Part shown: one piece after another, positions 1-64,000 of the stretch | How the letters are laid out: each line of letters starts with the position of its first letter | Numbering within the stretch: position 1 is the stretch's first letter | Assembly (NCBI RefSeq): GCF_947632095.1 | Contig: NZ_CANROA010000003.1 | Location: forward strand, 11,340 to 75,339 | Direction of reading: 5' to 3' | DNA: 64,000 nucleotides | Origin: an uncultured Microbacterium sp. | Lineage (GTDB): Bacteria; Actinomycetota; Actinomycetes; Actinomycetales; Microbacteriaceae | Made by a program: the position numbers and the translations under genes | The notes under the pieces: generated by a model | Database searches by the model: none | Told to the model about the DNA's origin: nothing | Seen by the model: the letters and a program-made list of their open reading frames with translations, nothing else

Positions 1-342
1 GGTGGTTTCGGGGTCGGGAACGGTCTCGAGCTCGTCGATCGCGGTCTCGCGCCGTGCGCGCCCCCACGCGGCGGCGGTGTTGCGGATGCTGGTGAACAGG
101 TAGGCGCGGAAGGAGCCGTTCGGGCCGCCACCCTTGAGCACCGCCTGGTAGATGCGGGTGTATGCCTCTTGGACGAGGTCATCGGCATCGATGCTCGACG
201 TCACCGACCGTGCGACGACGATTCCCGAGGGGTAGTGGCGTCGCCACAGCTCGCCGAAAGCCGCCGTGTCTCCCGAGCGGGAGCGCAGGATCAGGTCGGC
301 GTCAGATGTCGGTTCTGTACTGGTGAGTTCGTCGTTTTGCAC
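1..342 (-). CDS. ECF-type sigma-70 RNA polymerase sigma factor (N-terminal part; runs off window edge)
   Basis: Not in ORF track; manual translation from GTG at 342: MQNDELTSTEPTSDADLILRSRSGDTAAFGELWRRHYPSGIVVARSVTSSIDADDLVQEAYTRIYQAVLKGGGPNGSFRAYLFTSIRNTAAAWGR, a typical sigma region 2 (DADDLVQEA...FRAYL..SIRN). Confidence 0.85.
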   Translation of the reverse strand, partial: MQNDELTSTEPTSDADLILRSRSGDTAAFGELWRRHYPSGIVVARSVTSSIDADDLVQEAYTRIYQAVLKGGGPNGSFRAYLFTSIRNTAAAWGRARRETAIDELETVPDPETT

Positions 343-549
343 TGGTGCCCGTCGATCGTGGGAGGCCGGGTGTGCTCCCACAGGAAGAGTTGCGCGCGGT
401 GTCGGTCGTCATGCGCCCGAGCCATTCTCCCCCGAATCTTCCGTTGAGACCACCCCGACCGAGAGCCTGTGGACAACGGGGAAGAATTTTTCGGGTTTCG
501 CGTAATGAATCGCGGTCATGGCCGTCTCATCAGTCAGAGACAACCACAA

Positions 550-709
550 GAGCTCCACCGGGGGGAGGAGCTCGGGGCCGGCGAGAGCAGTGAATCATCG
601 GCCGGGTGGGTCAGAAGCCTCGGGGGAGGAGTTGCTGATCCACCCGTTCTCATGCCGGAGGAGAGAAAGGGGCCGTTGCTGTGGGGAGCAACGGCCACCC
701 TTCCTCCTC
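550..709 (-). ncRNA. Candidate structured RNA with three C-rich-loop hairpins (6C-like); first hairpin may be the nagA terminator
   Basis: Inverted repeats at 658-709, 603-646 and 550-573; minus-strand loops CCCCAC, CCCC (within CUCCUCCCCCGAG) and UCCCCCCGGU. Confidence 0.4.
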
Positions 710-720
710 GCGCCGGTGGC

Positions 721-1869
721 TCAGTCCAGGCCGGAACCGGTCTGCACATGCGCCACGGTGAAATCGGCGCTGAGGATCACGGCATCCCCGAGGTATCCCT
801 CGGCGAGGCGTCCGAGCCGGTCTCCCACGCCGATCGCACGCGCCGGCGTCTCGGTGAGGGCGCGCACCGCCTCGATGAGCGGGACGCCCGCGGCGACCGC
901 GCGCTGAAGGGCGACGTCCTGCGTGAGAGTGGAACCGGCGATCGATCCCGTTTCATCCGTGCGGGCGATGCCATCGGTGACCGTGACCTTGACGGCGCCG
1001 AGGTCGTACTTGCCGTCTGCGCTGCCGGCGGCTGCCATCGCATCCGTCACCAGTGCGACGCGACCGGGAGCCGAATCGAAGAGCAGCTTGATGACGTACG
1101 GGTCCAGGTGCACGTTGTCGGCGATGCCCTCGAGGACCACCCGGTGATCGGCCGCAGCCGTGAGCACAGGGCCGGGGGCGCGGTGGTGGATGCCGGGCAT
1201 GGCGTTGAACGCGTGCGTGAGGATGGTCGCACCGGCTTCGAACGCCTCCCGTGCCTGCGCGGCATCCGCGCTGGTGTGACCGACCGCGGCGGCGGCGCCG
1301 GCGGCGACGATCCGACGGATCGCCTCGAGCCCTCCGGGGAGCTCGGGGGCGAGGGTCACCTGACGGACCGTCCCGCGGCCGGCGTCGAGCAGCCGCTGCA
1401 CGTCTTCGGCGACGGGGTGGCGCAGCAGGGTCGGTTCGTGGGCGCCCTTGCGCTCCGGTTCGAGGAACGGCCCTTCCAGATGAGAGCCGAGGATGTCGGC
1501 ATCCGTCTGCATGAGGTCGGCGATCTCCGCGACGCGGCGCGCCAGGTCATCGACCGGCGCGGTCACCAGCGACAGCACGGAACGCGTCGTGCCGTGGGAA
1601 CGGTGCATCGCACGGGCGGTGCGGATGGCATCCGTGCCGTCGTCGAATGCGGCACCGGCGCCGCCGTGCGCGTGGATGTCCACGAAGCCCGGAGTCAGAA
1701 TCGCGCCGTCGCCAGCCAGCGCGGTCGCGTCGATCACCGTGTCGGCGTCGCTCCAGCTCGCACCGGTGCCGGTCGCGACGACGACGCCGTCGGCGAAGCG
1801 CACCCACGCATCGGGCGTCTCGACGCCATCCGTGATGAGTCGGGCGGAGTGGATCAGGGTCGTCGTCAT
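721..1869 (-). CDS. nagA: N-acetylglucosamine-6-phosphate deacetylase
   Basis: PGFVDIHAHGG, HLEGPF, THAFNAM, IADNVHLD and LVTDAMAAAG amidohydrolase motifs; ATG at 1869 overlaps the upstream stop (TGATG). Confidence 0.93.
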   Translation of the reverse strand: MTTTLIHSARLITDGVETPDAWVRFADGVVVATGTGASWSDADTVIDATALAGDGAILTPGFVDIHAHGGAGAAFDDGTDAIRTARAMHRSHGTTRSVLSLVTAPVDDLARRVAEIADLMQTDADILGSHLEGPFLEPERKGAHEPTLLRHPVAEDVQRLLDAGRGTVRQVTLAPELPGGLEAIRRIVAAGAAAAVGHTSADAAQAREAFEAGATILTHAFNAMPGIHHRAPGPVLTAAADHRVVLEGIADNVHLDPYVIKLLFDSAPGRVALVTDAMAAAGSADGKYDLGAVKVTVTDGIARTDETGSIAGSTLTQDVALQRAVAAGVPLIEAVRALTETPARAIGVGDRLGRLAEGYLGDAVILSADFTVAHVQTGSGLD

Positions 1870-3365
1870 CAGTTGCTCCAGTCGATCTCGGCGGGACGGT
1901 GCCCACCCCATCCTGCGGCATCCCAGACGGATGCCACGGCGCGCACGCGCGCGCGGAAGGACTCCCAGTCGCGGGATTCCTTCTGCGACCAGCCGATCTC
2001 CGCGATCGCCGCGGCCCGCGGGAACAGCAGCTGGTCGATGTCATCCGGCGTCTCGAGCGTCTCCGCCCACAGCGGGCCCTCCACGCCGAGCACGGCTGCT
2101 TCGGGCAGGCCGTCGACGATCGTGGTCGGCTCCCATCCGTATGCGGTCTCGAGGTCGATGAGGGCGGCCCAGTCGAGCCCGAGCGGGAAGTCCGCGTCGT
2201 ACTTCTGGTCGAGGTATGCGGCATCCGACGGCGACATGACCACCGATCCGCCGCGCTCGGCGAACGCGCGCGTGATCCCGGCGACGCGCTCATCAGGGGA
2301 CAGGCTGCTCCAGTACTGACCGATCGTGCCAGGCGCCACCGGGGCGGAACCCGCCTCGTGCCAGCCGACCGGCGTCTTGCCGAGGTCGGTGACGAGCGTC
2401 GTCACCCGGGCGATGAACGCATCGAAGTCGGCCTGCTCGGTGCCGTGCGCCTCGTCGCCGCCGATGTGCAGCAGGGGACCGGGCGTGAGGGCGGCGACCT
2501 CGCCGAGCACATCACGCAGGAACTCCCAGGTGGCCTCGTCGTGGATCTTGACCGACGAGTGACCCACGCCCCAGCCCGTGTACGGTTCGCCGGCGACCGG
2601 CAGTGCCTGATCGAGCTCGGCGGCCTGCGCGAGCAGCGCCTCGTTCATGACCGGCGCTTCCACGATCTCGGGGTAGGCGAGGCCGATCGCGTGCGTGTGG
2701 CCGGGCAGGTCGATCTCGGGGACGATCACGATGTGACGGGATGCTGCGTAGTCGACGATCTCTCGGAAGTCGTCCTGCGTGTAGAAGCCGCCGTCGCGGC
2801 CGGAGGCCGCGGTCGCGGAGGCGCGCTCGGTCAGCAGGGGGCGGCTGAGGATCTCGAGGCGCCAGCCCTGGTCGTCGGTGAGGTGCAGGTGCACGTGGTT
2901 GATCTTCATCGAGGCGGCGCGGTCGATGAACGCCTTGATCGTGTCGACGCCGAAGAACGTGCGCGCGACATCGAGCATGAGGCCGCGGTACGCGAAGCGC
3001 GGGGCATCCGCGATCGAGACGTGCGGCAGCGACCAGTCCTCGCCATCGCCGCTCAGCAGCTGACGCAGCGTCTGGACGCCATGGAAGACGCCCGCCGCGG
3101 ATCCCGAGATGCGCACCCGATCATCGACGACGAGGTCATAGGCCTCACCCTCGGCGCCGGTGATCACCAGTTCGATATCGCCCGCGCTCGCCGCATCGAT
3201 GACGACCTCGAGGATCAGTCCGGTGCGCGCGGCGATCGCCTCGCGGAGGACGGATGCCGTGGCATCCGATGCGTCGCCCGCAAGGATTCGGGATGCCGAA
3301 GTCAGGGCGAGGGTGCCCGGGAACTCCGTGACGGACGCGGGAAGCGGAACAACAGGAAAGACCAT
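1869..3365 (-). CDS. Beta-N-acetylhexosaminidase (GH20)
   Basis: PRFAYRGLMLDVAR, HLHLTDDQGWRLEI, PEIDLPGH, HIGGDE catalytic motif, GVEGPLWAE. Confidence 0.93.
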   Translation of the reverse strand: MVFPVVPLPASVTEFPGTLALTSASRILAGDASDATASVLREAIAARTGLILEVVIDAASAGDIELVITGAEGEAYDLVVDDRVRISGSAAGVFHGVQTLRQLLSGDGEDWSLPHVSIADAPRFAYRGLMLDVARTFFGVDTIKAFIDRAASMKINHVHLHLTDDQGWRLEILSRPLLTERASATAASGRDGGFYTQDDFREIVDYAASRHIVIVPEIDLPGHTHAIGLAYPEIVEAPVMNEALLAQAAELDQALPVAGEPYTGWGVGHSSVKIHDEATWEFLRDVLGEVAALTPGPLLHIGGDEAHGTEQADFDAFIARVTTLVTDLGKTPVGWHEAGSAPVAPGTIGQYWSSLSPDERVAGITRAFAERGGSVVMSPSDAAYLDQKYDADFPLGLDWAALIDLETAYGWEPTTIVDGLPEAAVLGVEGPLWAETLETPDDIDQLLFPRAAAIAEIGWSQKESRDWESFRARVRAVASVWDAAGWGGHRPAEIDWSN

Positions 3366-3442
3366 GAACAAAATGTATCGCGCGCAACGCCGCCGCGGCA
3401 GGGCGACGAGATTCGGCGCCGCACGAATTCCGCTATGCTCGA

Positions 3443-3516
3443 CCTGTCGCGACTGGCGTCTGGGTGGGTCACCACCGGGGAGCGACCGTTACGGAATTCG
3501 ACCGCGCGCCTGGGCC
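3443..3516 (+). promoter_or_regulatory. ZMP/ZTP (pfl) riboswitch
   Basis: GTCGCGACTGGCG...GTGGG..ACCACCGGGGAGCGAC...CGCGCGCCTGGGC fits the pfl motif (GACUGGCG pseudoknot partner CGCCUGGGC) and lies directly upstream of glyA-folD. Confidence 0.9.
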
Positions 3517-3562
3517 GATGACATCCCCCGATGCATTTCATTCCGCAACGAAAGAGGACGAC

Positions 3563-4837
3563 ATGACCGATCCGTACTTCACCGCCCCGCTCTCCGAGGT
3601 CGACCCCGAGATCGCCGAGGTCCTCGACCGCGAGCTGAACCGTCAGCGCACGTTCCTCGAGATGATCGCCTCCGAGAACTTCGTTCCCGTCTCCGTGCTG
3701 CAGTCGCAGGGCTCCGTGCTCACGAACAAGTACGCCGAGGGCTACCCGGGCCGCCGCTACTACGGCGGCTGCGAAGAGGTCGACGTCGCCGAGTCCCTCG
3801 CCATCGAGCGGGTCAAGAGCCTGTTCGGCGCCGGCTTCGCCAACGTGCAGCCCCACTCCGGAGCATCCGCCAACGCCGCCGTCCTGCACGCCATCGCGCG
3901 CCCCGGCGACACGCTCCTCGGCCTCTCGCTCGACCACGGCGGCCACCTCACCCACGGAATGAAGATCAACTTCTCCGGCCGTCTCTACGACATCGTCGCC
4001 TATGGCGTCGACCCCGAGACCTCGCTCGTCGACATGGACGAGGTCCGTCGCCTCGCCCTCGAGCACAAGCCGAAGGTCATCATCGCCGGCTGGTCGGCGT
4101 ACCCGCGTCAGCTCGACTTCGCGAAGTTCCGCGAGATCGCCGACGAGGTCGGCGCCCTCCTCTGGGTCGACATGGCGCACTTCGCGGGCCTCGTCGCCGC
4201 GGGCCTGCACCCGAACCCCGTGCCGCATGCGCACGTCGTCTCCTCGACCGTGCACAAGACCATCGGCGGCCCCCGCTCGGGCTTCATCCTCTCCAACGAC
4301 GCCGACATCGCGAAGAAGATCAACTCGGCCGTCTTCCCGGGCCAGCAGGGCGGGCCCCTCATGCACGTGATCGCCGCGAAGGCGACCGCGTTCAAGATCG
4401 CCGCAACGCCCGAGTTCGCGGAGCGGCAGGAGCGCGTTCTGCGCGGCGCCTCGATCCTCGCCGACCGCCTCACCCAGCAGGACGTCGCGGACGCCGGCAT
4501 CACGGTGCGCTCGGGCGGCACCGACGTCCACCTCGTACTCGTCGACCTCCGTAACGCCGAGATCGACGGCAAGCAGGCAGAAGACCTGCTGCACGACATC
4601 CACATCACCGTCAACCGCAACGCGGTCCCCAACGACCCGCGTCCGCCGATGGTGACCTCGGGCCTGCGCATCGGCACCCCGGCGCTCGCCACCCGCGGAT
4701 TCGGCGATGCCGAGTTCACCGAGGTCGCCGATGTCATCGCCCTGGCGCTGCAGCCCGGTGCCGACGTCGAGGCGCTGCGCGCCCGTGTCGACGCGCTCGC
4801 CGCAGCGTTCCCGCTGTACCCCGAGCTGCAGCAGTAA
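3563..4837 (+). CDS. glyA: Serine hydroxymethyltransferase
   Basis: [50 protein letters not shown]-lysine motif; RBS AAAGAGG before ATG 3563. Confidence 0.98.
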
Positions 4838-4866
4838 GCACCGGCATCCGCCATTCGGCACTTCGA

Positions 4867-4925
4867 GACGGGAGTTCCCGCTCGAGACAGGACGGCCTCG
4901 TCCCGCCTCGTCCGGAACTCCCGTC
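4867..4925. repeat. Long imperfect intergenic hairpin between glyA and folD
   Basis: GACGGGAGTTCC (4867-4878) / GGAACTCCCGTC (4914-4925) with inner CGAG/CTCG and GGACG/CGTCC stems. Confidence 0.7.
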
Positions 4926-4948
4926 CCACCGACGAACAGGAACATGAC

Positions 4949-5830
4949 ATGACCGCGAAGGTCCTCGACGGCAAGGCCGCTTCGGCGGCGATCAAGGACG
5001 AGCTCGCCGAGCGCGTCGCAGCGCTCAAGGCGAAGGGCATCACGCCCGGCATCGCCACGGTGCTCGTCGGCGCCGACCCGGCATCCCAGCTGTACGTCGG
5101 CATGAAGCACCGGCAGTCCGAGGCGATCGGCATGAACTCGATCCAGCGCGAGCTGCCCGCCGATGCCACGCAGGAGGAGGTCGAGGCGCTGATCGACGAG
5201 CTCAACGCGGATGACACCTGCCACGGCTACATCGTGCAGCTGCCGCTGCCGAAGCACATCGACACCGATCGCATCCTCGAGCGCATCGATCCGGCGAAGG
5301 ATGCCGATGGCCTGCACCCGACGAACCTCGGCCGTCTCGTGCTGAACGTGAACAGCCCGATCGAGACTCCGCTGCCGTGCACGCCGCGCGGCGTCATCGA
5401 ACTGCTCGTGCGCAACGGCTACGACCTGAACGGCAAGCACGTCGTCGTCGTCGGCCGCGGCGTGACGATCGGACGCCCGATGGGTCTGCTGCTGACCCGT
5501 CGCGATGTGAACGCGACCGTCACCCAGGTGCACACCGGCACTCCCGAGATGGGCCCCTACCTGCGCCAGGCCGACGTCATCGTCGCCGGCGCCGGTGTGA
5601 AGCATCTCATCCGCGCGGAAGACGTGAAGCCCGGCGCAGCCGTGCTCGACGTCGGCGTCACGCGCGAGACCGACCCCGAGACCGGTAAGAGCAAGGTCTA
5701 CGGAGACGTGCACCCCGAGGTTGCCGAGGTCGCGGGCTTCGTGTCGCCGAACCCGGGCGGCGTCGGCCCCATGACCGTCGCGCTTCTCATGACGAACGTC
5801 GTCGAGACCGCGGAGCGTCTCGTCCGCTGA
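4949..5830 (+). CDS. folD: Bifunctional methylenetetrahydrofolate dehydrogenase/cyclohydrolase
   Basis: [47 protein letters not shown]. Confidence 0.97.
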
Positions 5831-5840
5831 CGACGCTGTC

Positions 5841-5880
5841 ACGACGAAGCCCCCGCGCATCTGCACGGGGGCTTCGTCGT
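5841..5880. terminator. Bidirectional terminator-like hairpin
   Basis: 15-bp perfect inverted repeat ACGACGAAGCCCCCG / CGGGGGCTTCGTCGT between convergent genes. Confidence 0.8.
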
Positions 5881-5893
5881 TCATCCGGCGGTA

Positions 5894-6622
5894 TCAGCCG
5901 CCCAGCTGACTCTCGACGCCGATGATGCGCGCGTGCTCGTCGAAGCGGAACGTGGCCGTGCCCGAGGCATCCGACACCATCGCCGCGCTGAAGGCCTCAT
6001 CGACCCACTGCAGATTCCACCCGGCCAGGCGGGCCGCATCCCACAGCGCCGAGCGGGCATCCGTCAGCGTGAGCGCCGGCAGCAGACGCGGGGTCGCGAT
6101 GACGGCATCCGCCACCGTCGTCGGGGGGATCGGAGCGTCAAGAAGGAAGACAGCACGGGTGCCGCCGCCGACCGGAGCCGAGAAATGGGGGGAGCGGCCG
6201 GTGATCTCCGTCGCGATCGTGCCGATCTGCTCGGCCGTGCGCAGGATCCAGGCGTCGAGCTTCTCGCCGTCGGCGGGAGCGTCCTCGGGGAACGCGAGCT
6301 CGGGCTGCGCCAGATCGGTCAGCTCGTACTGCGTTCCGTAATCGCGCAGCTGCCCGGCGACACCCGACGGGTCGCCCTGCGGGTGCGCCCACGCCCACAG
6401 CATCGAACGCGGTCCCGGTGCGATCGTCGCGATGAGGGTCGGCTTCGTCACCACCTGGTGCGAGGAATCGTCGGATGCCGTGAACGTCAGTGTGCCCGCG
6501 CCCAGATCGGCATCCCAGCGGTGATCGCCCAGCGCGTTGACGGCCGTGGCCAGCGCGTCCTGACGATAAGCGGCGAAGAGGGAGGCGCGCTCGGCGAGCG
6601 GCTGAAGAGCGGCGAAGGTCAT
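5894..6622 (-). CDS. Hypothetical protein, DUF6882-like
   Basis: Start trimmed to MTFAALQPL (ATG 6622); HRWDADLGAGTLTF...SMLWAWAHP resembles DUF6882 proteins; coding-like codon usage. Confidence 0.6.
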   Translation of the reverse strand: MTFAALQPLAERASLFAAYRQDALATAVNALGDHRWDADLGAGTLTFTASDDSSHQVVTKPTLIATIAPGPRSMLWAWAHPQGDPSGVAGQLRDYGTQYELTDLAQPELAFPEDAPADGEKLDAWILRTAEQIGTIATEITGRSPHFSAPVGGGTRAVFLLDAPIPPTTVADAVIATPRLLPALTLTDARSALWDAARLAGWNLQWVDEAFSAAMVSDASGTATFRFDEHARIIGVESQLGG

Positions 6623-6707
6623 GCCTCCAGTCTGGCCGGAGAACCTATGATCGCGCCACTTGCGGCTAGGGTGAGGCCGAAACGACCACCGGACAAAGGA
6701 GTTCACC

Positions 6708-8072
6708 GTGTCGCAGACACAGGAATCACGCCGTCCCCGCGGCTTGATGCGCCCCATCAACCGCTTCCTCGAGCGGTGGATCCCCTCGGCGCTGACCTTC
6801 GCGATCGTCTTGACGCTGATCGTCGCAGTGCTCGCGATGACTCTCACGCGCACGAGTCCGGTCGATGTCGTCCTGGGATGGGGCGATGGTCTTGCGGGCC
6901 TGCTCGCCTTCATGACCCAGATGTGCCTGATTCTGCTGCTGGGGTACATGCTCGCGAACACGCGGCCCGTGCAGAAACTGCTCCGGCGCCTGGCCCGCGT
7001 CCCGCGCACCGCGGGCTTCGCCTACGTCTTCGTCTTCGTGATCGCGGCGGTCGCGAGCCTCATCACATGGGGACTCGGTCTGATCGTGGGGACCCTCCTC
7101 GCGCGCGAGATCGCGGTCGAGGCGCGCAAGAGGGGCCTGAAAGTGCATTTCCCCCTGCTCGTCGCCTCGGGGTACTCCGGTTTCGTCGTCTGGCACATGG
7201 GGTATTCGGGATCGGGTCCGCTGACAGCCGCGACGCCGGATTCCTTCCTCGCCCCGAGCCTCGGCGGTGAAGTCCTCCCCATCTCGGAGACGACGTTCTC
7301 GACGTGGAACATGCTCGCTGCGCTCGCGGTCATCGTGGTCGTCGCGGTGCTGATGTTCCTCGTGCGCCCCAAGCAGAACGACCCGGTCTACGAACTGCCC
7401 GATCGCGTCGGATCGGAGGAGGTCGACGAGTACGACGACGAGGTCGTCACCCCGGCCGATCGCATCGACGCCTCCCGCATCCTGACACTCATCGTGGGCA
7501 TCGGGCTGGCGATCTACCTGGTCGTCCACTTCGTACGCGGCGGCACGCTGACGCTCGACATCGTGAACTGGTCGTTCCTCGCCCTCATCCTCCTGCTGGT
7601 GCGCAACCCGTTCGAGCTGATCCACCTCACCAAGAAAGCCGCATCGAACGTCGGAGAGATCCTGCTGCAGTTCCCGTTGTACGCCGGAATCCTCGGCATC
7701 ATGAGCAGCTCCGGCCTGATCCAGCTGTTCTCGGACGCATTCGTCTCGATCGCGACGCCGATGACGTTCGGGGTGCTCGCTCTGCTCTCGGCGGGCATCG
7801 TCAACTTCTTCGTCCCGTCGGGCGGCGGGCAGTTCGCTGTTCAGGGGCCGATCATGCTCGACGCGGCGAACCAGCTCGGCGTCGACCCGTCGATCGCGGT
7901 TATGGCCGTCGCGTACGGCGATCAGTGGACGAACATGATCCAGCCGTTCTGGGCGCTGCCAGTGCTCGCGATCGCCGGGCTGAAGATGCGTGACATCCTG
8001 GGATACACCTTCATCACGATGCTCGGATCGGGCGTCGTGATGGCCGCGGCACTGTTCATCGTGAGCCTGTGA
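6708..8072 (+). CDS. Short-chain fatty acid transporter (AtoE family)
   Basis: Multi-TM protein with FMTQMCLILLLGYMLA, HFPLLVASGYSGFVVWHMGYSGSGPL, NFFVPSGGGQFAVQGP, AYGDQWTNMIQPFWALP. Confidence 0.88.
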   Translation: MSQTQESRRPRGLMRPINRFLERWIPSALTFAIVLTLIVAVLAMTLTRTSPVDVVLGWGDGLAGLLAFMTQMCLILLLGYMLANTRPVQKLLRRLARVPRTAGFAYVFVFVIAAVASLITWGLGLIVGTLLAREIAVEARKRGLKVHFPLLVASGYSGFVVWHMGYSGSGPLTAATPDSFLAPSLGGEVLPISETTFSTWNMLAALAVIVVVAVLMFLVRPKQNDPVYELPDRVGSEEVDEYDDEVVTPADRIDASRILTLIVGIGLAIYLVVHFVRGGTLTLDIVNWSFLALILLLVRNPFELIHLTKKAASNVGEILLQFPLYAGILGIMSSSGLIQLFSDAFVSIATPMTFGVLALLSAGIVNFFVPSGGGQFAVQGPIMLDAANQLGVDPSIAVMAVAYGDQWTNMIQPFWALPVLAIAGLKMRDILGYTFITMLGSGVVMAAALFIVSL

Positions 8073-8108
8073 CTGCAGCGGTGCCGGCCCGGTGACGGGC
8101 CGACACCG

Positions 8109-8918
8109 TCAGTACCCCGCGCGGCCCGGATCCTCGGCCTCGGGAATCCACTCCGCGGCCAGACGCTCCGTGGAGCGGGCGAGGAGCGATACGTCGGCGG
8201 CGACCAGCACGAAGTGCGCACCGGCCTCGAGGTAGCGTCGTGCGGTCGCGGGGGAGAACGCGTTCACACCCACCGGCTTCCCGGCGGCGCGCACCGCCGC
8301 GATCGTCCGCTCGACCGCGGCGATGACATCCGAATGCTCCTGCTGGCCCAGCAGGCCCAGGGATGCCGCGAGATCGCTCGGCCCGATGAAAACAGCGTCC
8401 ACGCCGTCGACCTCGGCGATCCGCTGGGCGTTGCGCACCCCGGCATCCGATTCGATCTGCACGGTGAGGGACGTGATCTCATGTGCACGCCGCAGATAGC
8501 CGTCGATGCGGTTGAACTGCGCCGCGCGCGCCAGTGCGCTGCCGACGCCGCGCACTCCGAGCGGGGGATATCGGGTGGCGGCGACCGCCCGGGCCGCCTC
8601 CTCGGCCGTGTTCACCATGGGCACGAGGATGTTCTGCGCCCCCACGTCGAGGAACTGCTTGATCAGCACCGTGTCGTTGGCCGGCACCCGCAGCACGGGC
8701 GTGATCGGGTACGGGGCGGCGGCCTGCAGCAGGGCGAGCGCCGACTCCGGAGTCACCGGGCTGTGCTCCCCATCGATGAGTGCCCAATCCAGTCCGGAAC
8801 CCGCCACGATCTCCGCGACGAGCGGACTGCCGGAGCAGATCCATGCGCCGACGAGAGGCCGACCCGCTTCGCGCAGACGCTCCCGGAACGACGGTGCCGG
8901 CTCTAGACGAAACGACAC
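8109..8918 (-). CDS. hpaI: HpcH/HpaI family aldolase (2,4-dihydroxyhept-2-ene-1,7-dioate aldolase)
   Basis: LIDGEHSP, FLDVGAQNILVPMV, RYPPLGVRGVGS, VQIES, VFIGPSDL; last gene of hpa operon; GTG 8918 overlaps hpaH. Confidence 0.9.
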   Translation of the reverse strand: MSFRLEPAPSFRERLREAGRPLVGAWICSGSPLVAEIVAGSGLDWALIDGEHSPVTPESALALLQAAAPYPITPVLRVPANDTVLIKQFLDVGAQNILVPMVNTAEEAARAVAATRYPPLGVRGVGSALARAAQFNRIDGYLRRAHEITSLTVQIESDAGVRNAQRIAEVDGVDAVFIGPSDLAASLGLLGQQEHSDVIAAVERTIAAVRAAGKPVGVNAFSPATARRYLEAGAHFVLVAADVSLLARSTERLAAEWIPEAEDPGRAGY

Positions 8919-9691
8919 GTGATCACCCCCATCTCGCGGTAGTCGCACCGCACCTCGTCACCCTTGTGCACCCACATCGGTCGCGTGAAGGAACCCGCGA
9001 GGATGATCTCCCCGGCCTCCAGCCGCGCCCCGTGCTGATGGAATTTGTTCGCGAGCCATGCCACACCGGTCGCCGGATGCCCGAGCACCCCGGCCGCGAC
9101 ACCGGTCTCCTTGATCTCGCCGTTGCGTGAGAGCACCCCGGGCACCCAGCGCAGATCGATCTCATCCGGGCGCATCCGCACATCGCCGAGAACCATCGCA
9201 CCGTACGCTGCGTTGTCGCTGATGGTGTCGACGATCGTGCGTCCCTCCAACTCGATGTGCGAGTTCAGGACTTCCAGGGCCGGAACGGCGTAGTCGATCG
9301 CCGCCAGAGCATCATCGAGCGTGCAATCCGGGCCCTCCAGCGGCGCCCTCAGGACGAAGGCGAGCTCCACCTCGATGCGCACATTGGAGAAGTCGTCGAA
9401 CGGGATCTCGGCGCCCGATGCATAGACGGTGTCATCGAACATGACCCCGTAGTCCGGCTCGCTGATTCCGGTCGCCTGCTGCATCGCCTTCGACGTCAGC
9501 CCGATCTTGCGGCCCACCAGGGTGCGCCCCGCAGCGAGGTTCTTATCGCGCCATATGGCCTGGATCGCATACGAGTCCTCGATCGTGGCATCCGGGAAAC
9601 GAGCCGTGATCCGCGGGATCACCCCGTGTGCTCGGTCGGCCTCGGCGAGCTCGGAAGCGATCCGCTCGCGCTGCTCGGCGGTGAGCGTCAC
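8903..9691 (-). CDS. hpaH: 2-oxo-hept-3-ene-1,7-dioate hydratase
   Basis: [49 protein letters not shown]. Confidence 0.93.
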
Positions 9692-10854
9692 AGCTGATGC
9701 CCGAGTTTGTACTCGCCCTGCTTGTACTCCGGTATCGACTCCTCGCCCTCGTCGCGGCGCGTGTAGGAGAAGCCGTCCGCGCCGATCGTGACGGCCATCT
9801 CGCTGTCATCGGTGCGGGCGATGACGGGCTGCGGGTTTCCGTCGAGATCGAGCACGAGCGAGGCATCCGTGTACCAGGAGGGGACCACGGGGTTGCCCCA
9901 CCAGTCGCGGCGCTGATTGTCGTGCACATCCCACGTGACGACGGGGTTATCGGGGTCGCCGGTGTAGTAGTCCTGGGTGTACACCTCGACGCGGTGCCCG
10001 TCGGGGTCGCGCAGATACAGGTAGAAGGCGTTCGAGACGCCGTGGCGGCCGGGGCCGCGCTCGATGGCATCCGACCGGCGCAGTGCGCCGAGCTTGTCGC
10101 AGATCGCGAGGATGTTGTGCTTCTCGTGCGTCGCGAAGCACACATGATGCATGCGCGGGCCGTCGCCGCCCGTCATGGCTGTGTCGTGCACGGTGGGCTT
10201 GCGGCGCATCCACGCGGCGTACACCGTGCCCTCCTCATCCTGGATGTCCTCCGTGACGCGGAAGCCGAGATCCTGCATGTGCTTCACGGCACGCGGAACA
10301 TCGGGAGTCACCTGGTTGAAGTGATCGAGGCGCACGAGCTCGCCCGGAATGTGCAGGTCGTACCGCCAGGACATCCGCTCGACGTGCTCGGCCTGGTAGA
10401 AGAACTCGTAGGGGAATCCGAGGGGATCGACGACGCGCACCGAATCCCCGATGCCGGTGACGAAGCCGTCGCTCCTGCGGCGCACATCGCAGCCGAGCTC
10501 GGTGTAGAACGCGACGGCGCGGTCGAGGTCCTCGGGGGTGCGCACACGATAGGAGAAGGCGGCCACCGCGGCGACGGGGCCCTTGCGCAGCACGAGGTTG
10601 TGGTGGATGAACTCCTCGGTAGAGCGCAGGTAGATCGACTCGTCGTCCTCGGCCGTGACGTACAGGCCGAGCACGTCGACGTAGAACTGACGGGATGCCG
10701 CGAGGTCGGTGACCACGAGCTCCATATACGCGCAGCGCAGGATGTCGGGCGGCGAGGCCTGCGGAGTGGCGATCGGATTGTCGGTCTGGATCGGCGCCTC
10801 CTGGCTCACGTAGTAACCGGAGGAGGTCAGGGTCATGTCTTCACGGTTCGTCAT
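9688..10854 (-). CDS. hpaD: Homoprotocatechuate (3,4-dihydroxyphenylacetate) 2,3-dioxygenase, VOC fold (Brevibacterium/Arthrobacter type)
   Basis: PDILRCAYMELVVTDL; metal ligand motifs LDHFNQ, MHHVCF, RVEVY; GPGRHGVSNAFYLYLRDPDGH. Confidence 0.95.
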   Translation of the reverse strand: MTNREDMTLTSSGYYVSQEAPIQTDNPIATPQASPPDILRCAYMELVVTDLAASRQFYVDVLGLYVTAEDDESIYLRSTEEFIHHNLVLRKGPVAAVAAFSYRVRTPEDLDRAVAFYTELGCDVRRRSDGFVTGIGDSVRVVDPLGFPYEFFYQAEHVERMSWRYDLHIPGELVRLDHFNQVTPDVPRAVKHMQDLGFRVTEDIQDEEGTVYAAWMRRKPTVHDTAMTGGDGPRMHHVCFATHEKHNILAICDKLGALRRSDAIERGPGRHGVSNAFYLYLRDPDGHRVEVYTQDYYTGDPDNPVVTWDVHDNQRRDWWGNPVVPSWYTDASLVLDLDGNPQPVIARTDDSEMAVTIGADGFSYTRRDEGEESIPEYKQGEYKLGHQL

Positions 10855-10864
10855 GTCAGCGTCC

Positions 10865-12361
10865 TCACTGCTTTCCGAAAACGGGGTTGTGGACCTCGCC
10901 GAGATTGATGTGCACGGCCTGCTGGTCGGTGTAGAAATCGATCGAACGGTAGCCGCCCTCGTGGCCGAGGCCGGAGGCCTTGACCCCTCCGAACGGGGTG
11001 CGCAGATCCCGCACATTGTTGGAGTTCAGCCAGACCATTCCGGCCTCGACCGCGGCGGCGAAGTTGTGCGCGCGCTTGAGATCGTTCGTCCAGATGTACG
11101 CAGCAAGCCCATAGCGGGTGTTGTTCGCCAGAGCCAGGGCCTCGGCATCATCATCGAACGGCGTGATCGCGACGACCGGCCCGAAGATCTCCTCCTGGAA
11201 GATCCGCGCCTCGGGGGACACATCGGCGAACACGGTCGGGGCGACGAAGTTCCCGGTCTCGAAACCCTCCGGGCGGCCGCCGCCGGCGACGAGGCGCCCC
11301 TCGCTCCTGCCGATCTCGACGTAGCTCATGACCTTCTCGTAGTGCTCCGGGTGCACGAGAGCGCCGACCTCGGTGGCGGGGTCGTTCGGATAGCCGACCT
11401 TCACGCGCTTCGCCTGCGCCGCGTAGCGCTCGACGAACTCCTCGTAGATCGAGCGCTCGACAAGAATGCGGGATCCCGCGGTGCAGCGCTCGCCGTTGAG
11501 GGAGAACACTCCGAAGACGGTCGCGTTGATCGCGGCATCCAGGTCGGCGTCGGCGAAGACGACGGCGGGGGACTTCCCGCCCAGCTCCATCGACAGTCCC
11601 TTGAGGTGCGGGGCGGCATTGCCGAAGATGATCTGCCCGGTGCGGCTCTCGCCCGTGAACGAGATGAGCGGGACATCCGGATGCTTCACCAGCGCATCGC
11701 CGGCATCTTCGCCGAGTCCGTTGACGAGGTTGAAGACGCCCTTCGGCAGCCCCGCCTCTTCGAAGATGCCCGCCCACAGCGAAGCCGACAGGGGAGTGAA
11801 CTCCGCCGGCTTCAGGACGACGGTGTTTCCGGTCGCGAGCGCGGGGCCGAGCTTCCACGACTCGAGCATGAACGGGGTGTTCCACGGGGTGATGAGGCCC
11901 GCGACGCCGATCGGCTTGCGATTGACGTAGTTGATCTGGCGGCCGGGAACCTTGTAGGTGTCATCGGCCTGCGCGACGATCAGATCGGCGAAGAAGCGGA
12001 AGTTCTCCGCCGCACGTCGCGCCTGGCCGAGGGCCTGCGTGATCGGCAGGCCCGAGTCGAAGGACTCCAGCTCCGCCAGACGTGCATCGCGGGACTCGAC
12101 GATGTCGGCGATGCGGTGCAGCACGCGCGATCGCTCACGCGGCAGCATCTTCGGCCACGGCCCCTCGTCGAAGGCGCGCTTGGCCGCGGCGACGGCGCGG
12201 TCGATGTCGGCCTTCTTGCCGGCGGCGGCCGTCGTGTAGGTGTCGTTCGTGACGGGGTCGAGCACATCGAAGACATCGCCATCGGTCGAATCGACGAATT
12301 CGCCATCGATGTAGTGCCGGATGCGGTCCGGCAGGTCGTGCGGGATGCGGTTATCGGTCAT
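10865..12361 (-). CDS. hpaE: 5-carboxymethyl-2-hydroxymuconate semialdehyde dehydrogenase
   Basis: ALDH motifs PWNTPFML, SFTGES, MELGGKSP, FSLNGERCTAGSR, EEIFGP; position in hpa operon. Confidence 0.92.
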   Translation of the reverse strand: MTDNRIPHDLPDRIRHYIDGEFVDSTDGDVFDVLDPVTNDTYTTAAAGKKADIDRAVAAAKRAFDEGPWPKMLPRERSRVLHRIADIVESRDARLAELESFDSGLPITQALGQARRAAENFRFFADLIVAQADDTYKVPGRQINYVNRKPIGVAGLITPWNTPFMLESWKLGPALATGNTVVLKPAEFTPLSASLWAGIFEEAGLPKGVFNLVNGLGEDAGDALVKHPDVPLISFTGESRTGQIIFGNAAPHLKGLSMELGGKSPAVVFADADLDAAINATVFGVFSLNGERCTAGSRILVERSIYEEFVERYAAQAKRVKVGYPNDPATEVGALVHPEHYEKVMSYVEIGRSEGRLVAGGGRPEGFETGNFVAPTVFADVSPEARIFQEEIFGPVVAITPFDDDAEALALANNTRYGLAAYIWTNDLKRAHNFAAAVEAGMVWLNSNNVRDLRTPFGGVKASGLGHEGGYRSIDFYTDQQAVHINLGEVHNPVFGKQ

Positions 12362-12374
12362 GATTCCTCCGGTA

Positions 12375-13055
12375 TCAGTGCGCGGGTGCGCTGACGGCGT
12401 CGTCGGCACGGGTGCGCTCATGGTCGAGATAGGCGTCGAGAGTGGATGCGTGGTGCTGGCGTGCGGCCTGTTCGATCCGTTCGATCGGGGCGCCGCTTTC
12501 GATGAGCGCGATGATCTGCTCGTGCTCGCGAACGGAATCGTGCGCGCGGCCGGGCACGAAGCTGAACGTCGAGTCGTGCAGGCGGTTCAATCGCTGCATC
12601 TCGAGCGTGACGAGCTCGTGCAGGCGCGGGTTCGGGCACGGCGCGATGAGGGTTTCGTGGAACTCCTGGTTGAGCTGAGTGAACGCCGAGGGGGTGAAGT
12701 GCGCGAGCGTCTCGATCATCCGGTCGTTGATGGCACGAGCGCGCGCGATGTCGTCGACCGTGAGATGGGGGGCGGCGAGCGCGGTCGCACTGCCCTCGAG
12801 GACCGCGAGCGTCTCCATGCTGTGCCGGTACTGCCGATCATCGACCATGGCGACGCGTGCGCCGATGTTGTGCTCGAACTGCACGAGCCCCTCGGCCTCG
12901 AGCTGGCGGATCGCCTCGCGCACCGGCACCGCGCTCATGTCGAGCTCGGCGGCGATGCTGCCGAGTACGAGGCGGTACCCGGGGGTGAAGGTCTGCGCCG
13001 CGATGCGCTCCTTGATCCAGTGGTATGCCTGCTGGGATTTGCTCATCGTCTTCAT
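12375..13055 (-). CDS. GntR/FCD family transcriptional regulator (probable hpa regulator)
   Basis: SKSQQAYHWIKERI...PGYRL...MSAVPVREAIRQLEAEGLV HTH; C-terminal FCD domain (NQEFH, EHEQII). Confidence 0.9.
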   Translation of the reverse strand: MKTMSKSQQAYHWIKERIAAQTFTPGYRLVLGSIAAELDMSAVPVREAIRQLEAEGLVQFEHNIGARVAMVDDRQYRHSMETLAVLEGSATALAAPHLTVDDIARARAINDRMIETLAHFTPSAFTQLNQEFHETLIAPCPNPRLHELVTLEMQRLNRLHDSTFSFVPGRAHDSVREHEQIIALIESGAPIERIEQAARQHHASTLDAYLDHERTRADDAVSAPAH

Positions 13056-14491
13056 TCGCGGCCTTCGTACTTCGCGCGCCATTCGGCGTTCATCGGGAAA
13101 AGTCCATCGACGGGATGCCCCGCCTGCACCTGCGTGGCGATCCACGCATCTTCATCCTCCTGCGCGATCGCGGCGTCGGCGACCTCCTCGGCGAGGTGCG
13201 GGGGGATGACGATCACGCCATCGCCGTCTCCGACGATGATGTCGCCGGGCTGGACGGCCGCGCCGCCGCAGGCGATCGTGACATCGACGTCCCAGGGGAC
13301 GTGGCGACGGCCGAGCACCGAGGGGTGGGCGCCCCGGGAGAACACGGGTAGCCCGATGCGGGCCACTTCGTCGTGGTCGCGGACACCGCCGTCGGTGACG
13401 ACGCCGTCAGCGCCCCGCGCGACGGCGCGGAGCGCCAGGATGTCGCCGAGCGTGCCGGTCGTGGAGTCGCCGCGGGCTTCGATCACGATGATCTCCCCCT
13501 CGCCGACGGCGTCGAACAGCCGCTTCTGCGCGTTGTAGCCGCCGCCGTGGCTGGCGAAGAGGTCCTCTCGTGCGGGGATGAAGCGCAGAGTTCGGGCTGC
13601 GCCGACGATCTTCGCATCGGGAAGGTTCGCCGCGACGCCGTCGATGAAGCAGTGGTGGTGGCCGCGCTTGCGCAACTGGGCCGAGAGTCCGGCGGTCGGA
13701 GCCTGCTCGAGCTTCGCGCGCAGGTCGGCGGATAGCGCGGGAGCCGTTTCCGGCGTCGTCGGGGGCGTGCCCCAGGCCTCGCTGCGCTGTGTGTCATCGA
13801 CCGTCGGGAGTGAGCCGAGGCTCGGGTCGAACGGGGTGTCGCCCTGCGTCACGGTCGTGACGAGCCGGCCGGACGTGGGGGCGCCGGGGGCGGAGGGGGC
13901 GTCGACCTCGACCTCGACGACATCGCCCGGAACGATGACCGATGAGCCCGCGGGCGTCCCCGTGAGGATGACATCCCCGGTTTCGAGGGTGAAGTGCTGG
14001 GAGAGATCGGCGACGAGCTGGGCGAGGGGGAAGACGAGGCCGGCCGAGTCATCGTCCTGGCGCAGTTCGCCGTTGACCCAGGTGCGCACCCGGATGCTGT
14101 CGGGGTCGACGTCGTGCGCATCGATGAGGGACGGCCCGAGGGGCGTGTAGCCATCGCCGCCCTTGGAGCGAACGTTCGAGCCCTTGTCATTGGCGCGCAG
14201 ATCGTAGAGGCCGAGGTCGTTGGCCGCGGTGATGGATGCCACGTGGGACCAGGCATCCTCGAGGGGGACATGGCGGGCCGGGGCGCCGATGATGAGGGCG
14301 ATCTCTCCCTCGAACGCCAGCAGCTCCGTGCCCGCGGGGCGCTCGACCGTGCCGCCGGATGCCGCGACGGAGCTCGGCGCCTTGAAGAAGTAGGACGGGT
14401 GCGCAGGGCGGCGCCCGCGCTGCTCGGCGCGCGAGGCGTAGCTGAGGTGGATCGCGATGATCTTGCCGGGGCGGGGGATCAGGTCGGTCAC
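13052..14491 (-). CDS. hpaG: Fumarylacetoacetate-hydrolase family (HpaG-like) protein fused to an RraA/HMG-aldolase-like domain
   Basis: N-terminal FAH motifs (FFKAPSS, FEGEIA, ANDL, KGGDGYTPLGP, GDVILTGTP); C-terminal RraA-like motifs (GAARTLRF, GDILALRA, DGGVRD, QPGDIIVGDGDGVIVIP). Confidence 0.8.
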   Translation of the reverse strand: MTDLIPRPGKIIAIHLSYASRAEQRGRRPAHPSYFFKAPSSVAASGGTVERPAGTELLAFEGEIALIIGAPARHVPLEDAWSHVASITAANDLGLYDLRANDKGSNVRSKGGDGYTPLGPSLIDAHDVDPDSIRVRTWVNGELRQDDDSAGLVFPLAQLVADLSQHFTLETGDVILTGTPAGSSVIVPGDVVEVEVDAPSAPGAPTSGRLVTTVTQGDTPFDPSLGSLPTVDDTQRSEAWGTPPTTPETAPALSADLRAKLEQAPTAGLSAQLRKRGHHHCFIDGVAANLPDAKIVGAARTLRFIPAREDLFASHGGGYNAQKRLFDAVGEGEIIVIEARGDSTTGTLGDILALRAVARGADGVVTDGGVRDHDEVARIGLPVFSRGAHPSVLGRRHVPWDVDVTIACGGAAVQPGDIIVGDGDGVIVIPPHLAEEVADAAIAQEDEDAWIATQVQAGHPVDGLFPMNAEWRAKYEGRE

Positions 14492-14613
14492 GTCGGGCGC
14501 CTCCTTGCGTCGTCGTCATCACCCTTGTGCGATGTATTCGAAATCGTATATCATCCTGGCGTCAGGGGGCAAGCACACCGACAACCGACAACGACGTCAC
14601 ACAAGGAGCTTCA

Positions 14614-15987
14614 ATGACTGACAAGCCCGGGTTTACTCCGACCGGCACGATCGCCACCGCGGCAGACCGCAGACGCGTGGTCTTCGCGACAGTGGTGGGC
14701 ACCACCGTCGAGTGGTACGACTTCTTCATCTACGCCACGGCCGTCGGCCTGGTCTTCGGGCAGCTCTTCTTCTCCGCGCTCGGTACGAACACCGTCATCC
14801 TCGGATTCGCCACCGTCGGCATCAGCTTCCTGTTCCGCCCGCTCGGAGCATTCCTCGCCGGGCACTTCGGCGACAAGCTGGGACGCAAGCGCGTGCTCAT
14901 GTGGACGCTGATCCTCATGGGAGCCGCCACGGCACTGATCGGTCTTCTTCCGACTGCCGAGGTCATCGGCATCGGCGCCCCGATCCTGCTCGTCTTCCTC
15001 CGTATCCTCCAGGGAATCTCCGCCGGCGGCGAATGGGGCGGCGCGGTACTCATGGCCGTCGAGCACGCGCCCAAGAAGCGGCGCGGCATCTTCGGCGCCT
15101 CGCCCCAGATCGGCGTTCCCCTCGGGCTCCTCCTCGCCTCGGGCGTCATGGCGATCATGACCGCGATCGCACCGGGAGACGCCTTCCTCGCATGGGGATG
15201 GCGCATCCCGTTCCTGCTCAGCGTCGTTCTGATCCTCATCGGCCACTATGTGCGCCGCAACGTCGAGGAGAGCCCGGTGTTCGCCGAGCTCGCCGAGCGC
15301 AAGGAGAAGGCGAACATGCCGATCGTGCAGCTGTTCCGCAAGCACGCACTCCTCGTGCTGATCGCCGCCCTCGTCTTCGCCGGCAACAACGCGGTCGGTT
15401 ACATGACCACCGGCGGCTACATCCAGGGATACGCCACCGACCCCGAGGGGCCGATCGGTCTCGACCGCGGTCCGGTGCTGTGGGCCGTCACCGGCTCCGC
15501 CGTGACCTGGCTGCTCACGACGCTCCTGGCCGGATGGGTGTGCGACCGCATCGGCCGGCGGACGACCTACATCATCGGCTGGGTCCTCCAGCTCGGCGGT
15601 GTCGCACTGCTGTTCCCGCTGGTCAACACCGGCAGCGTCGGCGCGCTGTTCGCCGCCCTCGCGATCCTCACGATCGGCCTCGGATTCACCTACGGACCGC
15701 AGGCCGCGCTGTACGCCGAGCTGTTCCCGGCATCCATCCGGTTCTCTGGCGTCTCGATCTCCTATGCGATCGGCGCGATCCTCGGTGGCGCGTTCGCCCC
15801 GACGATCGCCGCGGCCATCGTGAATGCGACCGGGTCGACGGATGCCGTCACCTGGTATCTCGCCGGCATGACCCTCATCGGTCTCATCGCCACCCTCCTG
15901 CTGCGCGACCGCAGCGGGATCCCGCTGGGCCCCGACCATGAGCAGGAGCAGGCCATCAGCCCGATCCGCGGTCTCGCCCGCGCCTGA
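14614..15987 (+). CDS. MFS transporter, metabolite:H+ symporter family (ShiA/ProP-like)
   Basis: GTTVEWYDFFIY, RPLGAFLAGHFGDKLGRK, LRILQGISAGGEWGGAVL; RBS AAGGAG. Confidence 0.9.
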   Translation: MTDKPGFTPTGTIATAADRRRVVFATVVGTTVEWYDFFIYATAVGLVFGQLFFSALGTNTVILGFATVGISFLFRPLGAFLAGHFGDKLGRKRVLMWTLILMGAATALIGLLPTAEVIGIGAPILLVFLRILQGISAGGEWGGAVLMAVEHAPKKRRGIFGASPQIGVPLGLLLASGVMAIMTAIAPGDAFLAWGWRIPFLLSVVLILIGHYVRRNVEESPVFAELAERKEKANMPIVQLFRKHALLVLIAALVFAGNNAVGYMTTGGYIQGYATDPEGPIGLDRGPVLWAVTGSAVTWLLTTLLAGWVCDRIGRRTTYIIGWVLQLGGVALLFPLVNTGSVGALFAALAILTIGLGFTYGPQAALYAELFPASIRFSGVSISYAIGAILGGAFAPTIAAAIVNATGSTDAVTWYLAGMTLIGLIATLLLRDRSGIPLGPDHEQEQAISPIRGLARA

Positions 15988-15997
15988 CGATGTGAGC

Positions 15998-16031
15998 CGC
16001 GGGGGCGGATGCCGCGGCATCCGCCCCCGCG
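15998..16031. repeat. Perfect 34-bp palindrome
   Basis: CGCGGGGGCGGATGCCG|CGGCATCCGCCCCCGCG between co-oriented MFS and monooxygenase genes. Confidence 0.85.
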
Positions 16032-16049
16032 AACGACGAAGGAGTACCG

Positions 16050-17921
16050 ATGCAGTTCCACCACCAGGGATACGTCTCGCAGGACCCGCGCACCGTTGCG
16101 GCAGCCGGCACCGGCATCGACCGGCCCGTCGACCTGCCGGAGGAGATGGACGTCCTCATCGTGGGGTCCGGCCCCGCGGGCATGCTGCTGGCCGCCCAGA
16201 TGGCGCAGTTCCCCACCATCACCACGCGCATCATCGAGAAGCGCGACGGCCGACTCGAGCTCGGACAGGCCGACGGCATCCAACCGCGCAGCGTCGAGAC
16301 CTTCCAGGCCTTCGGATTCGCCGAGCGCATCACCGCCGAGGCCTACAACATCGCCTTCATGAACTTCTGGGGCCCCGATCCCGAGAACCCCGATGAGATC
16401 ATCCGCACGACCCGCACCGAGGACTACGGCCTCAAGATCAGCGAATTCCCGCACCTCATCGTCAACCAGGCCCGCGTGCTCGACTACTTCGCCGAAGCCG
16501 CAGCCGCCGCGCCCGGCCGCATCGTGCCCGACTACGGCGTCGAATTCCTCGGCCTGACCACCCACCCCGACCGCGAGCATCCGGTCGAGGTCCGCATCCG
16601 ATACACCGTCGGAGAGCGCACGGGCCAGGAGCGCACGATCCACGCGAAATACGTCGTCGGCTGCGACGGCGCACGCAGCGGCGTGCGCGAAGCGATCGGC
16701 CGCACCCACGTGGGGGAGTTCGCGGCCCACGCCTGGGGCGTCATGGACGTGCTCGTCAACACCGACTTCCCCGACTGGCGCACCAAATGCGCGATCAACG
16801 CGAAGGCCGGGAACATCCTCCACATCCCCCGCGAGGGCGGATACCTCAGCCGCGTCTACGTCGACCTCGGCGAAGTCGCCGCCGACGACGACCACCGGGT
16901 GCGCCAGACGCCGATCGAAGCGGTCATCGCCAAGGCCAACGAGATCCTCCACCCCTACACGCTCGACGTGAAGGAGGTCGCGTGGTCGAGCGTCTACGAG
17001 GTCGGGCACCGCGTCACCGACGGATTCGACGACGTCTCCGGATCATCCGATCAAACGCCACGTGTCTTCCTCACCGGCGACGCCTGCCACACCCACAGTG
17101 CGAAAGCCGGCCAGGGCATGAACGTCTCCATGCAGGACGGCTTCAACCTCGGCTGGAAACTGGGCGCCGTCCTCACCAGGCGCAGCCCGGAGAGCCTGCT
17201 GCGCACCTATACCGACGAACGACAGCCCGTCGCCCAGCAGCTCATCGACTTCGACCGCGAATGGTCCAGCCTCATGGCCCGCAAGCCCGAGGAGATCTCC
17301 GACCCGCAGGAACTGTCGAACTACTATCTCGGCACCGCCGAATTCCCCTCCGGATTCATGACGCAATACGCACCCTCGATGATCACCGGCACCGATCGGC
17401 ATCAGGCGCTCGCCGCCGGCTTCCCCCTCGGCAAGCGCCTCAAATCCGCCGAGGTCGTGCGCGTCTGCGACGGCAACATCGTGCACCTCGGGCACCACGC
17501 CACGGCCGACGGGCGCTGGCGGGTGTACGCCTTCTCGGATGTCTCGGGGGAGGGCCTGCGCGACTGGGCGGCCAACGCCGCACCCCTGATCGCGGGCATC
17601 ACACCGGTGGGCGCTGACCCCGATGCCGTGATCGACGCGAAGGCCATCTACCAGCAGGCGTTCGAGGACGTCGTGCTGCTCGACACCCCGGAGCTGTTCC
17701 TGCCGAAATCCGGTGCGCTCGGACTCATCGACTGGGAGAAGGTCTACACCGCAACCCCCAACACCTGGACGGACACCGACCTCTTCGATGCGCGCGAGCT
17801 CTCCCGCGACGGCGTCGTGGTGGTCGTCCGTCCCGACCAGTACGTCGCCGCCGTGCTGCCGCTGGACGCGATCACCGAATTCGCGGAGTTCCTCGAGGGG
17901 GTCTTCCTGCCTGCCCGTTAA
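16050..17921 (+). CDS. Single-component FAD monooxygenase of the phenol hydroxylase / 3-hydroxybenzoate 4-monooxygenase (MobA) family
   Basis: MQFHHQGY N-terminus, VLIVGSGPAG, GQADGI, FLTGDACHTHSAKAGQGMNVSMQDGFNLGWKL, C-terminal thioredoxin-like VRPDQYV. Confidence 0.85.
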   Translation: MQFHHQGYVSQDPRTVAAAGTGIDRPVDLPEEMDVLIVGSGPAGMLLAAQMAQFPTITTRIIEKRDGRLELGQADGIQPRSVETFQAFGFAERITAEAYNIAFMNFWGPDPENPDEIIRTTRTEDYGLKISEFPHLIVNQARVLDYFAEAAAAAPGRIVPDYGVEFLGLTTHPDREHPVEVRIRYTVGERTGQERTIHAKYVVGCDGARSGVREAIGRTHVGEFAAHAWGVMDVLVNTDFPDWRTKCAINAKAGNILHIPREGGYLSRVYVDLGEVAADDDHRVRQTPIEAVIAKANEILHPYTLDVKEVAWSSVYEVGHRVTDGFDDVSGSSDQTPRVFLTGDACHTHSAKAGQGMNVSMQDGFNLGWKLGAVLTRRSPESLLRTYTDERQPVAQQLIDFDREWSSLMARKPEEISDPQELSNYYLGTAEFPSGFMTQYAPSMITGTDRHQALAAGFPLGKRLKSAEVVRVCDGNIVHLGHHATADGRWRVYAFSDVSGEGLRDWAANAAPLIAGITPVGADPDAVIDAKAIYQQAFEDVVLLDTPELFLPKSGALGLIDWEKVYTATPNTWTDTDLFDARELSRDGVVVVVRPDQYVAAVLPLDAITEFAEFLEGVFLPAR

Positions 17922-17927
17922 ACGCGG

Positions 17928-19661
17928 TCAGCTGTTCACCCGGATGATCTCCTGCTGGTACGGGGCGATCACATCGCCGGAGATGCGCAGATCCAACAGC
18001 AGGAAGCGGCGTTGCGCCGGGTCCTCCGTACTCCAGGTGCCCAGGCGTTCGAGATCGGCGAGCGTGCGGACGACGACGCCCTCGGCGCCGACCGCCGCGG
18101 CGAGGGAGGCGAAATCGACCTCGGGGATGCGCATCGGCGCCTCGGCGAGGCCCTTGAGACCGTAGAGGTTCACCTCGGCGCCGTAGGCGGCGTCGTTCCA
18201 GATCACGGCGCAGCCGCGGCCGCGGGCTGTGCGCACCGCGGATTCGAGGTCGGCGATCGCCATCAGACCACCGCCATCACCGCTGGTGAGCACGATGGTC
18301 GAGTCGGGCTGTGCACGGCTCGCTCCCACGACGCTCGGCCAGCCGAGTCCGATCGCCTGGAACGCCGTGCCGACCATCATCACCCGATCGGGCGAGGCCA
18401 CCGGCCAGTACATGTTCGACCAGCCGAGGAAATGCCCGCCGTCGGAGACCACGTAGCGGTCGGCGGGCAGCAGCTCGCCGATGCGTCGGGCCGCCGAGCG
18501 GGGATCGAGACGGCCATCCGGGGCGAGGTCGTCGCCCGGCTCGTAGGTGCGCGCGGTCTCGATATCGACGCTCTCGCGCCACGCCGCGTGCATAACTCCG
18601 GAGGGACTGGCGGAAACCGGGGTCGCGGCATCCGAAAGCTGCGGGTTCTGCGGAAAATCTCCTGAGTTGTGCAAGGCGGAGGGCTGGGCGACCCGCTCCA
18701 CCAGTGCCTCCGCGACCAGCCGCGCGTCGCCGCGCACATAACCGCCCACATGCGGGTGGGTCGCGGCAGGGGCGACGTCGACCTGGAACACCGCGGTCCC
18801 CGGTGCGAACAGCTCGCCGAAGCGCATCGTGAACTGGTTCAGCGATGCTCCGAACACGACGGCCACATCGGCCTCGCGCACGGTGCTCATCGCCCCGTCG
18901 GCGCCGAACCCGCCCGTGACGCCGAGGTCGTAGGACGCGTTCGGGAAGATCCCTCGGCCCAGTGCGGTGGACGCGGTCAGCGCGCCCGTCGCCTCAGTCA
19001 GCTCTCCCAGCGCGGGCCCTGCACCGGCGAGCCACGCGCCGCGGCCGGCGAGCAGGAGCGGGCGCTGCGCCGAAGCGAGCGCTGCGGCGATCTCGTCGAG
19101 CATCCCCGACGCGAACTCGCCGTGAACGCCGAGCGGCTCGGGGGCGCGCGGGGCCGACACCGCAGGAACATCACCGGCGTCGACCGCGGCGACGTCGTAG
19201 GGGATTGCGAGCACCACGGGAAGGCGGTAGCTCAGCGCGTGCTCGATCGCGATGACGGTGGTCGCGGCGGCGTCCGTGCGCCCGACGGTGTAGGTTCGCG
19301 CCCCGACGGCCGAGGCGAGGGCGATCTGATCGACGTCCCAGGGGCGGGGCCCGGAGGTCGGCTCGTCGCCGACGATGAGCACGAGCGGTATGCGCGCCTG
19401 CACCGACTCGGCGAGGGCCGTGAGCGTGTTGGTGAAGCCGGCTCCGTAAGTGGCGGTTCCTGCGGCGATGCGGCCGGAGGCGCGGTAGTGGGCGTCGGCG
19501 GCGACGACGGCGCCCTGTTCGTGGCGCACCGCGGTGAAGGTCGCGGGGGTCTGACGTTCGAGGGCATCGAGGAAGTAGGCGTTGCCGTTGCCCATCACGC
19601 CGAAGACGGCGTCGATCTGCTGGGCGAGGGTGAGGGCGACGTGCGCGGAGACGGAGGGCAT
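17928..19661 (-). CDS. Thiamine-pyrophosphate-dependent enzyme (acetolactate synthase-like family)
   Basis: FGVMGNGN, VRHEQGA, GAGFTN, TPP motif SGDGGGLM...WND. Confidence 0.85.
   Translation of the reverse strand: MPSVSAHVALTLAQQIDAVFGVMGNGNAYFLDALERQTPATFTAVRHEQGAVVAADAHYRASGRIAAGTATYGAGFTNTLTALAESVQARIPLVLIVGDEPTSGPRPWDVDQIALASAVGARTYTVGRTDAAATTVIAIEHALSYRLPVVLAIPYDVAAVDAGDVPAVSAPRAPEPLGVHGEFASGMLDEIAAALASAQRPLLLAGRGAWLAGAGPALGELTEATGALTASTALGRGIFPNASYDLGVTGGFGADGAMSTVREADVAVVFGASLNQFTMRFGELFAPGTAVFQVDVAPAATHPHVGGYVRGDARLVAEALVERVAQPSALHNSGDFPQNPQLSDAATPVSASPSGVMHAAWRESVDIETARTYEPGDDLAPDGRLDPRSAARRIGELLPADRYVVSDGGHFLGWSNMYWPVASPDRVMMVGTAFQAIGLGWPSVVGASRAQPDSTIVLTSGDGGGLMAIADLESAVRTARGRGCAVIWNDAAYGAEVNLYGLKGLAEAPMRIPEVDFASLAAAVGAEGVVVRTLADLERLGTWSTEDPAQRRFLLLDLRISGDVIAPYQQEIIRVNS
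18589..18673. repeat. 85-bp palindromic element inserted in-frame in the TPP enzyme gene
   Basis: Terminal inverted repeats TGCATAACTCCGGAG / CTCCTGAGTTGTGCA (13/15); atypical codons; encodes about 28 aa (LHNSGDFPQNPQLSDAATPVSASPSGVM). Confidence 0.7.
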
Positions 19662-19870
19662 GGCTGAGCCTTTCGAGACGGTATCGGTCGATTCCGTATA
19701 TGTCTCGCGCGGTGCGTCATCGCGCCGGGGCTTCGTGTCCCTTTTTCGAACACCGGCGGGTAGCCGGACCTGACGATGCTATCGCGTTGACGGCCGCGGT
19801 CTCAGCATCCTCTATGCTGAGCGGGCTGTTGCTGTTTCGTCGAGCGATCACTCCACAGAGGGAACCACCC

Positions 19871-21136
19871 ATGCACTCTGCCCGGCTGTCCGCTGCTGTC
19901 CTTCTGTCTGTCGGTGCGCTGATCCTCAGCGGCTGCACCGTCGAGTCGGAACAGGCTGTTCCGACGCCGAGCGCCGATGCCGAGGTTCCGGCGGCGTATG
20001 AGGGTCCGCTGTCGTTCAGCTCCGCTGAGCTGGCGTGGTTGCTGCCGGACGCGGCGGATCTTTCGACGCTGCTTCCGGGAGCCGAGTCCTTCGTGGAGCC
20101 GAGTGATTTCCTCGAGGTGATCTCCGATGGCGGCGGAGCACCGTTCAGCCCTGCCATCTGCGAGGCGTTCGTCTATGAACCGACGATGGACGCGGTCGCT
20201 GCGCGCGCCGTGAGCTGGACGGGGCCGACCGACGAACCGTCCGGTCGCCTCGTTGCCATGCAGTATCCGAGTGAGAACCGTGCCCAGGAGATGTTCTCCG
20301 CTTTCCGTACCGCAGCGGAGAGCTGCGGAGAATTCGATGTCGACGGGCCGGCGGTCTTCGATCAGGTCGTCGATATCGCGGACGGCCAGGTGGATGCTGT
20401 CGCCGGTGTCCTGTGCGCACCGGCGGAGGACTGCGGCTGGTGGTCGTCGTTCGTCGCCTACGGAACGGTCGGCAACGCTTTCATCGTGCTTCAGCATCCG
20501 GCGACGACCGGCGATGGCCTCGACACTCGGGCGGTCACTGAATTGCTCGTCGAGACGATGCTCTCCGCGGAGGAGAGGCTGATCGGAGAGCTCACGGAGA
20601 ATCCGCCCGCGGAGGAGGAGGAGGACACTCCCGCCAGCGACGCCTCCGGTCCGTGGGGCGAGTGGACGATCACGCCTGAGGGCATCGGGCCGATCCGTCT
20701 CGGCGACACCGTCGAGGATGCGCTCGCCGCGGTTCCCGATGTCGTGGTCTCCACAGACATCCCCGGGGAATGGGCGTTGACCGCCGAGGATGGTGCCCGC
20801 GTCGTCCTGCGGTCGTCCGACGGCATCGCCGTGACCTCGGTGATGATCGGCGCCGAGAGCCTGTGGGGCGATGATGAGGTCGTGGATGGAGCGTTGCTCC
20901 CGTCGGTCGAAGGCATCCGCGTGGGGGATGCCTTGTCGACGGCGGTATCGGCGTTTCCGCAGGGCACCTTCGTGCATCTGATCGCGCCGGGCCAGAACCG
21001 TTATGTCGCGGCGGACCGTTCGGGCAGAACCGTCACCTTCTCCCTTGATCCGGCAACGGGAACGGAACCGGATTCGCGGATCGTGGGCATCATCCTCGGC
21101 GGCTCGGACGCGCTGGAGATGCCGGTCTTCGGGTGA
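19871..21136 (+). CDS. Putative lipoprotein of unknown function
   Basis: MHSARLSAAVLLSVGALILSGC signal peptide with lipobox; acidic, Cys-containing extracellular region. Confidence 0.75.
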   Translation: MHSARLSAAVLLSVGALILSGCTVESEQAVPTPSADAEVPAAYEGPLSFSSAELAWLLPDAADLSTLLPGAESFVEPSDFLEVISDGGGAPFSPAICEAFVYEPTMDAVAARAVSWTGPTDEPSGRLVAMQYPSENRAQEMFSAFRTAAESCGEFDVDGPAVFDQVVDIADGQVDAVAGVLCAPAEDCGWWSSFVAYGTVGNAFIVLQHPATTGDGLDTRAVTELLVETMLSAEERLIGELTENPPAEEEEDTPASDASGPWGEWTITPEGIGPIRLGDTVEDALAAVPDVVVSTDIPGEWALTAEDGARVVLRSSDGIAVTSVMIGAESLWGDDEVVDGALLPSVEGIRVGDALSTAVSAFPQGTFVHLIAPGQNRYVAADRSGRTVTFSLDPATGTEPDSRIVGIILGGSDALEMPVFG

Positions 21137-21142
21137 GGACGC

Positions 21143-21790
21143 TCAGCCGAAGCTGATCGTGAAGCCTGCAGCATCCGCGTCGATCCTCATGCCGGTGAGG
21201 TCGTCGACGTGGTGAGTCGGTGAGAATTTCGGGGCGTGCGGTCCGACGCCGATGACGGTCATGCCGGCGTCGAGGCCCGCCTGGATGCCGGCGCCGGAGT
21301 CCTCGAAGACCACGCAGTCGGCGGGGGCGACGTCGAGGATGGATGCTGCGAGCAGGAAGCCCTCGGGATGGGGCTTGCTGTTCGCCACCCGCTCGGCGGT
21401 GATCGCGAGTGCGGGGATGGTGAGGCCCGCTGCCCCCATGCGCGCGGTCATGAGGGCGAGGTTCGCCGAGGTGACGACGGCGTGCGGGAACGGGGCGAGG
21501 GACTGAAGGAATCGTGCGGCGCCGGCGATCTCGACGACCCCGTCGGTCTCGATGCTCTCGCGGTCGAGCATCTGCTCGTTCTCGACGATGTTGATCCCGT
21601 GGTCGCGGTCGGGGAGCAGCATCGCCATGCTCTGCCACCCCTGCCTGCCGTGCACGGTCTCGAGCACGGTGCGCCAGTCGAGGCCGTGGGGCTCCGCCCA
21701 TTCCCACCAGAGCCGTTCGACGATGGCCGTGGAGTCGACGAGAGTGCCGTCCATGTCGAGGAGCGCGGCGCGGGCGGTGATCGTGGTCAT
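21143..21790 (-). CDS. HAD-superfamily hydrolase (sugar-phosphatase YfbT-like)
   Basis: LLDMDGTLVDS motif I, VVTSA, SKPHPEGF, VVFEDSGAGIQAG. Confidence 0.92.
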   Translation of the reverse strand: MTTITARAALLDMDGTLVDSTAIVERLWWEWAEPHGLDWRTVLETVHGRQGWQSMAMLLPDRDHGINIVENEQMLDRESIETDGVVEIAGAARFLQSLAPFPHAVVTSANLALMTARMGAAGLTIPALAITAERVANSKPHPEGFLLAASILDVAPADCVVFEDSGAGIQAGLDAGMTVIGVGPHAPKFSPTHHVDDLTGMRIDADAAGFTISFG

Positions 21791-21919
21791 GCGGCCAGAG
21801 TATCCCGATCGGACCGGCCGTCGTCGGACGGGGTATCCTGGTCGCATCCCCCGATGTCCCACCCGGCAATCACGCGCCCGGACGATCTTCGGAGCGCGTT
21901 CTCACATGCAAGGAAGCTG

Positions 21920-23368
<1,449 letters not shown>

Positions 23369-23389
23369 TCGGGACGGATGCCGGGACTG

Positions 23390-23425
23390 CGCCGGTCCGC
23401 ACGGGGTTCTCCGTGCGGACCGGCG
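23390..23425. terminator. Bidirectional terminator-like hairpin
   Basis: CGCCGGTCCGCACGG / CCGTGCGGACCGGCG 15-bp stem between convergent genes. Confidence 0.75.
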
Positions 23426-23428
23426 TGC

Positions 23429-24871
23429 TCATTCGGAGGCGTGCTTCGCGAGGAAGGCGTAGACCTCGTTCTCGTCGACGCCGGGGAAGGACCCGCGGGG
23501 CAGGGGCGAGAACATGTGCGTGTGCACGCGGGCGCTCGGCCAGGCCTTGCCGGACCAGCGCTCGGCGAGAGCCACGGGAGGACGTCGGCAGCAGGCCTCG
23601 TCGGGGCAGGTCGACACGGCACGGTCGGAGGTCTCGCGCCCGCGCCACCAGCGGGCGTCATCGAAGGGCACGCCGACGGTCACGGAGTATTCGCCGTCGG
23701 TCGCGGATCCTGTCTGCGTGGCGCACCAGAACGTGCCCGAGGGGGTGTCGGTGTACTGGTGGCGCTCGGTGGTGCGGTTCTGCTGGGAGAAGGCGGCACG
23801 GGCCTGGAACTTTCGGCACACCGGCTGGCCTTCGACGGCCCCGGTGACGTCCATCGGCAGGGGCAGCCGGTCGTTCTCGTAGACGCGGGTGATCGCGCCG
23901 GTGTCATCCACGCGCAGGAAGTGCAGGCGCATGCCGAGGTGCTCGGTCAGGAGATTGGTCATGCGCATGCCTGCCGCTTCGTGGGTGACGCCGAAGGCGT
24001 CGCGGAAGTCCTCGACGGCGAGGTTGCGATCCTTCTTGGCCTGCTGGAGGAACGCGAGCCCGGCGGTCTCGGGGATGAGGCAGCAGGCTGCGAAGTAGTT
24101 GATCTCGAGGCGCTGCTGGAGGAAGTCGGCGTAATCGGTGGGAGGTGTGTGCCCGAGCAGCCGATGCGCCATCGCCTGCAGTGCCATGGAGCGCAGGCCG
24201 TGGCCTCCGGGGATGGATGCCGGCGGCAGATAGATGCGGCTGTTCTCGAGATCGGTGACGGAGCGGGCTGAATGGGGCAGGTCGTTGACGTAGATGAGCT
24301 CGAACCCGAGCTTCTCGGCCATGATGATCACCGTGCGGTGGGAGAGGGCGCCGGAGACATGACCGGCCGCCTTGAGCTGCTTCTCGGCGAGCTTCTCGAT
24401 TTCGCCGATGTAGTTGTTCTGCGCCCGCATGCGCAGGCGCAGCTCGGTGTTCGCCCGACGCGCCTCTTCGGGCGTCGCGATGGTCTCGCGCTCGCGGCGC
24501 TGCAGCTCGTGGTGGAGTCCCAGGATCGATTCGATGGTCTCATCGGGCATTCCCTTGGAGACGCGCACCGGTGCGATGCCGAGCTGGCGGAAGACGGGGC
24601 TGGCCTGTGCGCGGTCGAGTTCGATCTCCAGCGCGGCCCGGCGGTTCGGCGGTTCTCCGGAGATGAGGTCGGCGACCTCGGTGCCGGTCGCGTGCGCGAT
24701 CGCCTGGAGCAGGGAGAGCTTCGGCTCGCGCTTGCCGTTCTCGATGAGGCTCAGCTGGGATCCCGCGACGCCGACCTGCGCGCCGAGCTCATCGAGGGTG
24801 AGTCCGTGCTGCACGCGATGGTGACGGATGCGGTGGCCCAGAGTCGTCAGATGGATGCCGGAGCTGCTCAT
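23429..24871 (-). CDS. XRE-family regulator of RamB/PrpR/ScfR architecture (HTH + M78-like + C-terminal domain)
   Basis: N-terminal HTH (LTLDELGAQVGVAGSQLSLIENGKREP), LEINYFAACCLIPE, FGVTHEAAG, C-terminal Cys cluster CPDEACCRRP. Confidence 0.8.
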   Translation of the reverse strand: MSSSGIHLTTLGHRIRHHRVQHGLTLDELGAQVGVAGSQLSLIENGKREPKLSLLQAIAHATGTEVADLISGEPPNRRAALEIELDRAQASPVFRQLGIAPVRVSKGMPDETIESILGLHHELQRRERETIATPEEARRANTELRLRMRAQNNYIGEIEKLAEKQLKAAGHVSGALSHRTVIIMAEKLGFELIYVNDLPHSARSVTDLENSRIYLPPASIPGGHGLRSMALQAMAHRLLGHTPPTDYADFLQQRLEINYFAACCLIPETAGLAFLQQAKKDRNLAVEDFRDAFGVTHEAAGMRMTNLLTEHLGMRLHFLRVDDTGAITRVYENDRLPLPMDVTGAVEGQPVCRKFQARAAFSQQNRTTERHQYTDTPSGTFWCATQTGSATDGEYSVTVGVPFDDARWWRGRETSDRAVSTCPDEACCRRPPVALAERWSGKAWPSARVHTHMFSPLPRGSFPGVDENEVYAFLAKHASE

Positions 24872-24915
24872 TCTTTGAGCATAGTGAAAGAAACGTACTT
24901 TTTATAGGAATATTT
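24871..24915. promoter_or_regulatory. AT-rich divergent promoter region with candidate operator repeats
   Basis: TTCTTT-N10-AAAGAA (24871-24892); AT-rich tract continues toward near-palindromic TTTCGCGGAAA in an otherwise very GC-rich window. Confidence 0.35.
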
Positions 24916-24980
24916 CGCGGAAAGTCCTGCGGTGCGGTGCTCAGAATGGACACATCATCAAACTCTTCAAGGGAGCAGAC

Positions 24981-26846
24981 ATGGCTATGGCAGATACCTT
25001 CACCCCGCGTGTACCCGCCGTCTCCGCGGCGCGCACTCTCGGCGCCGCTCCGTCGTATGACACTCCCGCGATGGCGGAGCTCGTCGCCTGGGTCGAGGAG
25101 ATCCGCGAGCTCACCCAGCCGGCCGCCGTGCACTGGGTCGACGGTTCCGCCGCCGAGAACAACCGGCTGCTGGAGGGGCTCGTCGACGAGGGCAAGCTCA
25201 TCAAGCTCAACCCCGAGTGGCGCCCCGGCTCCTACCTCGCCCGCTCGCACCCGAGCGATGTCGCCCGCACCGAGGCGCGCACCTTCATCGCCTCCGAGGA
25301 GGAGGCGGATGCGGGACCCACGAACAACTGGGCCGATCCGAACGAGATGCACGGGAAGATGACGGAGATCTTCGCCGGATCCATGCGTGGGCGCACGATG
25401 TACGTCGTGCCGTTCTCGATGGGTGCCGTCGGCGGCCCGCTCTCCCACATCGGCGTGCAGATCACCGACAGCGCCTACGCCGTGGCATCCATCGGCATCA
25501 TGACCCGCGTCGGTGACGCCGTCACCCGGCAGATCGCCGAGGGCGCGCCCTGGGTCAAGACCGTCCACTCGGTCGGGGCGCCGCTGGAAGAGGGACAGGC
25601 CGACGTCGCCTGGCCCTGCAATGATGACAAGTACATCGTGCACTTCCCCGACACGCTCGAGGTCTACTCCTACGGCTCGGGTTACGGCGGCAACGCGATC
25701 CTCGCGAAGAAGTGCTTCGCGCTGCGCATCGCCTCGGTGATCGCACGCGACGAGGGCTGGCTCGCCGAGCACATGCTCCTCATCCGGGTCATCGACCCGA
25801 AGGGAACGGCGCACCACGTCGCCGCGGCCTTCCCCTCCGCCTGCGGGAAGACGAACCTGGCGATGCTGCGCCCGACCATCCCCGGGTGGAAGGTCGAGAC
25901 GCTCGGAGACGACATCGCCTGGCTGCGCCCGGGCGAGGACGGCCGCATGTGGGCGATCAACCCCGAGGCCGGCTTCTTCGGAGTCGCCCCCGGCACGGGG
26001 GAGTCGACGAACGTCACGGCGATCGAGACGCTGTGGGGCAACACGATCTTCACGAACGTCGCGCTGCGCCCTGACGGGGACGTCTGGTGGGAGGGGCTGA
26101 CCGACGCACCGCCGGCGAACCTCATCGACTGGGAGGGCAACGATTGGACGCCGGAGTCCGGACGCCCCGCCGCGCACCCGAACTCGCGCTTCACGGTCGC
26201 CGCTGCGCAGTGCCCGCAGATCTCCGAGGACTGGGAGGAGGCCGTTCCCCTCGACGTCATCCTGTTCGGCGGCCGCCGCGCCACGAACGTTCCGCTGGTC
26301 GTCGAGGCGACCGACTGGACCCACGGGGTCTTCCTCGGCTCGACGATCTCCTCGGAGCGCACCGCTGCGGCCGAGGGGACGCTGGGCGAGCTGCGCCGCG
26401 ACCCCTTCGCGATGCTGCCCTTCTGCGGTTACAACATGGGCGACTACTTCGCCCACTGGCTGAAGGTCGGTCGTGGCCTGCGCTTCGACCGTGCGCCGCG
26501 CATCTTCCAGGTGAACTGGTTCCGTCGCGGTTCCGACGGCCGGTTCCTCTGGCCCGGATTCGGCGACAACTCGCGCGTCATCGACTGGATCATCCGCCGC
26601 ATCAGCGGTGATGTCCCCGCCGTTGACAGCCCGATCGGCCGCCTGCCGCGCATCGCGGACCTCAACCTCGAGGGCCTCGACGTCGCGCAGGAGGATCTCG
26701 ACGAGCTCTTCTCCATCGACGCGGATGCCTGGCTGCAGGAGGCAGCCTCCACCGAGTCGTTCTACGACACCTTCGGCGACCGGATGCCCGCTGCTCTGCG
26801 ATCGGAGCTGTCGGCCCTGCGCTACCGCCTCGAGCACAGCTCGTAG
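24981..26846 (+). CDS. pckG: Phosphoenolpyruvate carboxykinase (GTP)
   Basis: [71 protein letters not shown]. Confidence 0.97.
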
Positions 26847-26952
26847 GCCCACCAGACCCGCGGCGGCGGGATGGCGGGGACATACCCATGGCTGAGTGGT
26901 CCCCGTCATCCTGTCGCCGCGTTATGAGCAGGCGCTTCGCGCCCGCATGACC

Positions 26953-27011
26953 GGACCTGTCCCGGTCGACTGATGTTTCGGGGGATTCGGTCAGTCGATC
27001 GGGGCAGGGCC
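26953..27011. repeat. Imperfect hairpin between convergent pckG and ABC genes
   Basis: GGACCTGTCCCGGTCGACTGA / TCAGTCGATCGGGGCAGGGCC (18/21). Confidence 0.6.
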
Positions 27012-27027
27012 CGAAAATCGGTGGATG

Positions 27028-28923
27028 CTACGCCAACAGCTGATGGCGGGCGAGATCCCGGTACAGCGGCGTCGATTCGATGAGTTCGGCGTGCGTGCCC
27101 TGCCCGACGACTTCACCGGCCTGCAGCACGATGATCAGGTCGCTGTCGATCACTGTCGACAGGCGGTGCGCGATGACCACGAGGGTGCGATCGATGGAGA
27201 CGGCATCGATCGCCTCGCGCATGCGCTGTTCGTTCACACCGTCGAGCGACGACGTCGATTCGTCGAGCAGCAGGATCGGCGCTGCGGTGAGCAGTGCGCG
27301 GGCGATGGCGAGCCTCTGGCGTTCGCCGCCCGAGAGCATGACGCCGTCCTCGCCCACGGGTGTTTCCAGGCCCAGCGGGCTGCGGTCGATCACATCGCCG
27401 AGGTTCACGGCGCGCAGCACGCGGTCGCAGTCGGCGTCCGTGGCTTCCGGCGACGCGAGACGCAGATTATCGGCGAGCGTTCCGGCGAGAGTCGGGGCAT
27501 CCTGCTCGACGTAGCCGAAGTTCGCACGCAGCTCGGCGCGGGGATACGTGCGGATGTCGTGGCCGTCGAGACGGATCGAGCCGCCGTTCGGGTCGTAGAA
27601 GCGCTCGATGAGCGAGAGGATCGTGCTCTTGCCGGCACCACTCGGGCCGACGATCGCCACCCGGGCACCCCGGGGCACCGCGAAGGAGACACCGCGCAGC
27701 ACATCGCGGGCCGTGTCGGGCTCGGCTTCGGCTGCAGCATCGGCGGCCCGCTCCAGATGAGCGTCGACGAGAACGGTGCGCGCTTCGGAGGCGGCCGCCT
27801 CGCGAGCGGCGACGACGGCCTCGGGGTAGCGGAAGCGCACATCGTGGAACGACAGCGCCGCGGCACCCGTCTCCTGTGCCGCGGCAGGCAGGGAGGCGGC
27901 GATCTCGGCGTCGTCCTGGTCCTCGGTCGGAAGATCCAGGATCTCCTGGATCCGGCCGAGGGCGCCGAGGGCCTGGCTGACCGAGGTGATCGCGCCGAAG
28001 GTCGTCGCCAGCGGCATGATCAGCATGAAGAGGAACAGCACGAACGTGATGAGCGAGGCGATCGACAGTGAACCGGCGGCGACGCGGAAGCCTCCCACAC
28101 CGAGCACCGCGAGCAGCGAGAGCTGCAGGGCGATGCCCGACAGCGGGACGACGAGCGCGGACGCCTGCGCGACGCGGACGCCGAGACCGTAGGCGTCCTT
28201 CGCGATCTCCGAGACGGCGGTCGTCTCGCGCTCGGTGGCGCCCGAGGCGCGCACGGTGCGGATCGATCCGACGGCCCGCTCGACCGCCGAGGACAGCTCG
28301 CCGACCTTCGTCTGCTGGGCAGCGGATGCGGTGCGGATGCGGCCCGCGAGCAGGATGACGCAGCCCAGCGAGACGCCGACGACCGCGACGATGATGACCA
28401 GCAGGATCGGGTCGATGATGAGCATCGCCACGAGAGCCCCGAGGAAGAGGATGGCACTGCCGACGGCATCCGCCAGGCCCTGGGTCAGCACCGCGTAGAG
28501 CAGCGTCGTATCGGTGCCGACGCGCGAGACGATGTCTCCCGTGCGGCGAGCGTCGAACTCGCGGATCGGCAGATGCAGGATGCGGGCGATGAGTCGGCGG
28601 CGGCTGGAGTGCACGACGGCGGTGCCGGTGCGCTGGAGCAGGTAGTGCTGATAGCCCGAGATGATCGACGACACGATCACGAAGGCGATCAGCAGCCACA
28701 CGAGGATCCCGAGCGGGGTCGAGGACTGCACGGCGGTGATGACCTGACCGACGAGAAGCGGCTGCGCGAGCGAGGTCGCGGCGCCGAGCACGCTGAGCAC
28801 GGCGACGACGATCAGCGTGCGTTTGTGCTCGAGGAGGAAGGGGAGGAGCTGACGGAACGTGGCGCGCGGACCATCCTGCGGTGCGCCGCGACCGCGTCGG
28901 CGAGCGGGCGCCGTGCGAGACAT
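27028..28923 (-). CDS. ABC exporter, fused permease/ATP-binding
   Basis: N-terminal TM domain; Walker A GPSGAGKST, signature LSGGERQR, Walker B LLLDEST, AHRL. Confidence 0.95.
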   Translation of the reverse strand: MSRTAPARRRGRGAPQDGPRATFRQLLPFLLEHKRTLIVVAVLSVLGAATSLAQPLLVGQVITAVQSSTPLGILVWLLIAFVIVSSIISGYQHYLLQRTGTAVVHSSRRRLIARILHLPIREFDARRTGDIVSRVGTDTTLLYAVLTQGLADAVGSAILFLGALVAMLIIDPILLVIIVAVVGVSLGCVILLAGRIRTASAAQQTKVGELSSAVERAVGSIRTVRASGATERETTAVSEIAKDAYGLGVRVAQASALVVPLSGIALQLSLLAVLGVGGFRVAAGSLSIASLITFVLFLFMLIMPLATTFGAITSVSQALGALGRIQEILDLPTEDQDDAEIAASLPAAAQETGAAALSFHDVRFRYPEAVVAAREAAASEARTVLVDAHLERAADAAAEAEPDTARDVLRGVSFAVPRGARVAIVGPSGAGKSTILSLIERFYDPNGGSIRLDGHDIRTYPRAELRANFGYVEQDAPTLAGTLADNLRLASPEATDADCDRVLRAVNLGDVIDRSPLGLETPVGEDGVMLSGGERQRLAIARALLTAAPILLLDESTSSLDGVNEQRMREAIDAVSIDRTLVVIAHRLSTVIDSDLIIVLQAGEVVGQGTHAELIESTPLYRDLARHQLLA

Positions 28924-29021
28924 ACGAGACCTCGTTGAAAGGAAGAAGGGTGTGCTCCCACCGTACTCGCTGACGGCTTTGAACCGGCTCGATTAGCCCT
29001 CCCGTGCGGCAGGATTGGGGC

Positions 29022-30044
29022 ATGCACAAGCTCGTCCCCGGCGACCGCGTCGCCGTGCTCTCTCCCGCCTTCGCCGCACCCGCCGTGGCGCCCGAACTGC
29101 ATGAACAGGCGCTGCGGCGCTTCGAGGATCTCACCGGGCTCGTGCCCGTCGAGTTCCCGACGACGCGTCAGCTCGGCGCGAGCGCCGAAGCCCGTGCGGC
29201 CGACGTCAATGCGGCGTTCGCCGATCCGAGCATCCGGGCGATCATGGCGACGATCGGCGGCGACGACCAGATCACGCTCGTGCCCCACCTGGATGCTGCC
29301 ACTGCGCAGGCCGACCCGAAGCCATTCATCGGCTACAGCGACAATACGAACATCCTGAACTGGATGTGGGGTTTGGGCATCGCGGGATACTACGGCGGGT
29401 CCACGGCCGTGCACCTCGGCCCCGGCCCCGCGATCGACGAGATCCACGCGCGCTCGCTGCGTGCCGCGCTCATCGACGGCGGCGAGATCGAGCTCACCGA
29501 GCCGGGGGAGTCGGAGGACGTGGGGAAGCGATGGGAAGACCGCCGAGCCCTGAGCGAGTACGGCGACCGCATCCCGACACCGGAGTGGATCTGGGCGGGC
29601 CCCGCGCGGCGCGTGGAGGGCCGCACCTGGGGCGGCTGCCTCGAGTCGATCGACGCCCTGGCGCTGTCGGGGCGGATGCCATCGCCGGCCGACCTCGATG
29701 GAGCGGTCCTGCTGCTCGAGACGAGCGAGGGGCGTCCGCCCGCGACCTGGGCGAAACGGTGGGTGCGCGCGCTGGGCGAGGGCGGGATTCTGGCATCCGT
29801 CACGGGTGTCGTCGTCGCCCGCCCGCCGGTGAGTGACTTCGAGTTCCACCCGTCGGCGGAGGAGGCGGATGCCCTGCGCGCAGCGCAGGCCGACGCCATC
29901 GTCGAGCAGATCACCCGTTACAACCCGGATGCCGTGGTCTGCGTCGGCGTGCCGTTCGGGCACACGCGTCCGCAGTGGATCGTGCCCTACGGCGGGCGGA
30001 TGACGCTCGACGGCGCCGAGCGGCGTGTGTTCGCGACGTACTGA
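29022..30044 (+). CDS. S66 family peptidase (LD-carboxypeptidase / MccF-like)
   Basis: IGGDDQ, IGYSDNT (Ser), LLLETSE (Glu), PFGHTRPQ (His) triad. Confidence 0.9.
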   Translation: MHKLVPGDRVAVLSPAFAAPAVAPELHEQALRRFEDLTGLVPVEFPTTRQLGASAEARAADVNAAFADPSIRAIMATIGGDDQITLVPHLDAATAQADPKPFIGYSDNTNILNWMWGLGIAGYYGGSTAVHLGPGPAIDEIHARSLRAALIDGGEIELTEPGESEDVGKRWEDRRALSEYGDRIPTPEWIWAGPARRVEGRTWGGCLESIDALALSGRMPSPADLDGAVLLLETSEGRPPATWAKRWVRALGEGGILASVTGVVVARPPVSDFEFHPSAEEADALRAAQADAIVEQITRYNPDAVVCVGVPFGHTRPQWIVPYGGRMTLDGAERRVFATY

Positions 30045-30046
30045 CG

Positions 30047-30096
30047 CGCAGAAAGAGGGGGCACGGACCGAACGGTCCGTGCCCCCTCTTTCTGCG
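30047..30096. terminator. Bidirectional terminator
   Basis: 24-bp perfect stem CGCAGAAAGAGGGGGCACGGACCG / CGGTCCGTGCCCCCTCTTTCTGCG. Confidence 0.85.
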
Positions 30097-30104
30097 AGCG
30101 GCGA

Positions 30105-31532
30105 TCAGCGCGAGGCGGAGACTCCGAGGTCGTCCTCGTAGTCGATGTCCTTCGTCTCTGGCGAGAGGAAGAGCGAGACGAGCGTGAGAACGCCCATCGC
30201 CGAGAGGTAGACGCCGACGAGCCAGGGCTCGCCGCCCATGGCCTGCCAGAGCTTCAGCGCGATGAGCGGGGCGATCGCCGCGCCGAGGATCGACGAGACG
30301 TTGTAGGCGATCGCGGAACCGGAGTAGCGCACGTTCGTCGGGAACAGCTCGGGCAGGATCGCGCCCATGGGGCCGAAGGTGAGCCCCATGAGGGTGAAGC
30401 CGAAGATGAGGAACGCCATCGTCAGCGCGCCCGTGAACTTGGCGTCGGCCTGCGGCAGCAGGAACACGTTGAACAGCAGGCCGAACACGATGATCGCGGC
30501 GGTCACCCAGATGAGGAGCTTGCGACGTCCGACCGCGTCGGCGATGGGACCGGAGAGCAGGGTGAAGATGCCGAAGAACACGACGCCGATGATCTGCATG
30601 AGCACGAAGTCGGTGTAACCGAATCCGAGTCCCGGGTAGAAAGCCGCCGCATCGAAGGCGTTGCCGGCGGCCTCGGCGGATGCCCGTGCCACCTCGATGT
30701 CGTCGGTCTTCGTTCCGTAGGTCAGGGTGAAGTTCGTCATCAGGTAGAACAGCACGTACGTGGCCAGCATGATGAAGGTGCCGAGGATGAGCTGCTTCCA
30801 GTGGTGGCGGAACACCGTGACGAGCGGCATCTTGCGGATGACGCCCTTCTTCTCGGCCTTCTTGAAGGTGTCGGACTCGACGAGCTTGAGACGCACCCAC
30901 AGGCCGACGATGACCATGACGGCGGAGAACAGGAACGGAATGCGCCAGCCCCAGGAGAGGAAGGCCTCCGACTGCTGGGCAGCCGTCTCGTGCGGCAGTG
31001 ACCAGTTGATGACCAGGAACAGCAGGTTCGCGATGATGAAGCCGATCGGAGCGCCCAGCTGGGGGAACGATCCGTACCAGGCGCGCTTGCCCTTCGGTGC
31101 GTTCTCGGTGGCGACCAGAGCTGCCCCCGACCATTCGCCGCCGAGGGCGAAGCCCTGTGCGAGACGCAGCACGAGCAGCAGCAGCGGGGCGACCCAGCCG
31201 ATCGTCTGATAGGTGGGGAGCAGACCGATGAGGAATGTCGCGATTCCCATGGTGAGCAGGGAGGCCACGAGAGTGGCCTTGCGGCCGAACTTATCGCCGA
31301 AGTGCCCGAAGACCGCTGCGCCGATGGGGCGGGCGACCATGGCCGCGCCGAACACGGCGAACGAGCTCAGCAGGGCTGCGGTCGGGTCGGCGCTCGGGAA
31401 GAAGAGCGCCGGGAAGACGAGGACAGCAGCGGTCGCGTAGGCGTAGAAGTCGTAGAACTCGATCGTGGTGCCGACCAGACTCGCGAGAATGACGCGCGAG
31501 CGGGAGTTGGCGGGTTTCGTGGCAGTGCTCAT
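30105..31532 (-). CDS. MFS transporter, metabolite:H+ symporter family
   Basis: GTTIEFYDFYAY, GHFGDKFGRK, QGFALGGEWSGA, ELFPTNVRYSG. Confidence 0.92.
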   Translation of the reverse strand: MSTATKPANSRSRVILASLVGTTIEFYDFYAYATAAVLVFPALFFPSADPTAALLSSFAVFGAAMVARPIGAAVFGHFGDKFGRKATLVASLLTMGIATFLIGLLPTYQTIGWVAPLLLLVLRLAQGFALGGEWSGAALVATENAPKGKRAWYGSFPQLGAPIGFIIANLLFLVINWSLPHETAAQQSEAFLSWGWRIPFLFSAVMVIVGLWVRLKLVESDTFKKAEKKGVIRKMPLVTVFRHHWKQLILGTFIMLATYVLFYLMTNFTLTYGTKTDDIEVARASAEAAGNAFDAAAFYPGLGFGYTDFVLMQIIGVVFFGIFTLLSGPIADAVGRRKLLIWVTAAIIVFGLLFNVFLLPQADAKFTGALTMAFLIFGFTLMGLTFGPMGAILPELFPTNVRYSGSAIAYNVSSILGAAIAPLIALKLWQAMGGEPWLVGVYLSAMGVLTLVSLFLSPETKDIDYEDDLGVSASR

Positions 31533-31617
31533 CCGGCGAGTGTACGCCCGCCTGAGCGTTGGCTGGGAATCAGATAACGCCGGATGACGGATCGGCTGAT
31601 GCCCGCCAGTGGCGGGA

Positions 31618-31980
31618 TCAGCGCCAGAGGACGGCGATCGCGGCGTTCGCGAGCGTCAGGATGCCGACGAGCCAGAACAGCGCCGGCGAGAGGGAGCCGG
31701 TCTTGCGCTGCTTGGAGGTGCCGATGCCCAGCAGCGCGCCGATCGCGAGCAGCACGACCAGCTTCACGCCGATCTTCATGTGGAGGTTCAGGTCGGGGCC
31801 TGCCGCCATGCCCCAGGGGGCGGCGAGGGCGAGACCGGCGACCGCCGCGATGACCATGCCGTAGGTCATCAGACGCGTGAATTCGCGCTTGCCGCCGAAG
31901 GCCTGCACCGCCCACGCCCCGAAGAGCACGGCGAAGCCGATGAGGTGGACGAAAACGACGACGTGGCGCAGGGTCTCCAT
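31618..31980 (-). CDS. Small four-helix membrane protein of unknown function
   Basis: 120 aa, four hydrophobic segments, coding-like codon bias, downstream of rib operon. Confidence 0.7.
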   Translation of the reverse strand: METLRHVVVFVHLIGFAVLFGAWAVQAFGGKREFTRLMTYGMVIAAVAGLALAAPWGMAAGPDLNLHMKIGVKLVVLLAIGALLGIGTSKQRKTGSLSPALFWLVGILTLANAAIAVLWR

Positions 31981-32027
31981 GCACTCAATCTAGGCAGGAC
32001 CAGCATTTTTCGCCAGGAAGGCGACCC

Positions 32028-32504
32028 TCAGCCGCGTAGGGCCTTGACCACCAGAGCCGTGCGCAGCGCAGCATCCGCCGCCTCCGCACCCTTGTCCTCC
32101 TTCGAGCCCTCGAGGCCGGCACGGTCGAGGCCCTGCTGCTCGTCGTCGAGGGTCAGCACGCCGAAGCCGACCGGCTTGCCGGCATCGAGGGCGACGCGGG
32201 TGAGCCCATCGGTCGTTGCGGCCGACACGTACTCGAAGTGCGGGGTCCCGCCGCGGATGATGACGCCGAGGGCGACAACGGCATCCGCACCGCCGGCGAA
32301 AGCCGCCTGAGCGGCTACCGCGAGCTCGAACGAACCCGGCACGCGGACGATGTCGTACTCGGCACCGGATTCGCTGAGCACACGCTCGGAGCCGGCGATC
32401 AGCCCGTCGGTGATGACGTCGTGCCAGGTTCCGGCGACGACGACGACCTTCAGGCCTGCGCCGTCGATGGGGCCTGCGGGGGCGGGTGCTCCTGCGCCGC
32501 TCAT
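32028..32504 (-). CDS. ribH: 6,7-dimethyl-8-ribityllumazine synthase
   Basis: GTWHDVI, RVPGSFEL, LGVIIRGGTPHFEYV, KPVGFGVLT, DKGAEAA. Confidence 0.96.
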   Translation of the reverse strand: MSGAGAPAPAGPIDGAGLKVVVVAGTWHDVITDGLIAGSERVLSESGAEYDIVRVPGSFELAVAAQAAFAGGADAVVALGVIIRGGTPHFEYVSAATTDGLTRVALDAGKPVGFGVLTLDDEQQGLDRAGLEGSKEDKGAEAADAALRTALVVKALRG

Positions 32505-33772
32505 GCGTGATCCTTTCCGTCGGCGAGGGCAGCGGCCAGCTCGGCTTCGCCGATGATGTGGCCCATGCGGTCGCGCTTGGTCTCGAGGTACTGGTGGTTG
32601 TTCGCGCCGACGCCGACGATCAGCGGCACCTGTTCGGTGACGTCGAGGCCGAGCTCGCGCAGCTGCTTGACCTTATCGGTGTTGTTCGTCAGCAGGCGGA
32701 CCTTCGAAACGCCGAGGTCCCCCAGGATGCCGGCCGCCGCGGCGTAGTCGCGCGCATCGGCGGGAAGGCCCAGGGCGAGGTTCGCGTCGAGGGTGTCGAG
32801 GCCCTCCTCCTGCAGTGCATAGGCGCGGAGCTTGTTGATGAGCCCGATTCCTCGGCCCTCGTGGCCGCGCATGTAGATGACGATCCCGCCGTCGGCGTCG
32901 ATGGCCTGCAGCGCCGCATCCAGCTGAGGACCGCACTCGCACTTCTGCGAGCCGAAGGCCTCACCCGTCAGGCACTCCGAGTGCACGCGCACGAGAGCCG
33001 TGTCGGTGATCTCGCCCGAGACGACCGCGATGTGATCGGTGCCGGTCACGCGGTCCTTGTACGCCAGGAAGCGGAACGTCCCGTGGTCGGTGGGCACGTT
33101 CGCCTCGGCGCGCAGGCTCACGCGGCGGCGGCCCGGGCGATCCGCGGGAGCGGCTCCGTCAGGATCGACGTCGTTCAGGTGCGTGATCAGCTGCTCGATC
33201 GTGATGACGGGCACGCCGTCGCGGGCGCCGAGCTCGAGGAGGCCGGGCATGCGCATCATGCTGCCGTCCTCGGCGACGACCTCGGCGATGGCGCCGACCG
33301 GGCGGAGACCGGCGAGCTTCATGAGCTCCACTGCGGCCTCGGTGTGTCCGCTGCGCTCCCGCACACCGCCGTCGACGGCGCGCAGGGGGAGGACATGGCC
33401 GGGACGGATCAGGTTCGAGGGGGTGGATGACGGATCGGCGAGCACGTTCAGGGTGCGGGCGCGATCCGCGGCGCTGATGCCGGTGGTGACTCCCTCAGCG
33501 GCGTCGACGCTGATCGTGTACGCCGTGGAACGGGCATCCTCGTTCGCCTCGACCATGGGCGGCAGGTTCAGGCTGTCGGCGAGGTCGGCGGGCATCGGCG
33601 CGCAGATGAAACCGGAGGACCATCGGACCGTCCAGGCCACCCACTCCGGGGTGGCGAGCTCGGCGGAGAGGATGACATCGCCCTCGTTCTCGCGGTTCTC
33701 ATCGTCGGCCACGAGCACCGGGCGACCGGCGCGCAGGGACTCGAGGGCTTCTTCGATGGTGGCAAGGCTCAT
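32501..33772 (-). CDS. ribBA: Bifunctional DHBP synthase / GTP cyclohydrolase II
   Basis: DDENRENEGD, RPGHVLPL, GHTEAA; RVHSECLTGEAFGSQKCECG, GHEGRGIGL, LLTNN; start MSLATIEE. Confidence 0.95.
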   Translation of the reverse strand: MSLATIEEALESLRAGRPVLVADDENRENEGDVILSAELATPEWVAWTVRWSSGFICAPMPADLADSLNLPPMVEANEDARSTAYTISVDAAEGVTTGISAADRARTLNVLADPSSTPSNLIRPGHVLPLRAVDGGVRERSGHTEAAVELMKLAGLRPVGAIAEVVAEDGSMMRMPGLLELGARDGVPVITIEQLITHLNDVDPDGAAPADRPGRRRVSLRAEANVPTDHGTFRFLAYKDRVTGTDHIAVVSGEITDTALVRVHSECLTGEAFGSQKCECGPQLDAALQAIDADGGIVIYMRGHEGRGIGLINKLRAYALQEEGLDTLDANLALGLPADARDYAAAAGILGDLGVSKVRLLTNNTDKVKQLRELGLDVTEQVPLIVGVGANNHQYLETKRDRMGHIIGEAELAAALADGKDHA

Positions 33773-34398
33773 CGCGAGCCTCCTTCCGGTGCAGCCCGGA
33801 ACGCCAGCAGGCGTTCGACGTGACGGGCAAGAATATCGGTTTCGAGGTTGACGCGGTCGCCGACTCGGCGATGGCCGAGCGTGGTCGCGGACAGGGTCTC
33901 CGGGATGAGCGAGACCTCGAGCCAGTGGATGTCGGAATCGGCAGGGGAGACGGCGCTGACCGTGAGCGATGTGCCGTCGATCGAGATGGAGCCCTTGTCG
34001 ACGACGAGGGGCGCCAGATCTGCGGGGATCGCGATGCGCAGCACGCTCCATTCGGCGCCGGGACGAACCTCGGCGACCTCGCCGATGCCGTCGACGTGGC
34101 CCTGCACGATGTGCCCGCCGAGGCGGGCGCCGACGGGCATCGCCTTCTCGATGTTGACGACCGTGCCCACGGATGCCGCGGGGAGCGCCGACACATCGAG
34201 GGTCTGCTGCATGACATCCGCGTCGAACGTCTCGGCGGTCGAGGCGATGACGGTGAGGCAGACGCCGGAGACGGCGATGGATTCGCCGTGCACCGCATCC
34301 TGAACGGCCTTCGGTGCGCGCACCGTGAGGCGCCAGCCATCGCCGGAGGGAACGATCGCGGTGATCACGCCGATCTCCTCGATGATTCCGGTGAACAT
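33769..34398 (-). CDS. ribE: Riboflavin synthase alpha chain
   Basis: MFTGIIEE N-terminus, SIAVSGVCLT, GGHIVQGHVDG, VNLETD. Confidence 0.96.
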   Translation of the reverse strand: MFTGIIEEIGVITAIVPSGDGWRLTVRAPKAVQDAVHGESIAVSGVCLTVIASTAETFDADVMQQTLDVSALPAASVGTVVNIEKAMPVGARLGGHIVQGHVDGIGEVAEVRPGAEWSVLRIAIPADLAPLVVDKGSISIDGTSLTVSAVSPADSDIHWLEVSLIPETLSATTLGHRRVGDRVNLETDILARHVERLLAFRAAPEGGSR

Positions 34399-35420
34399 CA
34401 GCGAACTCCTTCTGCCGGGTGGGCGATGGCGAGCAGATCGTCGCCGAGCGGAACCCATTCGTCGATCGTCAGTCGACGGGCGGCATCGATCGATGCGACG
34501 CCGATCTCGCCGAGCGCGAGACGCGACCCGCCGAGAAGAACGGGGGCGATGTAGGCGAGCACACTGTCGGCGAGGCCGGCGGCGATGACGGCGCTCGCGA
34601 GAGTCGGACCGCCCTCGATGAAGACTCGCTGGATGCCGCGGCCGCGCAGATCATCCATCACGGCGTGCAGATCATGGGTGTCGAAGAACAGCGGCTCGTG
34701 AGGATGACGGTGCACCGCGGCATCCGGCGGTGTCTCGCGCGACCCGATCACGACGGGTACCGGCTGATCCGGAAAGAGGGCATCGCCATCGCGCGCGGTG
34801 AGCGCGGGGTCATCGGCGAGAAGGGTTCCGGTGCCGATGACGATCGCATCCGCCGCGGCACGGCGGCGGTGCACATCGGCGCGGGCGTCGGGCCCGGTGA
34901 TCCACTGACTCGTGCCGTCATCGGCAGCGGCGCGGCCGTCGAGGCTCTGCGCCCACTTCACGGTGACGTGCGGGCGGCCGAGCCGCTGGACGGCGAGCCA
35001 ATCAGCGATGACGGCGGTCGCGGCATCCGCCTGCTCGCCGGAGACGACCTCGATGCCGGCGCTGCGCAAGCGCTCGGCTCCGCCGCCCGAGGCGGCTCCC
35101 GGGTCGTCGAGGGCGAAGACCACGCGGCTGACGCCGGCGTCGATGAGCGCCAGTGCACAGGGGCCGGTGCGGCCGGTGTGGTTGCACGGCTCGAGCGTCA
35201 CGACGGCCGTCGCTCCGCGCGCGGCGCCCACCGGAAGCTTCGATAGCGCATCGACCTCGGCGTGCGCGGTGCCCGACCCCTGATGCCATCCCTCGGCGAT
35301 CACCTCGCCCGCGGGGGAGAGGATGACCGCGCCCACCTGGGGGTTGAGGCCGCGGGGACCGCGGCGGGCGAGCTCGAGCGCGCGCGTCATCGCGCTGCTT
35401 TCTGCCTCTGTCACTGCCAT
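34398..35420 (-). CDS. ribD: Riboflavin biosynthesis deaminase/reductase
   Basis: NPQVGAV, HAEVDAL, TLEPCNHTGRTGPC, KWAQSLDG, SQWITG, IEGGPTL. Confidence 0.96.
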   Translation of the reverse strand: MAVTEAESSAMTRALELARRGPRGLNPQVGAVILSPAGEVIAEGWHQGSGTAHAEVDALSKLPVGAARGATAVVTLEPCNHTGRTGPCALALIDAGVSRVVFALDDPGAASGGGAERLRSAGIEVVSGEQADAATAVIADWLAVQRLGRPHVTVKWAQSLDGRAAADDGTSQWITGPDARADVHRRRAAADAIVIGTGTLLADDPALTARDGDALFPDQPVPVVIGSRETPPDAAVHRHPHEPLFFDTHDLHAVMDDLRGRGIQRVFIEGGPTLASAVIAAGLADSVLAYIAPVLLGGSRLALGEIGVASIDAARRLTIDEWVPLGDDLLAIAHPAEGVR

Positions 35421-35473
35421 CCGTCGTCCTTCGCTCTGAATCCGGGGTTCGCAGACGGCACGCTCACGCGCAT

Positions 35474-35614
35474 CGTGCTGCCTCCCATCCGGACTAGCGA
35501 GATCGCTCTCGCATCACCGTCGGTCCCGGAATTCCACCGGATCGGCGCCTCGGAATACCGAAGCGCTCGCGGACTGTCACCGCCGGTTCGGATTCCCACC
35601 GACCCCGGAGCACG
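35474..35614 (-). promoter_or_regulatory. FMN riboswitch (RFN element)
   Basis: Minus strand CGTGCTCCGGGGTCGGTGGGAATCCGAACCGGCGGTGACAGTCCGCGAG...CCGGTGGAATTCCGGGACCGACGGT...AGTCCGGATGGGAGGCAGCACG upstream of ribD. Confidence 0.95.
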
Positions 35615-35734
35615 TTGATGCCCAGTGTAGTCAACGCCGTTTCGCGGATTTCATTCCGCGTCATCTCCGCATCCCGGAAAATCGCTGATCAGCGCAGCGA
35701 TGCCCGACGGCCCTGCCCATGCTGCCGCCCGCTC

Positions 35735-36355
35735 TCAGAGCGTGCTGTGCAGCATGCGGACGGCTCCGATGCGCAGGTTCTCGGGTGCGTCCGGGACATC
35801 GCGCAGATGGGCGATCAGAGAATTGCGGAAGAAGCCGTCGAACATCGCATAGGCCTCGGCCGGCCGCACCTGCGGTGTGCTGCCGGACAGCTCGGCGTAG
35901 CGGGCGACGACGCTCCACACCATGTCGGTGAGCAGCCCGTCGATCGCGATGATCGTGTCGCGGAAGCCGTTCTGGAACAGTGCCTGGTTGCGGAGGTCGT
36001 ACCAGAGGCGGTGCTCGGCGCAATCGGCGACCAGCGTGGCGGCGAGCTCGGCGCCGAAGCCCTCCGCGAGCTCCGCGCTCGTGAGCGAGGTCGCGACGAC
36101 GGCATCGTAGCGGTGCGCGCACTCGACCTTCGACTGCCACACGGCCTGGCCGATCAGGTCGTCCTTGTCGTCGAAGTAGTAGTGCAGGATGCCGAGGGAG
36201 AGGCCCGTGTGCGCGGCGATGTCGCGCAGACCGGTGTTCGCGAACCCGCGGTCGGCGATCGTCTCGAGTGCGGCGGCGGCCAGTTCGCGGCGGCGCGCGG
36301 CGACCCGATCCGTGCGCACAGCGCGCGACGGGGCGTTCACGACGGCATCCACCAT
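35735..36355 (-). CDS. TetR family transcriptional regulator
   Basis: ALETIADRGFANTGLRDIAAHTGLSLGILHYYFDDKDDL HTH. Confidence 0.9.
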   Translation of the reverse strand: MVDAVVNAPSRAVRTDRVAARRRELAAAALETIADRGFANTGLRDIAAHTGLSLGILHYYFDDKDDLIGQAVWQSKVECAHRYDAVVATSLTSAELAEGFGAELAATLVADCAEHRLWYDLRNQALFQNGFRDTIIAIDGLLTDMVWSVVARYAELSGSTPQVRPAEAYAMFDGFFRNSLIAHLRDVPDAPENLRIGAVRMLHSTL

Positions 36356-36489
36356 CTGTCCTCCTGGGTATGCCGCCGAGCATACTCCTGGTCTCGACGG
36401 ATTTCGAGGGGTTCTGGTGCAGGCGTCGGGGCGAAGATCGCAGGCGAAGCCCCAGGTTCGACGTCGGGGGTGCGCAGTAGACTCGACGG

Positions 36490-39400
36490 GTGACTGTTCC
36501 CGGGATTCTGCGCGCCTTGGAAGAGGCCACCCTGTACCGCGACGCCCTCACCTGGGCGCACACCGACGCCGATCTCGGACTCGTCGACGGACTCGACGCT
36601 CCGGTGCTCGCGGGGCTGCTCTCCAAGAGGGCGGCGTCCGGGCATCCGGCAGCCCTCCTCGTCATCGCCCCGACCGGTCGCCGGGCCGAATCGTTGGCCG
36701 CGGCGCTGGGGTCGCTCACCCCCGAAGCCGAGATCCTCGACTTCCCCGCCTGGGAGACTCTGCCGCACGAGCGGCTGAGCCCGAGCCCCGACACCGTCGG
36801 GCGCCGCCTCGACACGCTCCGCCGCATCACCACCTGGACCCGGGAACGCCCGCTGATCGTCGTCGCCTCTGTGCGCGCGGCACTGCAGCCGATCGCGGCG
36901 AATCTCGGTGACGCCGCGCCGCTGGCCCTCGCGCACGGCGGCCGCGGACTCGAACTCGACGAGGCTGTCGAGCAGCTCGTCGAACGCGCCTACACCCGCG
37001 TCGACATGGTCTCGCGCCGCGGCGAGTTCGCGGTGCGCGGCGGCATCCTCGATGTCTTCCCGCCCACGAGCGAGCACCCGTTCCGCGTGGAGTTCTTCGG
37101 CGACGAGATCGACCAGATCCGCGCGTTCTCCGTCGCCGACCAGCGCTCCCTCCCCGGCGATGTCGACCGCGTCGAGCTCGCCGCCACCCGAGAGCTGCTG
37201 CTGACCGCCGATGTGCGTGCGAAGGCGGCATCCCTCGTCGCCGGTTTCCCGGCGATCGCCGGGATGCTCGAGAAGATGGCCGAGGGCATCCCCGTCGAGG
37301 GAATGGAATCGCTACTCCCCGCCGTCGCCGGCCCGCTGAAATCGCTCGCCGAGTACCTGCCGGCCGGCAGCGCGGTCGCCGTCGTCGATCCGGAGCGCTC
37401 CAGCGCCCGGGCGCAGAGCCTCGGCGACACGAACCGTGAGTTCCTGGATGCCGCGTGGAGCGCCGCCACCTCCGGAGCATCCGCGCCCATCGACCTCGGC
37501 GCCGGCGACTTCCTGACGATCGCGCGTCTGCGCGAGATCGTGCACGGCCACGACGGCGTGTGGTGGCGCGTGAGCCCGTTCGCCACCGATGACGACGATG
37601 CCGCGAACATCGACGCGTCGATCATCCCCTCCTTCCACGGCAACGTCGACGGCGCCATCGAGTTCGTCAGCGCGCGCTTGGCCGATGCCTGGCGGGTCGT
37701 CGTCGTGGCATCCGGTTCGGGTCTCGTCGACCGGGCGCGCGATGTGCTCTCCGAGCGCGGGCTCGCGGCCCGCGCCGTCGATTCCGTGACGGGTGCTCCG
37801 GATGCCGGGGTCGCGACGCTCGTGCTCGGAACGCTCGAATCGGGCTTCCAGGTGCCGGAGGCGAAGATCGCCGTGCTCACCGACAACGAGTTCTACGGGC
37901 GCACGATCGGCGGCGACCAGCGCGTCGTGAAGAAGCTCGCCTCGCGGCGCAAGAACGTCGTCGACCCGCTGCAGCTCAAGAACGGCGACTACGTCGTGCA
38001 CGCCACGCACGGCATCGCGAAGTTCGTGGAGATGACCCAGCGCGAGGTCTCCACCGGCGGGCGCAACGCCGCGAAATCGACGCGCGACTACCTCGTGCTC
38101 GAATACGCGCCGGCCAAGCGCGGATACCCGGGCGACAAGCTGTACGTGCCCACCGACCAGCTCGACCTGCTGTCGAAGTACGTCGGCGGCGAGGCCCCCG
38201 TGCTGTCGAAGATGGGCGGCAGCGACTGGTCGGCGGCCAAGAACAAGGCGCGCAAGGCGGTGCGCGACATCGCCGTCGAGCTCGTGAAGCTGTATTCGGC
38301 GCGCATGTCGGCCAAGGGCTTCGCGTTCAGCCCCGACACCCCTTGGCAGCGTGAGCTCGAGGAGGCGTTCCCGTTCGCGGAGACGCAGGACCAGCTGCAG
38401 ACGATCGACGAGATCAAGGCCGACATGGAGCGGCCGATTCCCATGGACCGCCTGCTCTCCGGAGACGTCGGCTTCGGCAAGACCGAGGTCGCGGTCCGCG
38501 CCGCGTTCAAGGCGATCCAGGACGGCAAGCAGGTCGCGATGCTCGTGCCGACGACCCTGCTCGTCAAGCAGCACCTCGAGACGTTCACCGAGCGTTTCGC
38601 CGGATTCCCGGTGAAGGTCAGGCCGCTGTCGCGCTTCCAGACCGACAAGGAGGCCCGCCTTGTGCTCGAGGGCCTCGTCGACGGTTCGGTCGACATGGTC
38701 ATCGGCACGCACCGCATCCTCACCGACCAGGTCATCTTCAAGGACCTCGGCCTGATGATCATCGACGAGGAGCAGCGCTTCGGCGTCGAGCACAAGGATG
38801 CGCTGAAGAAGCTGAAGACGAACGTCGACATCCTCGCGATGAGCGCGACGCCGATCCCGCGCACGCTCGAGATGGCCGTCACCGGCATTCGCGAGATGTC
38901 GACCCTTGCGACACCGCCCGAGGACCGGCATCCGATCCTCTCCTTCGTCGGCCCGCGCAGCGACAAGCAGATCGCCGCGGCCATCCGCCGTGAGATCCTC
39001 CGTGAGGGTCAGGTGTTCTTCGTGCACAACCGGGTGCAGTCGATCCAGCGCGTGGCCTCCGAGATCGCCGAGCTCGTGCCGGAGGCGCGCATCGCCGTCG
39101 CGCACGGAAAGATGGGCGAGCACCAGCTCGAGCAGGTCGTCGACGACTTCTGGGAGCGCAAATACGACGTTCTCGTCTCGACCACGATCATCGAGACCGG
39201 CCTCGACATCTCGAACGCCAACACGATCATCATCGACAAGGCCGACAAGTACGGCCTCTCGCAGCTGCACCAGCTGCGCGGACGCGTCGGCCGCGGGCGC
39301 GAGCGGGCCTACGCCTACTTCCTCTACGACGACGCCAAGCCGTTGACCGAGACCGCGGCGGATCGCCTCCAGACGATCGCCGTCAACAATGATCTCGGCT

Positions 39401-40062
39401 CGGGCATGCAGGTGGCCATGAAGGACCTCGAGCTGCGAGGCGCGGGCAGCATGCTCGGTGCCGAGCAGGCCGGGCACATCGCGGGCGTCGGCTTCGACCT
39501 GTACCTGCGCATGGTCGGCGAGGCCGTCGCGACGTTCCGCGGGGAGGACACCGAGGCGGGGACCGAGCTGCGCATGGAGCTGCCCGTGGAGGCGCGGATC
39601 CCCGAGACCTACATCGACAGCGAGCGACTGCGCCTGGAGGCCTATCAGAAGCTGTCCGCCGCGGCGGCGGCGACCGCCGCCGACGACGCGATCGACCTCG
39701 TCGTCGAGGAGCTCGCCGACCGTTACGGCACGCCGCCCGACGAGGTGGGGGTGCTGGTGGACGTCGCCCGTCTGCGCCGTCGTGCCGCGCGCGCCGGGCT
39801 CAGCGACGTCGTCGTGATGGGTTCCAACCTGCGCGTCGCCCCCGCGCATCTGGCCGACTCGATGAAGGTGCGCCTGCAGCGGCTCTACCCGAAGGCGAAG
39901 CTCGTCTCCAGCGGGGAGGCGCTCGTCGTGCCGATGCCGATGACGCCCGCCGAGATCGGGGTCGGCCTCGAACCGCTCCCCGAGGACAAGATGCTCGCCT
40001 GGGTCGGTCAGCTGCTCACGGCGCTGTTCCCGGAGCCGGTGGCAAGCGCCCCGGCATCCTGA
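36490..40062 (+). CDS. mfd: Transcription-repair coupling factor
   Basis: UvrB-like N-terminus, CarD-like RID, SF2 helicase motifs GDVGFGKTEVA, DEEQRFGV, SATPIPRT, QLRGRVGR, TRG motif. Confidence 0.98.
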   Translation: MTVPGILRALEEATLYRDALTWAHTDADLGLVDGLDAPVLAGLLSKRAASGHPAALLVIAPTGRRAESLAAALGSLTPEAEILDFPAWETLPHERLSPSPDTVGRRLDTLRRITTWTRERPLIVVASVRAALQPIAANLGDAAPLALAHGGRGLELDEAVEQLVERAYTRVDMVSRRGEFAVRGGILDVFPPTSEHPFRVEFFGDEIDQIRAFSVADQRSLPGDVDRVELAATRELLLTADVRAKAASLVAGFPAIAGMLEKMAEGIPVEGMESLLPAVAGPLKSLAEYLPAGSAVAVVDPERSSARAQSLGDTNREFLDAAWSAATSGASAPIDLGAGDFLTIARLREIVHGHDGVWWRVSPFATDDDDAANIDASIIPSFHGNVDGAIEFVSARLADAWRVVVVASGSGLVDRARDVLSERGLAARAVDSVTGAPDAGVATLVLGTLESGFQVPEAKIAVLTDNEFYGRTIGGDQRVVKKLASRRKNVVDPLQLKNGDYVVHATHGIAKFVEMTQREVSTGGRNAAKSTRDYLVLEYAPAKRGYPGDKLYVPTDQLDLLSKYVGGEAPVLSKMGGSDWSAAKNKARKAVRDIAVELVKLYSARMSAKGFAFSPDTPWQRELEEAFPFAETQDQLQTIDEIKADMERPIPMDRLLSGDVGFGKTEVAVRAAFKAIQDGKQVAMLVPTTLLVKQHLETFTERFAGFPVKVRPLSRFQTDKEARLVLEGLVDGSVDMVIGTHRILTDQVIFKDLGLMIIDEEQRFGVEHKDALKKLKTNVDILAMSATPIPRTLEMAVTGIREMSTLATPPEDRHPILSFVGPRSDKQIAAAIRREILREGQVFFVHNRVQSIQRVASEIAELVPEARIAVAHGKMGEHQLEQVVDDFWERKYDVLVSTTIIETGLDISNANTIIIDKADKYGLSQLHQLRGRVGRGRERAYAYFLYDDAKPLTETAADRLQTIAVNNDLGSGMQVAMKDLELRGAGSMLGAEQAGHIAGVGFDLYLRMVGEAVATFRGEDTEAGTELRMELPVEARIPETYIDSERLRLEAYQKLSAAAAATAADDAIDLVVEELADRYGTPPDEVGVLVDVARLRRRAARAGLSDVVVMGSNLRVAPAHLADSMKVRLQRLYPKAKLVSSGEALVVPMPMTPAEIGVGLEPLPEDKMLAWVGQLLTALFPEPVASAPAS

Positions 40063-40136
40063 TGTCGGCGGATGTCCGCGGGGCGTCAGAAGCGTGGATG
40101 CTGTCGCCGGAGCATCCGCCCGGCTAGTCTGTCGGC

Positions 40137-40733
40137 ATGTTGTACGAGCACCTCGGGGCTCGGCCCCGCATCCATGACACCGCCGTCATCGCGCCGACCG
40201 CCGTCCTCTCCGGCGACGTCGAGATCGGGCCGCACTGCCAGGTGCTGCACGGGGCGGTGATCACCGCCGAGGGCGGGCCGATCACACTGGGGGAGCACGT
40301 GATCGTCATGGAGAACGCGCTCATCCGGGCGACCGCGGCCGACTCGGTGCACATCGGATCGCACACACTCCTCGGCACCCTGGCGAGCATTGCCGGTGCG
40401 ACGATCGGCGAGGAGGTATTCCTCGCCTCGGGCGCGCGCGTGTTCAACGGTGCGCACATCGGCGCGCGCAGCGAGATTCGCGTGAACGCGATCGTGCAGC
40501 GTCGCGCAGCTCTGCCGGAGGGGACAGTCGTGCCGATCGGATGGGTGGCGACGGGCGATCCCGTGCAGCTCTACTCTCCGGACCGCGCCGACGAGATCGC
40601 CGCAGCGCAGCCGGAGCTCGACTTCCCCGGTCACGTGTTCGGCGTCGACCGGAACACCCCGGACCGCATGGTGCAGCTCACCGAGCGGTACGGAACATCG
40701 CTCGCGCGGCACGCCGACGACCAGCCCGTGTGA
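40137..40733 (+). CDS. Gamma carbonic anhydrase-like left-handed beta-helix protein
   Basis: PRIHDTAVIAPTAVLSGDVEIG and hexapeptide repeats. Confidence 0.8.
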   Translation: MLYEHLGARPRIHDTAVIAPTAVLSGDVEIGPHCQVLHGAVITAEGGPITLGEHVIVMENALIRATAADSVHIGSHTLLGTLASIAGATIGEEVFLASGARVFNGAHIGARSEIRVNAIVQRRAALPEGTVVPIGWVATGDPVQLYSPDRADEIAAAQPELDFPGHVFGVDRNTPDRMVQLTERYGTSLARHADDQPV

Positions 40734-40770
40734 GCGGCGTCATTCCGCATGGCATCCGCCCGAGCCCGCT

Positions 40771-40852
40771 GACACATGCCGGCGGAAAACACGAATGTCG
40801 ATCGAAACCCGAAGGTTTCGACCGACATTCGTGAAAACGACCGACAGGTGTC
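40771..40852. repeat. 82-bp palindromic element, copy 1
   Basis: GACAC...GTGTC termini; 20-bp inner stem CACGAATGTCGATCGAAACC / GGTTTCGACCGACATTCGTG (19/20); homologous to 48306-48387. Confidence 0.75.
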
Positions 40853-40885
40853 GGGAGAAGCCCGGCACCGTCAGAGATCAGTCGA

Positions 40886-42271
<1,386 letters not shown>

Positions 42272-42395
42272 TCAAATGGTAAGAGGGCGATCGTGTCGCG
42301 CGAGAGGGCGTGCCGATCAGGCACGAGATCTCACCTTACCCCGGGGTTCGGATGCTCTTCACCTCCGGGGTCCGCACGGATCAGTGCGGGTGGGG

Positions 42396-45068
42396 TCACC
42401 CGGTGTTCTGGAGGCCCGCGGCGACGCCGCTGACCGACAGCAGGAGCAGTCGACGTTGTTCGTCTTCCGCACCGGATCCGGTGGCCGCGGTCGTGGTGCG
42501 CAGCTCTCGCAACGCCCGCAGCTGCAGCAGCGAGAGGGCGTCGACGTAGGGGCTGCGCAGGGCGACGGCACGCTGCAGGATCGGCTTGTTCTCGAGCAGG
42601 TCGGTTCCGCCGGTCAGGCGGATGACCCACTCCTTGGTGAGGCTGAGCTCGTCGAGGACGAGCCGGGCGAGATCGTCGCGGTCGCCGAGGGCGAGGTAGC
42701 GTCGGGCGATGCGCTCATCGGTCTTCGCCAGACTCATGGCGACGTTGTCGATCATGGTGCGCAGCAGCGGCCACTCGCGGTAGGCCTCCTGCAGCAGGGC
42801 CTCATCGCCGACGGCTTCGAGTGCGGTTCCGAGGCCGTACCAGCCGGCGAGGTTGATGCGCGCCTGCGTCCAGGCGAAGACCCACGGGATGGCACGGAGG
42901 TCTTCGAGGGACTCGACGGAGAGGCCGCGGCGCGCGGGACGCGAGCCCAGCGCGAGCAGACCGATCTCCTCCATCGGGGTGACGGTGGCGAACCAGGGGG
43001 CGAATCCGGGGGCCTTGACGAGTTCGAAGAAGCGGTCGCGGGATGCGGCATCCATGGTCGCTGCGACGTCGGCGAAGCGCGCCGCCGCACCGCTCGTGCG
43101 CTGCTCGACGCCCGGCGAGGAGGCCAGCAGGGTCGCGGCGGCGACCTGGTCGATGTGACGCATGGCGATGGCGGGCTCGCCGTAGCGGGCGAAGATCGTC
43201 TCGCCCTGCTCGGTGAGCTTGAACCGGCCGTCGACGGAGTGCGGGGGCTGCGCGAGGATCGCGGAGTTCGCCGGTCCGCCGCCGCGCCCGAGGGCGCCGC
43301 CGCGGCCGTGGAACTGGGTCAGTGAGATGCCGGAGTCCTTCGCCCACGAGGCGATCTTCTCCTGCGCCTCGTAGAGCGCGAGGGTCGCGGCGACGGGGCC
43401 GACATCCTTGGAGGAGTCGGAGTAGCCGAGCATGACCTCCATGCGGTTCTCGGTCTCGTCGAGGCGATGACGGAACTCGGGGAAGGCGACGACCTCGGCG
43501 AGGATGCCGGGCGCGGCCTGCAGATCGGCGAAGGTCTCGAACAGGGGGACCACGTCGAGGACGGGCGCGTCATCGCCCATCGCATGGCGGGCGAGGCGGT
43601 GCACGTTGAGGAGGTCCTCGGCCGATGTCGTGAACGACACAACGTAGCGTCCGGCGGCGCGCAGACCGTAGGTGCGCTGGATCTCGGCGACCGCGCGGAA
43701 CACGTCGAGAACCTCTTCGGCGCGCTCGCTGAGCTCACCGCCCGCCTCGATCTCGGCGAGCGTCTCGCGGTGCACCTGCGAGTGCTGGCGGACCTCGAGC
43801 TCGGTCAGGTGGAAGCCGTAGGTCTCGACCTGCCAGATGAGGTGCTGCACGCCGCCGAAGGCGTGCCGCTTCGCGCCCGCGGCGATCAGGGATCCCTGCA
43901 CCGAGCGGAGGTCTGCGAGCAGCTCCTCCGGGGCGTCGTACCCGCCCTCGAGTCCGAGACGCGTCTCGGCGACCTTGCGGGCGAGGGCCAGCAGCACGCG
44001 GCGGTGCGGCTCCTCGGGGGAGCGTGCGGCGATCTCCTCGGCCGTGGTCTCGTCGGTGGCCTGGAACGAGTCCCAGATCGCCACGACGGCATCGCTGGGC
44101 GGGGTTCCTTCGGCGTCGAGAGTCAGGCTGCGGCCGATGCGCTCGAGGGCGCGTTCGAGGCCTCGCAGCACGTGCTCGGAGGCGATCTGCGCGGCTTCAC
44201 GGGTGACGGATGCCGTGACGAAGGGGTTTCCGTCGCGGTCGCCGCCGACCCAGCTGCCCACGCGCACGAAGGCGGGGACGATCGGGGAGCTGGCGCCGGA
44301 CTCGTCGCCGCGGAGCGCGTCGTCGATGCGGCGGTACACGTGCGGGACGGTGGTGAACAGCGTCTCGTCGAACACCGACATGACGGTGCGGACCTCGTCG
44401 GTGGGAGAGGGCTTCTGCGCGCGCAGGGGCGCCGTGCGCCAGAGCGTGTCGACCTCTTCGAGCATGCGTCGACGTGCACGGCGCTGTTCGGCGCCGCCGG
44501 AGCTGGCCTGGTCGTGCTGGGTGAGCAGGTCGGACAGGCGCCGGATGCTGGTGGAGACCGCGCGTCGGCGGGCCTCGGTGGGGTGCGCCGTGAACACCGG
44601 GTGGAAGCGCAGCTCGGCGAGGCGGCGTCGCGCCTCGTCGTCGCCGACCTCGCGGCGCAGCTGGGCGTAGGCCGTGGCGACCGTGTCGGTGGCGTCCTCG
44701 CGGCCGGGCTGCCCGGCGCGTTCGCGCAGGATGCGCACGCGCTGGTGCTCCTCGGCGAGGTTCACGAGGTGGAAGTAGCAGGTGAAGGCGCGGGCGACCT
44801 CGTCGGCGCGCTCGATCGAGAACGACTCGGCGATCTCGATCGCGCGTTCGAACGCGTCGGTGCTCTCTTCCTCGTACGCCTGAATGCTCGCCAGGCGCAG
44901 CCGCTCGACGTCGTCGAACAGGCCGTCGCTGCCGCATTCGCGCAGCACCTGTCCGAGGATCGCGCCGAGCATGCGCACATCCGCGCGCATCTCGTCGGGA
45001 ATCCCGCGTCCGGCTTCGAAACGGCCGATGACGCGGATGGCCTCTGTGTTGGTGGGCTCGGGGGTCAC
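42396..45068 (-). CDS. ppc: Phosphoenolpyruvate carboxylase
   Basis: VFTAHPTE, SWVGGDRDGNP, VPLFET, MLGYSDSSKD, FHGRGGALGRGGGP, LRAIPWVF, QNTG C-terminus. Confidence 0.97.
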   Translation of the reverse strand: MTPEPTNTEAIRVIGRFEAGRGIPDEMRADVRMLGAILGQVLRECGSDGLFDDVERLRLASIQAYEEESTDAFERAIEIAESFSIERADEVARAFTCYFHLVNLAEEHQRVRILRERAGQPGREDATDTVATAYAQLRREVGDDEARRRLAELRFHPVFTAHPTEARRRAVSTSIRRLSDLLTQHDQASSGGAEQRRARRRMLEEVDTLWRTAPLRAQKPSPTDEVRTVMSVFDETLFTTVPHVYRRIDDALRGDESGASSPIVPAFVRVGSWVGGDRDGNPFVTASVTREAAQIASEHVLRGLERALERIGRSLTLDAEGTPPSDAVVAIWDSFQATDETTAEEIAARSPEEPHRRVLLALARKVAETRLGLEGGYDAPEELLADLRSVQGSLIAAGAKRHAFGGVQHLIWQVETYGFHLTELEVRQHSQVHRETLAEIEAGGELSERAEEVLDVFRAVAEIQRTYGLRAAGRYVVSFTTSAEDLLNVHRLARHAMGDDAPVLDVVPLFETFADLQAAPGILAEVVAFPEFRHRLDETENRMEVMLGYSDSSKDVGPVAATLALYEAQEKIASWAKDSGISLTQFHGRGGALGRGGGPANSAILAQPPHSVDGRFKLTEQGETIFARYGEPAIAMRHIDQVAAATLLASSPGVEQRTSGAAARFADVAATMDAASRDRFFELVKAPGFAPWFATVTPMEEIGLLALGSRPARRGLSVESLEDLRAIPWVFAWTQARINLAGWYGLGTALEAVGDEALLQEAYREWPLLRTMIDNVAMSLAKTDERIARRYLALGDRDDLARLVLDELSLTKEWVIRLTGGTDLLENKPILQRAVALRSPYVDALSLLQLRALRELRTTTAATGSGAEDEQRRLLLLSVSGVAAGLQNTG

Positions 45069-45150
45069 ACCACGAGGCTAACCCCGCGGAGGGGATGCCC
45101 ATGACCACGTGACACTGCGTGACGCGCGGCCGCGGCATACGATGGTCACG

Positions 45151-46317
45151 ATGTCTGATAACCGAAATCTCCTGCGCACACAGCAATTCCCCGCGGTTCT
45201 TCTGCTCCTGGCGGCGGCCCTCGGCCTGCTGTTGGCGAATCTGCCGACCTTCGGCCCGATCGATGCGGTTCTGGGCTTCCACATCGCGATCCCGGGAACG
45301 GGCATCGACCTCTCGATCGCGCACTGGATCTCCGACGGCATCCTCGCGCTCTTCTTCTTCGTCGTCGCGATGGAGCTGCAGTACGAGCTGACCCGCGGCG
45401 AGCTGAACTCGTTGAGCAAGGCGGTCCAGCCGGCGATCGCCGCAGCGGGCGGTGTGCTCGTACCGATCGGCATCTACCTGCTGATCGCGGGGGAGGGGGC
45501 GACGGCATCCGGCTGGCCCATCCCGACCGCAACCGATATCGCCTTCGCCCTCGGCGTGCTCGCGGTGTTCGGCAAGGGGCTGCCCGCGGCGGTGCGGGTC
45601 TTCCTGCTCGCCCTCGCCATCCTCGACGACATCATCGGCATCGTGTTCATCGCCGTGCTTTTCGCGCACGATCTGAACTGGCTCTACCTGCTGCTCGCGC
45701 TGGTGGGCGTCGCGGTGTTCGCGGTCCTGTCGCGCCTGCTCCCATCGAAGGCATCCGCCCTCATCGTGGTCGCCATGATCGTCGTCGGCGTCATCGTCTG
45801 GGCGCTCGTCCTGCTCAGCGGCATCCATGCCACGATCGCCGGCGTCATGCTGGGGCTCGCGATCGCCCAGGCGCCCTCCATGCCGACCCGTCATGTGCTC
45901 GAGCCCTGGGTGAACGGTGCGATCCTGCCGATCTTCGCATTCGCCGCGGCGTTCGTCGTGATCCCTCAGCTGGCACTGTCGGCGCTGTCGCCGGCGTTCT
46001 TCGGCGTCGCCCTCGCGCTGCCGGTCGGGAAGATCATCGGCATCACGGCATTCGGATGGGTCGCCGTGCGCGTCGGCAAGAAGGGTGCGCCCCCCGCACT
46101 GCGCCTGCCCGACCTGCTCGCGGCGGGAACACTGGGCGGCATCGGCTTCACGGTCTCGTTGCTGCTGGCGAACCTCGCCTTCGCCGACGACGGTGCGACC
46201 CGTGATCAGGCGATCCTCGGTGTGCTCGTGGGCTCGCTCATCGCGCTGCTGCTCTCGGCCGTGATCGTCACCTCGCGCGCGGCTTGGCATCGCCGGGTCA
46301 CCGCCGCGAGTTCTTGA
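45151..46317 (+). CDS. nhaA: Na+/H+ antiporter NhaA
   Basis: HWISDGILALFFF, GWPIPTATDIAFALG, LAILDD, SGIHATIAG, GIGFTVSL. Confidence 0.93.
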   Translation: MSDNRNLLRTQQFPAVLLLLAAALGLLLANLPTFGPIDAVLGFHIAIPGTGIDLSIAHWISDGILALFFFVVAMELQYELTRGELNSLSKAVQPAIAAAGGVLVPIGIYLLIAGEGATASGWPIPTATDIAFALGVLAVFGKGLPAAVRVFLLALAILDDIIGIVFIAVLFAHDLNWLYLLLALVGVAVFAVLSRLLPSKASALIVVAMIVVGVIVWALVLLSGIHATIAGVMLGLAIAQAPSMPTRHVLEPWVNGAILPIFAFAAAFVVIPQLALSALSPAFFGVALALPVGKIIGITAFGWVAVRVGKKGAPPALRLPDLLAAGTLGGIGFTVSLLLANLAFADDGATRDQAILGVLVGSLIALLLSAVIVTSRAAWHRRVTAASS

Positions 46318-46332
46318 CAGGAGGAGGACTCC

Positions 46333-46968
46333 ATGACCGACGCCGATGCCCTGCGCGAGGCCGCGGAGACGATGCGTGCTGTGCGCGAGCGGTGCGTCTG
46401 GTCCCAGCAGATCACGCATCGGGATCTCGTGCCGTACCTGATCGAGGAATCGCATGAGGTGATCGACGCGGTCGAGTCGGGCACGCGCGCCGACCTTCGC
46501 GAGGAGCTCGGCGACCTGCTCTGGCAGGTGCTGTTCCACGCGGCGATCGCCGCGCAGCATCCGGATGACCCCTTCGGCATCGACGACGTCGCCGAGACGC
46601 TGACCGAGAAGATGACCCGACGGCATCCGCACGTCTTCGCCGACGCCGTCGCTCGAACGCCCGACGAGGTGCTCGTGCACTGGAACGCGGCGAAGGCCGC
46701 CGAGAAGCGCGAGCGGTTGAGCGTGCTCGATGGCGTGCCCCGGGGGATGCCGGCGCTCGCGCTCGCGCAGAAGCTCGCGGGGCGCGCGGCATCCGTCGGC
46801 GTCGCGCCTGCCGTGTCGCAGTTGCCGCCCGCATCCGAGGCGGAGCTCGGCGACGCGCTCCTCGCGCTCGTCGCCCGGGCGCGCGAGCAGGGCTGGGACG
46901 CCGAACGCGCGCTGCGCGAGCGGCTCAGAGGATTCGAGGACGAGGTCCGCGAGGCCGAGTCGGCCTGA
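46333..46968 (+). CDS. mazG: MazG nucleoside triphosphate pyrophosphohydrolase
   Basis: CVWSQQITH, LIEESHEV, EELGDLLWQVLFH, KMTRRHPHVF. Confidence 0.92.
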   Translation: MTDADALREAAETMRAVRERCVWSQQITHRDLVPYLIEESHEVIDAVESGTRADLREELGDLLWQVLFHAAIAAQHPDDPFGIDDVAETLTEKMTRRHPHVFADAVARTPDEVLVHWNAAKAAEKRERLSVLDGVPRGMPALALAQKLAGRAASVGVAPAVSQLPPASEAELGDALLALVARAREQGWDAERALRERLRGFEDEVREAESA

Positions 46969-47018
46969 TGCGCGACGGCTGATGCGAGGCATCCGCCCGA
47001 ACCTGGAAAGATGGAGGG

Positions 47019-48302
47019 GTGGCTACTGTGAACCCGCCGCGCGGCATGCGCGACATCCTCCCCGCCGACAAGGCCCGCCGTGAGCGCGTCCTCTCTGTCA
47101 TCCGTCAGCGCTACCTCGCGCACGGCTTCGACGAGATCGAGACGCCCGTCGTCGAGGAATACGATCGCCTTCATGCCGGCATCGGCGGCGACAACGAGAA
47201 GCTCTCCTACAACGTGCTGCGCCGCGGGCTCGACGCCGACGGCATCCGTGCTGCGGCCGATGACCCGGCCGCCCTCAGCGACCTGGGCCTGCGCTACGAC
47301 CTGACGGTGCCGTTGTCGCGCTTCTACGCCTCGAACCGCGCGCAGCTGCCCGGCGTCTTCCGAGCCATCCAGATCGGACCGGTCTGGCGTGCCGAGCGCC
47401 CGCAGAAGGGGCGCTACCGCCAGTTCGTGCAGTGCGACATCGACATCATGGGCGACGAGTCCTCGCGCGCCGAGGCCGAGCTCATGGTGGCCTCCCTCGA
47501 CGCCCTCGACGCGCTCGGTCTGGGCGGGGCGACGGTGCGCATCAACGACCGCCGCATCCTCGACTGGATGCTGGATGCCTTCGGGTTCCCCGTCGACGAG
47601 CGCCCCGGCGTGCTCATCACGATCGACAAGCTCGACAAGATCGGCCCCGCCGGCGTCGCCGCAGAGCTGCGCGAGCGCGGTGCCGCGGCATCCGCCGTCG
47701 ACGCGTTCGAGGCGTTCCTCCTGCGCCCGCAGACGGATGATCTCGTCCCGTTCGGCGAGAAGCAGATCCGCGGTGCGCTGCCCGATGGTGCACCGGATGA
47801 GATCCTCGGCCACCTCGTCGGCATCGGAGATGCGGTTGCCGCAGGTTCCGGACGCACCGACATCCCGCTCGTCTTCGACCCGTTCCTCGTTCGCGGCATG
47901 GGCTACTACACCGGCACGATCTTCGAGCTCGCGCACCCCTCGGTGCCGTACTCGATCGGCGGCGGCGGACGCTACGACGGCATGATCGGGCGCTTCCTCG
48001 GCCAGCAGGTCCCCGCGGTCGGCTTCTCGCTCGGCTTCGAGCGCCTCGTCGATCTCGTCACCCTCGCCGAGGATGATGCCGCGCAGGCGATCGTGCTCGT
48101 TCACGACAAGGATGTGCCGGTCGCTGAGCTCGTCGCCCACAAGGCCGCGCTCATCGCGCAGGGGTCGCGCGTGCGCCTCGAGCAGCGCGTGAAGAACTTC
48201 AAGGCGCTGCTGGAGCGCTCCGCCGCCGACGGCTACACGGCGTTCGCGACGGTCTCGGCGGGAGCCGCGTCCGACAGCCTGGAGATCAAGCCGCTGAGCT
48301 GA
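47019..48302 (+). CDS. hisS: Histidine--tRNA ligase
   Basis: PPRGMRD, LRYDLTVP, RAERPQKGRYRQFVQCDIDI, RGMGYYTG, GGGGRYDGMIG...VGFSLGFER; short C-terminal anticodon domain. Confidence 0.82.
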   Translation: MATVNPPRGMRDILPADKARRERVLSVIRQRYLAHGFDEIETPVVEEYDRLHAGIGGDNEKLSYNVLRRGLDADGIRAAADDPAALSDLGLRYDLTVPLSRFYASNRAQLPGVFRAIQIGPVWRAERPQKGRYRQFVQCDIDIMGDESSRAEAELMVASLDALDALGLGGATVRINDRRILDWMLDAFGFPVDERPGVLITIDKLDKIGPAGVAAELRERGAAASAVDAFEAFLLRPQTDDLVPFGEKQIRGALPDGAPDEILGHLVGIGDAVAAGSGRTDIPLVFDPFLVRGMGYYTGTIFELAHPSVPYSIGGGGRYDGMIGRFLGQQVPAVGFSLGFERLVDLVTLAEDDAAQAIVLVHDKDVPVAELVAHKAALIAQGSRVRLEQRVKNFKALLERSAADGYTAFATVSAGAASDSLEIKPLS

Positions 48303-48305
48303 GCC

Positions 48306-48387
48306 GACACTCGTCAGTGATTCGTGACGGTTGCCGGTCGAAACAGCCTGTTTCGACCGGCAACCGTCATTTCGACTGACAAGTGTC
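48306..48387. repeat. 82-bp palindromic element, copy 2
   Basis: GACAC...GTGTC termini; 21-bp perfect inner stem TGACGGTTGCCGGTCGAAACA / TGTTTCGACCGGCAACCGTCA. Confidence 0.75.
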
Positions 48388-48859
48388 AGATGTCCCGAGC
48401 CTCGGTGACCCGCCTCTTCTCGCGGATGTAGACCTCCCGACGCACGCGGGCGACGACGTCGCCGGATGCATCGGTGATGACCGTCTCGAACCACTCCAGG
48501 ACCTTCGCCCCGCCGCGGGCCTTCTCGCGGATCTCGGCGACGCGCTCCGCCGGCACGGAGAACTCGGCGGTCAAAACGCCGCGGCCGGGCTTGATGAGAT
48601 CGATCTCGCCCTTGGTGTCCCAGACGACGTAGTCGCGGCCGAGCTGGTGCATGACGAGCATGAAGTAGTACGGGTCGGTCATCGCCGACATCGAGCCGCC
48701 GAACGCCGTCCCCACGTAGTTGCGGGTGAACAGGTTCACGTGCAGCTCGACGGTGGCGCGCGTCCAATCGTCGCTGAACCGGCGCACACGGATGCCGCTG
48801 AAGAGGTTCGGAGCCCACAGGCTCATGCCGATCGCGAGGCGGCGGGGAGTGATCTTCAT
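48386..48859 (-). CDS. DUF4442 / hot-dog fold thioesterase-like protein
   Basis: WAPNLFSGIRV, NYVGTAFGGSMSAMTDPYY, YVVWD. Confidence 0.8.
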   Translation of the reverse strand: MKITPRRLAIGMSLWAPNLFSGIRVRRFSDDWTRATVELHVNLFTRNYVGTAFGGSMSAMTDPYYFMLVMHQLGRDYVVWDTKGEIDLIKPGRGVLTAEFSVPAERVAEIREKARGGAKVLEWFETVITDASGDVVARVRREVYIREKRRVTEARDI

Positions 48860-48918
48860 CCCGCCAGTCTGTCGGGGCCGGTGGTGTGCTCCAAAGCATT
48901 TGCAGGCATCGTACAGTT

Positions 48919-48937
48919 GTTATAGTTCTTCTATAAC
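48919..48937. promoter_or_regulatory. Candidate YtrA-type operator
   Basis: GTTATAG-TTCTT-CTATAAC inverted repeat just upstream of the YtrA-like GntR gene; fits the GTnnTA...TAnnAC pattern. Confidence 0.6.
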
Positions 48938-48958
48938 TATTAGTCGGGAGGGAGTGAC

Positions 48959-49309
48959 ATGCTCATCCGCATCGATGGTGACAGCACGGCGCCGATCTTC
49001 GATCAGGTCGCCGCCTCCGTGCGCGCCGACATCCTCGCCGCCCGCCTCGTGCCCGGCGACCGGCTGCCCGCGGCCCGCGAGGTCGCCGACGGCCTCGACA
49101 TCAACGTGCACACCGTGTTGCGCGCCTATCAGCAGCTGCGCGACGAAGGTCTCGTCGACCTGCGCCGGGGCAGGGGCGCGGTCATCGCCGCATCCGCCGC
49201 GCCGTTGGCAGAGCTCGCGCACGACATCCGTGCCCTCGTCGCCCGCGCCGCGTCCCTCGGCATCTCGCCCGCCACGCTCGCCTCGCTCGTCAAAGAGAGC
49301 ACCCCATGA
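48959..49309 (+). CDS. GntR family regulator, YtrA subfamily
   Basis: 116 aa; PIFDQV...PGDRLPAAREVA..LDINVHTVLRAYQQLRDEGLV..RRGRG with short C-terminus. Confidence 0.9.
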   Translation: MLIRIDGDSTAPIFDQVAASVRADILAARLVPGDRLPAAREVADGLDINVHTVLRAYQQLRDEGLVDLRRGRGAVIAASAAPLAELAHDIRALVARAASLGISPATLASLVKESTP

Positions 49310-50367
49310 AGGAGAAAACCCTCGTGACCGACAGTCCGCGTCCCCCGATCGCCGCCGATGTGCGGCGCGCCCGCACCGGATTCATCTGGGTCGGCGTCGT
49401 CGCCCCGTTCGCGCTGCTCGCGATCGCCGCCGCGATCGTGCTCGCCTGGATGCCGGAGCTGCCCGACCCGATCGCGACGCACTGGGGGAACGGCGGCGTC
49501 GACGGCTTCATGTCGAAGACGGCGTTCCTGCCGACGATCCTTGGGATCTGCGGCGGCGTGATCCTACTCGACGTGGTGCTCGCCTTCGCCGGGCACCGGA
49601 TGCCGCAGTCGAGCACCAAGCCGCCGGTGCAGCAGTGGGGGCCGACGAGCCGATTCCTCGGCGCTGTGAATCTCGGACTCGGCGTGCTCTTCGTGGTGCT
49701 CCTCGTGTCCACCACGGCCATCCAGCGCGGACTCGCGGATGCGGCGGACGCCCCCGATGTCGGGGGATGGGCCGCGCTCGGGATGCTCGGGCTCGTCGTC
49801 TTCGCGGTGATCGGCTGGTTCCTGCAGCCGAAGAGCCCCGTGCCTGCGGCATCCGTCTCGGCGCCCGTCGACACCATCCCGCTTTCCTCTTCCGAACGCG
49901 CGGCATGGTTCGGCACCGTGACCATGGCGCGCGTCGGCATCATCGTGCTCGTCGCGGCCCTGGCGATGCTCGTGGTCCTCACTGTGTTCCTCGCGGCCGC
50001 CGGCGAGGCCTCCTGGTGGATCAACGCCGCGCTCGGCCTGGTCGTCACCGTGCTCACCGGCACGATGGCCGTCTTCCGCGTGCGCATCAGCACCGATGGC
50101 CTGCGCGTGCGCTCGCTCATCGGCTGGCCGAGCACCCGCATCCCGCTCGATCGCATCGAGAAGGTCGAGTGCGTGCAGATCAACCCGATGGGCGAGTTCG
50201 GCGGTTGGGGGTGGCGCATCGGTATGGACGGCCGTCGCGGCGTCGTGCTGCGAGCCGGTGAGGCGCTGCAGGTCACGCAGACCACAGGGCGCGTCTTCGT
50301 CGTCACCGTCGACGGCGCTGCAGATGCGGCATCCGTGCTCGAGACCCTCCGCTCGCAGAGCGCCTGA
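49306..50367 (+). CDS. DUF1648-containing membrane protein with C-terminal PH-like region
   Basis: ELPDPIATHWGNGGVDG DUF1648-type motif, several TM helices, GEFGGWGWR motif; overlaps ytrA stop (ATGA). Confidence 0.75.
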   Translation: MKEKTLVTDSPRPPIAADVRRARTGFIWVGVVAPFALLAIAAAIVLAWMPELPDPIATHWGNGGVDGFMSKTAFLPTILGICGGVILLDVVLAFAGHRMPQSSTKPPVQQWGPTSRFLGAVNLGLGVLFVVLLVSTTAIQRGLADAADAPDVGGWAALGMLGLVVFAVIGWFLQPKSPVPAASVSAPVDTIPLSSSERAAWFGTVTMARVGIIVLVAALAMLVVLTVFLAAAGEASWWINAALGLVVTVLTGTMAVFRVRISTDGLRVRSLIGWPSTRIPLDRIEKVECVQINPMGEFGGWGWRIGMDGRRGVVLRAGEALQVTQTTGRVFVVTVDGAADAASVLETLRSQSA

Positions 50368-50382
50368 GAACAGGAACCCGTC

Positions 50383-51324
50383 ATGACCCGTATCCGCCCC
50401 CTCTCCACGATCTCCTTCGTGGTGCTCGCACTCGGCCTCGCCTGGCTCGTCGCGCTCCCGCTGTGGACCGGCGACGGTCTCGCGCATCCGCTCGCAGGTC
50501 TCATCATCCAGGCCATGATGTTCACGCCCGCGCTCGCCGTCGTGATCGTTCTGCTGGTCTTCCGGCCCATCGGGAAGGGGGCGCGGCTGCGATTCCTCGG
50601 CATGTGGCCGCTGCGCCCGGCGAAGCCCGTCGTCTGGATGATGGTGATCGGTCTGTTCGCCCCGGTCGTTCTCATCGCAGCATCCGTGGCCGTCGCGGCG
50701 CTCTGCGGTTGGGTGACGCTCGACCTCGTGCACTTCTCCGGCTTCGCGCAGGTGTTGGCAGCCACCACGCCCGCCGGTACGCCCGCCGCGCCGCCGATCG
50801 TCGTGATCATCTCGCAGCTGATCGCGATCCCGTTCGCCGCGGCGACGATCAATGCGGTGCTCGCATTCGGGGAAGAGCTCGGCTGGCGCGGATTCCTGCT
50901 GCCGGCGCTGCGTCCGCTCGGCACCTGGCCGGCCCTGCTCATCAGCGGCGCCGTCTGGGGCCTCTGGCACGCGCCCGTGATCCTGCTCGGTTACAACTTC
51001 GGGCGCACCGACATCACCGGTGTGCTGTTCATGATGCTCGGATGCACGGCCTGGGGCATCCTCCTCGGCTGGCTGCGCCTGCGCTCAGCGTCGCTCTGGC
51101 CCGCCGTCTTCGCGCACGGCGCCATGAACGCCGCGGGGGCGATGATCGCCCTCGTCCACGCCGCAGGGACGACATTCGACATGGCTCTGGCCGGTCCGTT
51201 GGGGATCGCCGGAGTCATCGTCTGCGCGATCAGCACCATCGCGCTGTCGCTCACCGGCCAGTTCCGCCGGCAGCCCGAGCTGAGCCGTGCTCCGAAGGCA
51301 GCCGCAGGATCGGTCGGCGGCTGA
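50383..51324 (+). CDS. CPBP (Abi/CAAX) family intramembrane metalloprotease
   Basis: FGEELGWRGFL, WGLWHAP, AVFAHGAMN. Confidence 0.9.
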   Translation: MTRIRPLSTISFVVLALGLAWLVALPLWTGDGLAHPLAGLIIQAMMFTPALAVVIVLLVFRPIGKGARLRFLGMWPLRPAKPVVWMMVIGLFAPVVLIAASVAVAALCGWVTLDLVHFSGFAQVLAATTPAGTPAAPPIVVIISQLIAIPFAAATINAVLAFGEELGWRGFLLPALRPLGTWPALLISGAVWGLWHAPVILLGYNFGRTDITGVLFMMLGCTAWGILLGWLRLRSASLWPAVFAHGAMNAAGAMIALVHAAGTTFDMALAGPLGIAGVIVCAISTIALSLTGQFRRQPELSRAPKAAAGSVGG

Positions 51325-51369
51325 CGGACACCTCTTGACGGGACTCCCCGGCCGGGGTTGTGTGGGGTC

Positions 51370-52038
51370 ATGGCCGAACCGACTGCTGAGAACTGGCGCC
51401 GCACGGACGAGTTCCTCGCCGACACGCTCGTGGGGCAGGATGCGGCGCTCGACGCGGCGCTGAGCGCGCAGCGCGAGGCCGGGCTGCCCGATATCGAGGT
51501 GGCGCCGGTCAGCGGCAAGCTGCTGAATCTCGTCGCACGCATGAGCGGAGCGCGCCGAGTGCTCGAGATCGGGACGCTGGGCGGGTACTCGACGATCTGG
51601 TTGGCACGGGCCGTCGGGGAGGGCGGGGCCGTCATATCGATCGAGGCCGAGCCGGTCAACGCAGCGGTCGCGCGTCGCAGCATCGATGCCGCGGGCGTGG
51701 GCGACCGCGTGGCGATCCGCATCGGACGGGCAACGGATGTTCTGCCGACGCTCGAGGGATCGGATCCGTTCGATCTCGTCTTCATCGACGCGGACAAGGA
51801 GTCCAACACCGTCTACCTCGATTGGGCGGCGAGACTGAGCCGGCCCGGGGGCGTCGTGATCCTCGACAACATCGGCCGGGACGGCGAGATCATGAACTCC
51901 GATGCCAGGGATCCTCGGGTGACCGGCGCACGTGACGGCCTGCGGATGCTGGGGGAGGACCCGCGGTTCGATGCCACGGCCCTGCAGACTGTCGGCGTCA
52001 AGGGGTGGGACGGCGCAGCGATCGCCCTGATCGTGTGA
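51370..52038 (+). CDS. SAM-dependent O-methyltransferase
   Basis: RVLEIGTLGGYSTIW, FDLVFIDADK, GGVVILDNI, KGWDG. Confidence 0.92.
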   Translation: MAEPTAENWRRTDEFLADTLVGQDAALDAALSAQREAGLPDIEVAPVSGKLLNLVARMSGARRVLEIGTLGGYSTIWLARAVGEGGAVISIEAEPVNAAVARRSIDAAGVGDRVAIRIGRATDVLPTLEGSDPFDLVFIDADKESNTVYLDWAARLSRPGGVVILDNIGRDGEIMNSDARDPRVTGARDGLRMLGEDPRFDATALQTVGVKGWDGAAIALIV

Positions 52039-52117
52039 CATCGGCATAGGTAACGGCGGATGCCGCGCACTAGACTGACGGTGGATCGACGACGCTCCAC
52101 ACCAAACCTTCCCCTGA

Positions 52118-53413
<1,296 letters not shown>

Positions 53414-53451
53414 ACGACGACACCGCACTGAGCACGAGAGGAGGGGGAGCC

Positions 53452-53979
53452 ATGGCGAAACGTCCGGCTCCCCTTTCTCGTGCCCGAACGGCGTCGACGG
53501 GAGCCCCGGCTCCCGCTCCTCGGCGCACGCGCGCCGGCGGCACGGCGCAGGTCGACGTCCGCGAATGGGCATCGGGAATCCGCCTGTCGGGGTTCATGGT
53601 CATCATGCTCTCGCTGGTGATCCTCGGCGCGTGGGTGCTCGTCCCGACGCTCGGAACCTATATCGATCAGAGGCAGAAGATCGCCGCTCTGGAGGCGTCG
53701 GTGCAGGTGACGGCTGAGGAGATTACGCGGCTCGAGCAGGCTCGCGAGCGCTGGGAAGATCCCGCCTACATCACGACTCAGGCCCGGGAGCGCCTGTATT
53801 ACATGAAGCCCGGCGAGGTGGTCTACCTCGTCGACAACGATCTCGATCCGGCCTCTCTCCCGCAGGAGCAAGCGCCCGTCAGCGATGAGCTCGAGCAGAC
53901 TCCCTCCGACTGGATGCCGCAGCTGCTGCGCTCCGTGACCGGGGCCGGGCTCGCCCAGTCGGCGATCCGCGCGCAATAA
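53452..53979 (+). CDS. Septum formation initiator (FtsB/DivIC family)
   Basis: TM helix, coiled coil, DPAYITTQARERLYYMKPGE; canonical position after eno. Confidence 0.88.
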   Translation: MAKRPAPLSRARTASTGAPAPAPRRTRAGGTAQVDVREWASGIRLSGFMVIMLSLVILGAWVLVPTLGTYIDQRQKIAALEASVQVTAEEITRLEQARERWEDPAYITTQARERLYYMKPGEVVYLVDNDLDPASLPQEQAPVSDELEQTPSDWMPQLLRSVTGAGLAQSAIRAQ

Positions 53980-54027
53980 CGCGGATCCCAAGGGATTGCT
54001 CAGGCACTCCTCCCGTAGGCTGAGACG

Positions 54028-54549
54028 GTGACGACACCGCCTTTCGCCCCGCCCACTCCCGCAGAGATCGACGTCGTGTCGGCTCAACTCGGCCGAACGG
54101 CACGCGGTGTCCTCGGCATCGCCGCCCGTTGCGTCTGCGGAAACCCCACCGTCGTGGCCACGACGCCGCGTCTGCCGGACGGATCCCCGTTCCCGACGTT
54201 CTACTATCTGACGCACCCGGCTGCGACCGCCGCGATGTCGACGCTCGAAGCCACTCAGGTGATGGTCGAGCTCACCGAGCTGCTGAACGACGACGAGTCG
54301 GTGGCCACCGCGTACCGCTCCGCGCACGAGGCGTTCCTCGCCGATCGTGCCCAGTTCGGCGATGTCCCGGAGATCGACGGAATCTCCTCGGGCGGCATGC
54401 CCACCCGCATCAAGTGCCTGCATGCTCTGGCCGGCCACGCTCTGGCTGCGGGCCCGGGCGTGAACCCCATCGGAGACCTGGCGCTGGAGCGCTCGAGCTG
54501 GTCGCCTGAGCGCTGCCAGTGCGAGGACCCCGGAGCCGCGAAGGGATGA
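54028..54549 (+). CDS. DUF501 domain protein
   Basis: RCVCGNP, PDGSPFPTFYYLT, GGMPTRIKCLHAL. Confidence 0.9.
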   Translation: MTTPPFAPPTPAEIDVVSAQLGRTARGVLGIAARCVCGNPTVVATTPRLPDGSPFPTFYYLTHPAATAAMSTLEATQVMVELTELLNDDESVATAYRSAHEAFLADRAQFGDVPEIDGISSGGMPTRIKCLHALAGHALAAGPGVNPIGDLALERSSWSPERCQCEDPGAAKG

Positions 54550-55856
54550 GTGTGAAGCGGATGCTGCGTAACGCCGTCGCTGTTGCGATGGTGGCGGCAT
54601 CCGCCCTGCTCGCGGGGGCGGCGACGCCTCCCCCCGCTCCGACTCCCGGACTGGTCGCGGATGACCCGACTGATCCGGTGCGCGCGCTGGAGTACTGGCT
54701 CGACGGCGCGGGGATCCGCGAGGCCTGGGCGACGACCCGCGGCAAGGGCGTGACGATCGCCGTCATCGATACCGGTGTCGGGAAGGTCCCCTCCGTCTTC
54801 GGCGAGGCCGTGGTCGGCGGAACGGACGTCTCGGGAAGCGGAACGCCCGATGGGCGATCGCCCGTCGGCGCCGTCGACCCGGACCACGGATCCTGGGTGG
54901 CCTCGCTCGCCGCCGGTCGTGGCGATGCCGACGGCACCGGAATGATCGGCGTCGCACCGGAGGCGGATCTGCTGTCGGTGTCGGTCGGGTTCGGCGCCGC
55001 GGCCGTCGTGCCGTTCGTGGATCAGATCGCCGATGGCATCCGCTGGGCCGTCGACAACGGCGCCGACGTCATCAACATGTCCCTGACGACCAACACCCTC
55101 GATTGGGATCCCAGCTGGGACGATGCGTTCCTCTACGCCTACGAGCACGACGTGGTCGTCGTGGTGGCCGCCGGCAACCGGGGGAGCGGGACGACGATGG
55201 TGGGCGCCCCGGCGACGATCCCCGGTGTTCTCACGGTGGGCGGCGTCGATCAGACGGGCACGGCGAGCGTCGAAGCATCCACGCAGGGGATCACGATCGG
55301 CATTTCGGCCCCGAGTGAAGGTCTGCTGGGCGTCTCTGCCAACGGCGATCTCGTCTCCTGGGACGGCACGAGCGGGGCGGCGCCGATCGTCGCCGGCGTC
55401 GCAGCGCTGATCCGTGCGGCTCATCCCGATCTGGATGCCGCGAACGTCATCAACCGGATCATCTCGACGGCGATCCCCGTCGAAGGGGTGACGGCGGTGC
55501 CGGATCCGCTGTACGGCTATGGGCTGCTGGATGCTGCGGCGGCCCTCAGCGCGGATGTTCCGCTCGTCTCGGAGAACCCGATGGGAGATCTTGCGGAGTG
55601 GGTGCGTCTGTATCGGCGTGCCGATGCGGAACCGCTGCCGGACCCGGAGGTGACGCCGGTGCAGATCCCTCCTCTTCCGGCTGCCGATCCGCCGTCGGAG
55701 GCGGGATCGCCGTTGCTCCCCAGCGCTGAATCTTTGCGATACGGTACCCTCCCGCTCATCGCACTCACCATGACTGGTATTCTTGTCGGGCTAGGCGTCA
55801 CCGCAGCTGCCCGGCGCATCCGAACGGCGCGCGCGAAAAGCACGCCAGCACCCTGA
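54546..55856 (+). CDS. S8 subtilisin-family serine protease, secreted and membrane-anchored (mycosin-like architecture)
   Basis: Signal peptide; triad VIDTG, HGSWVA, GTSGAAP; YGYGLLD; Pro-rich linker and C-terminal TM helix with basic tail. Confidence 0.88.
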   Translation: MSVKRMLRNAVAVAMVAASALLAGAATPPPAPTPGLVADDPTDPVRALEYWLDGAGIREAWATTRGKGVTIAVIDTGVGKVPSVFGEAVVGGTDVSGSGTPDGRSPVGAVDPDHGSWVASLAAGRGDADGTGMIGVAPEADLLSVSVGFGAAAVVPFVDQIADGIRWAVDNGADVINMSLTTNTLDWDPSWDDAFLYAYEHDVVVVVAAGNRGSGTTMVGAPATIPGVLTVGGVDQTGTASVEASTQGITIGISAPSEGLLGVSANGDLVSWDGTSGAAPIVAGVAALIRAAHPDLDAANVINRIISTAIPVEGVTAVPDPLYGYGLLDAAAALSADVPLVSENPMGDLAEWVRLYRRADAEPLPDPEVTPVQIPPLPAADPPSEAGSPLLPSAESLRYGTLPLIALTMTGILVGLGVTAAARRIRTARAKSTPAP

Positions 55857-55873
55857 CGAGGAGTTGTCCCTAC

Positions 55874-57463
55874 GTGCCTGAGAACAGCACTGTGCCCAAG
55901 ATTTTGATCGTCGGTGGTGGCTACGCGGGTTTCTACACGGCGTGGAAGCTCGAGAAGCACCTCCGCAAGGGCGAAGCCGAAGTGACCATGGTCGATCCGC
56001 TTCCCTACATGACCTACCTGCCGTTCCTGCCCGAGGTCGCAGCCGGATCGATCGAGCCGCGCCACGCGGTCGTCGCGACGCGTCGTCACCTCAAGCGCAC
56101 GAACGTCGTTTCGGCGAAGGTCACGAAGATCGATCACGCGAACAAGGTCGCGACCATCACCCCCTCCGAGGGTGAGGCGTACGAGTTCGCCTACGACCAG
56201 ATCGTCGTCACGGCGGGCTCCGTCTCGCGCACCTTCCCGATCCCCGGCATCGCCGACAACGCGATCGGCATGAAGTCGATCGAAGAGGCCGTCTGGGTCC
56301 GCGACAAGCTTCTGGCGAACTTCGACAAGGCCGCAGCCCTCCCCGCCGGCCCCGAGCGCGAGCGTCTTCTGACGGTCGTCGTCGTCGGTGGTGGCTTCGC
56401 GGGCATCGAGACCTTCGCCGAGCTGCGCTCGTTCGCCTCGGCGCTGCTCAAGCGCTACCCCCAGCTCTCCTTCGAGGAGACGCACTTCCACCTGATCGAG
56501 GCGATGGGCCGCATCATGCCCGAGGTCTCGCAGCCCACCAGCGAATGGGTGCTCCAGGACCTCGCCAAGCGCGGCGCCAACGTGCACCTCGACACGCAGG
56601 TCACCGGTGCCGTCGACGGCAACGTCGAGCTGTCCACGGGCGAGGTCATCCCCTCGGACATCATCGTCTGGACCGCGGGCGTCATGGCCAACCCGCAGGT
56701 CACCCGTGCAGGAGACCTGCCCACGGAGGAGCGCGGTCGTATCCGCGCCCAGGCTTCGCTGCGCGTGATCGACGCTGACGGAAACGTCGTCGAGGGCGCA
56801 TGGACCGCCGGTGACGTCTCGGCTGTCCCCGACCTCAGCGGCGGCGGAGTCGGCGGTTTCTGCGTGCCGAACGCCCAGCACGCCGTCCGTCAGGCCAAGC
56901 GCCTCGCGAAGAACCTCGTCGCCGTTCTGCGCGGCGAGGAGCCGATCGACTACTTCCACAAGAACCTCGGCGCGGTTGCCGGCCTCGGCCTCGGCACCGG
57001 TGTTTTCCAGTCGGGCAAGTTCGCGATGAAGGGCTTCTTCGCCTGGGTCGCGCACCGCGGCTACCACGGCCTGGCCATGCCTTCGTGGGAGCGCAAGTTC
57101 CGCGTGCTGTGGGGCTGGTGGAACAACCTCTGGCTCGATCGTGACATCGTGAGCCTCGAGAAGTTGCAGCAGCCTCGTGCGTTCTTCGAGGAGTTCGCCT
57201 CGCGTCCGCGTCCGGCGGCTGATGCTGCTCCCGCACCGGCGAAGCCGGCCGAAGAGAAGCCCGTCGAGAAGAAGCCGGTCGAGAAGAAGCCGGTCGAGAA
57301 GAAGGCTCCTGCGAAGAAGCCTGCTGCGAAGAAGGCTCCGGCGAAGAAGGTCGTGGCCGACAACGCTGCAGCCGACACCGCGGAGAAGGCCGAGAAGGCC
57401 CCCGCGAAGAAGGCTCCGGCCAAGAAGCCTGCTGCGAAGAAGGCTCCTGCCGCTGCGGAGTGA
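55874..57463 (+). CDS. Type II NADH dehydrogenase-family flavoprotein with Lys/Ala/Pro-rich C-terminal tail
   Basis: IVGGGYAG, YDQIVVTAGS, VVGGGFAGIE, WTAGV, PNAQHA; tail KKPVEKKAPAKKPAAKKAPAKK. Confidence 0.88.
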   Translation: MPENSTVPKILIVGGGYAGFYTAWKLEKHLRKGEAEVTMVDPLPYMTYLPFLPEVAAGSIEPRHAVVATRRHLKRTNVVSAKVTKIDHANKVATITPSEGEAYEFAYDQIVVTAGSVSRTFPIPGIADNAIGMKSIEEAVWVRDKLLANFDKAAALPAGPERERLLTVVVVGGGFAGIETFAELRSFASALLKRYPQLSFEETHFHLIEAMGRIMPEVSQPTSEWVLQDLAKRGANVHLDTQVTGAVDGNVELSTGEVIPSDIIVWTAGVMANPQVTRAGDLPTEERGRIRAQASLRVIDADGNVVEGAWTAGDVSAVPDLSGGGVGGFCVPNAQHAVRQAKRLAKNLVAVLRGEEPIDYFHKNLGAVAGLGLGTGVFQSGKFAMKGFFAWVAHRGYHGLAMPSWERKFRVLWGWWNNLWLDRDIVSLEKLQQPRAFFEEFASRPRPAADAAPAPAKPAEEKPVEKKPVEKKPVEKKAPAKKPAAKKAPAKKVVADNAAADTAEKAEKAPAKKAPAKKPAAKKAPAAAE

Positions 57464-57480
57464 TCCGAGCAGATTTCACG

Positions 57481-57526
57481 AGGTCGGCCCCCGTTCATTC
57501 ATCGAACGGGGGCCGACCTTTTTCTT
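57481..57526 (+). terminator. Intrinsic terminator
   Basis: AGGTCGGCCCCCGTTC / GAACGGGGGCCGACCT stem followed by TTTTCTT. Confidence 0.85.
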
Positions 57527-57535
57527 CGTCGGGTT

Positions 57536-57793
57536 TCAGCCGATCCGAAGCCGGTGAGCCATCGCGGGGTGCGCGAGGAACGACTCCAGGTGGCGACGCG
57601 CCTCGTCGAAGGTGTCGAAGGTGCCGCGATCGCGTCCGAACGGATCGCGGGCTGCGTGGCCGTCGCTGGAATCGATGGAGCCTCCGAAAGCCCCGTCGAT
57701 GTGCGCTACCCAGAGGTCCACATCGACCTCCGTCCACAGCACGTGTCCGGTCGTGACGGCGGTGTTCGTGATGATAGTCATGGTGTTCATCAT
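57536..57793 (-). CDS. Small hypothetical protein (about 85 aa)
   Basis: MMNTMTIIT...WTEVDVDLWVAHIDGAFGGSID...FDTFDEARRHL; purine-rich GGAAGG before ATG; fills the gap between terminator and tRNA. Confidence 0.55.
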   Translation of the reverse strand: MMNTMTIITNTAVTTGHVLWTEVDVDLWVAHIDGAFGGSIDSSDGHAARDPFGRDRGTFDTFDEARRHLESFLAHPAMAHRLRIG

Positions 57794-57910
57794 CCTTCCG
57801 AGCGAGCTGGTCGTGAGTGCTCGTTTCCCCACGAGACTCTCAGCATTCGATGGAGGATGACAAATGTTTGCTCGGCCCTTGTGCGGGCCGGAAGGCATTT
57901 GATAATGCAG

Positions 57911-57983
57911 TGCCCCCACTGGGACTCGAACCCAGACTGAAGCGATTTTAAGTCGCCTGCCTCTGCCATTGGGCTATGGGGGC
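57911..57983 (-). tRNA. tRNA-Leu(TAA), 73 nt, short variable loop, CCA not encoded
   Basis: GCCCCCA TA GCCCAATGGCAGAGGC A GGCGA CTTAAAA TCGCT TCAGT CTGGG TTCGAGT CCCAG TGGGGGC A cloverleaf. Confidence 0.95.
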
Positions 57984-58036
57984 CCGCGCCCAGCCTAGTC
58001 GTGCGCCACGGGGCGTCGAGGTCATAGGGTGGGGGA

Positions 58037-59266
58037 GTGATCGACCTGACCGCGACACCGAATGCCTCCGAGCCCCGGGCCTGGGAACAGCCCGGTCGCT
58101 GGTGGCCGCGTCTCACCGCGGCCACCGAGAAGCTTTCCGCTCCCGTGGCCGTCATCGACATCGATGCGCTGCGGCACAATGCGATGGACATGCTGGCCCG
58201 TGCGGGCGGGCTTCCGATCCGCGTCGCATCCAAATCGGTGCGCGTGCGCGGCGTCCTCGACGCTGTTCTGCGCATCCCCGGCTATCGCGGCATCCTCTCG
58301 TTCTCGCTCGCCGAGGCGCTGTGGCTCGCCGAAGACCACGACGACATCGTGCTGGGATATCCGACGGTCGACCGGAACGCGCTCGAGACGCTGGTGAAGG
58401 ATGAGACCGCCGCCGCTCGGATCACGCTCATGGTCGATGACATCGCTCAGCTCGATGTCATCGACGCCATCGCGCCGGCGCACCGTCGAGCGCCGATCCG
58501 ACTCGCGATCGATGCGGATGCCTCGTTGCGCAGCGGAGTTATCGGACACATCGGGGTGCGCCGCTCGCCCCTGTTCACCGCCGCTGAAGTGGCGGCGCTG
58601 GCCCGACAGGTCATCCGGCGTCCGGGCTTTCGACTCGTCGGACTGCAGATGTACGAGGCGCAGATCGCCGGACAGGGCGATGCAGGAGCGGATGGCGCGG
58701 TGATCCGTCGCGTGCAGGCGCGCTCCCGGTCGGAGCTGCTCACGCGCCGCGCGCAGATCGCCGATGCCCTGATCGCCATCGCGCCCATGGAATTCCTCAA
58801 CGGAGGAGGCACGGGGTCGCTGGAGACCACGGCCGCCGACGAATCCGTCACCGAGGTGTCGGCCGGCAGCGGACTCCTCGGAGGGCACCTCTTCGACGGA
58901 TACCGGGCGTTCCGCCCCGCACCCGCCAGCGCCTTCGCCTTCGACGTCGTCCGACGCCCGTCCGCCGACATCGCGACGGTGCTCGGAGGAGGATGGATCG
59001 CGTCGGGTCCGGCTCTCGAGTCCCGCCAGCCCCGTGCCGTGTGGCCGGAAGGGCTTCGGATGCTGTCGCGCGAAGGCGCCGGAGAGGTGCAGACACCATT
59101 GCGCGGCGAGAACGCGCGAGAGCTGCGCATCGGAGATCGGGTGTGGTTCCGCCACGCCAAGAGCGGTGAACCCGCTGAACGGACCGACGCTTTCCACCTC
59201 GTCGACGGCGACCGGGTGATCGATCGACTGCCCACCTACCGCGGCGAGGGGAAGAGCTTCCTGTGA
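58037..59266 (+). CDS. PLP-dependent fold-type III protein (alanine racemase N-terminal / DSD1-like amino acid deaminase-aldolase)
   Basis: IRVASKSVR Lys motif, GLQMYEAQIAG, NGGGTGS, SAGSG, GAGEVQTPL, FRHAKSGE. Confidence 0.8.
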   Translation: MIDLTATPNASEPRAWEQPGRWWPRLTAATEKLSAPVAVIDIDALRHNAMDMLARAGGLPIRVASKSVRVRGVLDAVLRIPGYRGILSFSLAEALWLAEDHDDIVLGYPTVDRNALETLVKDETAAARITLMVDDIAQLDVIDAIAPAHRRAPIRLAIDADASLRSGVIGHIGVRRSPLFTAAEVAALARQVIRRPGFRLVGLQMYEAQIAGQGDAGADGAVIRRVQARSRSELLTRRAQIADALIAIAPMEFLNGGGTGSLETTAADESVTEVSAGSGLLGGHLFDGYRAFRPAPASAFAFDVVRRPSADIATVLGGGWIASGPALESRQPRAVWPEGLRMLSREGAGEVQTPLRGENARELRIGDRVWFRHAKSGEPAERTDAFHLVDGDRVIDRLPTYRGEGKSFL

Positions 59267-60576
59267 CACGACCAGGCGCGACATGGCACAACTGGGCACG
59301 ATCGGCGCGGGTCGATCCCGTGCGCGTCGAGAGGCCCCGCACGCCCGAGGGAGTGCAGCGCGCTGTGCAGGCCGCTGCGACGCGGGGATTGCCGGTCAAA
59401 GCCATCGGTGCCGGGCACAGCTTCACGGGCATAGCCGTGGCTCCGGGTGTGCTGCTCGAGCTCGATGATCTGCAGGGGCTCGTCTCGGTCGACCGTGAGC
59501 GCTCGCGCATCACGGTGCTCGCCGGTACTCGGCTGCACCGGCTTCCCCGGATCCTGGCCGCTCACGGGCTGGCCATGGAGAACCTCGGCGACATCGACCG
59601 GCAGTCGATCGCTGGGGCGATCTCGACGGGCACGCACGGCACCGGAGCACAATTCGGAGGCCTGGCGACCCAGGTCGTGGGCATCACGCTCATCACTGCA
59701 TCGGGTGATTTTCTCCGCATCGATGAGCAGGAGAACAGCGAGCTGCTTCCCGCCGTCGCACTGGGCCTCGGTGCGCTGGGGATCATCGTCGAGGTCACCC
59801 TGCAGTGCGTGCCCGCCTTCGTCCTGCACGCCGTCGACGAACCGATCCCGCTGCACGAGGTGCTCTCGACCCTGGACGAACGGGTCGCGGCATCCGATCA
59901 CTTCGAGTTCTACTGGTTCCCGCACACGGATATCGCCCTCACGAAGCGCCAGACTCGGCTGCCCGAATCGACGCGGCGTGAACCCTTGCCGCGCCTGGGC
60001 CGCTGGATCGATGAGACGGTGCTGTCGAACACCGTCTATCGGGCGGTGTGCGCGGCGGGGCGCGTCGTTCCGGCGATCACGCCGCCGTTCAACCGACTCG
60101 CGGTGCGCCTGACCGGGGACCGCGAGTACACCGACCGCTCGCACGCCGTCTTCACGCAGAGCCGCACGGTGCGCTTCCGGGAGATGGAGTACGCCCTGCC
60201 CGCCGAGAACGTCGTCCCGGCCTTCCGTGCGATCCAGACGCTCATCGCCCGGCGCGGCTGGCGCATCGAATTCCCCCTCGAGGTGCGGTTCGCCGCATCC
60301 GATGACCGCTGGATGTCGACCGCGTACGGGCGGGCGAGCGGCTATATCGCGGTGCACCGCTACTGGCGGGTCGATCCCACCGAGTACTTCGGTGAGATCG
60401 AGCGCATCTGCCTGGAGTACGGCGGACGCCCGCACTGGGGAAAACTGCATACGCTCGATGCTTCCCAGCTGCGGGAGAGATATCCGCGATTCGGCGATTT
60501 CCTGGCGCTGCGCGATCAGTTGGACCCACAACGGCGTTTCGCCAACACGCACCTGGAGCGCGTGCTGGGAAAGTGA
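59263..60576 (+). CDS. FAD-linked aldonolactone oxidase (D-arabinono-1,4-lactone / L-gulonolactone oxidase family)
   Basis: WHNWA, GAGHSF, NLGDIDRQSIAGAISTGTHG, FREMEY, FPLEVRF, GRPHWGK; overlaps upstream stop (GTGA). Confidence 0.9.
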   Translation: MTRPGATWHNWARSARVDPVRVERPRTPEGVQRAVQAAATRGLPVKAIGAGHSFTGIAVAPGVLLELDDLQGLVSVDRERSRITVLAGTRLHRLPRILAAHGLAMENLGDIDRQSIAGAISTGTHGTGAQFGGLATQVVGITLITASGDFLRIDEQENSELLPAVALGLGALGIIVEVTLQCVPAFVLHAVDEPIPLHEVLSTLDERVAASDHFEFYWFPHTDIALTKRQTRLPESTRREPLPRLGRWIDETVLSNTVYRAVCAAGRVVPAITPPFNRLAVRLTGDREYTDRSHAVFTQSRTVRFREMEYALPAENVVPAFRAIQTLIARRGWRIEFPLEVRFAASDDRWMSTAYGRASGYIAVHRYWRVDPTEYFGEIERICLEYGGRPHWGKLHTLDASQLRERYPRFGDFLALRDQLDPQRRFANTHLERVLGK

Positions 60577-60648
60577 CCGGTGCGTCCAGTTCGCACGCAG
60601 GGTGCGTCGATAGGATGAAAAAAATTCGTTTCGAGGGGGTTGCCCACC

Positions 60649-61215
60649 ATGGAATGGCTCATTCCGGTAGTGATCATTGTGGCCGTGCTGGCACTTGTCG
60701 GCATTTACCTGTGGGCGACGTACAACTCGCTCGTGCAGTTGAACGTCCGCGTCGACGAGGCATGGAGCGGGATCACTGTTCAGCTGAAGCGCCGGGCCGA
60801 CCTCATCCCCAACCTCATCGAGACGGTCAAGGGCTACGCCGCCCATGAGAAGGCGGTCTTCGAGAACGTGACGCGGGCACGAGCCGAGACGATGTCGGCG
60901 ACCGGGCCGGGCGAGGCGGGAATCGCCGAGGGCCACCTGCAGCAGGCGCTGAAGTCGCTCTTCGCGGTGGCCGAGGCCTACCCTCAGCTGCAGGCCAGCC
61001 AGAACTTCCTCGGGCTGCAGCAGGCACTCGTCGACACCGAGGACAAGATTCAGGCCGCCCGCCGCTTCTACAACGGCGGCGTGCGCGAGCTGAACACCAA
61101 GATCAAGGTGTTCCCCAACAACCTCTTCGCCCGCGGTCTCGGCTTCACCGAGCGAGAGTTCTTCGAGGTTGCCGACAGTGCGGCCATCGCCGAGCCGCCC
61201 CGCGTGCAGTTCTGA
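60649..61215 (+). CDS. lemA: LemA family protein
   Basis: N-terminal TM, YNSLV, QLKRRADLIPNL, AEAYPQLQAS, RRFYNGGVRELN. Confidence 0.95.
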   Translation: MEWLIPVVIIVAVLALVGIYLWATYNSLVQLNVRVDEAWSGITVQLKRRADLIPNLIETVKGYAAHEKAVFENVTRARAETMSATGPGEAGIAEGHLQQALKSLFAVAEAYPQLQASQNFLGLQQALVDTEDKIQAARRFYNGGVRELNTKIKVFPNNLFARGLGFTEREFFEVADSAAIAEPPRVQF

Positions 61216-61225
61216 CACCACCGGA

Positions 61226-61263
61226 GAGGAAGGCCCGATGCGCATGCGCATCGGGCCTTCCTC
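61226..61263. terminator. Perfect 38-bp palindrome / bidirectional terminator
   Basis: GAGGAAGGCCCGATGCGCA|TGCGCATCGGGCCTTCCTC between convergent genes. Confidence 0.8.
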
Positions 61264-61266
61264 GTT

Positions 61267-62154
61267 TCACCAGACCGACAGCACGATCGTGTCGGCGGTG
61301 AAGGAGACATCGCCGCGAAGCGTCCACGATTCGGTTCGATAGGTGGCGGTGAGCGGCTTTCCGTCGTGACCGGTGCCGTGCACGACGGCGATGAGGATGC
61401 CGTCATCGGCGAGGAACGAGGTCTCGCTCAGCGTGATGCTCGGGAAACGCTCGATCGTCATCTCTGCGCTGTCGACGTCCCGGAGATCCGCTGCCCAGGG
61501 CAGGACGATCCCGCATCCGCCCGGGATATCGGATGCCGTGGCGCAGTCTGTCGCGTAGGCGTCGAGCCGGGACTGAGCGAGGGACGACGCCTCGGGCAAG
61601 AGCTCGGCGTCGAGCGGACTCATGATGTCGGCGCCCGCGAGCGCACTGATGCGCGCCTCCCCGGCGAGGAAATCCGCCGGGGCCGCGGAGGCCTCGTAGA
61701 CGGCGGGAATCAGCAGGGTCGGCGTGCTCGCCGGGATCAGAGCATCCCCGATCATCATGGGCGCATCCGCGGTGACGGCGGCGAAGAGCGCGTCGGGCTC
61801 CGGGACAAGGGACCCGCCGACCCGGGTCATCGGCAGCGCCGCGCGGTGCTGTTCACCATCCAGCGTGTAGGACACGCTGACGACGGGATCGCCGTCGTGC
61901 GCGGATGCCGAGACGACCGCCGGGTCCTCGATGAGACCGGTCGCGCCGCTCAGCGCGGCTATGGCGCTCTCCTCGAGCTCCACGCCGGCCGCGGCGATCG
62001 TCTCGGGGTCGCCCGTCGCCAATGCCTGCATGACGGCCAGAGCCCGATCCTCGGGAGCATCATCGGACGGGGTGAGGAAGAAGAGACCGGCCGCGGCCGT
62101 GGCGATGACCGCCGCGCCGATGGCGAGGAGCATTATCGGCCTGCGCTTCGTCAT
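61267..62154 (-). CDS. Hypothetical membrane-anchored/secreted protein
   Basis: MTKRRPIMLLAIGAAVIATAAAGLFFL N-terminal anchor; overlaps upstream stop. Confidence 0.7.
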   Translation of the reverse strand: MTKRRPIMLLAIGAAVIATAAAGLFFLTPSDDAPEDRALAVMQALATGDPETIAAAGVELEESAIAALSGATGLIEDPAVVSASAHDGDPVVSVSYTLDGEQHRAALPMTRVGGSLVPEPDALFAAVTADAPMMIGDALIPASTPTLLIPAVYEASAAPADFLAGEARISALAGADIMSPLDAELLPEASSLAQSRLDAYATDCATASDIPGGCGIVLPWAADLRDVDSAEMTIERFPSITLSETSFLADDGILIAVVHGTGHDGKPLTATYRTESWTLRGDVSFTADTIVLSVW

Positions 62155-63407
62155 CCCGACACCTCCCGCGGGTGCACGTGACGCAGTGCCCCGCACTCGG
62201 AGGAGGTCAGGGGACGCGCGATGGCCTCGGCCGCATCACCCCATCCGGAGATCGAGATGTTCTGGAGACCCTGCCACTCGGCCGCGCGCATGATCTCCGC
62301 GGCGATGGCCGCCTCATCGCCGCGGCGGCCCTGCGGCTCCCACCAGGCGGACTGCACCTGCAGCGTCGAGCTCGCGCGATCGGCACGCAGATCGACGCGC
62401 GCAACGATGCGGTCGCGTACGAGAACGGGCAGGGAGTAGTAGCCGTATCGGCGCCTGTGCGCGGGAACGTAGATCTCGATGCGGTAGTCGAGCTCGAAAA
62501 CGCGCAGCGCACGCTGGCGGAACCAGACGACGGGATCGAAGGGCGTGAGCAGAGCCGCAGCCTGGATTCGGCGGGGCAGGACGGCGTCGCTGTGCATCCA
62601 TGCCGTGACGGCGCGTCCGCCCTGCTCCCACCCCCGTACAGCGACGGCGCGCAGACGCCCCTCGTCGGCGAGTTCATGGACGGCCCGTGCGACCGCGGCG
62701 CGGTCTCGGATGCGGTAGTAGTCGGCGAGGTCGGCAGCCGTCGCGATGCCGGACGATCGCGCCGCGCGCTCCACGAGCTCGCGGATCGCCGCGTCGCGGG
62801 GGACGACCCGATCTCGAACGGATGCCGGGATCACATGCTCGGCCAGTGCGTAGAGCCGCTCGAAGCCGCGGCGTCCGCTGATAGACACCTCGCCCACCCG
62901 CCACAGGTACTCCAGCGCCTGTTTCGCCTCATCCCAGTCCCACCAGGAACCGCGTTCGCGCGGCGCATCATCGCGCAGCTGCGCGGACCGCAGCGCACCG
63001 CGCTCCGCCAGCTCGGCCCGTACCCAGTCCAGGGTTCGGGGATCCGGCCACGATGAGGGGTTCGCGTCGCGGCGGGCGCGGAAATCATCCATGCGGAAAC
63101 GCCAGAGCGGCCAGTCCTCGACGGGGATGAAGGTCGCCTCGTGCGCGAGGTATTCGACGTAGTGCGTGGTCCGGTTGACGAAGACGCGATCCAGGAGCGC
63201 CGGATCGTACGCGCCCAACCGGGAGAAGAAGGGCATGTAGTGACTGCGGGAGAACACGTTCACCGAGTCGATCTGCAGCACGCCCAGCCTGCCCATCGTG
63301 CCGTGCAGGTGACGGGGAGCGATCCTGGCGGCCGGGCGTCGACGGCTGAACCCCTGCGCGGCTAGGGCGACGCGTCGGGCCTCAGCGGCGCTCAGAGTGT
63401 CGGACAC
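62151..63407 (-). CDS. YcaQ/AlkZ-like winged-helix DNA glycosylase (HTH_42 family)
   Basis: ARRVALAAQGF, LQIDSVNV (QxD motif), RSHY, LLTPFDPVVWFR, YRIEIYVP..RRYGYY.LP. Confidence 0.88.
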   Translation of the reverse strand: MSDTLSAAEARRVALAAQGFSRRRPAARIAPRHLHGTMGRLGVLQIDSVNVFSRSHYMPFFSRLGAYDPALLDRVFVNRTTHYVEYLAHEATFIPVEDWPLWRFRMDDFRARRDANPSSWPDPRTLDWVRAELAERGALRSAQLRDDAPRERGSWWDWDEAKQALEYLWRVGEVSISGRRGFERLYALAEHVIPASVRDRVVPRDAAIRELVERAARSSGIATAADLADYYRIRDRAAVARAVHELADEGRLRAVAVRGWEQGGRAVTAWMHSDAVLPRRIQAAALLTPFDPVVWFRQRALRVFELDYRIEIYVPAHRRRYGYYSLPVLVRDRIVARVDLRADRASSTLQVQSAWWEPQGRRGDEAAIAAEIMRAAEWQGLQNISISGWGDAAEAIARPLTSSECGALRHVHPREVSG

Positions 63408-63497
63408 CCCGTCAGCGTACCCTCCGCCTCAGACACGGCAGCGTCATCGATGTCATCCATACTCCAGAGCGTTCTCAGCCGCAACTAGACTGACCAC

Positions 63498-64000
63498 ATG
63501 ACGGAAGAGCAGCGCCCCCGAAAGCGCGATCTCCTGTGGGGTCGCATGCCGACCGACCGCACCGTCTCGACCGAGGCCGACCATGCCGTCCCCCTCGCTC
63601 TGCGCGTCACGGCGGGGTACGCGTGGCGGCTGCTGTTGATCGCCGCCGCGGCCGGAGTGATCGTGTGGGTCGTGATCACGCTGAAGCTCCTCGTGATCCC
63701 CCTGCTCGTGGGCATCCTCATCACGGCCCTGCTCTGGCCTGCCTTCTCCTGGATGCTGCGGCACCGCGTGCCGCGCTGGATCGCCATCGTCGTCTCGATG
63801 CTCGGAACCGTGGCGATCGTCGGGGGCCTCATGTGGCTCGTCATCTGGCAGGTCGCCCGTGAATGGCCCGAGGTGCAGGCGCGAACGGTCATCGCCGTGA
63901 ACGAGTTCCGCACCTACCTCACTGAGGGGCCCCTGCATCTCACGGATGCGCAGATCCAGAACTACATCGATCAGGGCTTCGCGCTCATCCAGGAGCAGGC
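63498..64000 (+). CDS. AI-2E family transporter (N-terminal part; runs off window edge)
   Basis: Not in ORF track; manual translation from ATG 63498: ...LRVTAGYAWRLLLIAAAAGVIVWVVITLKLLVIPLLVGILITALLWPAFSWMLRHRVPRW. Confidence 0.75.
   Translation, partial: MTEEQRPRKRDLLWGRMPTDRTVSTEADHAVPLALRVTAGYAWRLLLIAAAAGVIVWVVITLKLLVIPLLVGILITALLWPAFSWMLRHRVPRWIAIVVSMLGTVAIVGGLMWLVIWQVAREWPEVQARTVIAVNEFRTYLTEGPLHLTDAQIQNYIDQGFALIQEQ

Follow-up and report, generated by a model that had tools for sequence, protein, structure and literature searches.

What accounts for the abundance of the heptamer GGATGCC (GGCATCC on the opposite strand) in this Microbacterium DNA, and does the word act as a signal on the DNA itself? 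The window analyzed here is a 64,000-nt stretch of the genome. All 19 copies that the initial annotation listed between 781 and 6479 are exact matches on the strands given, and they lie both within genes (amidohydrolase, GH20, folD-like, and others) and in intergenic DNA. Its zero-order estimate of roughly 1.5 copies per 5.7 kb is about right, and the word does recur beyond the first 6.5 kb as it claimed. There are 112 copies in the window (1 to 64000), split about equally between strands, compared with 18.9 ± 5.0 expected (maximum 34) from dinucleotide-preserving shuffles, and the genome total of 3161 is a raw excess of 5.5-fold over zero-order expectation. The glyA gene (serine hydroxymethyltransferase, SHMT; 3464 to 4834, plus strand) had been singled out for lacking the heptamer, and it does have no copies and only one GGATGC hexamer. 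This gap is unremarkable, because it fits chance with a probability of about 0.17 at 1.3 copies per kb.

The signal remains under each null model that was applied: dinucleotide shuffles, Markov models from zero to maximum order, synonymous and codon shuffles, shuffles that keep protein, codon usage, and dinucleotides together, and, for spacers, Markov models of orders 1-3. Coding sequences contain 2591 copies, against 995 ± 22 after synonymous shuffling and 1212 after the shuffle that preserves protein, codon usage, and dinucleotides. Under the latter null, the top 6-, 7-, and 8-mers are GGATGC, GGATGCC, and CGGATGCC. Of the places where the protein would permit the word, 23.6% are filled (8.6% expected). 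The 88.5 kb of spacers have GGATGC as their top hexamer (261 copies, 86 expected) and contain CGGATGCC 85 times where 10 copies are expected under Markov orders 1-3. The enrichment is 5-8-fold in spacers and 3-8-fold overall.

One reading of these counts is that there is no signal, and that the word is a by-product of codon usage, dipeptide composition, dinucleotide bias, or dispersed repeats. Some of the raw excess is indeed compositional. Given the hexamer counts, 2734 of the 3161 heptamers are already expected from a maximum-order Markov model, and codon usage favors the frame GGC-ATC-C (505 copies expected). However, the excess outlasts all shuffles, is greater in spacers, and is missing in congeners and other families whose GC content and codon usage are similar. 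The word is also no constituent of the palindromic 82-85 bp repeats that occur in this genome and in the window; these form a distinct element. Asp-Ala and Ala-Ser usage had been offered as the explanation that would remove the enrichment, yet the shuffle that keeps protein, codon usage, and dinucleotides leaves it standing. Because the shuffles are survived and the intergenic excess is stronger, we conclude that this is a DNA-level signal rather than a product of those dipeptides.

The heptamer is part of a fuller motif, YGGATGCYG, or Y-GGATGC-Y-G. GGATGCT is as enriched as GGATGCC, and GGATGCR is not enriched. The GGATGC core is all-or-none in that any change abolishes the excess; it is also strict and asymmetric, while the flanks are partly symmetric (CGG-ATG-CCG). 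The bias toward the word prevails over codon preference, alters dipeptide use slightly, and operates in every reading frame as well as in spacers. GCA, the rarest Ala codon, makes up 70% of codons in R|GCn|TCC contexts compared with 9% overall, and GAT rises to 76% in G|GAy|GCY contexts from 32% overall. Both preferences hold in all GC3 quartiles, with odds of ~7-24×. The earlier remark that the word forces GCA in GCA-TCC is thus correct, with 640 copies in the frame xxG-GCA-TCC where 56 are expected. In congeners that are poor in the tag, codon choice in the same motif contexts is at baseline. Together with the shuffles and the spacer counts, this baseline leads us to reject the by-product explanation, which we regard as extremely improbable.

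GGATGCY has no orientation preference. The two strands carry 2343 and 2297 copies (50.5% plus), and copies sense and antisense to genes number 1766 and 1953. Neighbors share an orientation in 47.6% of cases, and no run of like orientation occurs in the genome. Polarity was also sought relative to GC skew, to neighboring copies, and to replication arms, and none was found; the presumed leading-strand share is 52.9% on the two arms of one complete congener. Spacing is Poisson (CV 1.07), with no regularity and no more evenness than random placement would give. Within 300 bp, neighbors show a weak same-strand deficit (0.97 on the same strand versus 1.14 on the opposite strand).

These data bear on whether the word might be a Chi-like site. 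If so, an AdnAB-type helicase-nuclease would read it, DNA degradation would be attenuated and RecA loading promoted, and selection would keep the word frequent in resident DNA. The genome encodes the AdnA/AdnB arrangement as two adjacent ORFs of ~1100-1200 aa that both have a RecB-type nuclease domain at the C terminus. Resemblances to known Chi sites include a length of 7-8 bp, a strict core, ~3-8-fold enrichment, top rank among words of its length, family variants, and absence from phages, and the small same-strand deficit within 300 bp fits as well. Known Chi sites are clearly skewed with replication, and the corresponding leading-strand skew is not found here, either in the complete congener or in the plus-strand share. 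RecC was not found in the genome, and Chi selection would not explain a preference of the word for the apex of hairpins. We know of no Chi sequence for AdnAB. The strong polarity toward dif of a KOPS-type sequence is also not seen. Because polarity is lacking, Chi- and KOPS-type readings are weakened, and we consider a Chi-like function unlikely.

The hairpin preference comes from copies in inverted pairs. There are 39 convergent GGATGCY-NN-RGCATCC palindromes in the genome, and many of them sit at the apex of terminator-like hairpins. The word is denser at gene ends, with 3.7 copies per kb in convergent spacers versus 2.2 per kb in divergent spacers. Both of the short palindromes previously pointed out in the window are confirmed. 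The first (1917 to 1935) is a divergent pair, GGCATCC-N5-GGATGCC, where two minus-strand genes meet; the short hairpin that it forms does not outperform shuffled sequence significantly (z = -1.2). The second (3252 to 3267) is a 16-bp convergent palindrome, GGATGCC-GT-GGCATCC, inside the GH20 glycosidase gene. Further pairs are a convergent GGATGCC ... GGCATCC with its copies 18 bp apart (14234 to 14258) and a divergent GGCATCC-N7-GGATGCC (20912 to 20932). An intergenic terminator-like hairpin at 15998 to 16031 has a predicted MFE of -37.6 kcal/mol (z = -5.4 on either strand). Its apex, GGAUGC-(CGCG)-GCAUCC, corresponds to the palindrome at 16007 to 16022 and is extended by a G/C-rich stem.

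The word is limited to one family, probably Microbacteriaceae, and it is graded among genera. CGGATGCY occurs 600-1350 times per Mb in most of the genus and in many genera of the family, whereas 23 further families of the same order have ~60-200 per Mb. The tag is lacking in ~17 of 120 congeners, and some congeners, such as G031, are at background; in another genome (G163), the +7 position prefers C only. Samples of 100-200 kb from tag-poor relatives contain no replacement dialect of comparable strength. Three Microbacterium phages have no excess of the word, and low-GC windows of the genome have less of it. The literature searched contains no paper that describes it, and full-text matches are primers or unrelated.

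A second family of the order (f23) has a similar word of its own. Here CGGCATAC (equivalent to GTATGCCG) occurs 330-600 times per Mb, compared with at most 30 per Mb in other families. It has 7 of 8 letters in common with GGATGCCG, is likewise present on both strands, and is also confined to one family. The difference is T for G at the third letter of CGGCATAC/GTATGCCG, and neither word rises above background in the other family. No description of this second word was found in the literature searched. Strict specificity over 7-8 bp and the existence of family dialects suggest that a protein reads the word.

A methylase was one candidate for this reader in the initial annotation, which noted FokI-type GGATG and SfaNI-type GCATC sites in the heptamer. 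On an assembly that is 96% complete, searches of the genome found no C5 methylase or Vsr (PF00145, PF03852), no D12, N6_Mtase, or Eco57I-type enzyme (PF02086, PF02384, PF07669), and no Type I/IIG-type methylase. The only DNA methylase found is a beta-class, YhdJ/CcrM-like enzyme (contig 20, locus L001). It belongs to the core of the genus (113 of 121 congeners, tag-poor species included), turns up as well in f7 and f9, two families free of the tag, and was not detected in f23. The check for a co-occurring methyltransferase consequently turned out negative, as this sole enzyme is equally present in relatives that have no tag. We reject a restriction-modification target, since no methylase matches and the site is enriched rather than avoided. 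The broader proposal of a genome-wide DNA signal in the class of HIP1, uptake, or Chi sequences stands after the shuffles, with its Chi/KOPS branch weakened and the methylase target not supported.

A repair process could instead generate the word, as in models of the HIP1 or very-short-patch kind, if a sequence-specific mismatch-processing enzyme, alone or together with a partner methylase, corrects mismatches in near-cognate sites toward it. Such repair predicts copies in all DNA contexts, on both strands, and with Poisson spacing, and HIP1 offers a precedent. Gain and loss of the enzyme could also vary the strength of the signal, fitting its patchy distribution. However, the enzymes that might do this are among those not found, the distribution of the beta-class methylase does not follow that of the tag, and phages that replicate in these hosts show no excess. 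A depleted one-step precursor was also sought among the one-mutation neighbors of the core, and none stands out (ratios of 0.67-1.4 to expectation). By contrast, CTAG-containing words are depleted in E. coli. We judge repair an improbable source of the word.

Our tentative preference is that GGATGCY (YGGATGCYG) is a lineage-specific tag for which a drive of the DUS/USS type is the likeliest mechanism. In this reading, which we consider possible, a strong sequence-specific bias in fixation would operate at the DNA level and hold an asymmetric 7-9 bp word at ~1 copy per kb on both strands. When DNA from kin is taken up or recombined, a DNA-handling machine would favor fragments that bear the word, and alleles that create the motif would fix more often than alleles that destroy it. 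Copies would then accumulate wherever the sequence is unconstrained, the two arms of terminator hairpins among these places. The word has the anatomy of an uptake sequence in that it is hyper-abundant, strand-symmetric, frame-independent, present about once per kb, and found as inverted pairs at terminators. Its distribution also fits, with restriction to one family, dialects, and scarcity in phage and foreign DNA. To our knowledge, no uptake sequence has been reported in any Gram-positive bacterium. Natural transformation is known in the order from Micrococcus luteus (PMC4322843). The genome analyzed here has ComEC, and the competence machinery that was surveyed does not co-occur with the tag. 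ComEC is present in 118 of 121 congeners, tag-poor ones included, and PilM is found in 44 of 81 genomes of the order, among them many tag-free families, and in none of three f23 genomes; neither gene tracks the tag.

The copies might also be dense sites for some other chromosome-associated reader, such as a nucleoid organizer or the self-recognition arm of a defense system, with weak selection at each site. A strict asymmetric core with partly symmetric flanks suits a DNA-binding protein, and the word is restricted to resident DNA and varies in lineage-specific dialects. Nevertheless, no candidate gene was identified and the spacing is irregular, and no abundant bacterial protein known to us binds ~2500-6000 strict sites of 7-8 bp distributed evenly over coding DNA. 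A reader of this kind seems doubtful to us.

Considering both families, it is plausible, at somewhat less than an even chance, that actinobacteria of this order share a DNA-reading machine that recognizes an 8-9 bp word in the dialects G-G-ATGCCG (the family of the window) and G-T-ATGCCG (the second family) and that singles out resident DNA to be taken up, recombined, or protected. Such a system would be the first self-DNA tag of the DUS, USS, or Chi class to be described in the phylum. If the word is read by a protein, then it would represent an undescribed genome-wide recognition system that overrules codon choice at thousands of sites. With ~17 of 120 congeners lacking the tag and a one-letter dialect in a sister family, the reader should therefore be findable by comparative genomics. 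We are aware of no uptake sequence or Chi site from high-GC Gram-positives, and a word read by a protein would bear on how these bacteria recognize self-DNA. Vectors that carry the tag might then make Microbacterium, Clavibacter, and related bacteria, which are hard to manipulate genetically, more tractable, and compositional models used to call genes and to detect horizontal transfer in such genomes could improve.

Three known types of abundant word invite comparison. HIP1 of cyanobacteria (GCGATCGC) is a palindromic, abundant octamer that has been linked to cognate methylases and whose function is still unknown. Like HIP1, GGATGCY is hyper-abundant, lineage-specific, and placed in coding DNA against codon preference. 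Unlike HIP1, it is asymmetric, with symmetry only in the outer CGG...CCG, and the genome search turned up neither a matching methylase nor a Vsr-like gene. Chi sites include GCTGGTGG in E. coli, AGCGG in Bacillus, GCGCGTG in Lactococcus, and GAAGCGG in Staphylococcus. GGATGCY resembles them as a short, strict, asymmetric word that is lineage-specific, rare in phages, and the most over-represented of its length by a few-fold factor. It differs from them in its lack of leading-strand skew, in its preference for the apex of hairpins, and in a genome that has an AdnAB-type enzyme in place of RecBCD.

The uptake sequences are the DUS of Neisseriaceae, which have a GCCGTCTGAA core, occur in dialects, and are read by the minor pilin ComP, and the USS of Pasteurellaceae, which have a AAGTGCGGT core. 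GGATGCY is shorter, with a core of 7-9 bp compared with 9-12 bp, and its enrichment of 3-8-fold, compared with hundreds-fold, is far lower; it would be a weak discriminator of self-DNA. Variants that differ by one letter are not enriched here, unlike those of the USS. The host phylum is Gram-positive, and ComEC and PilM do not track the word. In common with DUS and USS, it occurs about once per kb equally on both strands, without replication polarity, and in all frames and spacers. It also shares with them terminator hairpins built from inverted pairs, restriction to a family with dialects that differ by one letter, and scarcity in phages and DNA that is likely to be foreign.

All 19 positions listed in the initial annotation are exact copies of GGATGCC or its complement, and the 64-kb window holds 112 copies in total, compared with 18.9 ± 5.0 (maximum 34) in dinucleotide-preserving shuffles. 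The whole assembly that includes the window (2.50 Mb, 107 contigs, 67.6% GC) contains 3161 copies versus 579 expected from a zero-order model. With a maximum-order Markov model as the null, most of the excess falls on GGATGC, the top over-represented hexamer of this genome (6293 versus 4275, z = 31). Each of these six core letters is needed: any single change brings the count to expectation or slightly under, and no particular one-change neighbor is singled out. C, then T, is preferred on the 5' side of the core, and a strict pyrimidine followed by G and C on the 3' side; the fuller word of this tag is YGGATGCYG. A full-text search of the literature found no description of it. The top heptamers under the maximum-order model (AGCGACT, AGCGCCT and AGCGCAT) follow the pattern AGCG-NN-T, a second and weaker word bias of this genome.

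The enrichment persists under the codon- and dipeptide-preserving shuffle that the initial annotation had proposed as a test, and the signal that it claimed stands. When synonymous codons are shuffled within each of 1836 open reading frames called by third-position GC, the 2591 coding copies of GGATGCC compare with 995 ± 22. All six frame and orientation classes are enriched, most strongly xxG-GCA-TCC (640 versus 56) and xxG-GAT-GCC (968 versus 322). A stricter null that holds protein sequence, codon counts and all dinucleotides constant leaves GGATGC (5041 versus 3101), GGATGCC (2591 versus 1212) and CGGATGCC (1390 versus 473) as the top words of their respective lengths (z = 35-42). GGATGC is also the top hexamer in 767 short spacers covering 88.5 kb (261 versus 86), where CGGATGCC (85 versus 10) and CGGATGCT (44 versus 6) are abundant and GGATGCG and GGATGCA occur at expectation. 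Because the enrichment outlives the coding shuffles and is present in spacers, the signal resides at the DNA level and not in protein or codon choice. A compositional artifact is excluded. Runs of at least six C or G are strongly avoided in the coding DNA of this genome (CCCCCC, 188 versus 685 in the strict shuffle), and CTCCCCC/GGGGGAG (548 versus 282) and CGGGGGAG (340 versus 141) are enriched, which fits the C-rich hairpin loops at window positions 550-709.

GGATGCC fills 23.6% of the places where the protein permits it, versus 8.6% expected from codon usage. Where one synonymous choice completes the word, the disfavored codon wins: GAT has a share of 76% in G-GAy-GCY contexts versus 32% overall, and GCA, the rarest alanine codon, has 70% in R-GCn-TCC contexts versus 9% overall. 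These preferences correspond to odds of about 7-24 fold and are equal across all codon-bias quartiles. At the DNA level, the word is favored by a strong and sequence-specific fixation bias. The dipeptides that can host it (Asp-Ala, Gly-Ile, Met-Pro and Gly-Cys) are 15-35% above expectation in tag-rich genomes but not in tag-poor ones, a tie to tag richness that is only suggestive given the small samples from relatives.

Strand counts are equal (2343/2297; sense/antisense 1766/1953), and 47.6% of successive copies have like orientation, so there is no polarity at any scale. The presumed leading strand carries 52.9% of copies in two 200-kb arms of opposite GC skew from one complete congeneric genome. 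A Chi-like role, in which the word would be read by the AdnAB-like helicase-nuclease pair that the window's genome encodes, fits only in part: it agrees with how long and how strict the word is, but not with the missing polarity. Spacing is near Poisson (CV 1.07), and density climbs with local GC. Neighbors within 300 bp differ slightly by orientation (opposite-strand 1.14 versus same-strand 0.97 of expectation). The only distinct local feature is a peak of 39 pairs in convergent arrangement (GGATGCY-NN-RGCATCC). Many of these pairs form the apex of long G/C-rich hairpins 3' of genes, with a 6-bp stem and a 4-nt loop that is often UNCG-like; one such tag-capped hairpin occupies window positions 15998-16031 (-37.6 kcal/mol, z = -5.4). 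Sites per kb number 3.7 in spacers between convergent genes, 3.0 in tandem and 2.2 in divergent ones, with about 1 expected. The 82-85 bp palindromic repeats of the window are a separate element and not a carrier of the tag. Many tag-capped hairpins resemble one another in their outer stem, acgacgaaggg ... cccttcgt, and the similar outer stems at C14:14130, C49:8896, C50:6546, C52:487, C42:11198 and C46:13852 of this genome suggest that they follow one terminator design or belong to a small family of dispersed hairpins.

Measured as CGGATGCY per Mb in whole genomes, the window's genome scores 1003 and its 120 congeners mostly 600-1350, with about 17 at merely 100-300. The 101 genera of the family range from background up to 1200, and each of the order's 23 other families has about 60-200. 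Eleven of 18 congeners carry the 18-bp palindrome, and all 12 genomes from other families lack it. In a 200-kb sample from a tag-rich genome of a different genus, C alone is preferred at the last position, which is a small dialect. The tag-poor congener G031 has no enrichment whatever in a 200-kb sample and, like a member of another family, uses codons in the diagnostic contexts at baseline frequency. Tag excess is absent from all three Microbacterium phages, Min1, BAjuniper and Franklin22, and is reduced in low-GC, probably foreign stretches of the window's genome. The tag is restricted to resident DNA of one family.

The top octamer in the first 200 kb of G031 contig 1 (L002-L011) is the palindrome ATCGCGAT (68 versus 14), followed by AGGCGCTG (62 versus 15). 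In 100 kb of G156, from another genus of the family (L032-L036), GGATGC is depleted (16 versus 31) and words built around GATCC (CGATCCRC) are in excess; a restriction system or some other signal could be the cause. In the whole genomes of BAjuniper (L024, 342 versus 147) and Franklin22 (L025, 290 versus 117; order-2 model), the palindrome GCCGGC is strongly over-represented and by far the top hexamer.

A one-letter variant of the tag marks another family, f23. CGGCATAC, the complement of GTATGCCG, occurs at 330-600 per Mb in three f23 genomes and at no more than 30 elsewhere, the window's family included, so the words of two families in one order, G[G/T]ATGCCG, are a single letter apart. Strict specificity over 7-8 bp and a one-letter switch from family to family would each be unlikely products of a mutational context effect, and we therefore infer that the word is read by a protein. 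A further family-specific word is possible in family f10, where 40 kb of one genome (G073, L076-L077) contains CCTCGGCG 60 times versus 8.7 expected in a small sample under a null with no codon model; ACCTCGGC occurs there 41 times versus 6.

Neither the enzymes nor the footprint of a repair-driven origin (HIP1 or very-short-patch kind) was found. Models for C5 methylase, Vsr, D12, N6_Mtase, Eco57I and RecC have no match in the window's genome, which is 96% complete, and the expected footprint is absent. NucS is encoded. The one methylase is an orphan beta-class N6/N4 enzyme, YhdJ/CcrM-like, adjoining a DctM transporter gene (L001, C20:35268-36239). It is core in the genus (113 of 121, all tag-poor species included). 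Identity is 65-90% both among congeners and in f7 and f9, two families that lack the tag, and f23 gave no match; the enzyme is a candidate for a housekeeping methylase. ComEC is present in 118 of 121 congeners. Of 81 genomes from the order, 44 have the type IV pilus marker PilM, none of them from f23, and its distribution in the window's family is patchy (2 of 4 sampled); PilM and PilB-type ATPase genes lie at C67:2466-3473 and C71:1033-2187 of the window's genome. Neither the methylase, ComEC nor PilM tracks the tag across genomes. A chromosome-binding or defense-related protein may be the reader.

The leading reading, tentative and less likely than not, is that the tag would work as an uptake sequence; against it stand the shortness of the word, its only few-fold enrichment and the lack of co-variation with competence genes. 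Uptake sequences are the best anatomical match among known classes. Like them, the tag has strand symmetry, frame independence, terminator pairs and family dialects, and it is absent from phages.

Follow-up and report, generated by a model that had tools for sequence, protein, structure and literature searches.

A palindromic repeat in frame in the linker of a Microbacterium TPP-dependent enzyme, and a candidate wHTH-DUF559 partner for its family

The 85-bp palindromic element at positions 18589-18673 of the window (the whole 64,000-nucleotide stretch of Microbacterium DNA analysed here) belongs to family A, a family of repeats of approximately 84 bp with a wide distribution in Microbacterium and in other Microbacteriaceae, and stands alone, with no gene of its own. 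It lies in frame within the linker of a thiamine-pyrophosphate (TPP)-dependent enzyme; taken together, the evidence makes it probable that this copy belongs to a REP/REPIN-like family whose most likely partner is a wHTH-DUF559 protein encoded in relatives. An earlier reading made from the sequence alone, the sequence-only reading, had placed the element in the TPP gene with the correct coordinates, sequence and frame. Our literature search found no description of family A or of its association with DUF559.

The element and its host gene

The outer arms of the element, TGCATAACTCCGGAG (18589-18603) and CTCCTGAGTTGTGCA (18659-18673), form 13 of the 15 possible base pairs and enclose an inner stem, CGGAAACCG/CGGCATCCG, at 18611-18619 and 18626-18634 (Table 1). 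The "forward" orientation of family A, starting TGCACAACTCAGGAGATTTTCC..., corresponds here to the coding strand of the TPP gene, on which the RNA fold of the element reaches -30.9 kcal/mol (z = -2.28 relative to shuffled sequences). By itself the arm pair is within chance for the 64-kb window, 27 of 100 shuffles giving at least two matches at up to three mismatches; it is membership in a repeat family that marks the element as real. An Rfam search of the region with E values up to 10 returned only a chance 14-nt match and no known RNA family, and the interior of the in-gene copy is not conserved even among the closest relatives.

Table 1. Features of the in-gene element, its host gene and the dispersed family-A copies of the same genome
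Feature	Position	Strand	Remarks
TPP-dependent enzyme gene, acetolactate-synthase-like	17928..19661	(-)	577 aa, intact ORF; ORF and translation
Palindromic repeat element, family A	18589..18673	(-)	85 bp; sequence and homologous copies in own genome
Outer stem, 5' arm, coding orientation TGCACAACTCAGGAG	18659..18673	(-)	translation (L)HNSG
Outer stem, 3' arm, coding orientation CTCCGGAGTTATGCA	18589..18603	(-)	translation SGVM(H)
Inner stem-loop, coding strand CGGAUGCCG / CGGUUUCCG	18611..18634	(-)	MFE fold
29 codons overlapping the element, residues 330-358 LHNSGDFPQNPQLSDAATPVSASPSGVMH	18588..18674	(-)	low GC3
Dispersed copy	C2:86848-86930
Dispersed copy	C4:85461-85543
Dispersed copy	C9:28190-28273
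Dispersed copy	C20:35458-35540
Dispersed copy	C21:29241-29314
Dispersed copy	C52:9402-9485
Dispersed copy	C57:8440-8522

The codons of the insert are atypical, as had been noted from the sequence alone: GC3 is 19/29 (66%) in the insert versus 488/548 (89%) for the remaining codons of the TPP gene (Fisher p = 0.0011). The heptamer GGCATCC near the apex occurs 3161 times in the genome, 5.7-fold the median of heptamers of the same composition without being the most frequent of them; this abundance is probably largely codon-driven, and no weight was given to it.

Pfam matches on the 577-aa protein (PF02776 at residues 4-104, PF00205 at 189-320 and PF02775 at 407-539) place the element in frame between the middle (PF00205) and C-terminal (PF02775) domains, in agreement with the linker position proposed earlier. 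Orthologues of about 80% identity are found across Microbacterium, and the identical 577-aa protein is found in two further assemblies (P0002 and P0003). In an AlphaFold2 model that is poor as a whole (mean pLDDT 56), residues 328-358 have pLDDT values below 50 and are flanked by confident helices; on this prediction, the roughly 28 amino acids that the element adds to the enzyme appear to form a disordered loop.

Empty alleles and turnover at the linker

Deletion of 81 bp restores ...ALHAAWR in frame, an arithmetic point on which the sequence-only reading was correct, and leaves a 9-residue linker similar to empty alleles. The proposed alignment of orthologues in search of a 27-aa gap did reveal such alleles: P0108 has a gap of exactly 27 aa at the element site, and many other orthologues have an empty linker of 13-15 aa. 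The linker is hypervariable among orthologues in both length and sequence, with 39-57 nt in L023-L038 versus 126-174 nt in carriers, and in aligned pairs of close carriers and empty alleles it is too diverged to place the exact element junctions. P0006 and P0004, whose genes share 76% nucleotide identity, retain the outer stem or have it perfect, with a compensated end, and differ entirely in the interior. Judged from these sequence comparisons, the segment that links the middle domain to the C-terminal one is dispensable, and the element is read through in frame.

In a gene tree built with the linker masked, carriers are interleaved with empty alleles, forcing at least three changes (carrier L014, for example, groups with empty L026 and L030 at 99/92), and the element has thus been gained or cleanly lost several times. 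The inserts of L010, L012 and L014 have in common a GAGGC after the inner box that is absent from all listed dispersed copies of the relative G054, a pattern that speaks for one insertion in that clade and several clean losses thereafter. The TPP linkers of G037 and G007 hold different palindromes, each of which is itself a dispersed repeat in its own genome, which makes the linker a hot spot.

Family A and the bracketed nuclease gene

Family A was defined by a covariance model, R1, to which the in-gene copy scores 79.7 bits as part of the seed alignment. The 2.5-Mb genome contains about 8 copies, the in-gene one included, so the search for dispersed copies suggested by the sequence-only reading was rewarded; the in-gene copy aligns end to end with the seven others and with copies from other species. 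R1 has matches in 49 of the 61 Microbacterium genomes, invariably 83-85 bp in length, and in 18 of the 80 other Microbacteriaceae genera sampled. The outer stem of 15-16 bp (GCAC-AACT..GGAGA / TCTCC..AGTT-GTGC) shows 92% pairing in a set of 13 copies, and 6 of its 15 pairs have undergone compensatory changes; its outermost bases vary among copies (T/C/G/A...A/G/C) and GCAC...GTGC is constant. The copies of most species have, in addition, a 10-bp inner stem, CGACACGCCG / CGGCGTGTCG, and an unpaired apex of about 20 nt, and this two-stem modular architecture is present in 21 copies of G054. The inner box GACACGCC is missing from all copies of the genome studied here, which instead have GATTTTCCGCAGA...TTTCG in common and thus form a diverged subfamily. 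This subfamily also occurs in Microbacterium sp. Bi121, the source of the only further Microbacterium copy, next to one chance match, in an exact-pattern scan for its arm. As side observations, CGGATGCCGCG recurs in element apices and also constitutes the stems of other palindromes that flank DUF559 genes, and stem decay in this genome relative to G054 is nominally significant, weak evidence that is driven by two copies with register shifts.

Outside the TPP gene, family-A copies are intergenic and lie mostly downstream of genes. In the genome studied here, the C4, C21 and C57 copies are located between convergent genes; the dispersed copies of G054 comprise 8 in convergent and 6 in co-directional intergenic regions and none in a divergent one (0/16 of the copies for which this could be determined). 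Intragenic location is correspondingly rare, at 1 of about 8 copies here and 1/22 in G054.

In relatives, a gene for a nuclease with a winged helix-turn-helix (wHTH) and a DUF559 domain (Vsr/I-Bth0305I-like) is flanked by two family-A copies. Among the best 30 loci in the genus, R1 matches lie beside the nuclease gene in 21 of the 22 closest homologues (L063-L084), in most cases on both sides, with an R1 strand preference too weak to orient the bracketing copies relative to the gene. Most bracketed genes occupy one orthologous convergent locus (pstB/aminotransferase), and the independent associations are accordingly few: two different conserved loci in Microbacterium, one in another genus (G139), and further pairs in which more distant DUF559 paralogues are flanked by other palindromes. 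The median number of R1 matches is 15.5 in genomes with a bracketed gene versus 3 in those without, a comparison that ignores kinship and counts the bracketing copies themselves. No close homologue of the bracketed gene was found in the copy-rich genomes G014 and G040.

The encoded protein of about 275 aa combines an N-terminal AbiEi-like winged helix with a DUF559 nuclease domain; profile matches to DUF559 were obtained for 8/8 aligned proteins and to AbiEi_4 for 4/8. Its AF2 model (pLDDT 85) matches Rv2827c, AbiEi, I-Bth0305I, Vsr and NGO0050, with Rv2827c as the top full-length match, and I-Bth0305I superimposes on the C-terminal domain with a TM score of 0.78 (rmsd 2.5 A over 100 columns). 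The predicted fold is therefore that of I-Bth0305I (PDB 3r3p), Vsr (1cw0) and M. tuberculosis Rv2827c (1zel), from which the candidate partner differs in that its gene is free-standing between two hairpin repeats and has no intron or intein context.

The sequence-only reading had assumed a mobilising enzyme encoded elsewhere, an expectation not upheld within this genome: the family-A-bracketed nuclease gene is absent from this genome, and its usual locus, on contig C14, is empty, with pstB and the aminotransferase gene 16 nt apart. The only DUF559 gene of the genome, on C11, is one of the more distant paralogues and is flanked by palindromes of a second family, family B (C11:17340-17440 and 18365-18468). 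By association, the wHTH-DUF559 protein of the relatives is the most likely candidate partner of family A.

We propose that the nuclease would act at family-A hairpins and that copying or repair would then spread the repeats, which would account for their spread, for the repeated colonization of the TPP linker and clean in-frame loss, and for conserved stems beside drifting interiors. The genome studied here would have lost, or would never have had, the partner gene, which would leave all 8 of its copies, that in the TPP gene among them, as orphans. A more specific version of this proposal, which we advance only tentatively on the basis of sequence associations, holds that family A and the wHTH-DUF559 gene constitute a vertically inherited REPIN/RAYT-like system in which a Vsr/I-Bth0305I-type nuclease replaces the Y1 transposase. 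Such a homing-endonuclease-like nuclease would nick or cut the folded repeats, and during repair of the break repeats would be copied to, or removed from, sites where a hairpin is already present. This would account for a TPP linker in which no fewer than three or four distinct palindrome families have settled, for repeated clean in-frame loss, and for stems that remain conserved and co-vary within a genome while interiors drift. Copies would decay in genomes that have lost the nuclease, as this one would have, and every DUF559 paralogue would act on a palindrome family of its own.

Alternative explanations and known systems

The sequence-only reading had described the element as non-autonomous and MITE/REP-like, and the description as a non-autonomous member of a dispersed palindromic family stands, while the MITE part does not. 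Like bacterial MITEs (Correia, ERIC, RUP and others; PMC3184786, PMC10969869), family A is shorter than 300 bp, non-coding and multi-copy, has terminal inverted repeats and can be fused in frame to an ORF. A classical MITE would be an internally deleted insertion sequence (IS) whose inverted termini are recognized by a transposase that makes a 4-bp duplication of a TGCA target, and the small size, the inverted termini and the frame restored by the 81-bp deletion would fit such an origin. TGCA, however, is the self-complementary end of the palindrome itself, so that the in-frame deletion is no proof of a target duplication, and the 28 copies examined have flanking direct repeats of 1.36 nt on average versus 1.48 nt in shuffled pairs, with no duplication above chance, and thus lend the TGCA duplication no support. 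Moreover, the outermost base pair varies where GCAC...GTGC is fixed, interiors are unrelated among copies, unlike those of recent deletion derivatives, and a scan of the genome for the termini with up to three mismatches found no inverted pairs 0.7-3 kb apart and hence no parental IS, the matches being short elements or isolated 3-mismatch matches. We regard a MITE origin as very unlikely. Because copies lie downstream of genes, lack a target duplication and have no parent IS, we infer that family A behaves like REP/REPIN sequences rather than like a transposase-derived MITE. With REP/REPIN-RAYT systems (PMC3116915, PMC3337134, bioRxiv 10.1101/2021.07.10.451892) it has in common short extragenic palindromes 3' of genes and kept out of divergent promoter regions, the missing target duplication, long vertical persistence and a low-copy partner gene flanked by repeats. 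It differs in that the bracketed gene encodes a wHTH and DUF559 (PD-(D/E)XK, Vsr-like) protein and not a Y1 HUH transposase, and in that the repeat is one long two-stem hairpin without a GTAG head and not a doublet of REPs of about 20 nt. Mobilization by a RAYT or an IS200-type Y1 transposase would fit the REP-like location and the missing duplication, and the genome does encode one PF01797 (Y1_Tnp) protein (C15:20980-21342). This gene, however, has low-GC, IS200/IS605-like surroundings, with neither family-A nor family-B palindromes at its flanks, and PF01797 has no match in the copy-rich genomes G054, G029, G003, G014 and G040; we therefore rejected it as the mobiliser, as an unrelated IS200/IS605-type TnpA, and the chance that a Y1 enzyme moves family A is slimmer still than that of a MITE origin. 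Slightest of all is the prospect that the segment is no more than a hypervariable linker in which a palindrome formed on the spot, either fortuitously or to serve the gene itself, for instance through a translational pause or mRNA structure. Linker variability and the chance-level arm pair would allow it, but it is refuted by the homologous full-length copies at other sites of this genome and in other Microbacterium genomes, and also conflicts with the match of other species' inserts to dispersed families of their own genomes and with the foreign composition of the insert.

A further alternative, which we consider unlikely, yet the strongest of the rivals, is that family-A repeats are host motifs (terminators, mRNA-stabilizing hairpins or protein-binding sites) spread or homogenized by ordinary recombination or slippage, that the DUF559 gene is a selfish or defence gene caught by chance between 3'-end hairpins, and that the in-gene copy is a tolerated accident. 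The position of copies downstream of genes and never between divergent ones is consistent with this, as are the GC-rich, terminator-like inner hairpin of copy C57, the conserved stems and drifting interiors, which fit a host-level function at each copy, and the concentration of bracketed DUF559 genes at one orthologous convergent locus. What it leaves unexplained are constant-length units of about 84 bp at new sites, one of them inside a gene, the two-sided bracketing seen again at another locus and in a different genus, and the flanking of other DUF559 paralogues by other palindrome families; with roughly 20-30 copies and some 3000 intergenic regions, we estimate the chance that both flanks of a gene are occupied at about 1e-4.

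Rickettsia palindromic elements (RPEs), reportedly first described by Ogata et al., were the parallel drawn in the sequence-only reading, and it is apt as regards the result, the in-frame addition of a peptide, and fails for the intragenic share, which is low in family A. RPEs are dispersed palindromes found in frame within genes (review PMC10969869), and the case described here appears analogous in that a dispersed palindrome lies in frame in an enzyme gene, contributes a peptide at a surface or linker position and leaves the ORF intact. As with family A, no mobilising enzyme is known for RPEs. RPEs differ in being about 100-150 bp long and frequently intragenic, and family A, in a high-GC actinobacterium of another phylum, in having a candidate partner gene. 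Integron attC sites resemble family A in being imperfect palindromes whose outer and inner boxes are conserved, whose spacers are unpaired and whose centre varies, and 6 of the 7 positions of the family-A ends GCACAAC/GTTGTGC agree with RYYYAAC/GTTRRRY. An attC/integron reading was nevertheless made unlikely by stem anatomy, the outer stem being continuous over 15-16 bp with no extrahelical bases, and by a dispersed distribution of single copies downstream of resident genes with no cassette arrays.

The colonization of genes in frame by palindromic repeats is a textbook phenomenon only for Rickettsia, and the present case is an actinobacterial one. With its empty alleles, recurrent gain and loss, and independent landings by different repeat families, the TPP linker constitutes a natural experiment on the creation and removal of protein segments by selfish DNA. 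Outside RAYT-bearing proteobacteria, to our knowledge, a mobilising enzyme is known for only a minority of bacterial REP-like repeats. The bracketing of wHTH-DUF559 genes, at two loci, in another genus and in several paralogue/repeat pairs, provides a specific candidate for this orphan class of repeats, and the candidate role also bears on DUF559, a very common domain of unknown function.

In-frame palindrome in the linker of a TPP enzyme

The palindromic element is a solo copy belonging to a dispersed repeat family (family A); it is inserted in frame and absent from many orthologues of its host gene. It covers residues 330-358 of the TPP enzyme, the linker between the middle and C-terminal domains. 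Its arms, 15 nt each, form 13 pairs, and the coding-strand RNA folds as a long hairpin that encloses an inner stem (-30.9 kcal/mol, z = -2.28). The atypical codon usage remarked on in the sequence-only reading was confirmed, GC3 being 66% in the element's 29 codons and 89% elsewhere in the gene (p = 0.0011). In an AlphaFold2 model that is poor overall, residues 328-358 have pLDDT < 50 and are flanked by confident helices, and alignments with solved acetolactate synthases are interrupted at the element position. Two other assemblies encode identical 577-aa proteins, and the element is therefore no assembly artefact. One orthologue, P0048, has a further insert of ~39 aa, repetitive and rich in Pro and Glu (PEPAESFPEPAESFPDPAEG; columns 167-205 of alignment A1), in the other linker, which joins the N-terminal and middle domains and may also be open to insertions.

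Positions of the element, its host gene and the DUF559-associated repeats (C11, contig of the same genome)
Feature	Position	Strand	Remarks
Palindromic element	window 18589-18673		in minus-strand ORF; TGCATAACTCCGGAG...CTCCTGAGTTGTGCA
Host ORF	window 17928-19661	minus	577 aa; contains element
TPP-enzyme domains of the ORF	residues 4-104; 189-320; 407-539		PF02776; PF00205; PF02775
Only DUF559 gene of the genome	C11, about 17524-18354
Family-B repeats bracketing the DUF559 gene	C11:17340-17440; C11:18365-18468		~85-100 bp, 98.8% identical
Gene-less family-B copies	window 40771-40852; window 48306-48387		between convergent genes
Bracketed distant DUF559 paralogues	L085; L088; L089; L090; L092		in genomes G058; G042; G004; G015; G044, respectively

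Distribution and structure of family A

A BLAST search of the genome holding the window (2.5 Mb, 107 contigs, 67.6% GC, assigned to Microbacterium by its protein matches) with the 93-nt element region returned paired arm matches on other contigs, bearing out the expectation of dispersed copies: full-length homologues of 74-87 bp are present on seven of them (C2, C4, C9, C20, C21, C52 and C57), those on C4, C21 and C57 lying between convergent genes. Common to the copies are TGCAYAACTCMGGAGA...TCTCCKGAGTTRTGCA and a portion of the interior (GATTTTCCGCAGA..TTTCG), and the element therefore has an orientation, its forward strand being the coding strand in the TPP gene. The apical heptamer GGATGCC/GGCATCC (window 18627-18633) occurs 3161 times in this genome, a count 5.7 times the median for heptamers of equal composition; CGGATGCCGCG, with 315 occurrences, is found repeatedly at the apex of family-A copies from several species.

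Of 61 Microbacterium genomes sampled, 49 contain family A according to a covariance model, R1, that has the element itself in its seed alignment (1-65 matches, both strands counted; length always 83-85 bp); the model also detects the family in 18 of the 80 other Microbacteriaceae genera that were sampled. Among 13 aligned copies the outer stem is 92% paired, and 6 of its 15 pairs show compensatory changes; displacing the partner by a few columns, as a control, gives far lower pairing. The 21 dispersed copies of the relative G054, all intergenic (8 convergent, 6 co-directional, 0 divergent), have the modular layout GCACAACTTCGGAGAT, N6-9, CGACACGCCG, a free apex of ~19-21 nt, CGGCGTGTCG, N6-8, ATCTCCGAAGTTGTGC. 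Across species the inner box is constant while the outer stem varies in compensated fashion (TTCGGAG/CTCCGAA, GGCGGA/TCCGCC, CTCAGGAG/CTCCTGAG, GGATCCGGAG/CTCCGGATCC). The copies in the element's own genome are without the inner box seen in G054 and other species, and their stems look a little more decayed than the G054 stems, a weak difference; they are a diverged subfamily of family A, present in Microbacterium sp. Bi121 too. Downstream of pstB in G054 (L048:2600-2790, contig C1), the right arm (GATCTCCGAAGTTGTGCGCGGGCAGGCGCG) is repeated six times in tandem as a 30-bp unit, directly beside a complete element. Five copies within 20 kb in genome G029 (C1:1457471-1477902) suggest local clustering there.

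The 4-bp TGCA target duplication proposed earlier had to be abandoned: TGCA is the palindrome's self-complementary end, the outermost pair differs among copies, and flanking direct repeats do not exceed chance in 28 copies. In the element's own genome a parent IS was not found, since these ends nowhere occur as a pair around a longer element. Y1/RAYT transposases are absent from five copy-rich genomes. The single PF01797 gene of the element's own genome (C15:20980-21342, E = 1.9e-42) was rejected as a RAYT partner, being an unrelated IS200/IS605-type TnpA; it lies in a low-GC patch, adjoins an apparent TnpB remnant and is associated with neither palindrome family. Integron attC sites are resembled in the ends (6/7 to RYYYAAC/GTTRRRY), two boxes and variable centre; this identity was rejected on distribution and stem anatomy. 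The element is likened to the Rickettsia palindromic elements (PMC10969869) by outcome, not by sequence, and family A to REP/REPIN-RAYT systems (PMC3116915, PMC3337134) by genomic behaviour, with no RAYT in the copy-rich genomes; it belongs to neither class. Rfam holds no family matching the element region, no paper on these repeat sequences was found, and family A and its nuclease association appear to be undescribed so far.

Gain, loss and recolonisation of the linker

Orthologous TPP proteins are ~80% identical, yet the linker is hypervariable. Comparison of linker DNA in 30 orthologues from the genus revealed three classes. The empty allele predicted from sequence was found in loci L023-L038 (39-57 nt from LVxRL to WRE). 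Family-A elements of exactly 85 bp occupy the same position and frame in L010, L011, L012, L014 and L020 (peptides HxFG...SE[AV]V versus HNSG...SGVM in our gene), with a variant in L018, and different palindromes occupy this position in L013, L017/L022 and L019. A gene tree computed after masking the linker intersperses carriers with empty alleles inside a well-supported clade, forcing at least three changes; carrier L014 clusters with the empty L026 and L030 (support 99/92), and L012 with L015 and L023. Since GAGGC after the inner box is common to L010, L012 and L014 and is absent from the listed dispersed copies of G054, a single insertion with several later, clean in-frame losses is favoured for this clade.

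The sister of our gene, L017, has another hairpin (TGCATGAGAAACCCC...GGGGTTTCTCATGCA), which in genome G007 is a dispersed repeat of low copy number, and the insert of L013 is a member of a repeat family abundant in G037; thus, several palindrome families have colonised the linker, which shows recurrent presence and absence. A fourth kind (GCGCTCGGCGCGGGAA...TTCCGCGCGGAGCGC, peptide SARSARES...FRAERTSP) is found in L019 (genome G059), P0060, P0079 and P0105. The closest relatives with our type of element, P0006 and P0004 (76% nucleotide identity over the gene), retain a conserved or perfect outer stem with a compensated end (CGCAT...ATGCG) around an unrelated interior, indicating that constraint or homogenisation acts on the stem even within a gene.

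A candidate wHTH-DUF559 nuclease partner

A search for pairs of family-A copies ~1 kb apart identified in G054 a bracketed 288-aa ORF (272 aa from the likely MC... start) with weak DUF559 and REase_MTES_1575 matches. Searching the genus with this protein gave 30 loci, and R1 matches lie beside the gene, mostly on both sides, in 21 of the 22 closest homologues. Most bracketed genes occupy a single orthologous locus, the pstB/class IV aminotransferase interval; a second locus, adjoining a PucR-like regulator (L078, L079, L082, L083), is bracketed likewise, as is a DUF559 gene in G139, from another genus, with its own stem variant. DUF559 is matched by 8/8 aligned candidate proteins and AbiEi_4 by 4/8, and the AlphaFold2 model (pLDDT 85, pTM 0.80) resembles M. 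tuberculosis Rv2827c, AbiEi, Vsr, NGO0050 and the Vsr-fold homing endonuclease I-Bth0305I (TM 0.78, rmsd 2.5 A). In the element's own genome only 16 nt separate pstB and the aminotransferase gene, and the family-A nuclease unit is therefore absent. That genome's DUF559 gene is instead bracketed by family B (GACACTTGTCAG...; ~82 bp, ends GACAC...GTGTC, arm GACACTTGTCAGTCGAAATGACGG), and five more distant paralogues are bracketed by other repeats (33-83 nt, 83-100% identity), palindromic at L088, L089 and L090, with stems based on GCGGATGCCGCGA/TCGCGGCATCCGC at L088 and L089.

Genomes with a bracketed gene have a median of 15.5 R1 matches versus 3 in those lacking it (p = 0.004, uncorrected for phylogeny and partly circular). 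The main rival, in which the repeats serve the host as terminator or binding-site hairpins beside a bystander nuclease gene, we regard as unlikely. We are highly confident in the core identification of the element and consider the full account, including candidate partner and mechanism, probable; the nuclease-driven mechanism, drawn from association, is by itself tentative, its chances somewhat short of even. Under this proposal, the candidate nuclease would recognise folded or duplex boxes, recognition would drive copying and loss of the repeats, existing palindromes may attract further palindromes, and the family-A copies in the element's own genome would be orphans.

Follow-up and report, generated by a model that had tools for sequence, protein, structure and literature searches.

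A genus-specific family of dispersed palindromic elements in Microbacterium and its association with a wHTH-DUF559 nuclease gene

A 64,000-nucleotide stretch of DNA from an uncultured Microbacterium sp. (the window) carries two palindromes of identical length, each between convergent genes, raising the question of whether they belong to a wider repeat family and, if so, which enzyme could be its partner. To our knowledge, good understanding of dispersed palindromic repeats is limited to those accompanied by a RAYT transposase, and we know of no enzyme for CGTC-type REPs, for TRIT or for most actinobacterial repeats. Here, a repeat family is tied by genomic context and by coordinated sequence switching to a predicted DNA-binding nuclease of DUF559, a large and uncharacterised family. 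A preliminary description of the locus had offered a REP/MITE-like or structured-RNA family maintained by an enzyme encoded elsewhere; the REP-like palindromic family and a candidate enzyme elsewhere in the genome are retained below, whereas structured RNA and a RAYT/HUH partner are not.

Two palindromic elements between convergent genes

Two covariance models were built, R1 from three copies (the third, on contig C43, found by an exact search for the core) and R2 from 23 copies. Copy 1 of the palindromic element (PE) occupies positions 40771-40852 of the window in the minus family orientation (R1 104.6 bits on the minus strand versus 61.2 on the plus strand; R2 91 versus 73.6 bits), and copy 2 occupies 48306-48387 in the plus family orientation (R1 106.1 bits on the plus strand versus 74 on the minus strand). 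Both are solo elements of 82 bp with GACAC and GTGTC termini, and their location between convergent genes, like their length and ends, agreed with the preliminary description. Copy 1 is faced by the 3′ ends of a hexapeptide-repeat transferase-like gene (40137-40733, plus strand; Pfam Hexapep) and a glutamate dehydrogenase-like gene (gdhA; 40886-42253, minus strand; named by sequence appearance). Copy 2 lies between a HisS-like gene (47019-48302, plus strand; tRNA-synt_His), whose stop codon is 3 nt ahead of the element, and a DUF4442 gene (48386-48859, minus strand; Pfam DUF4442). Copy 2 was identical in five contigs of the same strain, all of which carry it.

Alignment A2, its pair table and a 19-nt periodicity resolved copy 1 into an outer unit of the 19-nt type at 40771-40785 (box region GACACATGCCGG), which pairs with the inverted outer unit at 40838-40852 (CGACCGACAGGTGTC; box CCGACAGGTGTC), and an inner unit at 40790-40808 (CACGAATGTCGATCGAAAC), which pairs with the inverted inner unit at 40815-40833 (GTTTCGACCGACATTCGTG) around an apex loop placed by folding at 40809-40814. 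The corresponding parts of copy 2 are the outer unit at 48306-48319 (GACACTCGTCAGTG), the inner unit at 48325-48344 (TGACGGTTGCCGGTCGAAAC), the inverted inner unit at 48350-48369 (GTTTCGACCGGCAACCGTCA) and the inverted outer unit at 48373-48387 (CGACTGACAAGTGTC), the final two bases of which fall within the TGA stop of the DUF4442 gene.

On either strand, both copies form long imperfect hairpins, with energies for the two strands of -49.4/-57.3 kcal/mol for copy 1 and -60.3/-65.6 kcal/mol for copy 2, and fold z-scores of -7.2 to -9.4 (-7.2/-7.6 for copy 1 and -9.4 for copy 2), no shuffled sequence among 200 being equally stable. The shared TCGAAAC...GTTTCGA core was recovered in both copies (ATCGAAAC-CCGAAG-GTTTCGAC in copy 1 and GTCGAAAC-AGCCT-GTTTCGAC in copy 2), the match of 29/38 between the right arms was reproduced exactly, and the inner stems differed in sequence between the copies with complementarity kept, as had been claimed. 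Best global alignment of copy 1 with inverted copy 2 gave 56/83 identity, and the resemblance between the two is far above chance.

A Microbacterium family of four-unit palindromes

The source genome (G000; 2.50 Mb, 67.6% G+C, assembled in 107 contigs) contains approximately 12 R1 sites at E ≤ 5.5e-6, the best at ~1e-29, and the family predicted in the preliminary description therefore extends beyond the window; ten of the sites are solo, the window's two included. Among 24 congeners, R1 identified four family carriers (G003, G004, G008 and G024) and a single match in G002, and the 16 genomes from other families of the order gave one match, a plain hairpin, and no real element. R2 placed ~12 sites in the source genome, 25 in G003, 14 in G004, 16 in G008 and 13 in G024, with none in G007 or G015. 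An end pattern (GACACYTGTC-N45-75-GACARGTGTC) was also scanned in 185,579 species genomes, in which family-like matches came from Microbacterium records only; most matches were of the remaining kind, unrelated features containing GACAnnTGTC, in Pandoraea, Dokdonella/Lysobacterales and Thermoplasmata. These comprised three operator-like boxes (TGCGACAGGTGTCGCA) inside 73 bp in Pandoraea (L045, L067, L074 and others), a 95-bp MITE-like repeat, present in many copies, whose ends are CGACACCTGTCTGCG in Dokdonella/Lysobacterales (L044, L046, L048 and others), and arrays of ATGACAnnTGTCAT in Thermoplasmata (L071, L082, L096). Rfam held no matching family, the best sub-threshold hit being the generic hairpin mir-5592 (33.5 bits versus a gathering score of 82). 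The elements in the window are thus solo members of a Microbacterium-specific family of dispersed PEs of 82-100 bp. The suggestion that the family was undescribed also held up, as neither Rfam nor the literature searched contained it, with or without the bracketed nuclease gene described below.

An ungapped genome-wide scan for long palindromes missed the PE family because of its bulges, and turned up a second, unrelated palindromic family, present in the window at 18589-18673 and on another contig of the source genome (C57:8440-8522), with ends GCRCAACTCMGGAG...CTCCKGAGTTGYGC. Similar GCRCAACTCC(T/G)GC palindromes fill the spacer between glmS and acpS in G016 and G002, and repeats related to this second family flank a small ORF of the source genome (C3:86366-87138) at what is the site of a DUF559 gene in relatives.

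Within the PE family, compensatory changes were found in 19 of the 27 predicted pairs of alignment A2, and the mismatch cells of its pair table comprised 29 G:U/U:G against 25 A:C/C:A, a balance that gives no sign of selection on one RNA strand. Self-similarity of the arm peaked at an offset of 19 nt (45% identity versus 25% in shuffled sequence, z = 10.4). A PE is therefore made up of four 19-nt units: each arm contains two of them as direct repeats, and the two arms face each other in inverted orientation across a variable apex. A short box is identical across the four units of an element and across the elements of a genome, and varies among genomes, being TGTCGG in the source genome, TGTCGGG in G004, TGCAGG in G008 and G024, and TGCATGC in G003. 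Coordinated switching of this kind is not required by a hairpin and therefore points to a factor that is sequence-specific and varies from genome to genome. At a solo site common to G008 and G024, the apex stems differ by compensatory changes. The ends of the elements read CCGACAC...GTGTCGG, with no GTAG tag and with CGTC in two copies only. A T-rich run (TTTCG, TTTTCC or TTCTSG) follows the inner hairpin in 7 of 11 copies of the source genome and is not conserved across the family in alignment A2. The structured-RNA alternative of the preliminary description was not supported, given the absence of an Rfam match, the balanced mismatches and the 19-nt direct repeats, which are superfluous for a hairpin RNA.

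Several other identities were considered for these sequences and set aside. A LexA-box reading of the TCGAAAC...GTTTCGA core fails as the core occurs in just 3 of 12 copies, with different apices elsewhere, and similarity to the PafBC/RecA-NDp motif (TGTCRGT) was dismissed on the change of box between species. An attC-like (integron) reading was put aside on two grounds, the units within an arm being direct rather than inverted and the bracketed genes belonging mostly to one family, and a resolvase res-site reading was speculative, with no recombinase nearby. The heptamer GGATGCC/GGCATCC was discounted as a driver of the family (3161 counts on both strands, ~5-fold over base composition and 1.16-fold over a maximal-order Markov expectation); many PEs contain it in their inner units, and it recurs in many terminator-like hairpins across the genus. 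In G003, PEs form BIME-like tandem dimers spaced 113-170 bp apart (C3:31045/31215, 125249/125362, 204737/204882 and 670999/671116).

All 12 sites of the source genome are intergenic and 4-70 bp from a stop codon, and are found in six convergent, five co-directional and one divergent context. In the relatives, for which contexts were taken from crude G+C3-based gene calls, the 38 classifiable sites divided into 17 convergent, 17 co-directional and 4 divergent. The pooled counts (23 convergent, 22 co-directional, 5 divergent) give a convergent to divergent ratio of 23:5 (two-sided binomial p ~9e-4, hand calculation), and PE sites favour gene 3′ ends. The source genome has four clear co-directional cases, and in each the family orientation is that of the upstream gene and a T-rich run follows the inner hairpin.

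Presence and absence were compared at orthologous sites. The junction between the hexapeptide-repeat gene and gdhA is kept in G008, G007 and G014 (GdhA 88-90% identical), and the spacer, which measures 152 bp with copy 1 in the source genome, contains no PE in G008 (23 bp), G007 (0 bp) or G014 (76 bp), the last of which holds a different, simple hairpin; empty-site alleles, which the preliminary description had proposed looking for, therefore exist in three congeners. In the other direction, the source genome has spacers lacking a PE (C48 and C4) at the positions of two PE sites of G003. No target-site duplication was visible at 11 copies of the source genome, solo copies included. There was no PE downstream of the DUF4442 orthologue in 12 congeners, which is weak evidence since synteny is broken there. 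Two pairs of PEs were seen around other genes, one around a 174-aa DNA_alkylation-repair-like ORF in the source genome (C83:2992-3072 and 3667-3747) and one around an unrelated 288-aa ORF in G003 (326573/327639), so PEs can flank genes besides the nuclease gene.

A bracketed nuclease gene and its repeats across the genus

On a different contig from the window, a 277-aa ORF of the source genome (C11:17524-18356) lies between glmS and acpS and is bracketed by two nearly identical PEs ~1 kb apart (C11:17334-17430 and 18357-18455), both full length and in direct orientation. The preliminary description had proposed looking for copies beside PD-(D/E)xK nuclease or RAYT/HUH genes, and the former search was successful. 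The one PE of the source genome in a divergent spacer is that upstream of this gene. A duplicated block of ~100-115 bp at C11:17334-18455 runs from the PE into the final codons and stop of glmS, and resembles a duplicated target more than the clean end of an element.

Pfam assigned the C11 protein to DUF559 (29.3 bits, cut-off 20.6), MTES_1575 and AbiEi_4, PADLOC models matched an AbiEi-like N-terminus only, and a PDB sequence search and NCBIfam returned nothing useful. An AlphaFold2 model (pLDDT 80.7) was compared with known structures using Foldseek, for which the best match was the catalytic domain of I-Bth0305I (3r3p; TMt 0.71, rmsd 2.8 A over 96 columns), with further matches to a DUF559 structure (3hrl) and to AbiEi (6y8q). 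Residues D209, E219, D221 and H226 show no variation among eight subfamily members. From these domain matches and the predicted structure, the protein is assigned as an AbiEi-like winged helix-turn-helix (wHTH) domain joined to a PD-(D/E)xK nuclease of the Vsr/I-Bth0305I fold (DUF559). An invariant Cys/His cluster between positions 62 and 131 (C68, H88, W90, H98, C103, C105, H108 and C131), within which residues 91-114 were poorly modelled (pLDDT < 50), may form a metal-binding insert for DNA recognition.

The wider wHTH-DUF559 family is present in 1-9 copies in each of 25 Microbacterium genomes, and the gene of this subfamily is single-copy in the source genome. R2 was run over 30 wHTH-DUF559 loci, and matches were confined to the flanks of the closest homologues. 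PEs flank the gene on both sides at the glmS|acpS locus of the source genome, G024 and G003; paralogues in G004 and G008 at a second locus have PEs on both sides with weak R2 matches; and at a third locus (locus C) G004 has a PE upstream only, the same gene pair being separated by a 22-bp spacer in the source genome. None of 21 more distant paralogues that were fetched had this PE type. The bracketing PEs carry the box variant of their own genome, as its dispersed PEs do. The gene and its PEs are present at glmS|acpS in three genomes and absent in 18 congeners, in which glmS and acpS are adjacent with spacers of 4-360 bp, several containing palindromes of other types.

A test by local alignment of 330 bp upstream with 330 bp downstream, in which a locus was positive if it scored above all 200 random controls (maximum 18), detected flank-to-flank repeats at 20 of the 30 wHTH-DUF559 loci of the genus versus 1 of 266 controls (0/200 random, 0/31 acpS and DUF4442 genes of the same genomes, and 1/35 pseudo-genes). 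These repeats are long palindromes, their sequence type changing from one paralogue to the next, and in several each arm contains two direct boxes. One such second PE type, with the box TCTGCACAC, brackets the locus-B gene in G007 and G003; there are at least seven solo copies of this type in G003 and none in G007, though the gene with its two bracketing repeats is present there. Conversely, G008 has ~16 TGCAGG-type PEs with no cognate gene identified; a different type of PE occupies its glmS|acpS spacer. Genome context and matching box type show an association between the repeats and the nuclease, their candidate partner. The phyletic association is confounded by phylogeny because the carriers are close relatives, and in a class-wide sample the protein family was present in 7 of 61 genomes, with flank repeats at just 1 of 8 loci there. 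The glmS|acpS spacer itself is a hot spot, ranging from 4 to ~1350 bp in 24 Microbacterium genomes (L178-L201) with at least five palindrome types, for example GAGCCGCCCCTTTTG twice in G008 and CGCGAACCCT... twice in G013.

Transposases of the Y1/RAYT type do not track the PE family. PF01797 (Y1_Tnp) had no match in G003, G004, G008 or G024, and the sole Y1_Tnp gene of the source genome (IS200/IS605-type or RAYT-like; C15:20980-21342, 145 bits) has no PE or box nearby, so that the RAYT/HUH association raised in the preliminary description was not found. The only longer unit found with PE ends encodes the nuclease, not a transposase.

Proposed explanation and comparison with known systems

We propose that the PEs are the dispersed partner of the wHTH-DUF559 nuclease in a REPIN/RAYT-like arrangement, with box and protein co-evolving and the elements spreading by cut-and-repair, a reading to which we give a probability of roughly 55%. 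The model takes REPIN-RAYT and free-standing homing endonucleases as its analogues. The winged helix would recognise the boxes, of which a PE has up to four, the nuclease part would cut at or close to PEs, and host repair would then copy, homogenise or relocate PE sequence, with box and protein evolving as a pair. Insertions would survive chiefly at gene 3′ ends, where a long G+C-rich hairpin does no harm and may, as a secondary effect, stabilise transcripts or end them. Of the preliminary claim that an enzyme encoded elsewhere maintains the elements, the association was observed, and binding, cleavage and mobilisation of PEs by the nuclease are activities that the protein would have on this reading. 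A hydrolytic PD-(D/E)xK nuclease alone is incapable of strand transfer, and the route of solo PEs to new loci is therefore left unexplained by the model. The lack of target-site duplication, the PEs of G008 without a gene, the gene of G007 without solo copies, the PEs around unrelated genes and the flank repeats at only 1 of 8 homologous loci outside the genus also count against this reading. That Microbacterium has several orthogonal wHTH-DUF559/PE pairs, each propagated or homogenised by cut-and-repair, is a more tentative extension, which we consider somewhat less probable than not being so.

The same evidence was weighed against four other readings. One treats PEs as landing pads for a homing-type selfish wHTH-DUF559 gene, which would cut its cognate PE and be copied in by break repair, with solo PEs spreading by some other route. 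Two full PEs in direct orientation are what would be expected if a solo PE had provided homology on both sides, the duplicated block reaching the last glmS codons resembles a duplicated target more than cargo, solo PEs of other types occupy the glmS|acpS spacer in many congeners, making it a PE-rich target site, and the best structural match is a homing endonuclease. Efficient homing should, however, yield several gene copies, against the single copy per PE type observed beside 12-25 solo PEs, and the origin and homogeneity of the solo PEs are left unexplained, so we regard this reading as unlikely. Autoregulation would provide another role for the protein, as AbiEi antitoxins repress their own promoter via paired inverted repeats. 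The upstream PE would then be the operator of an AbiEi-like regulator and the dispersed copies immobile extra (decoy) sites, which accords with the fit of the N-terminal domain to AbiEi models and to structure 6y8q, with the upstream PE lying ~90-100 bp ahead of the start codon in several genomes, and with the operator-like appearance of the GACAnnTGTC arrays of Pandoraea and Thermoplasmata. This reading is very improbable, as it accounts neither for the second PE, which follows the stop codon, nor for the 12-25 solo copies at gene 3′ ends, their presence and absence at orthologous sites, or a retained nuclease domain with invariant catalytic residues.

Two readings remain. If PEs were lineage-specific terminators or RNA-stabilising hairpins, their adjacency to the nuclease gene being incidental and reflecting, for example, insulation of an inserted gene, then their 3′-end sites, enrichment between convergent genes and T-rich run after the inner hairpin (7/11 copies of the source genome; in its four clear co-directional cases, the orientation matches the upstream gene) would follow naturally, and TRIT, with 147 palindromic copies at gene ends in one genus, is a precedent (PMC3152330). 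Such a function has no need of 19-nt direct repeats or of a box that switches in all four units, the T-run is not conserved across the family, the balance of G:U and A:C mismatches (29 versus 25) gives no sign of RNA-strand selection, one PE occupies the divergent spacer upstream of the nuclease gene, and bracketing occurs at 20/30 loci versus 1/266 controls, making it an improbable account, though slightly less so than the operator reading. The PE hairpins also serve as a caution against annotating terminators without evidence. Least probable of all is mobilisation of the PEs, as ordinary MITEs or REPs, by a conventional DDE or Y1/RAYT transposase acting in trans from elsewhere: palindromic ends, patchy distribution, subfamilies of similar copies and the one Y1_Tnp gene of the source genome are in keeping with it, but the four other carriers lack Y1_Tnp, whose copy in the source genome is not beside PEs, there is no target-site duplication, and the box motif occurs within PEs only, so that no longer element with PE-arm ends was found in the 107-contig assembly.

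If the partnership between PEs and the wHTH-DUF559 nuclease is functional, it would account for the homogeneity of the repeats within genomes and their divergence between genomes, would assign DUF559 proteins a role, and would provide naturally orthogonal protein/DNA-site pairs (TGTCGG, TGCAGG, TGCATGC, TCTGCAC and others). If the orthogonal-pair extension is also true, the result would be a symbiosis of the REPIN-RAYT kind in which a hydrolytic Vsr-fold nuclease takes the place of the transposase, and would suggest a function for the very widespread DUF559 family and for orphan palindromic repeats of Actinobacteria.

Several binding sites per end are a feature of Tc1-like IR/DR ends and of the multi-site ends of Tn7, Mu and IS21. 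PEs resemble multi-site MITEs and Tc1-like ends in having two direct, protein-binding-like units per inverted arm, and differ in that neither a DDE transposase partner nor target-site duplication nor any internal sequence past the apex was found; inverted ends are present trivially, the element being a palindrome. The likeness to I-Bth0305I lies in the predicted nuclease fold (Foldseek match to 3r3p) and in a selfish-gene-like insertion between housekeeping genes, and Vsr, DUF559 and 3r3p have been placed in one PD-(D/E)xK group (PMC3424549). I-Bth0305I is encoded by a group I intron and has a unique gene target, whereas the C11 gene is free-standing, has an AbiEi-like wHTH domain and is paired with a multi-copy palindromic repeat. 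No repeat partnership was described in the DUF559 literature searched; the reported enrichment of DUF559 among predicted inversion targets (PMC9881135) fits with genes lying between inverted repeats.

The nearest actinobacterial analogue is TRIT of Mycobacterium, of which 147 conserved palindromic copies occur at gene ends in one genus (PMC3152330). Both are actinobacterial, genus-restricted, conserved in sequence and structure, palindromic and hence bidirectional, and located at or overlapping stop codons (PMC3152330); they are unrelated in sequence, and TRIT has 147 copies and no reported partner gene. Term-seq in M. tuberculosis showed little overlap between TRIT predictions and mapped 3′ ends (bioRxiv 10.1101/2022.06.01.494293).

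The nearest system overall is REPIN/RAYT. REPs are imperfect palindromes of 20-40 bp that carry an unpaired tag (GTAG or CGTC) at one end, and two of them in inverted orientation form a REPIN (PMC3733652); three reports describe extragenic palindromes at gene 3′ ends with a single-copy RAYT bracketed by matching repeats (PMC3116915, PMC3337134, PMC2817692). The PE family differs in the arms of its elements, which comprise two 19-nt direct repeats where REPs are self-folding hairpins with a tag, in its copy number (12-25 PEs versus hundreds of REPs) and host (an actinobacterium versus Proteobacteria), and in its enzyme, predicted to be an AbiEi-like wHTH domain with a Vsr-fold PD-(D/E)xK nuclease where RAYT is an HUH Y1 transposase. 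The two systems share multi-copy extragenic long hairpins made of two inverted halves, biased to gene 3′ ends and occurring singly or in tandem clusters, together with a single-copy enzyme gene lying between the same repeats and repeat variants that are specific to the genome and its enzyme.
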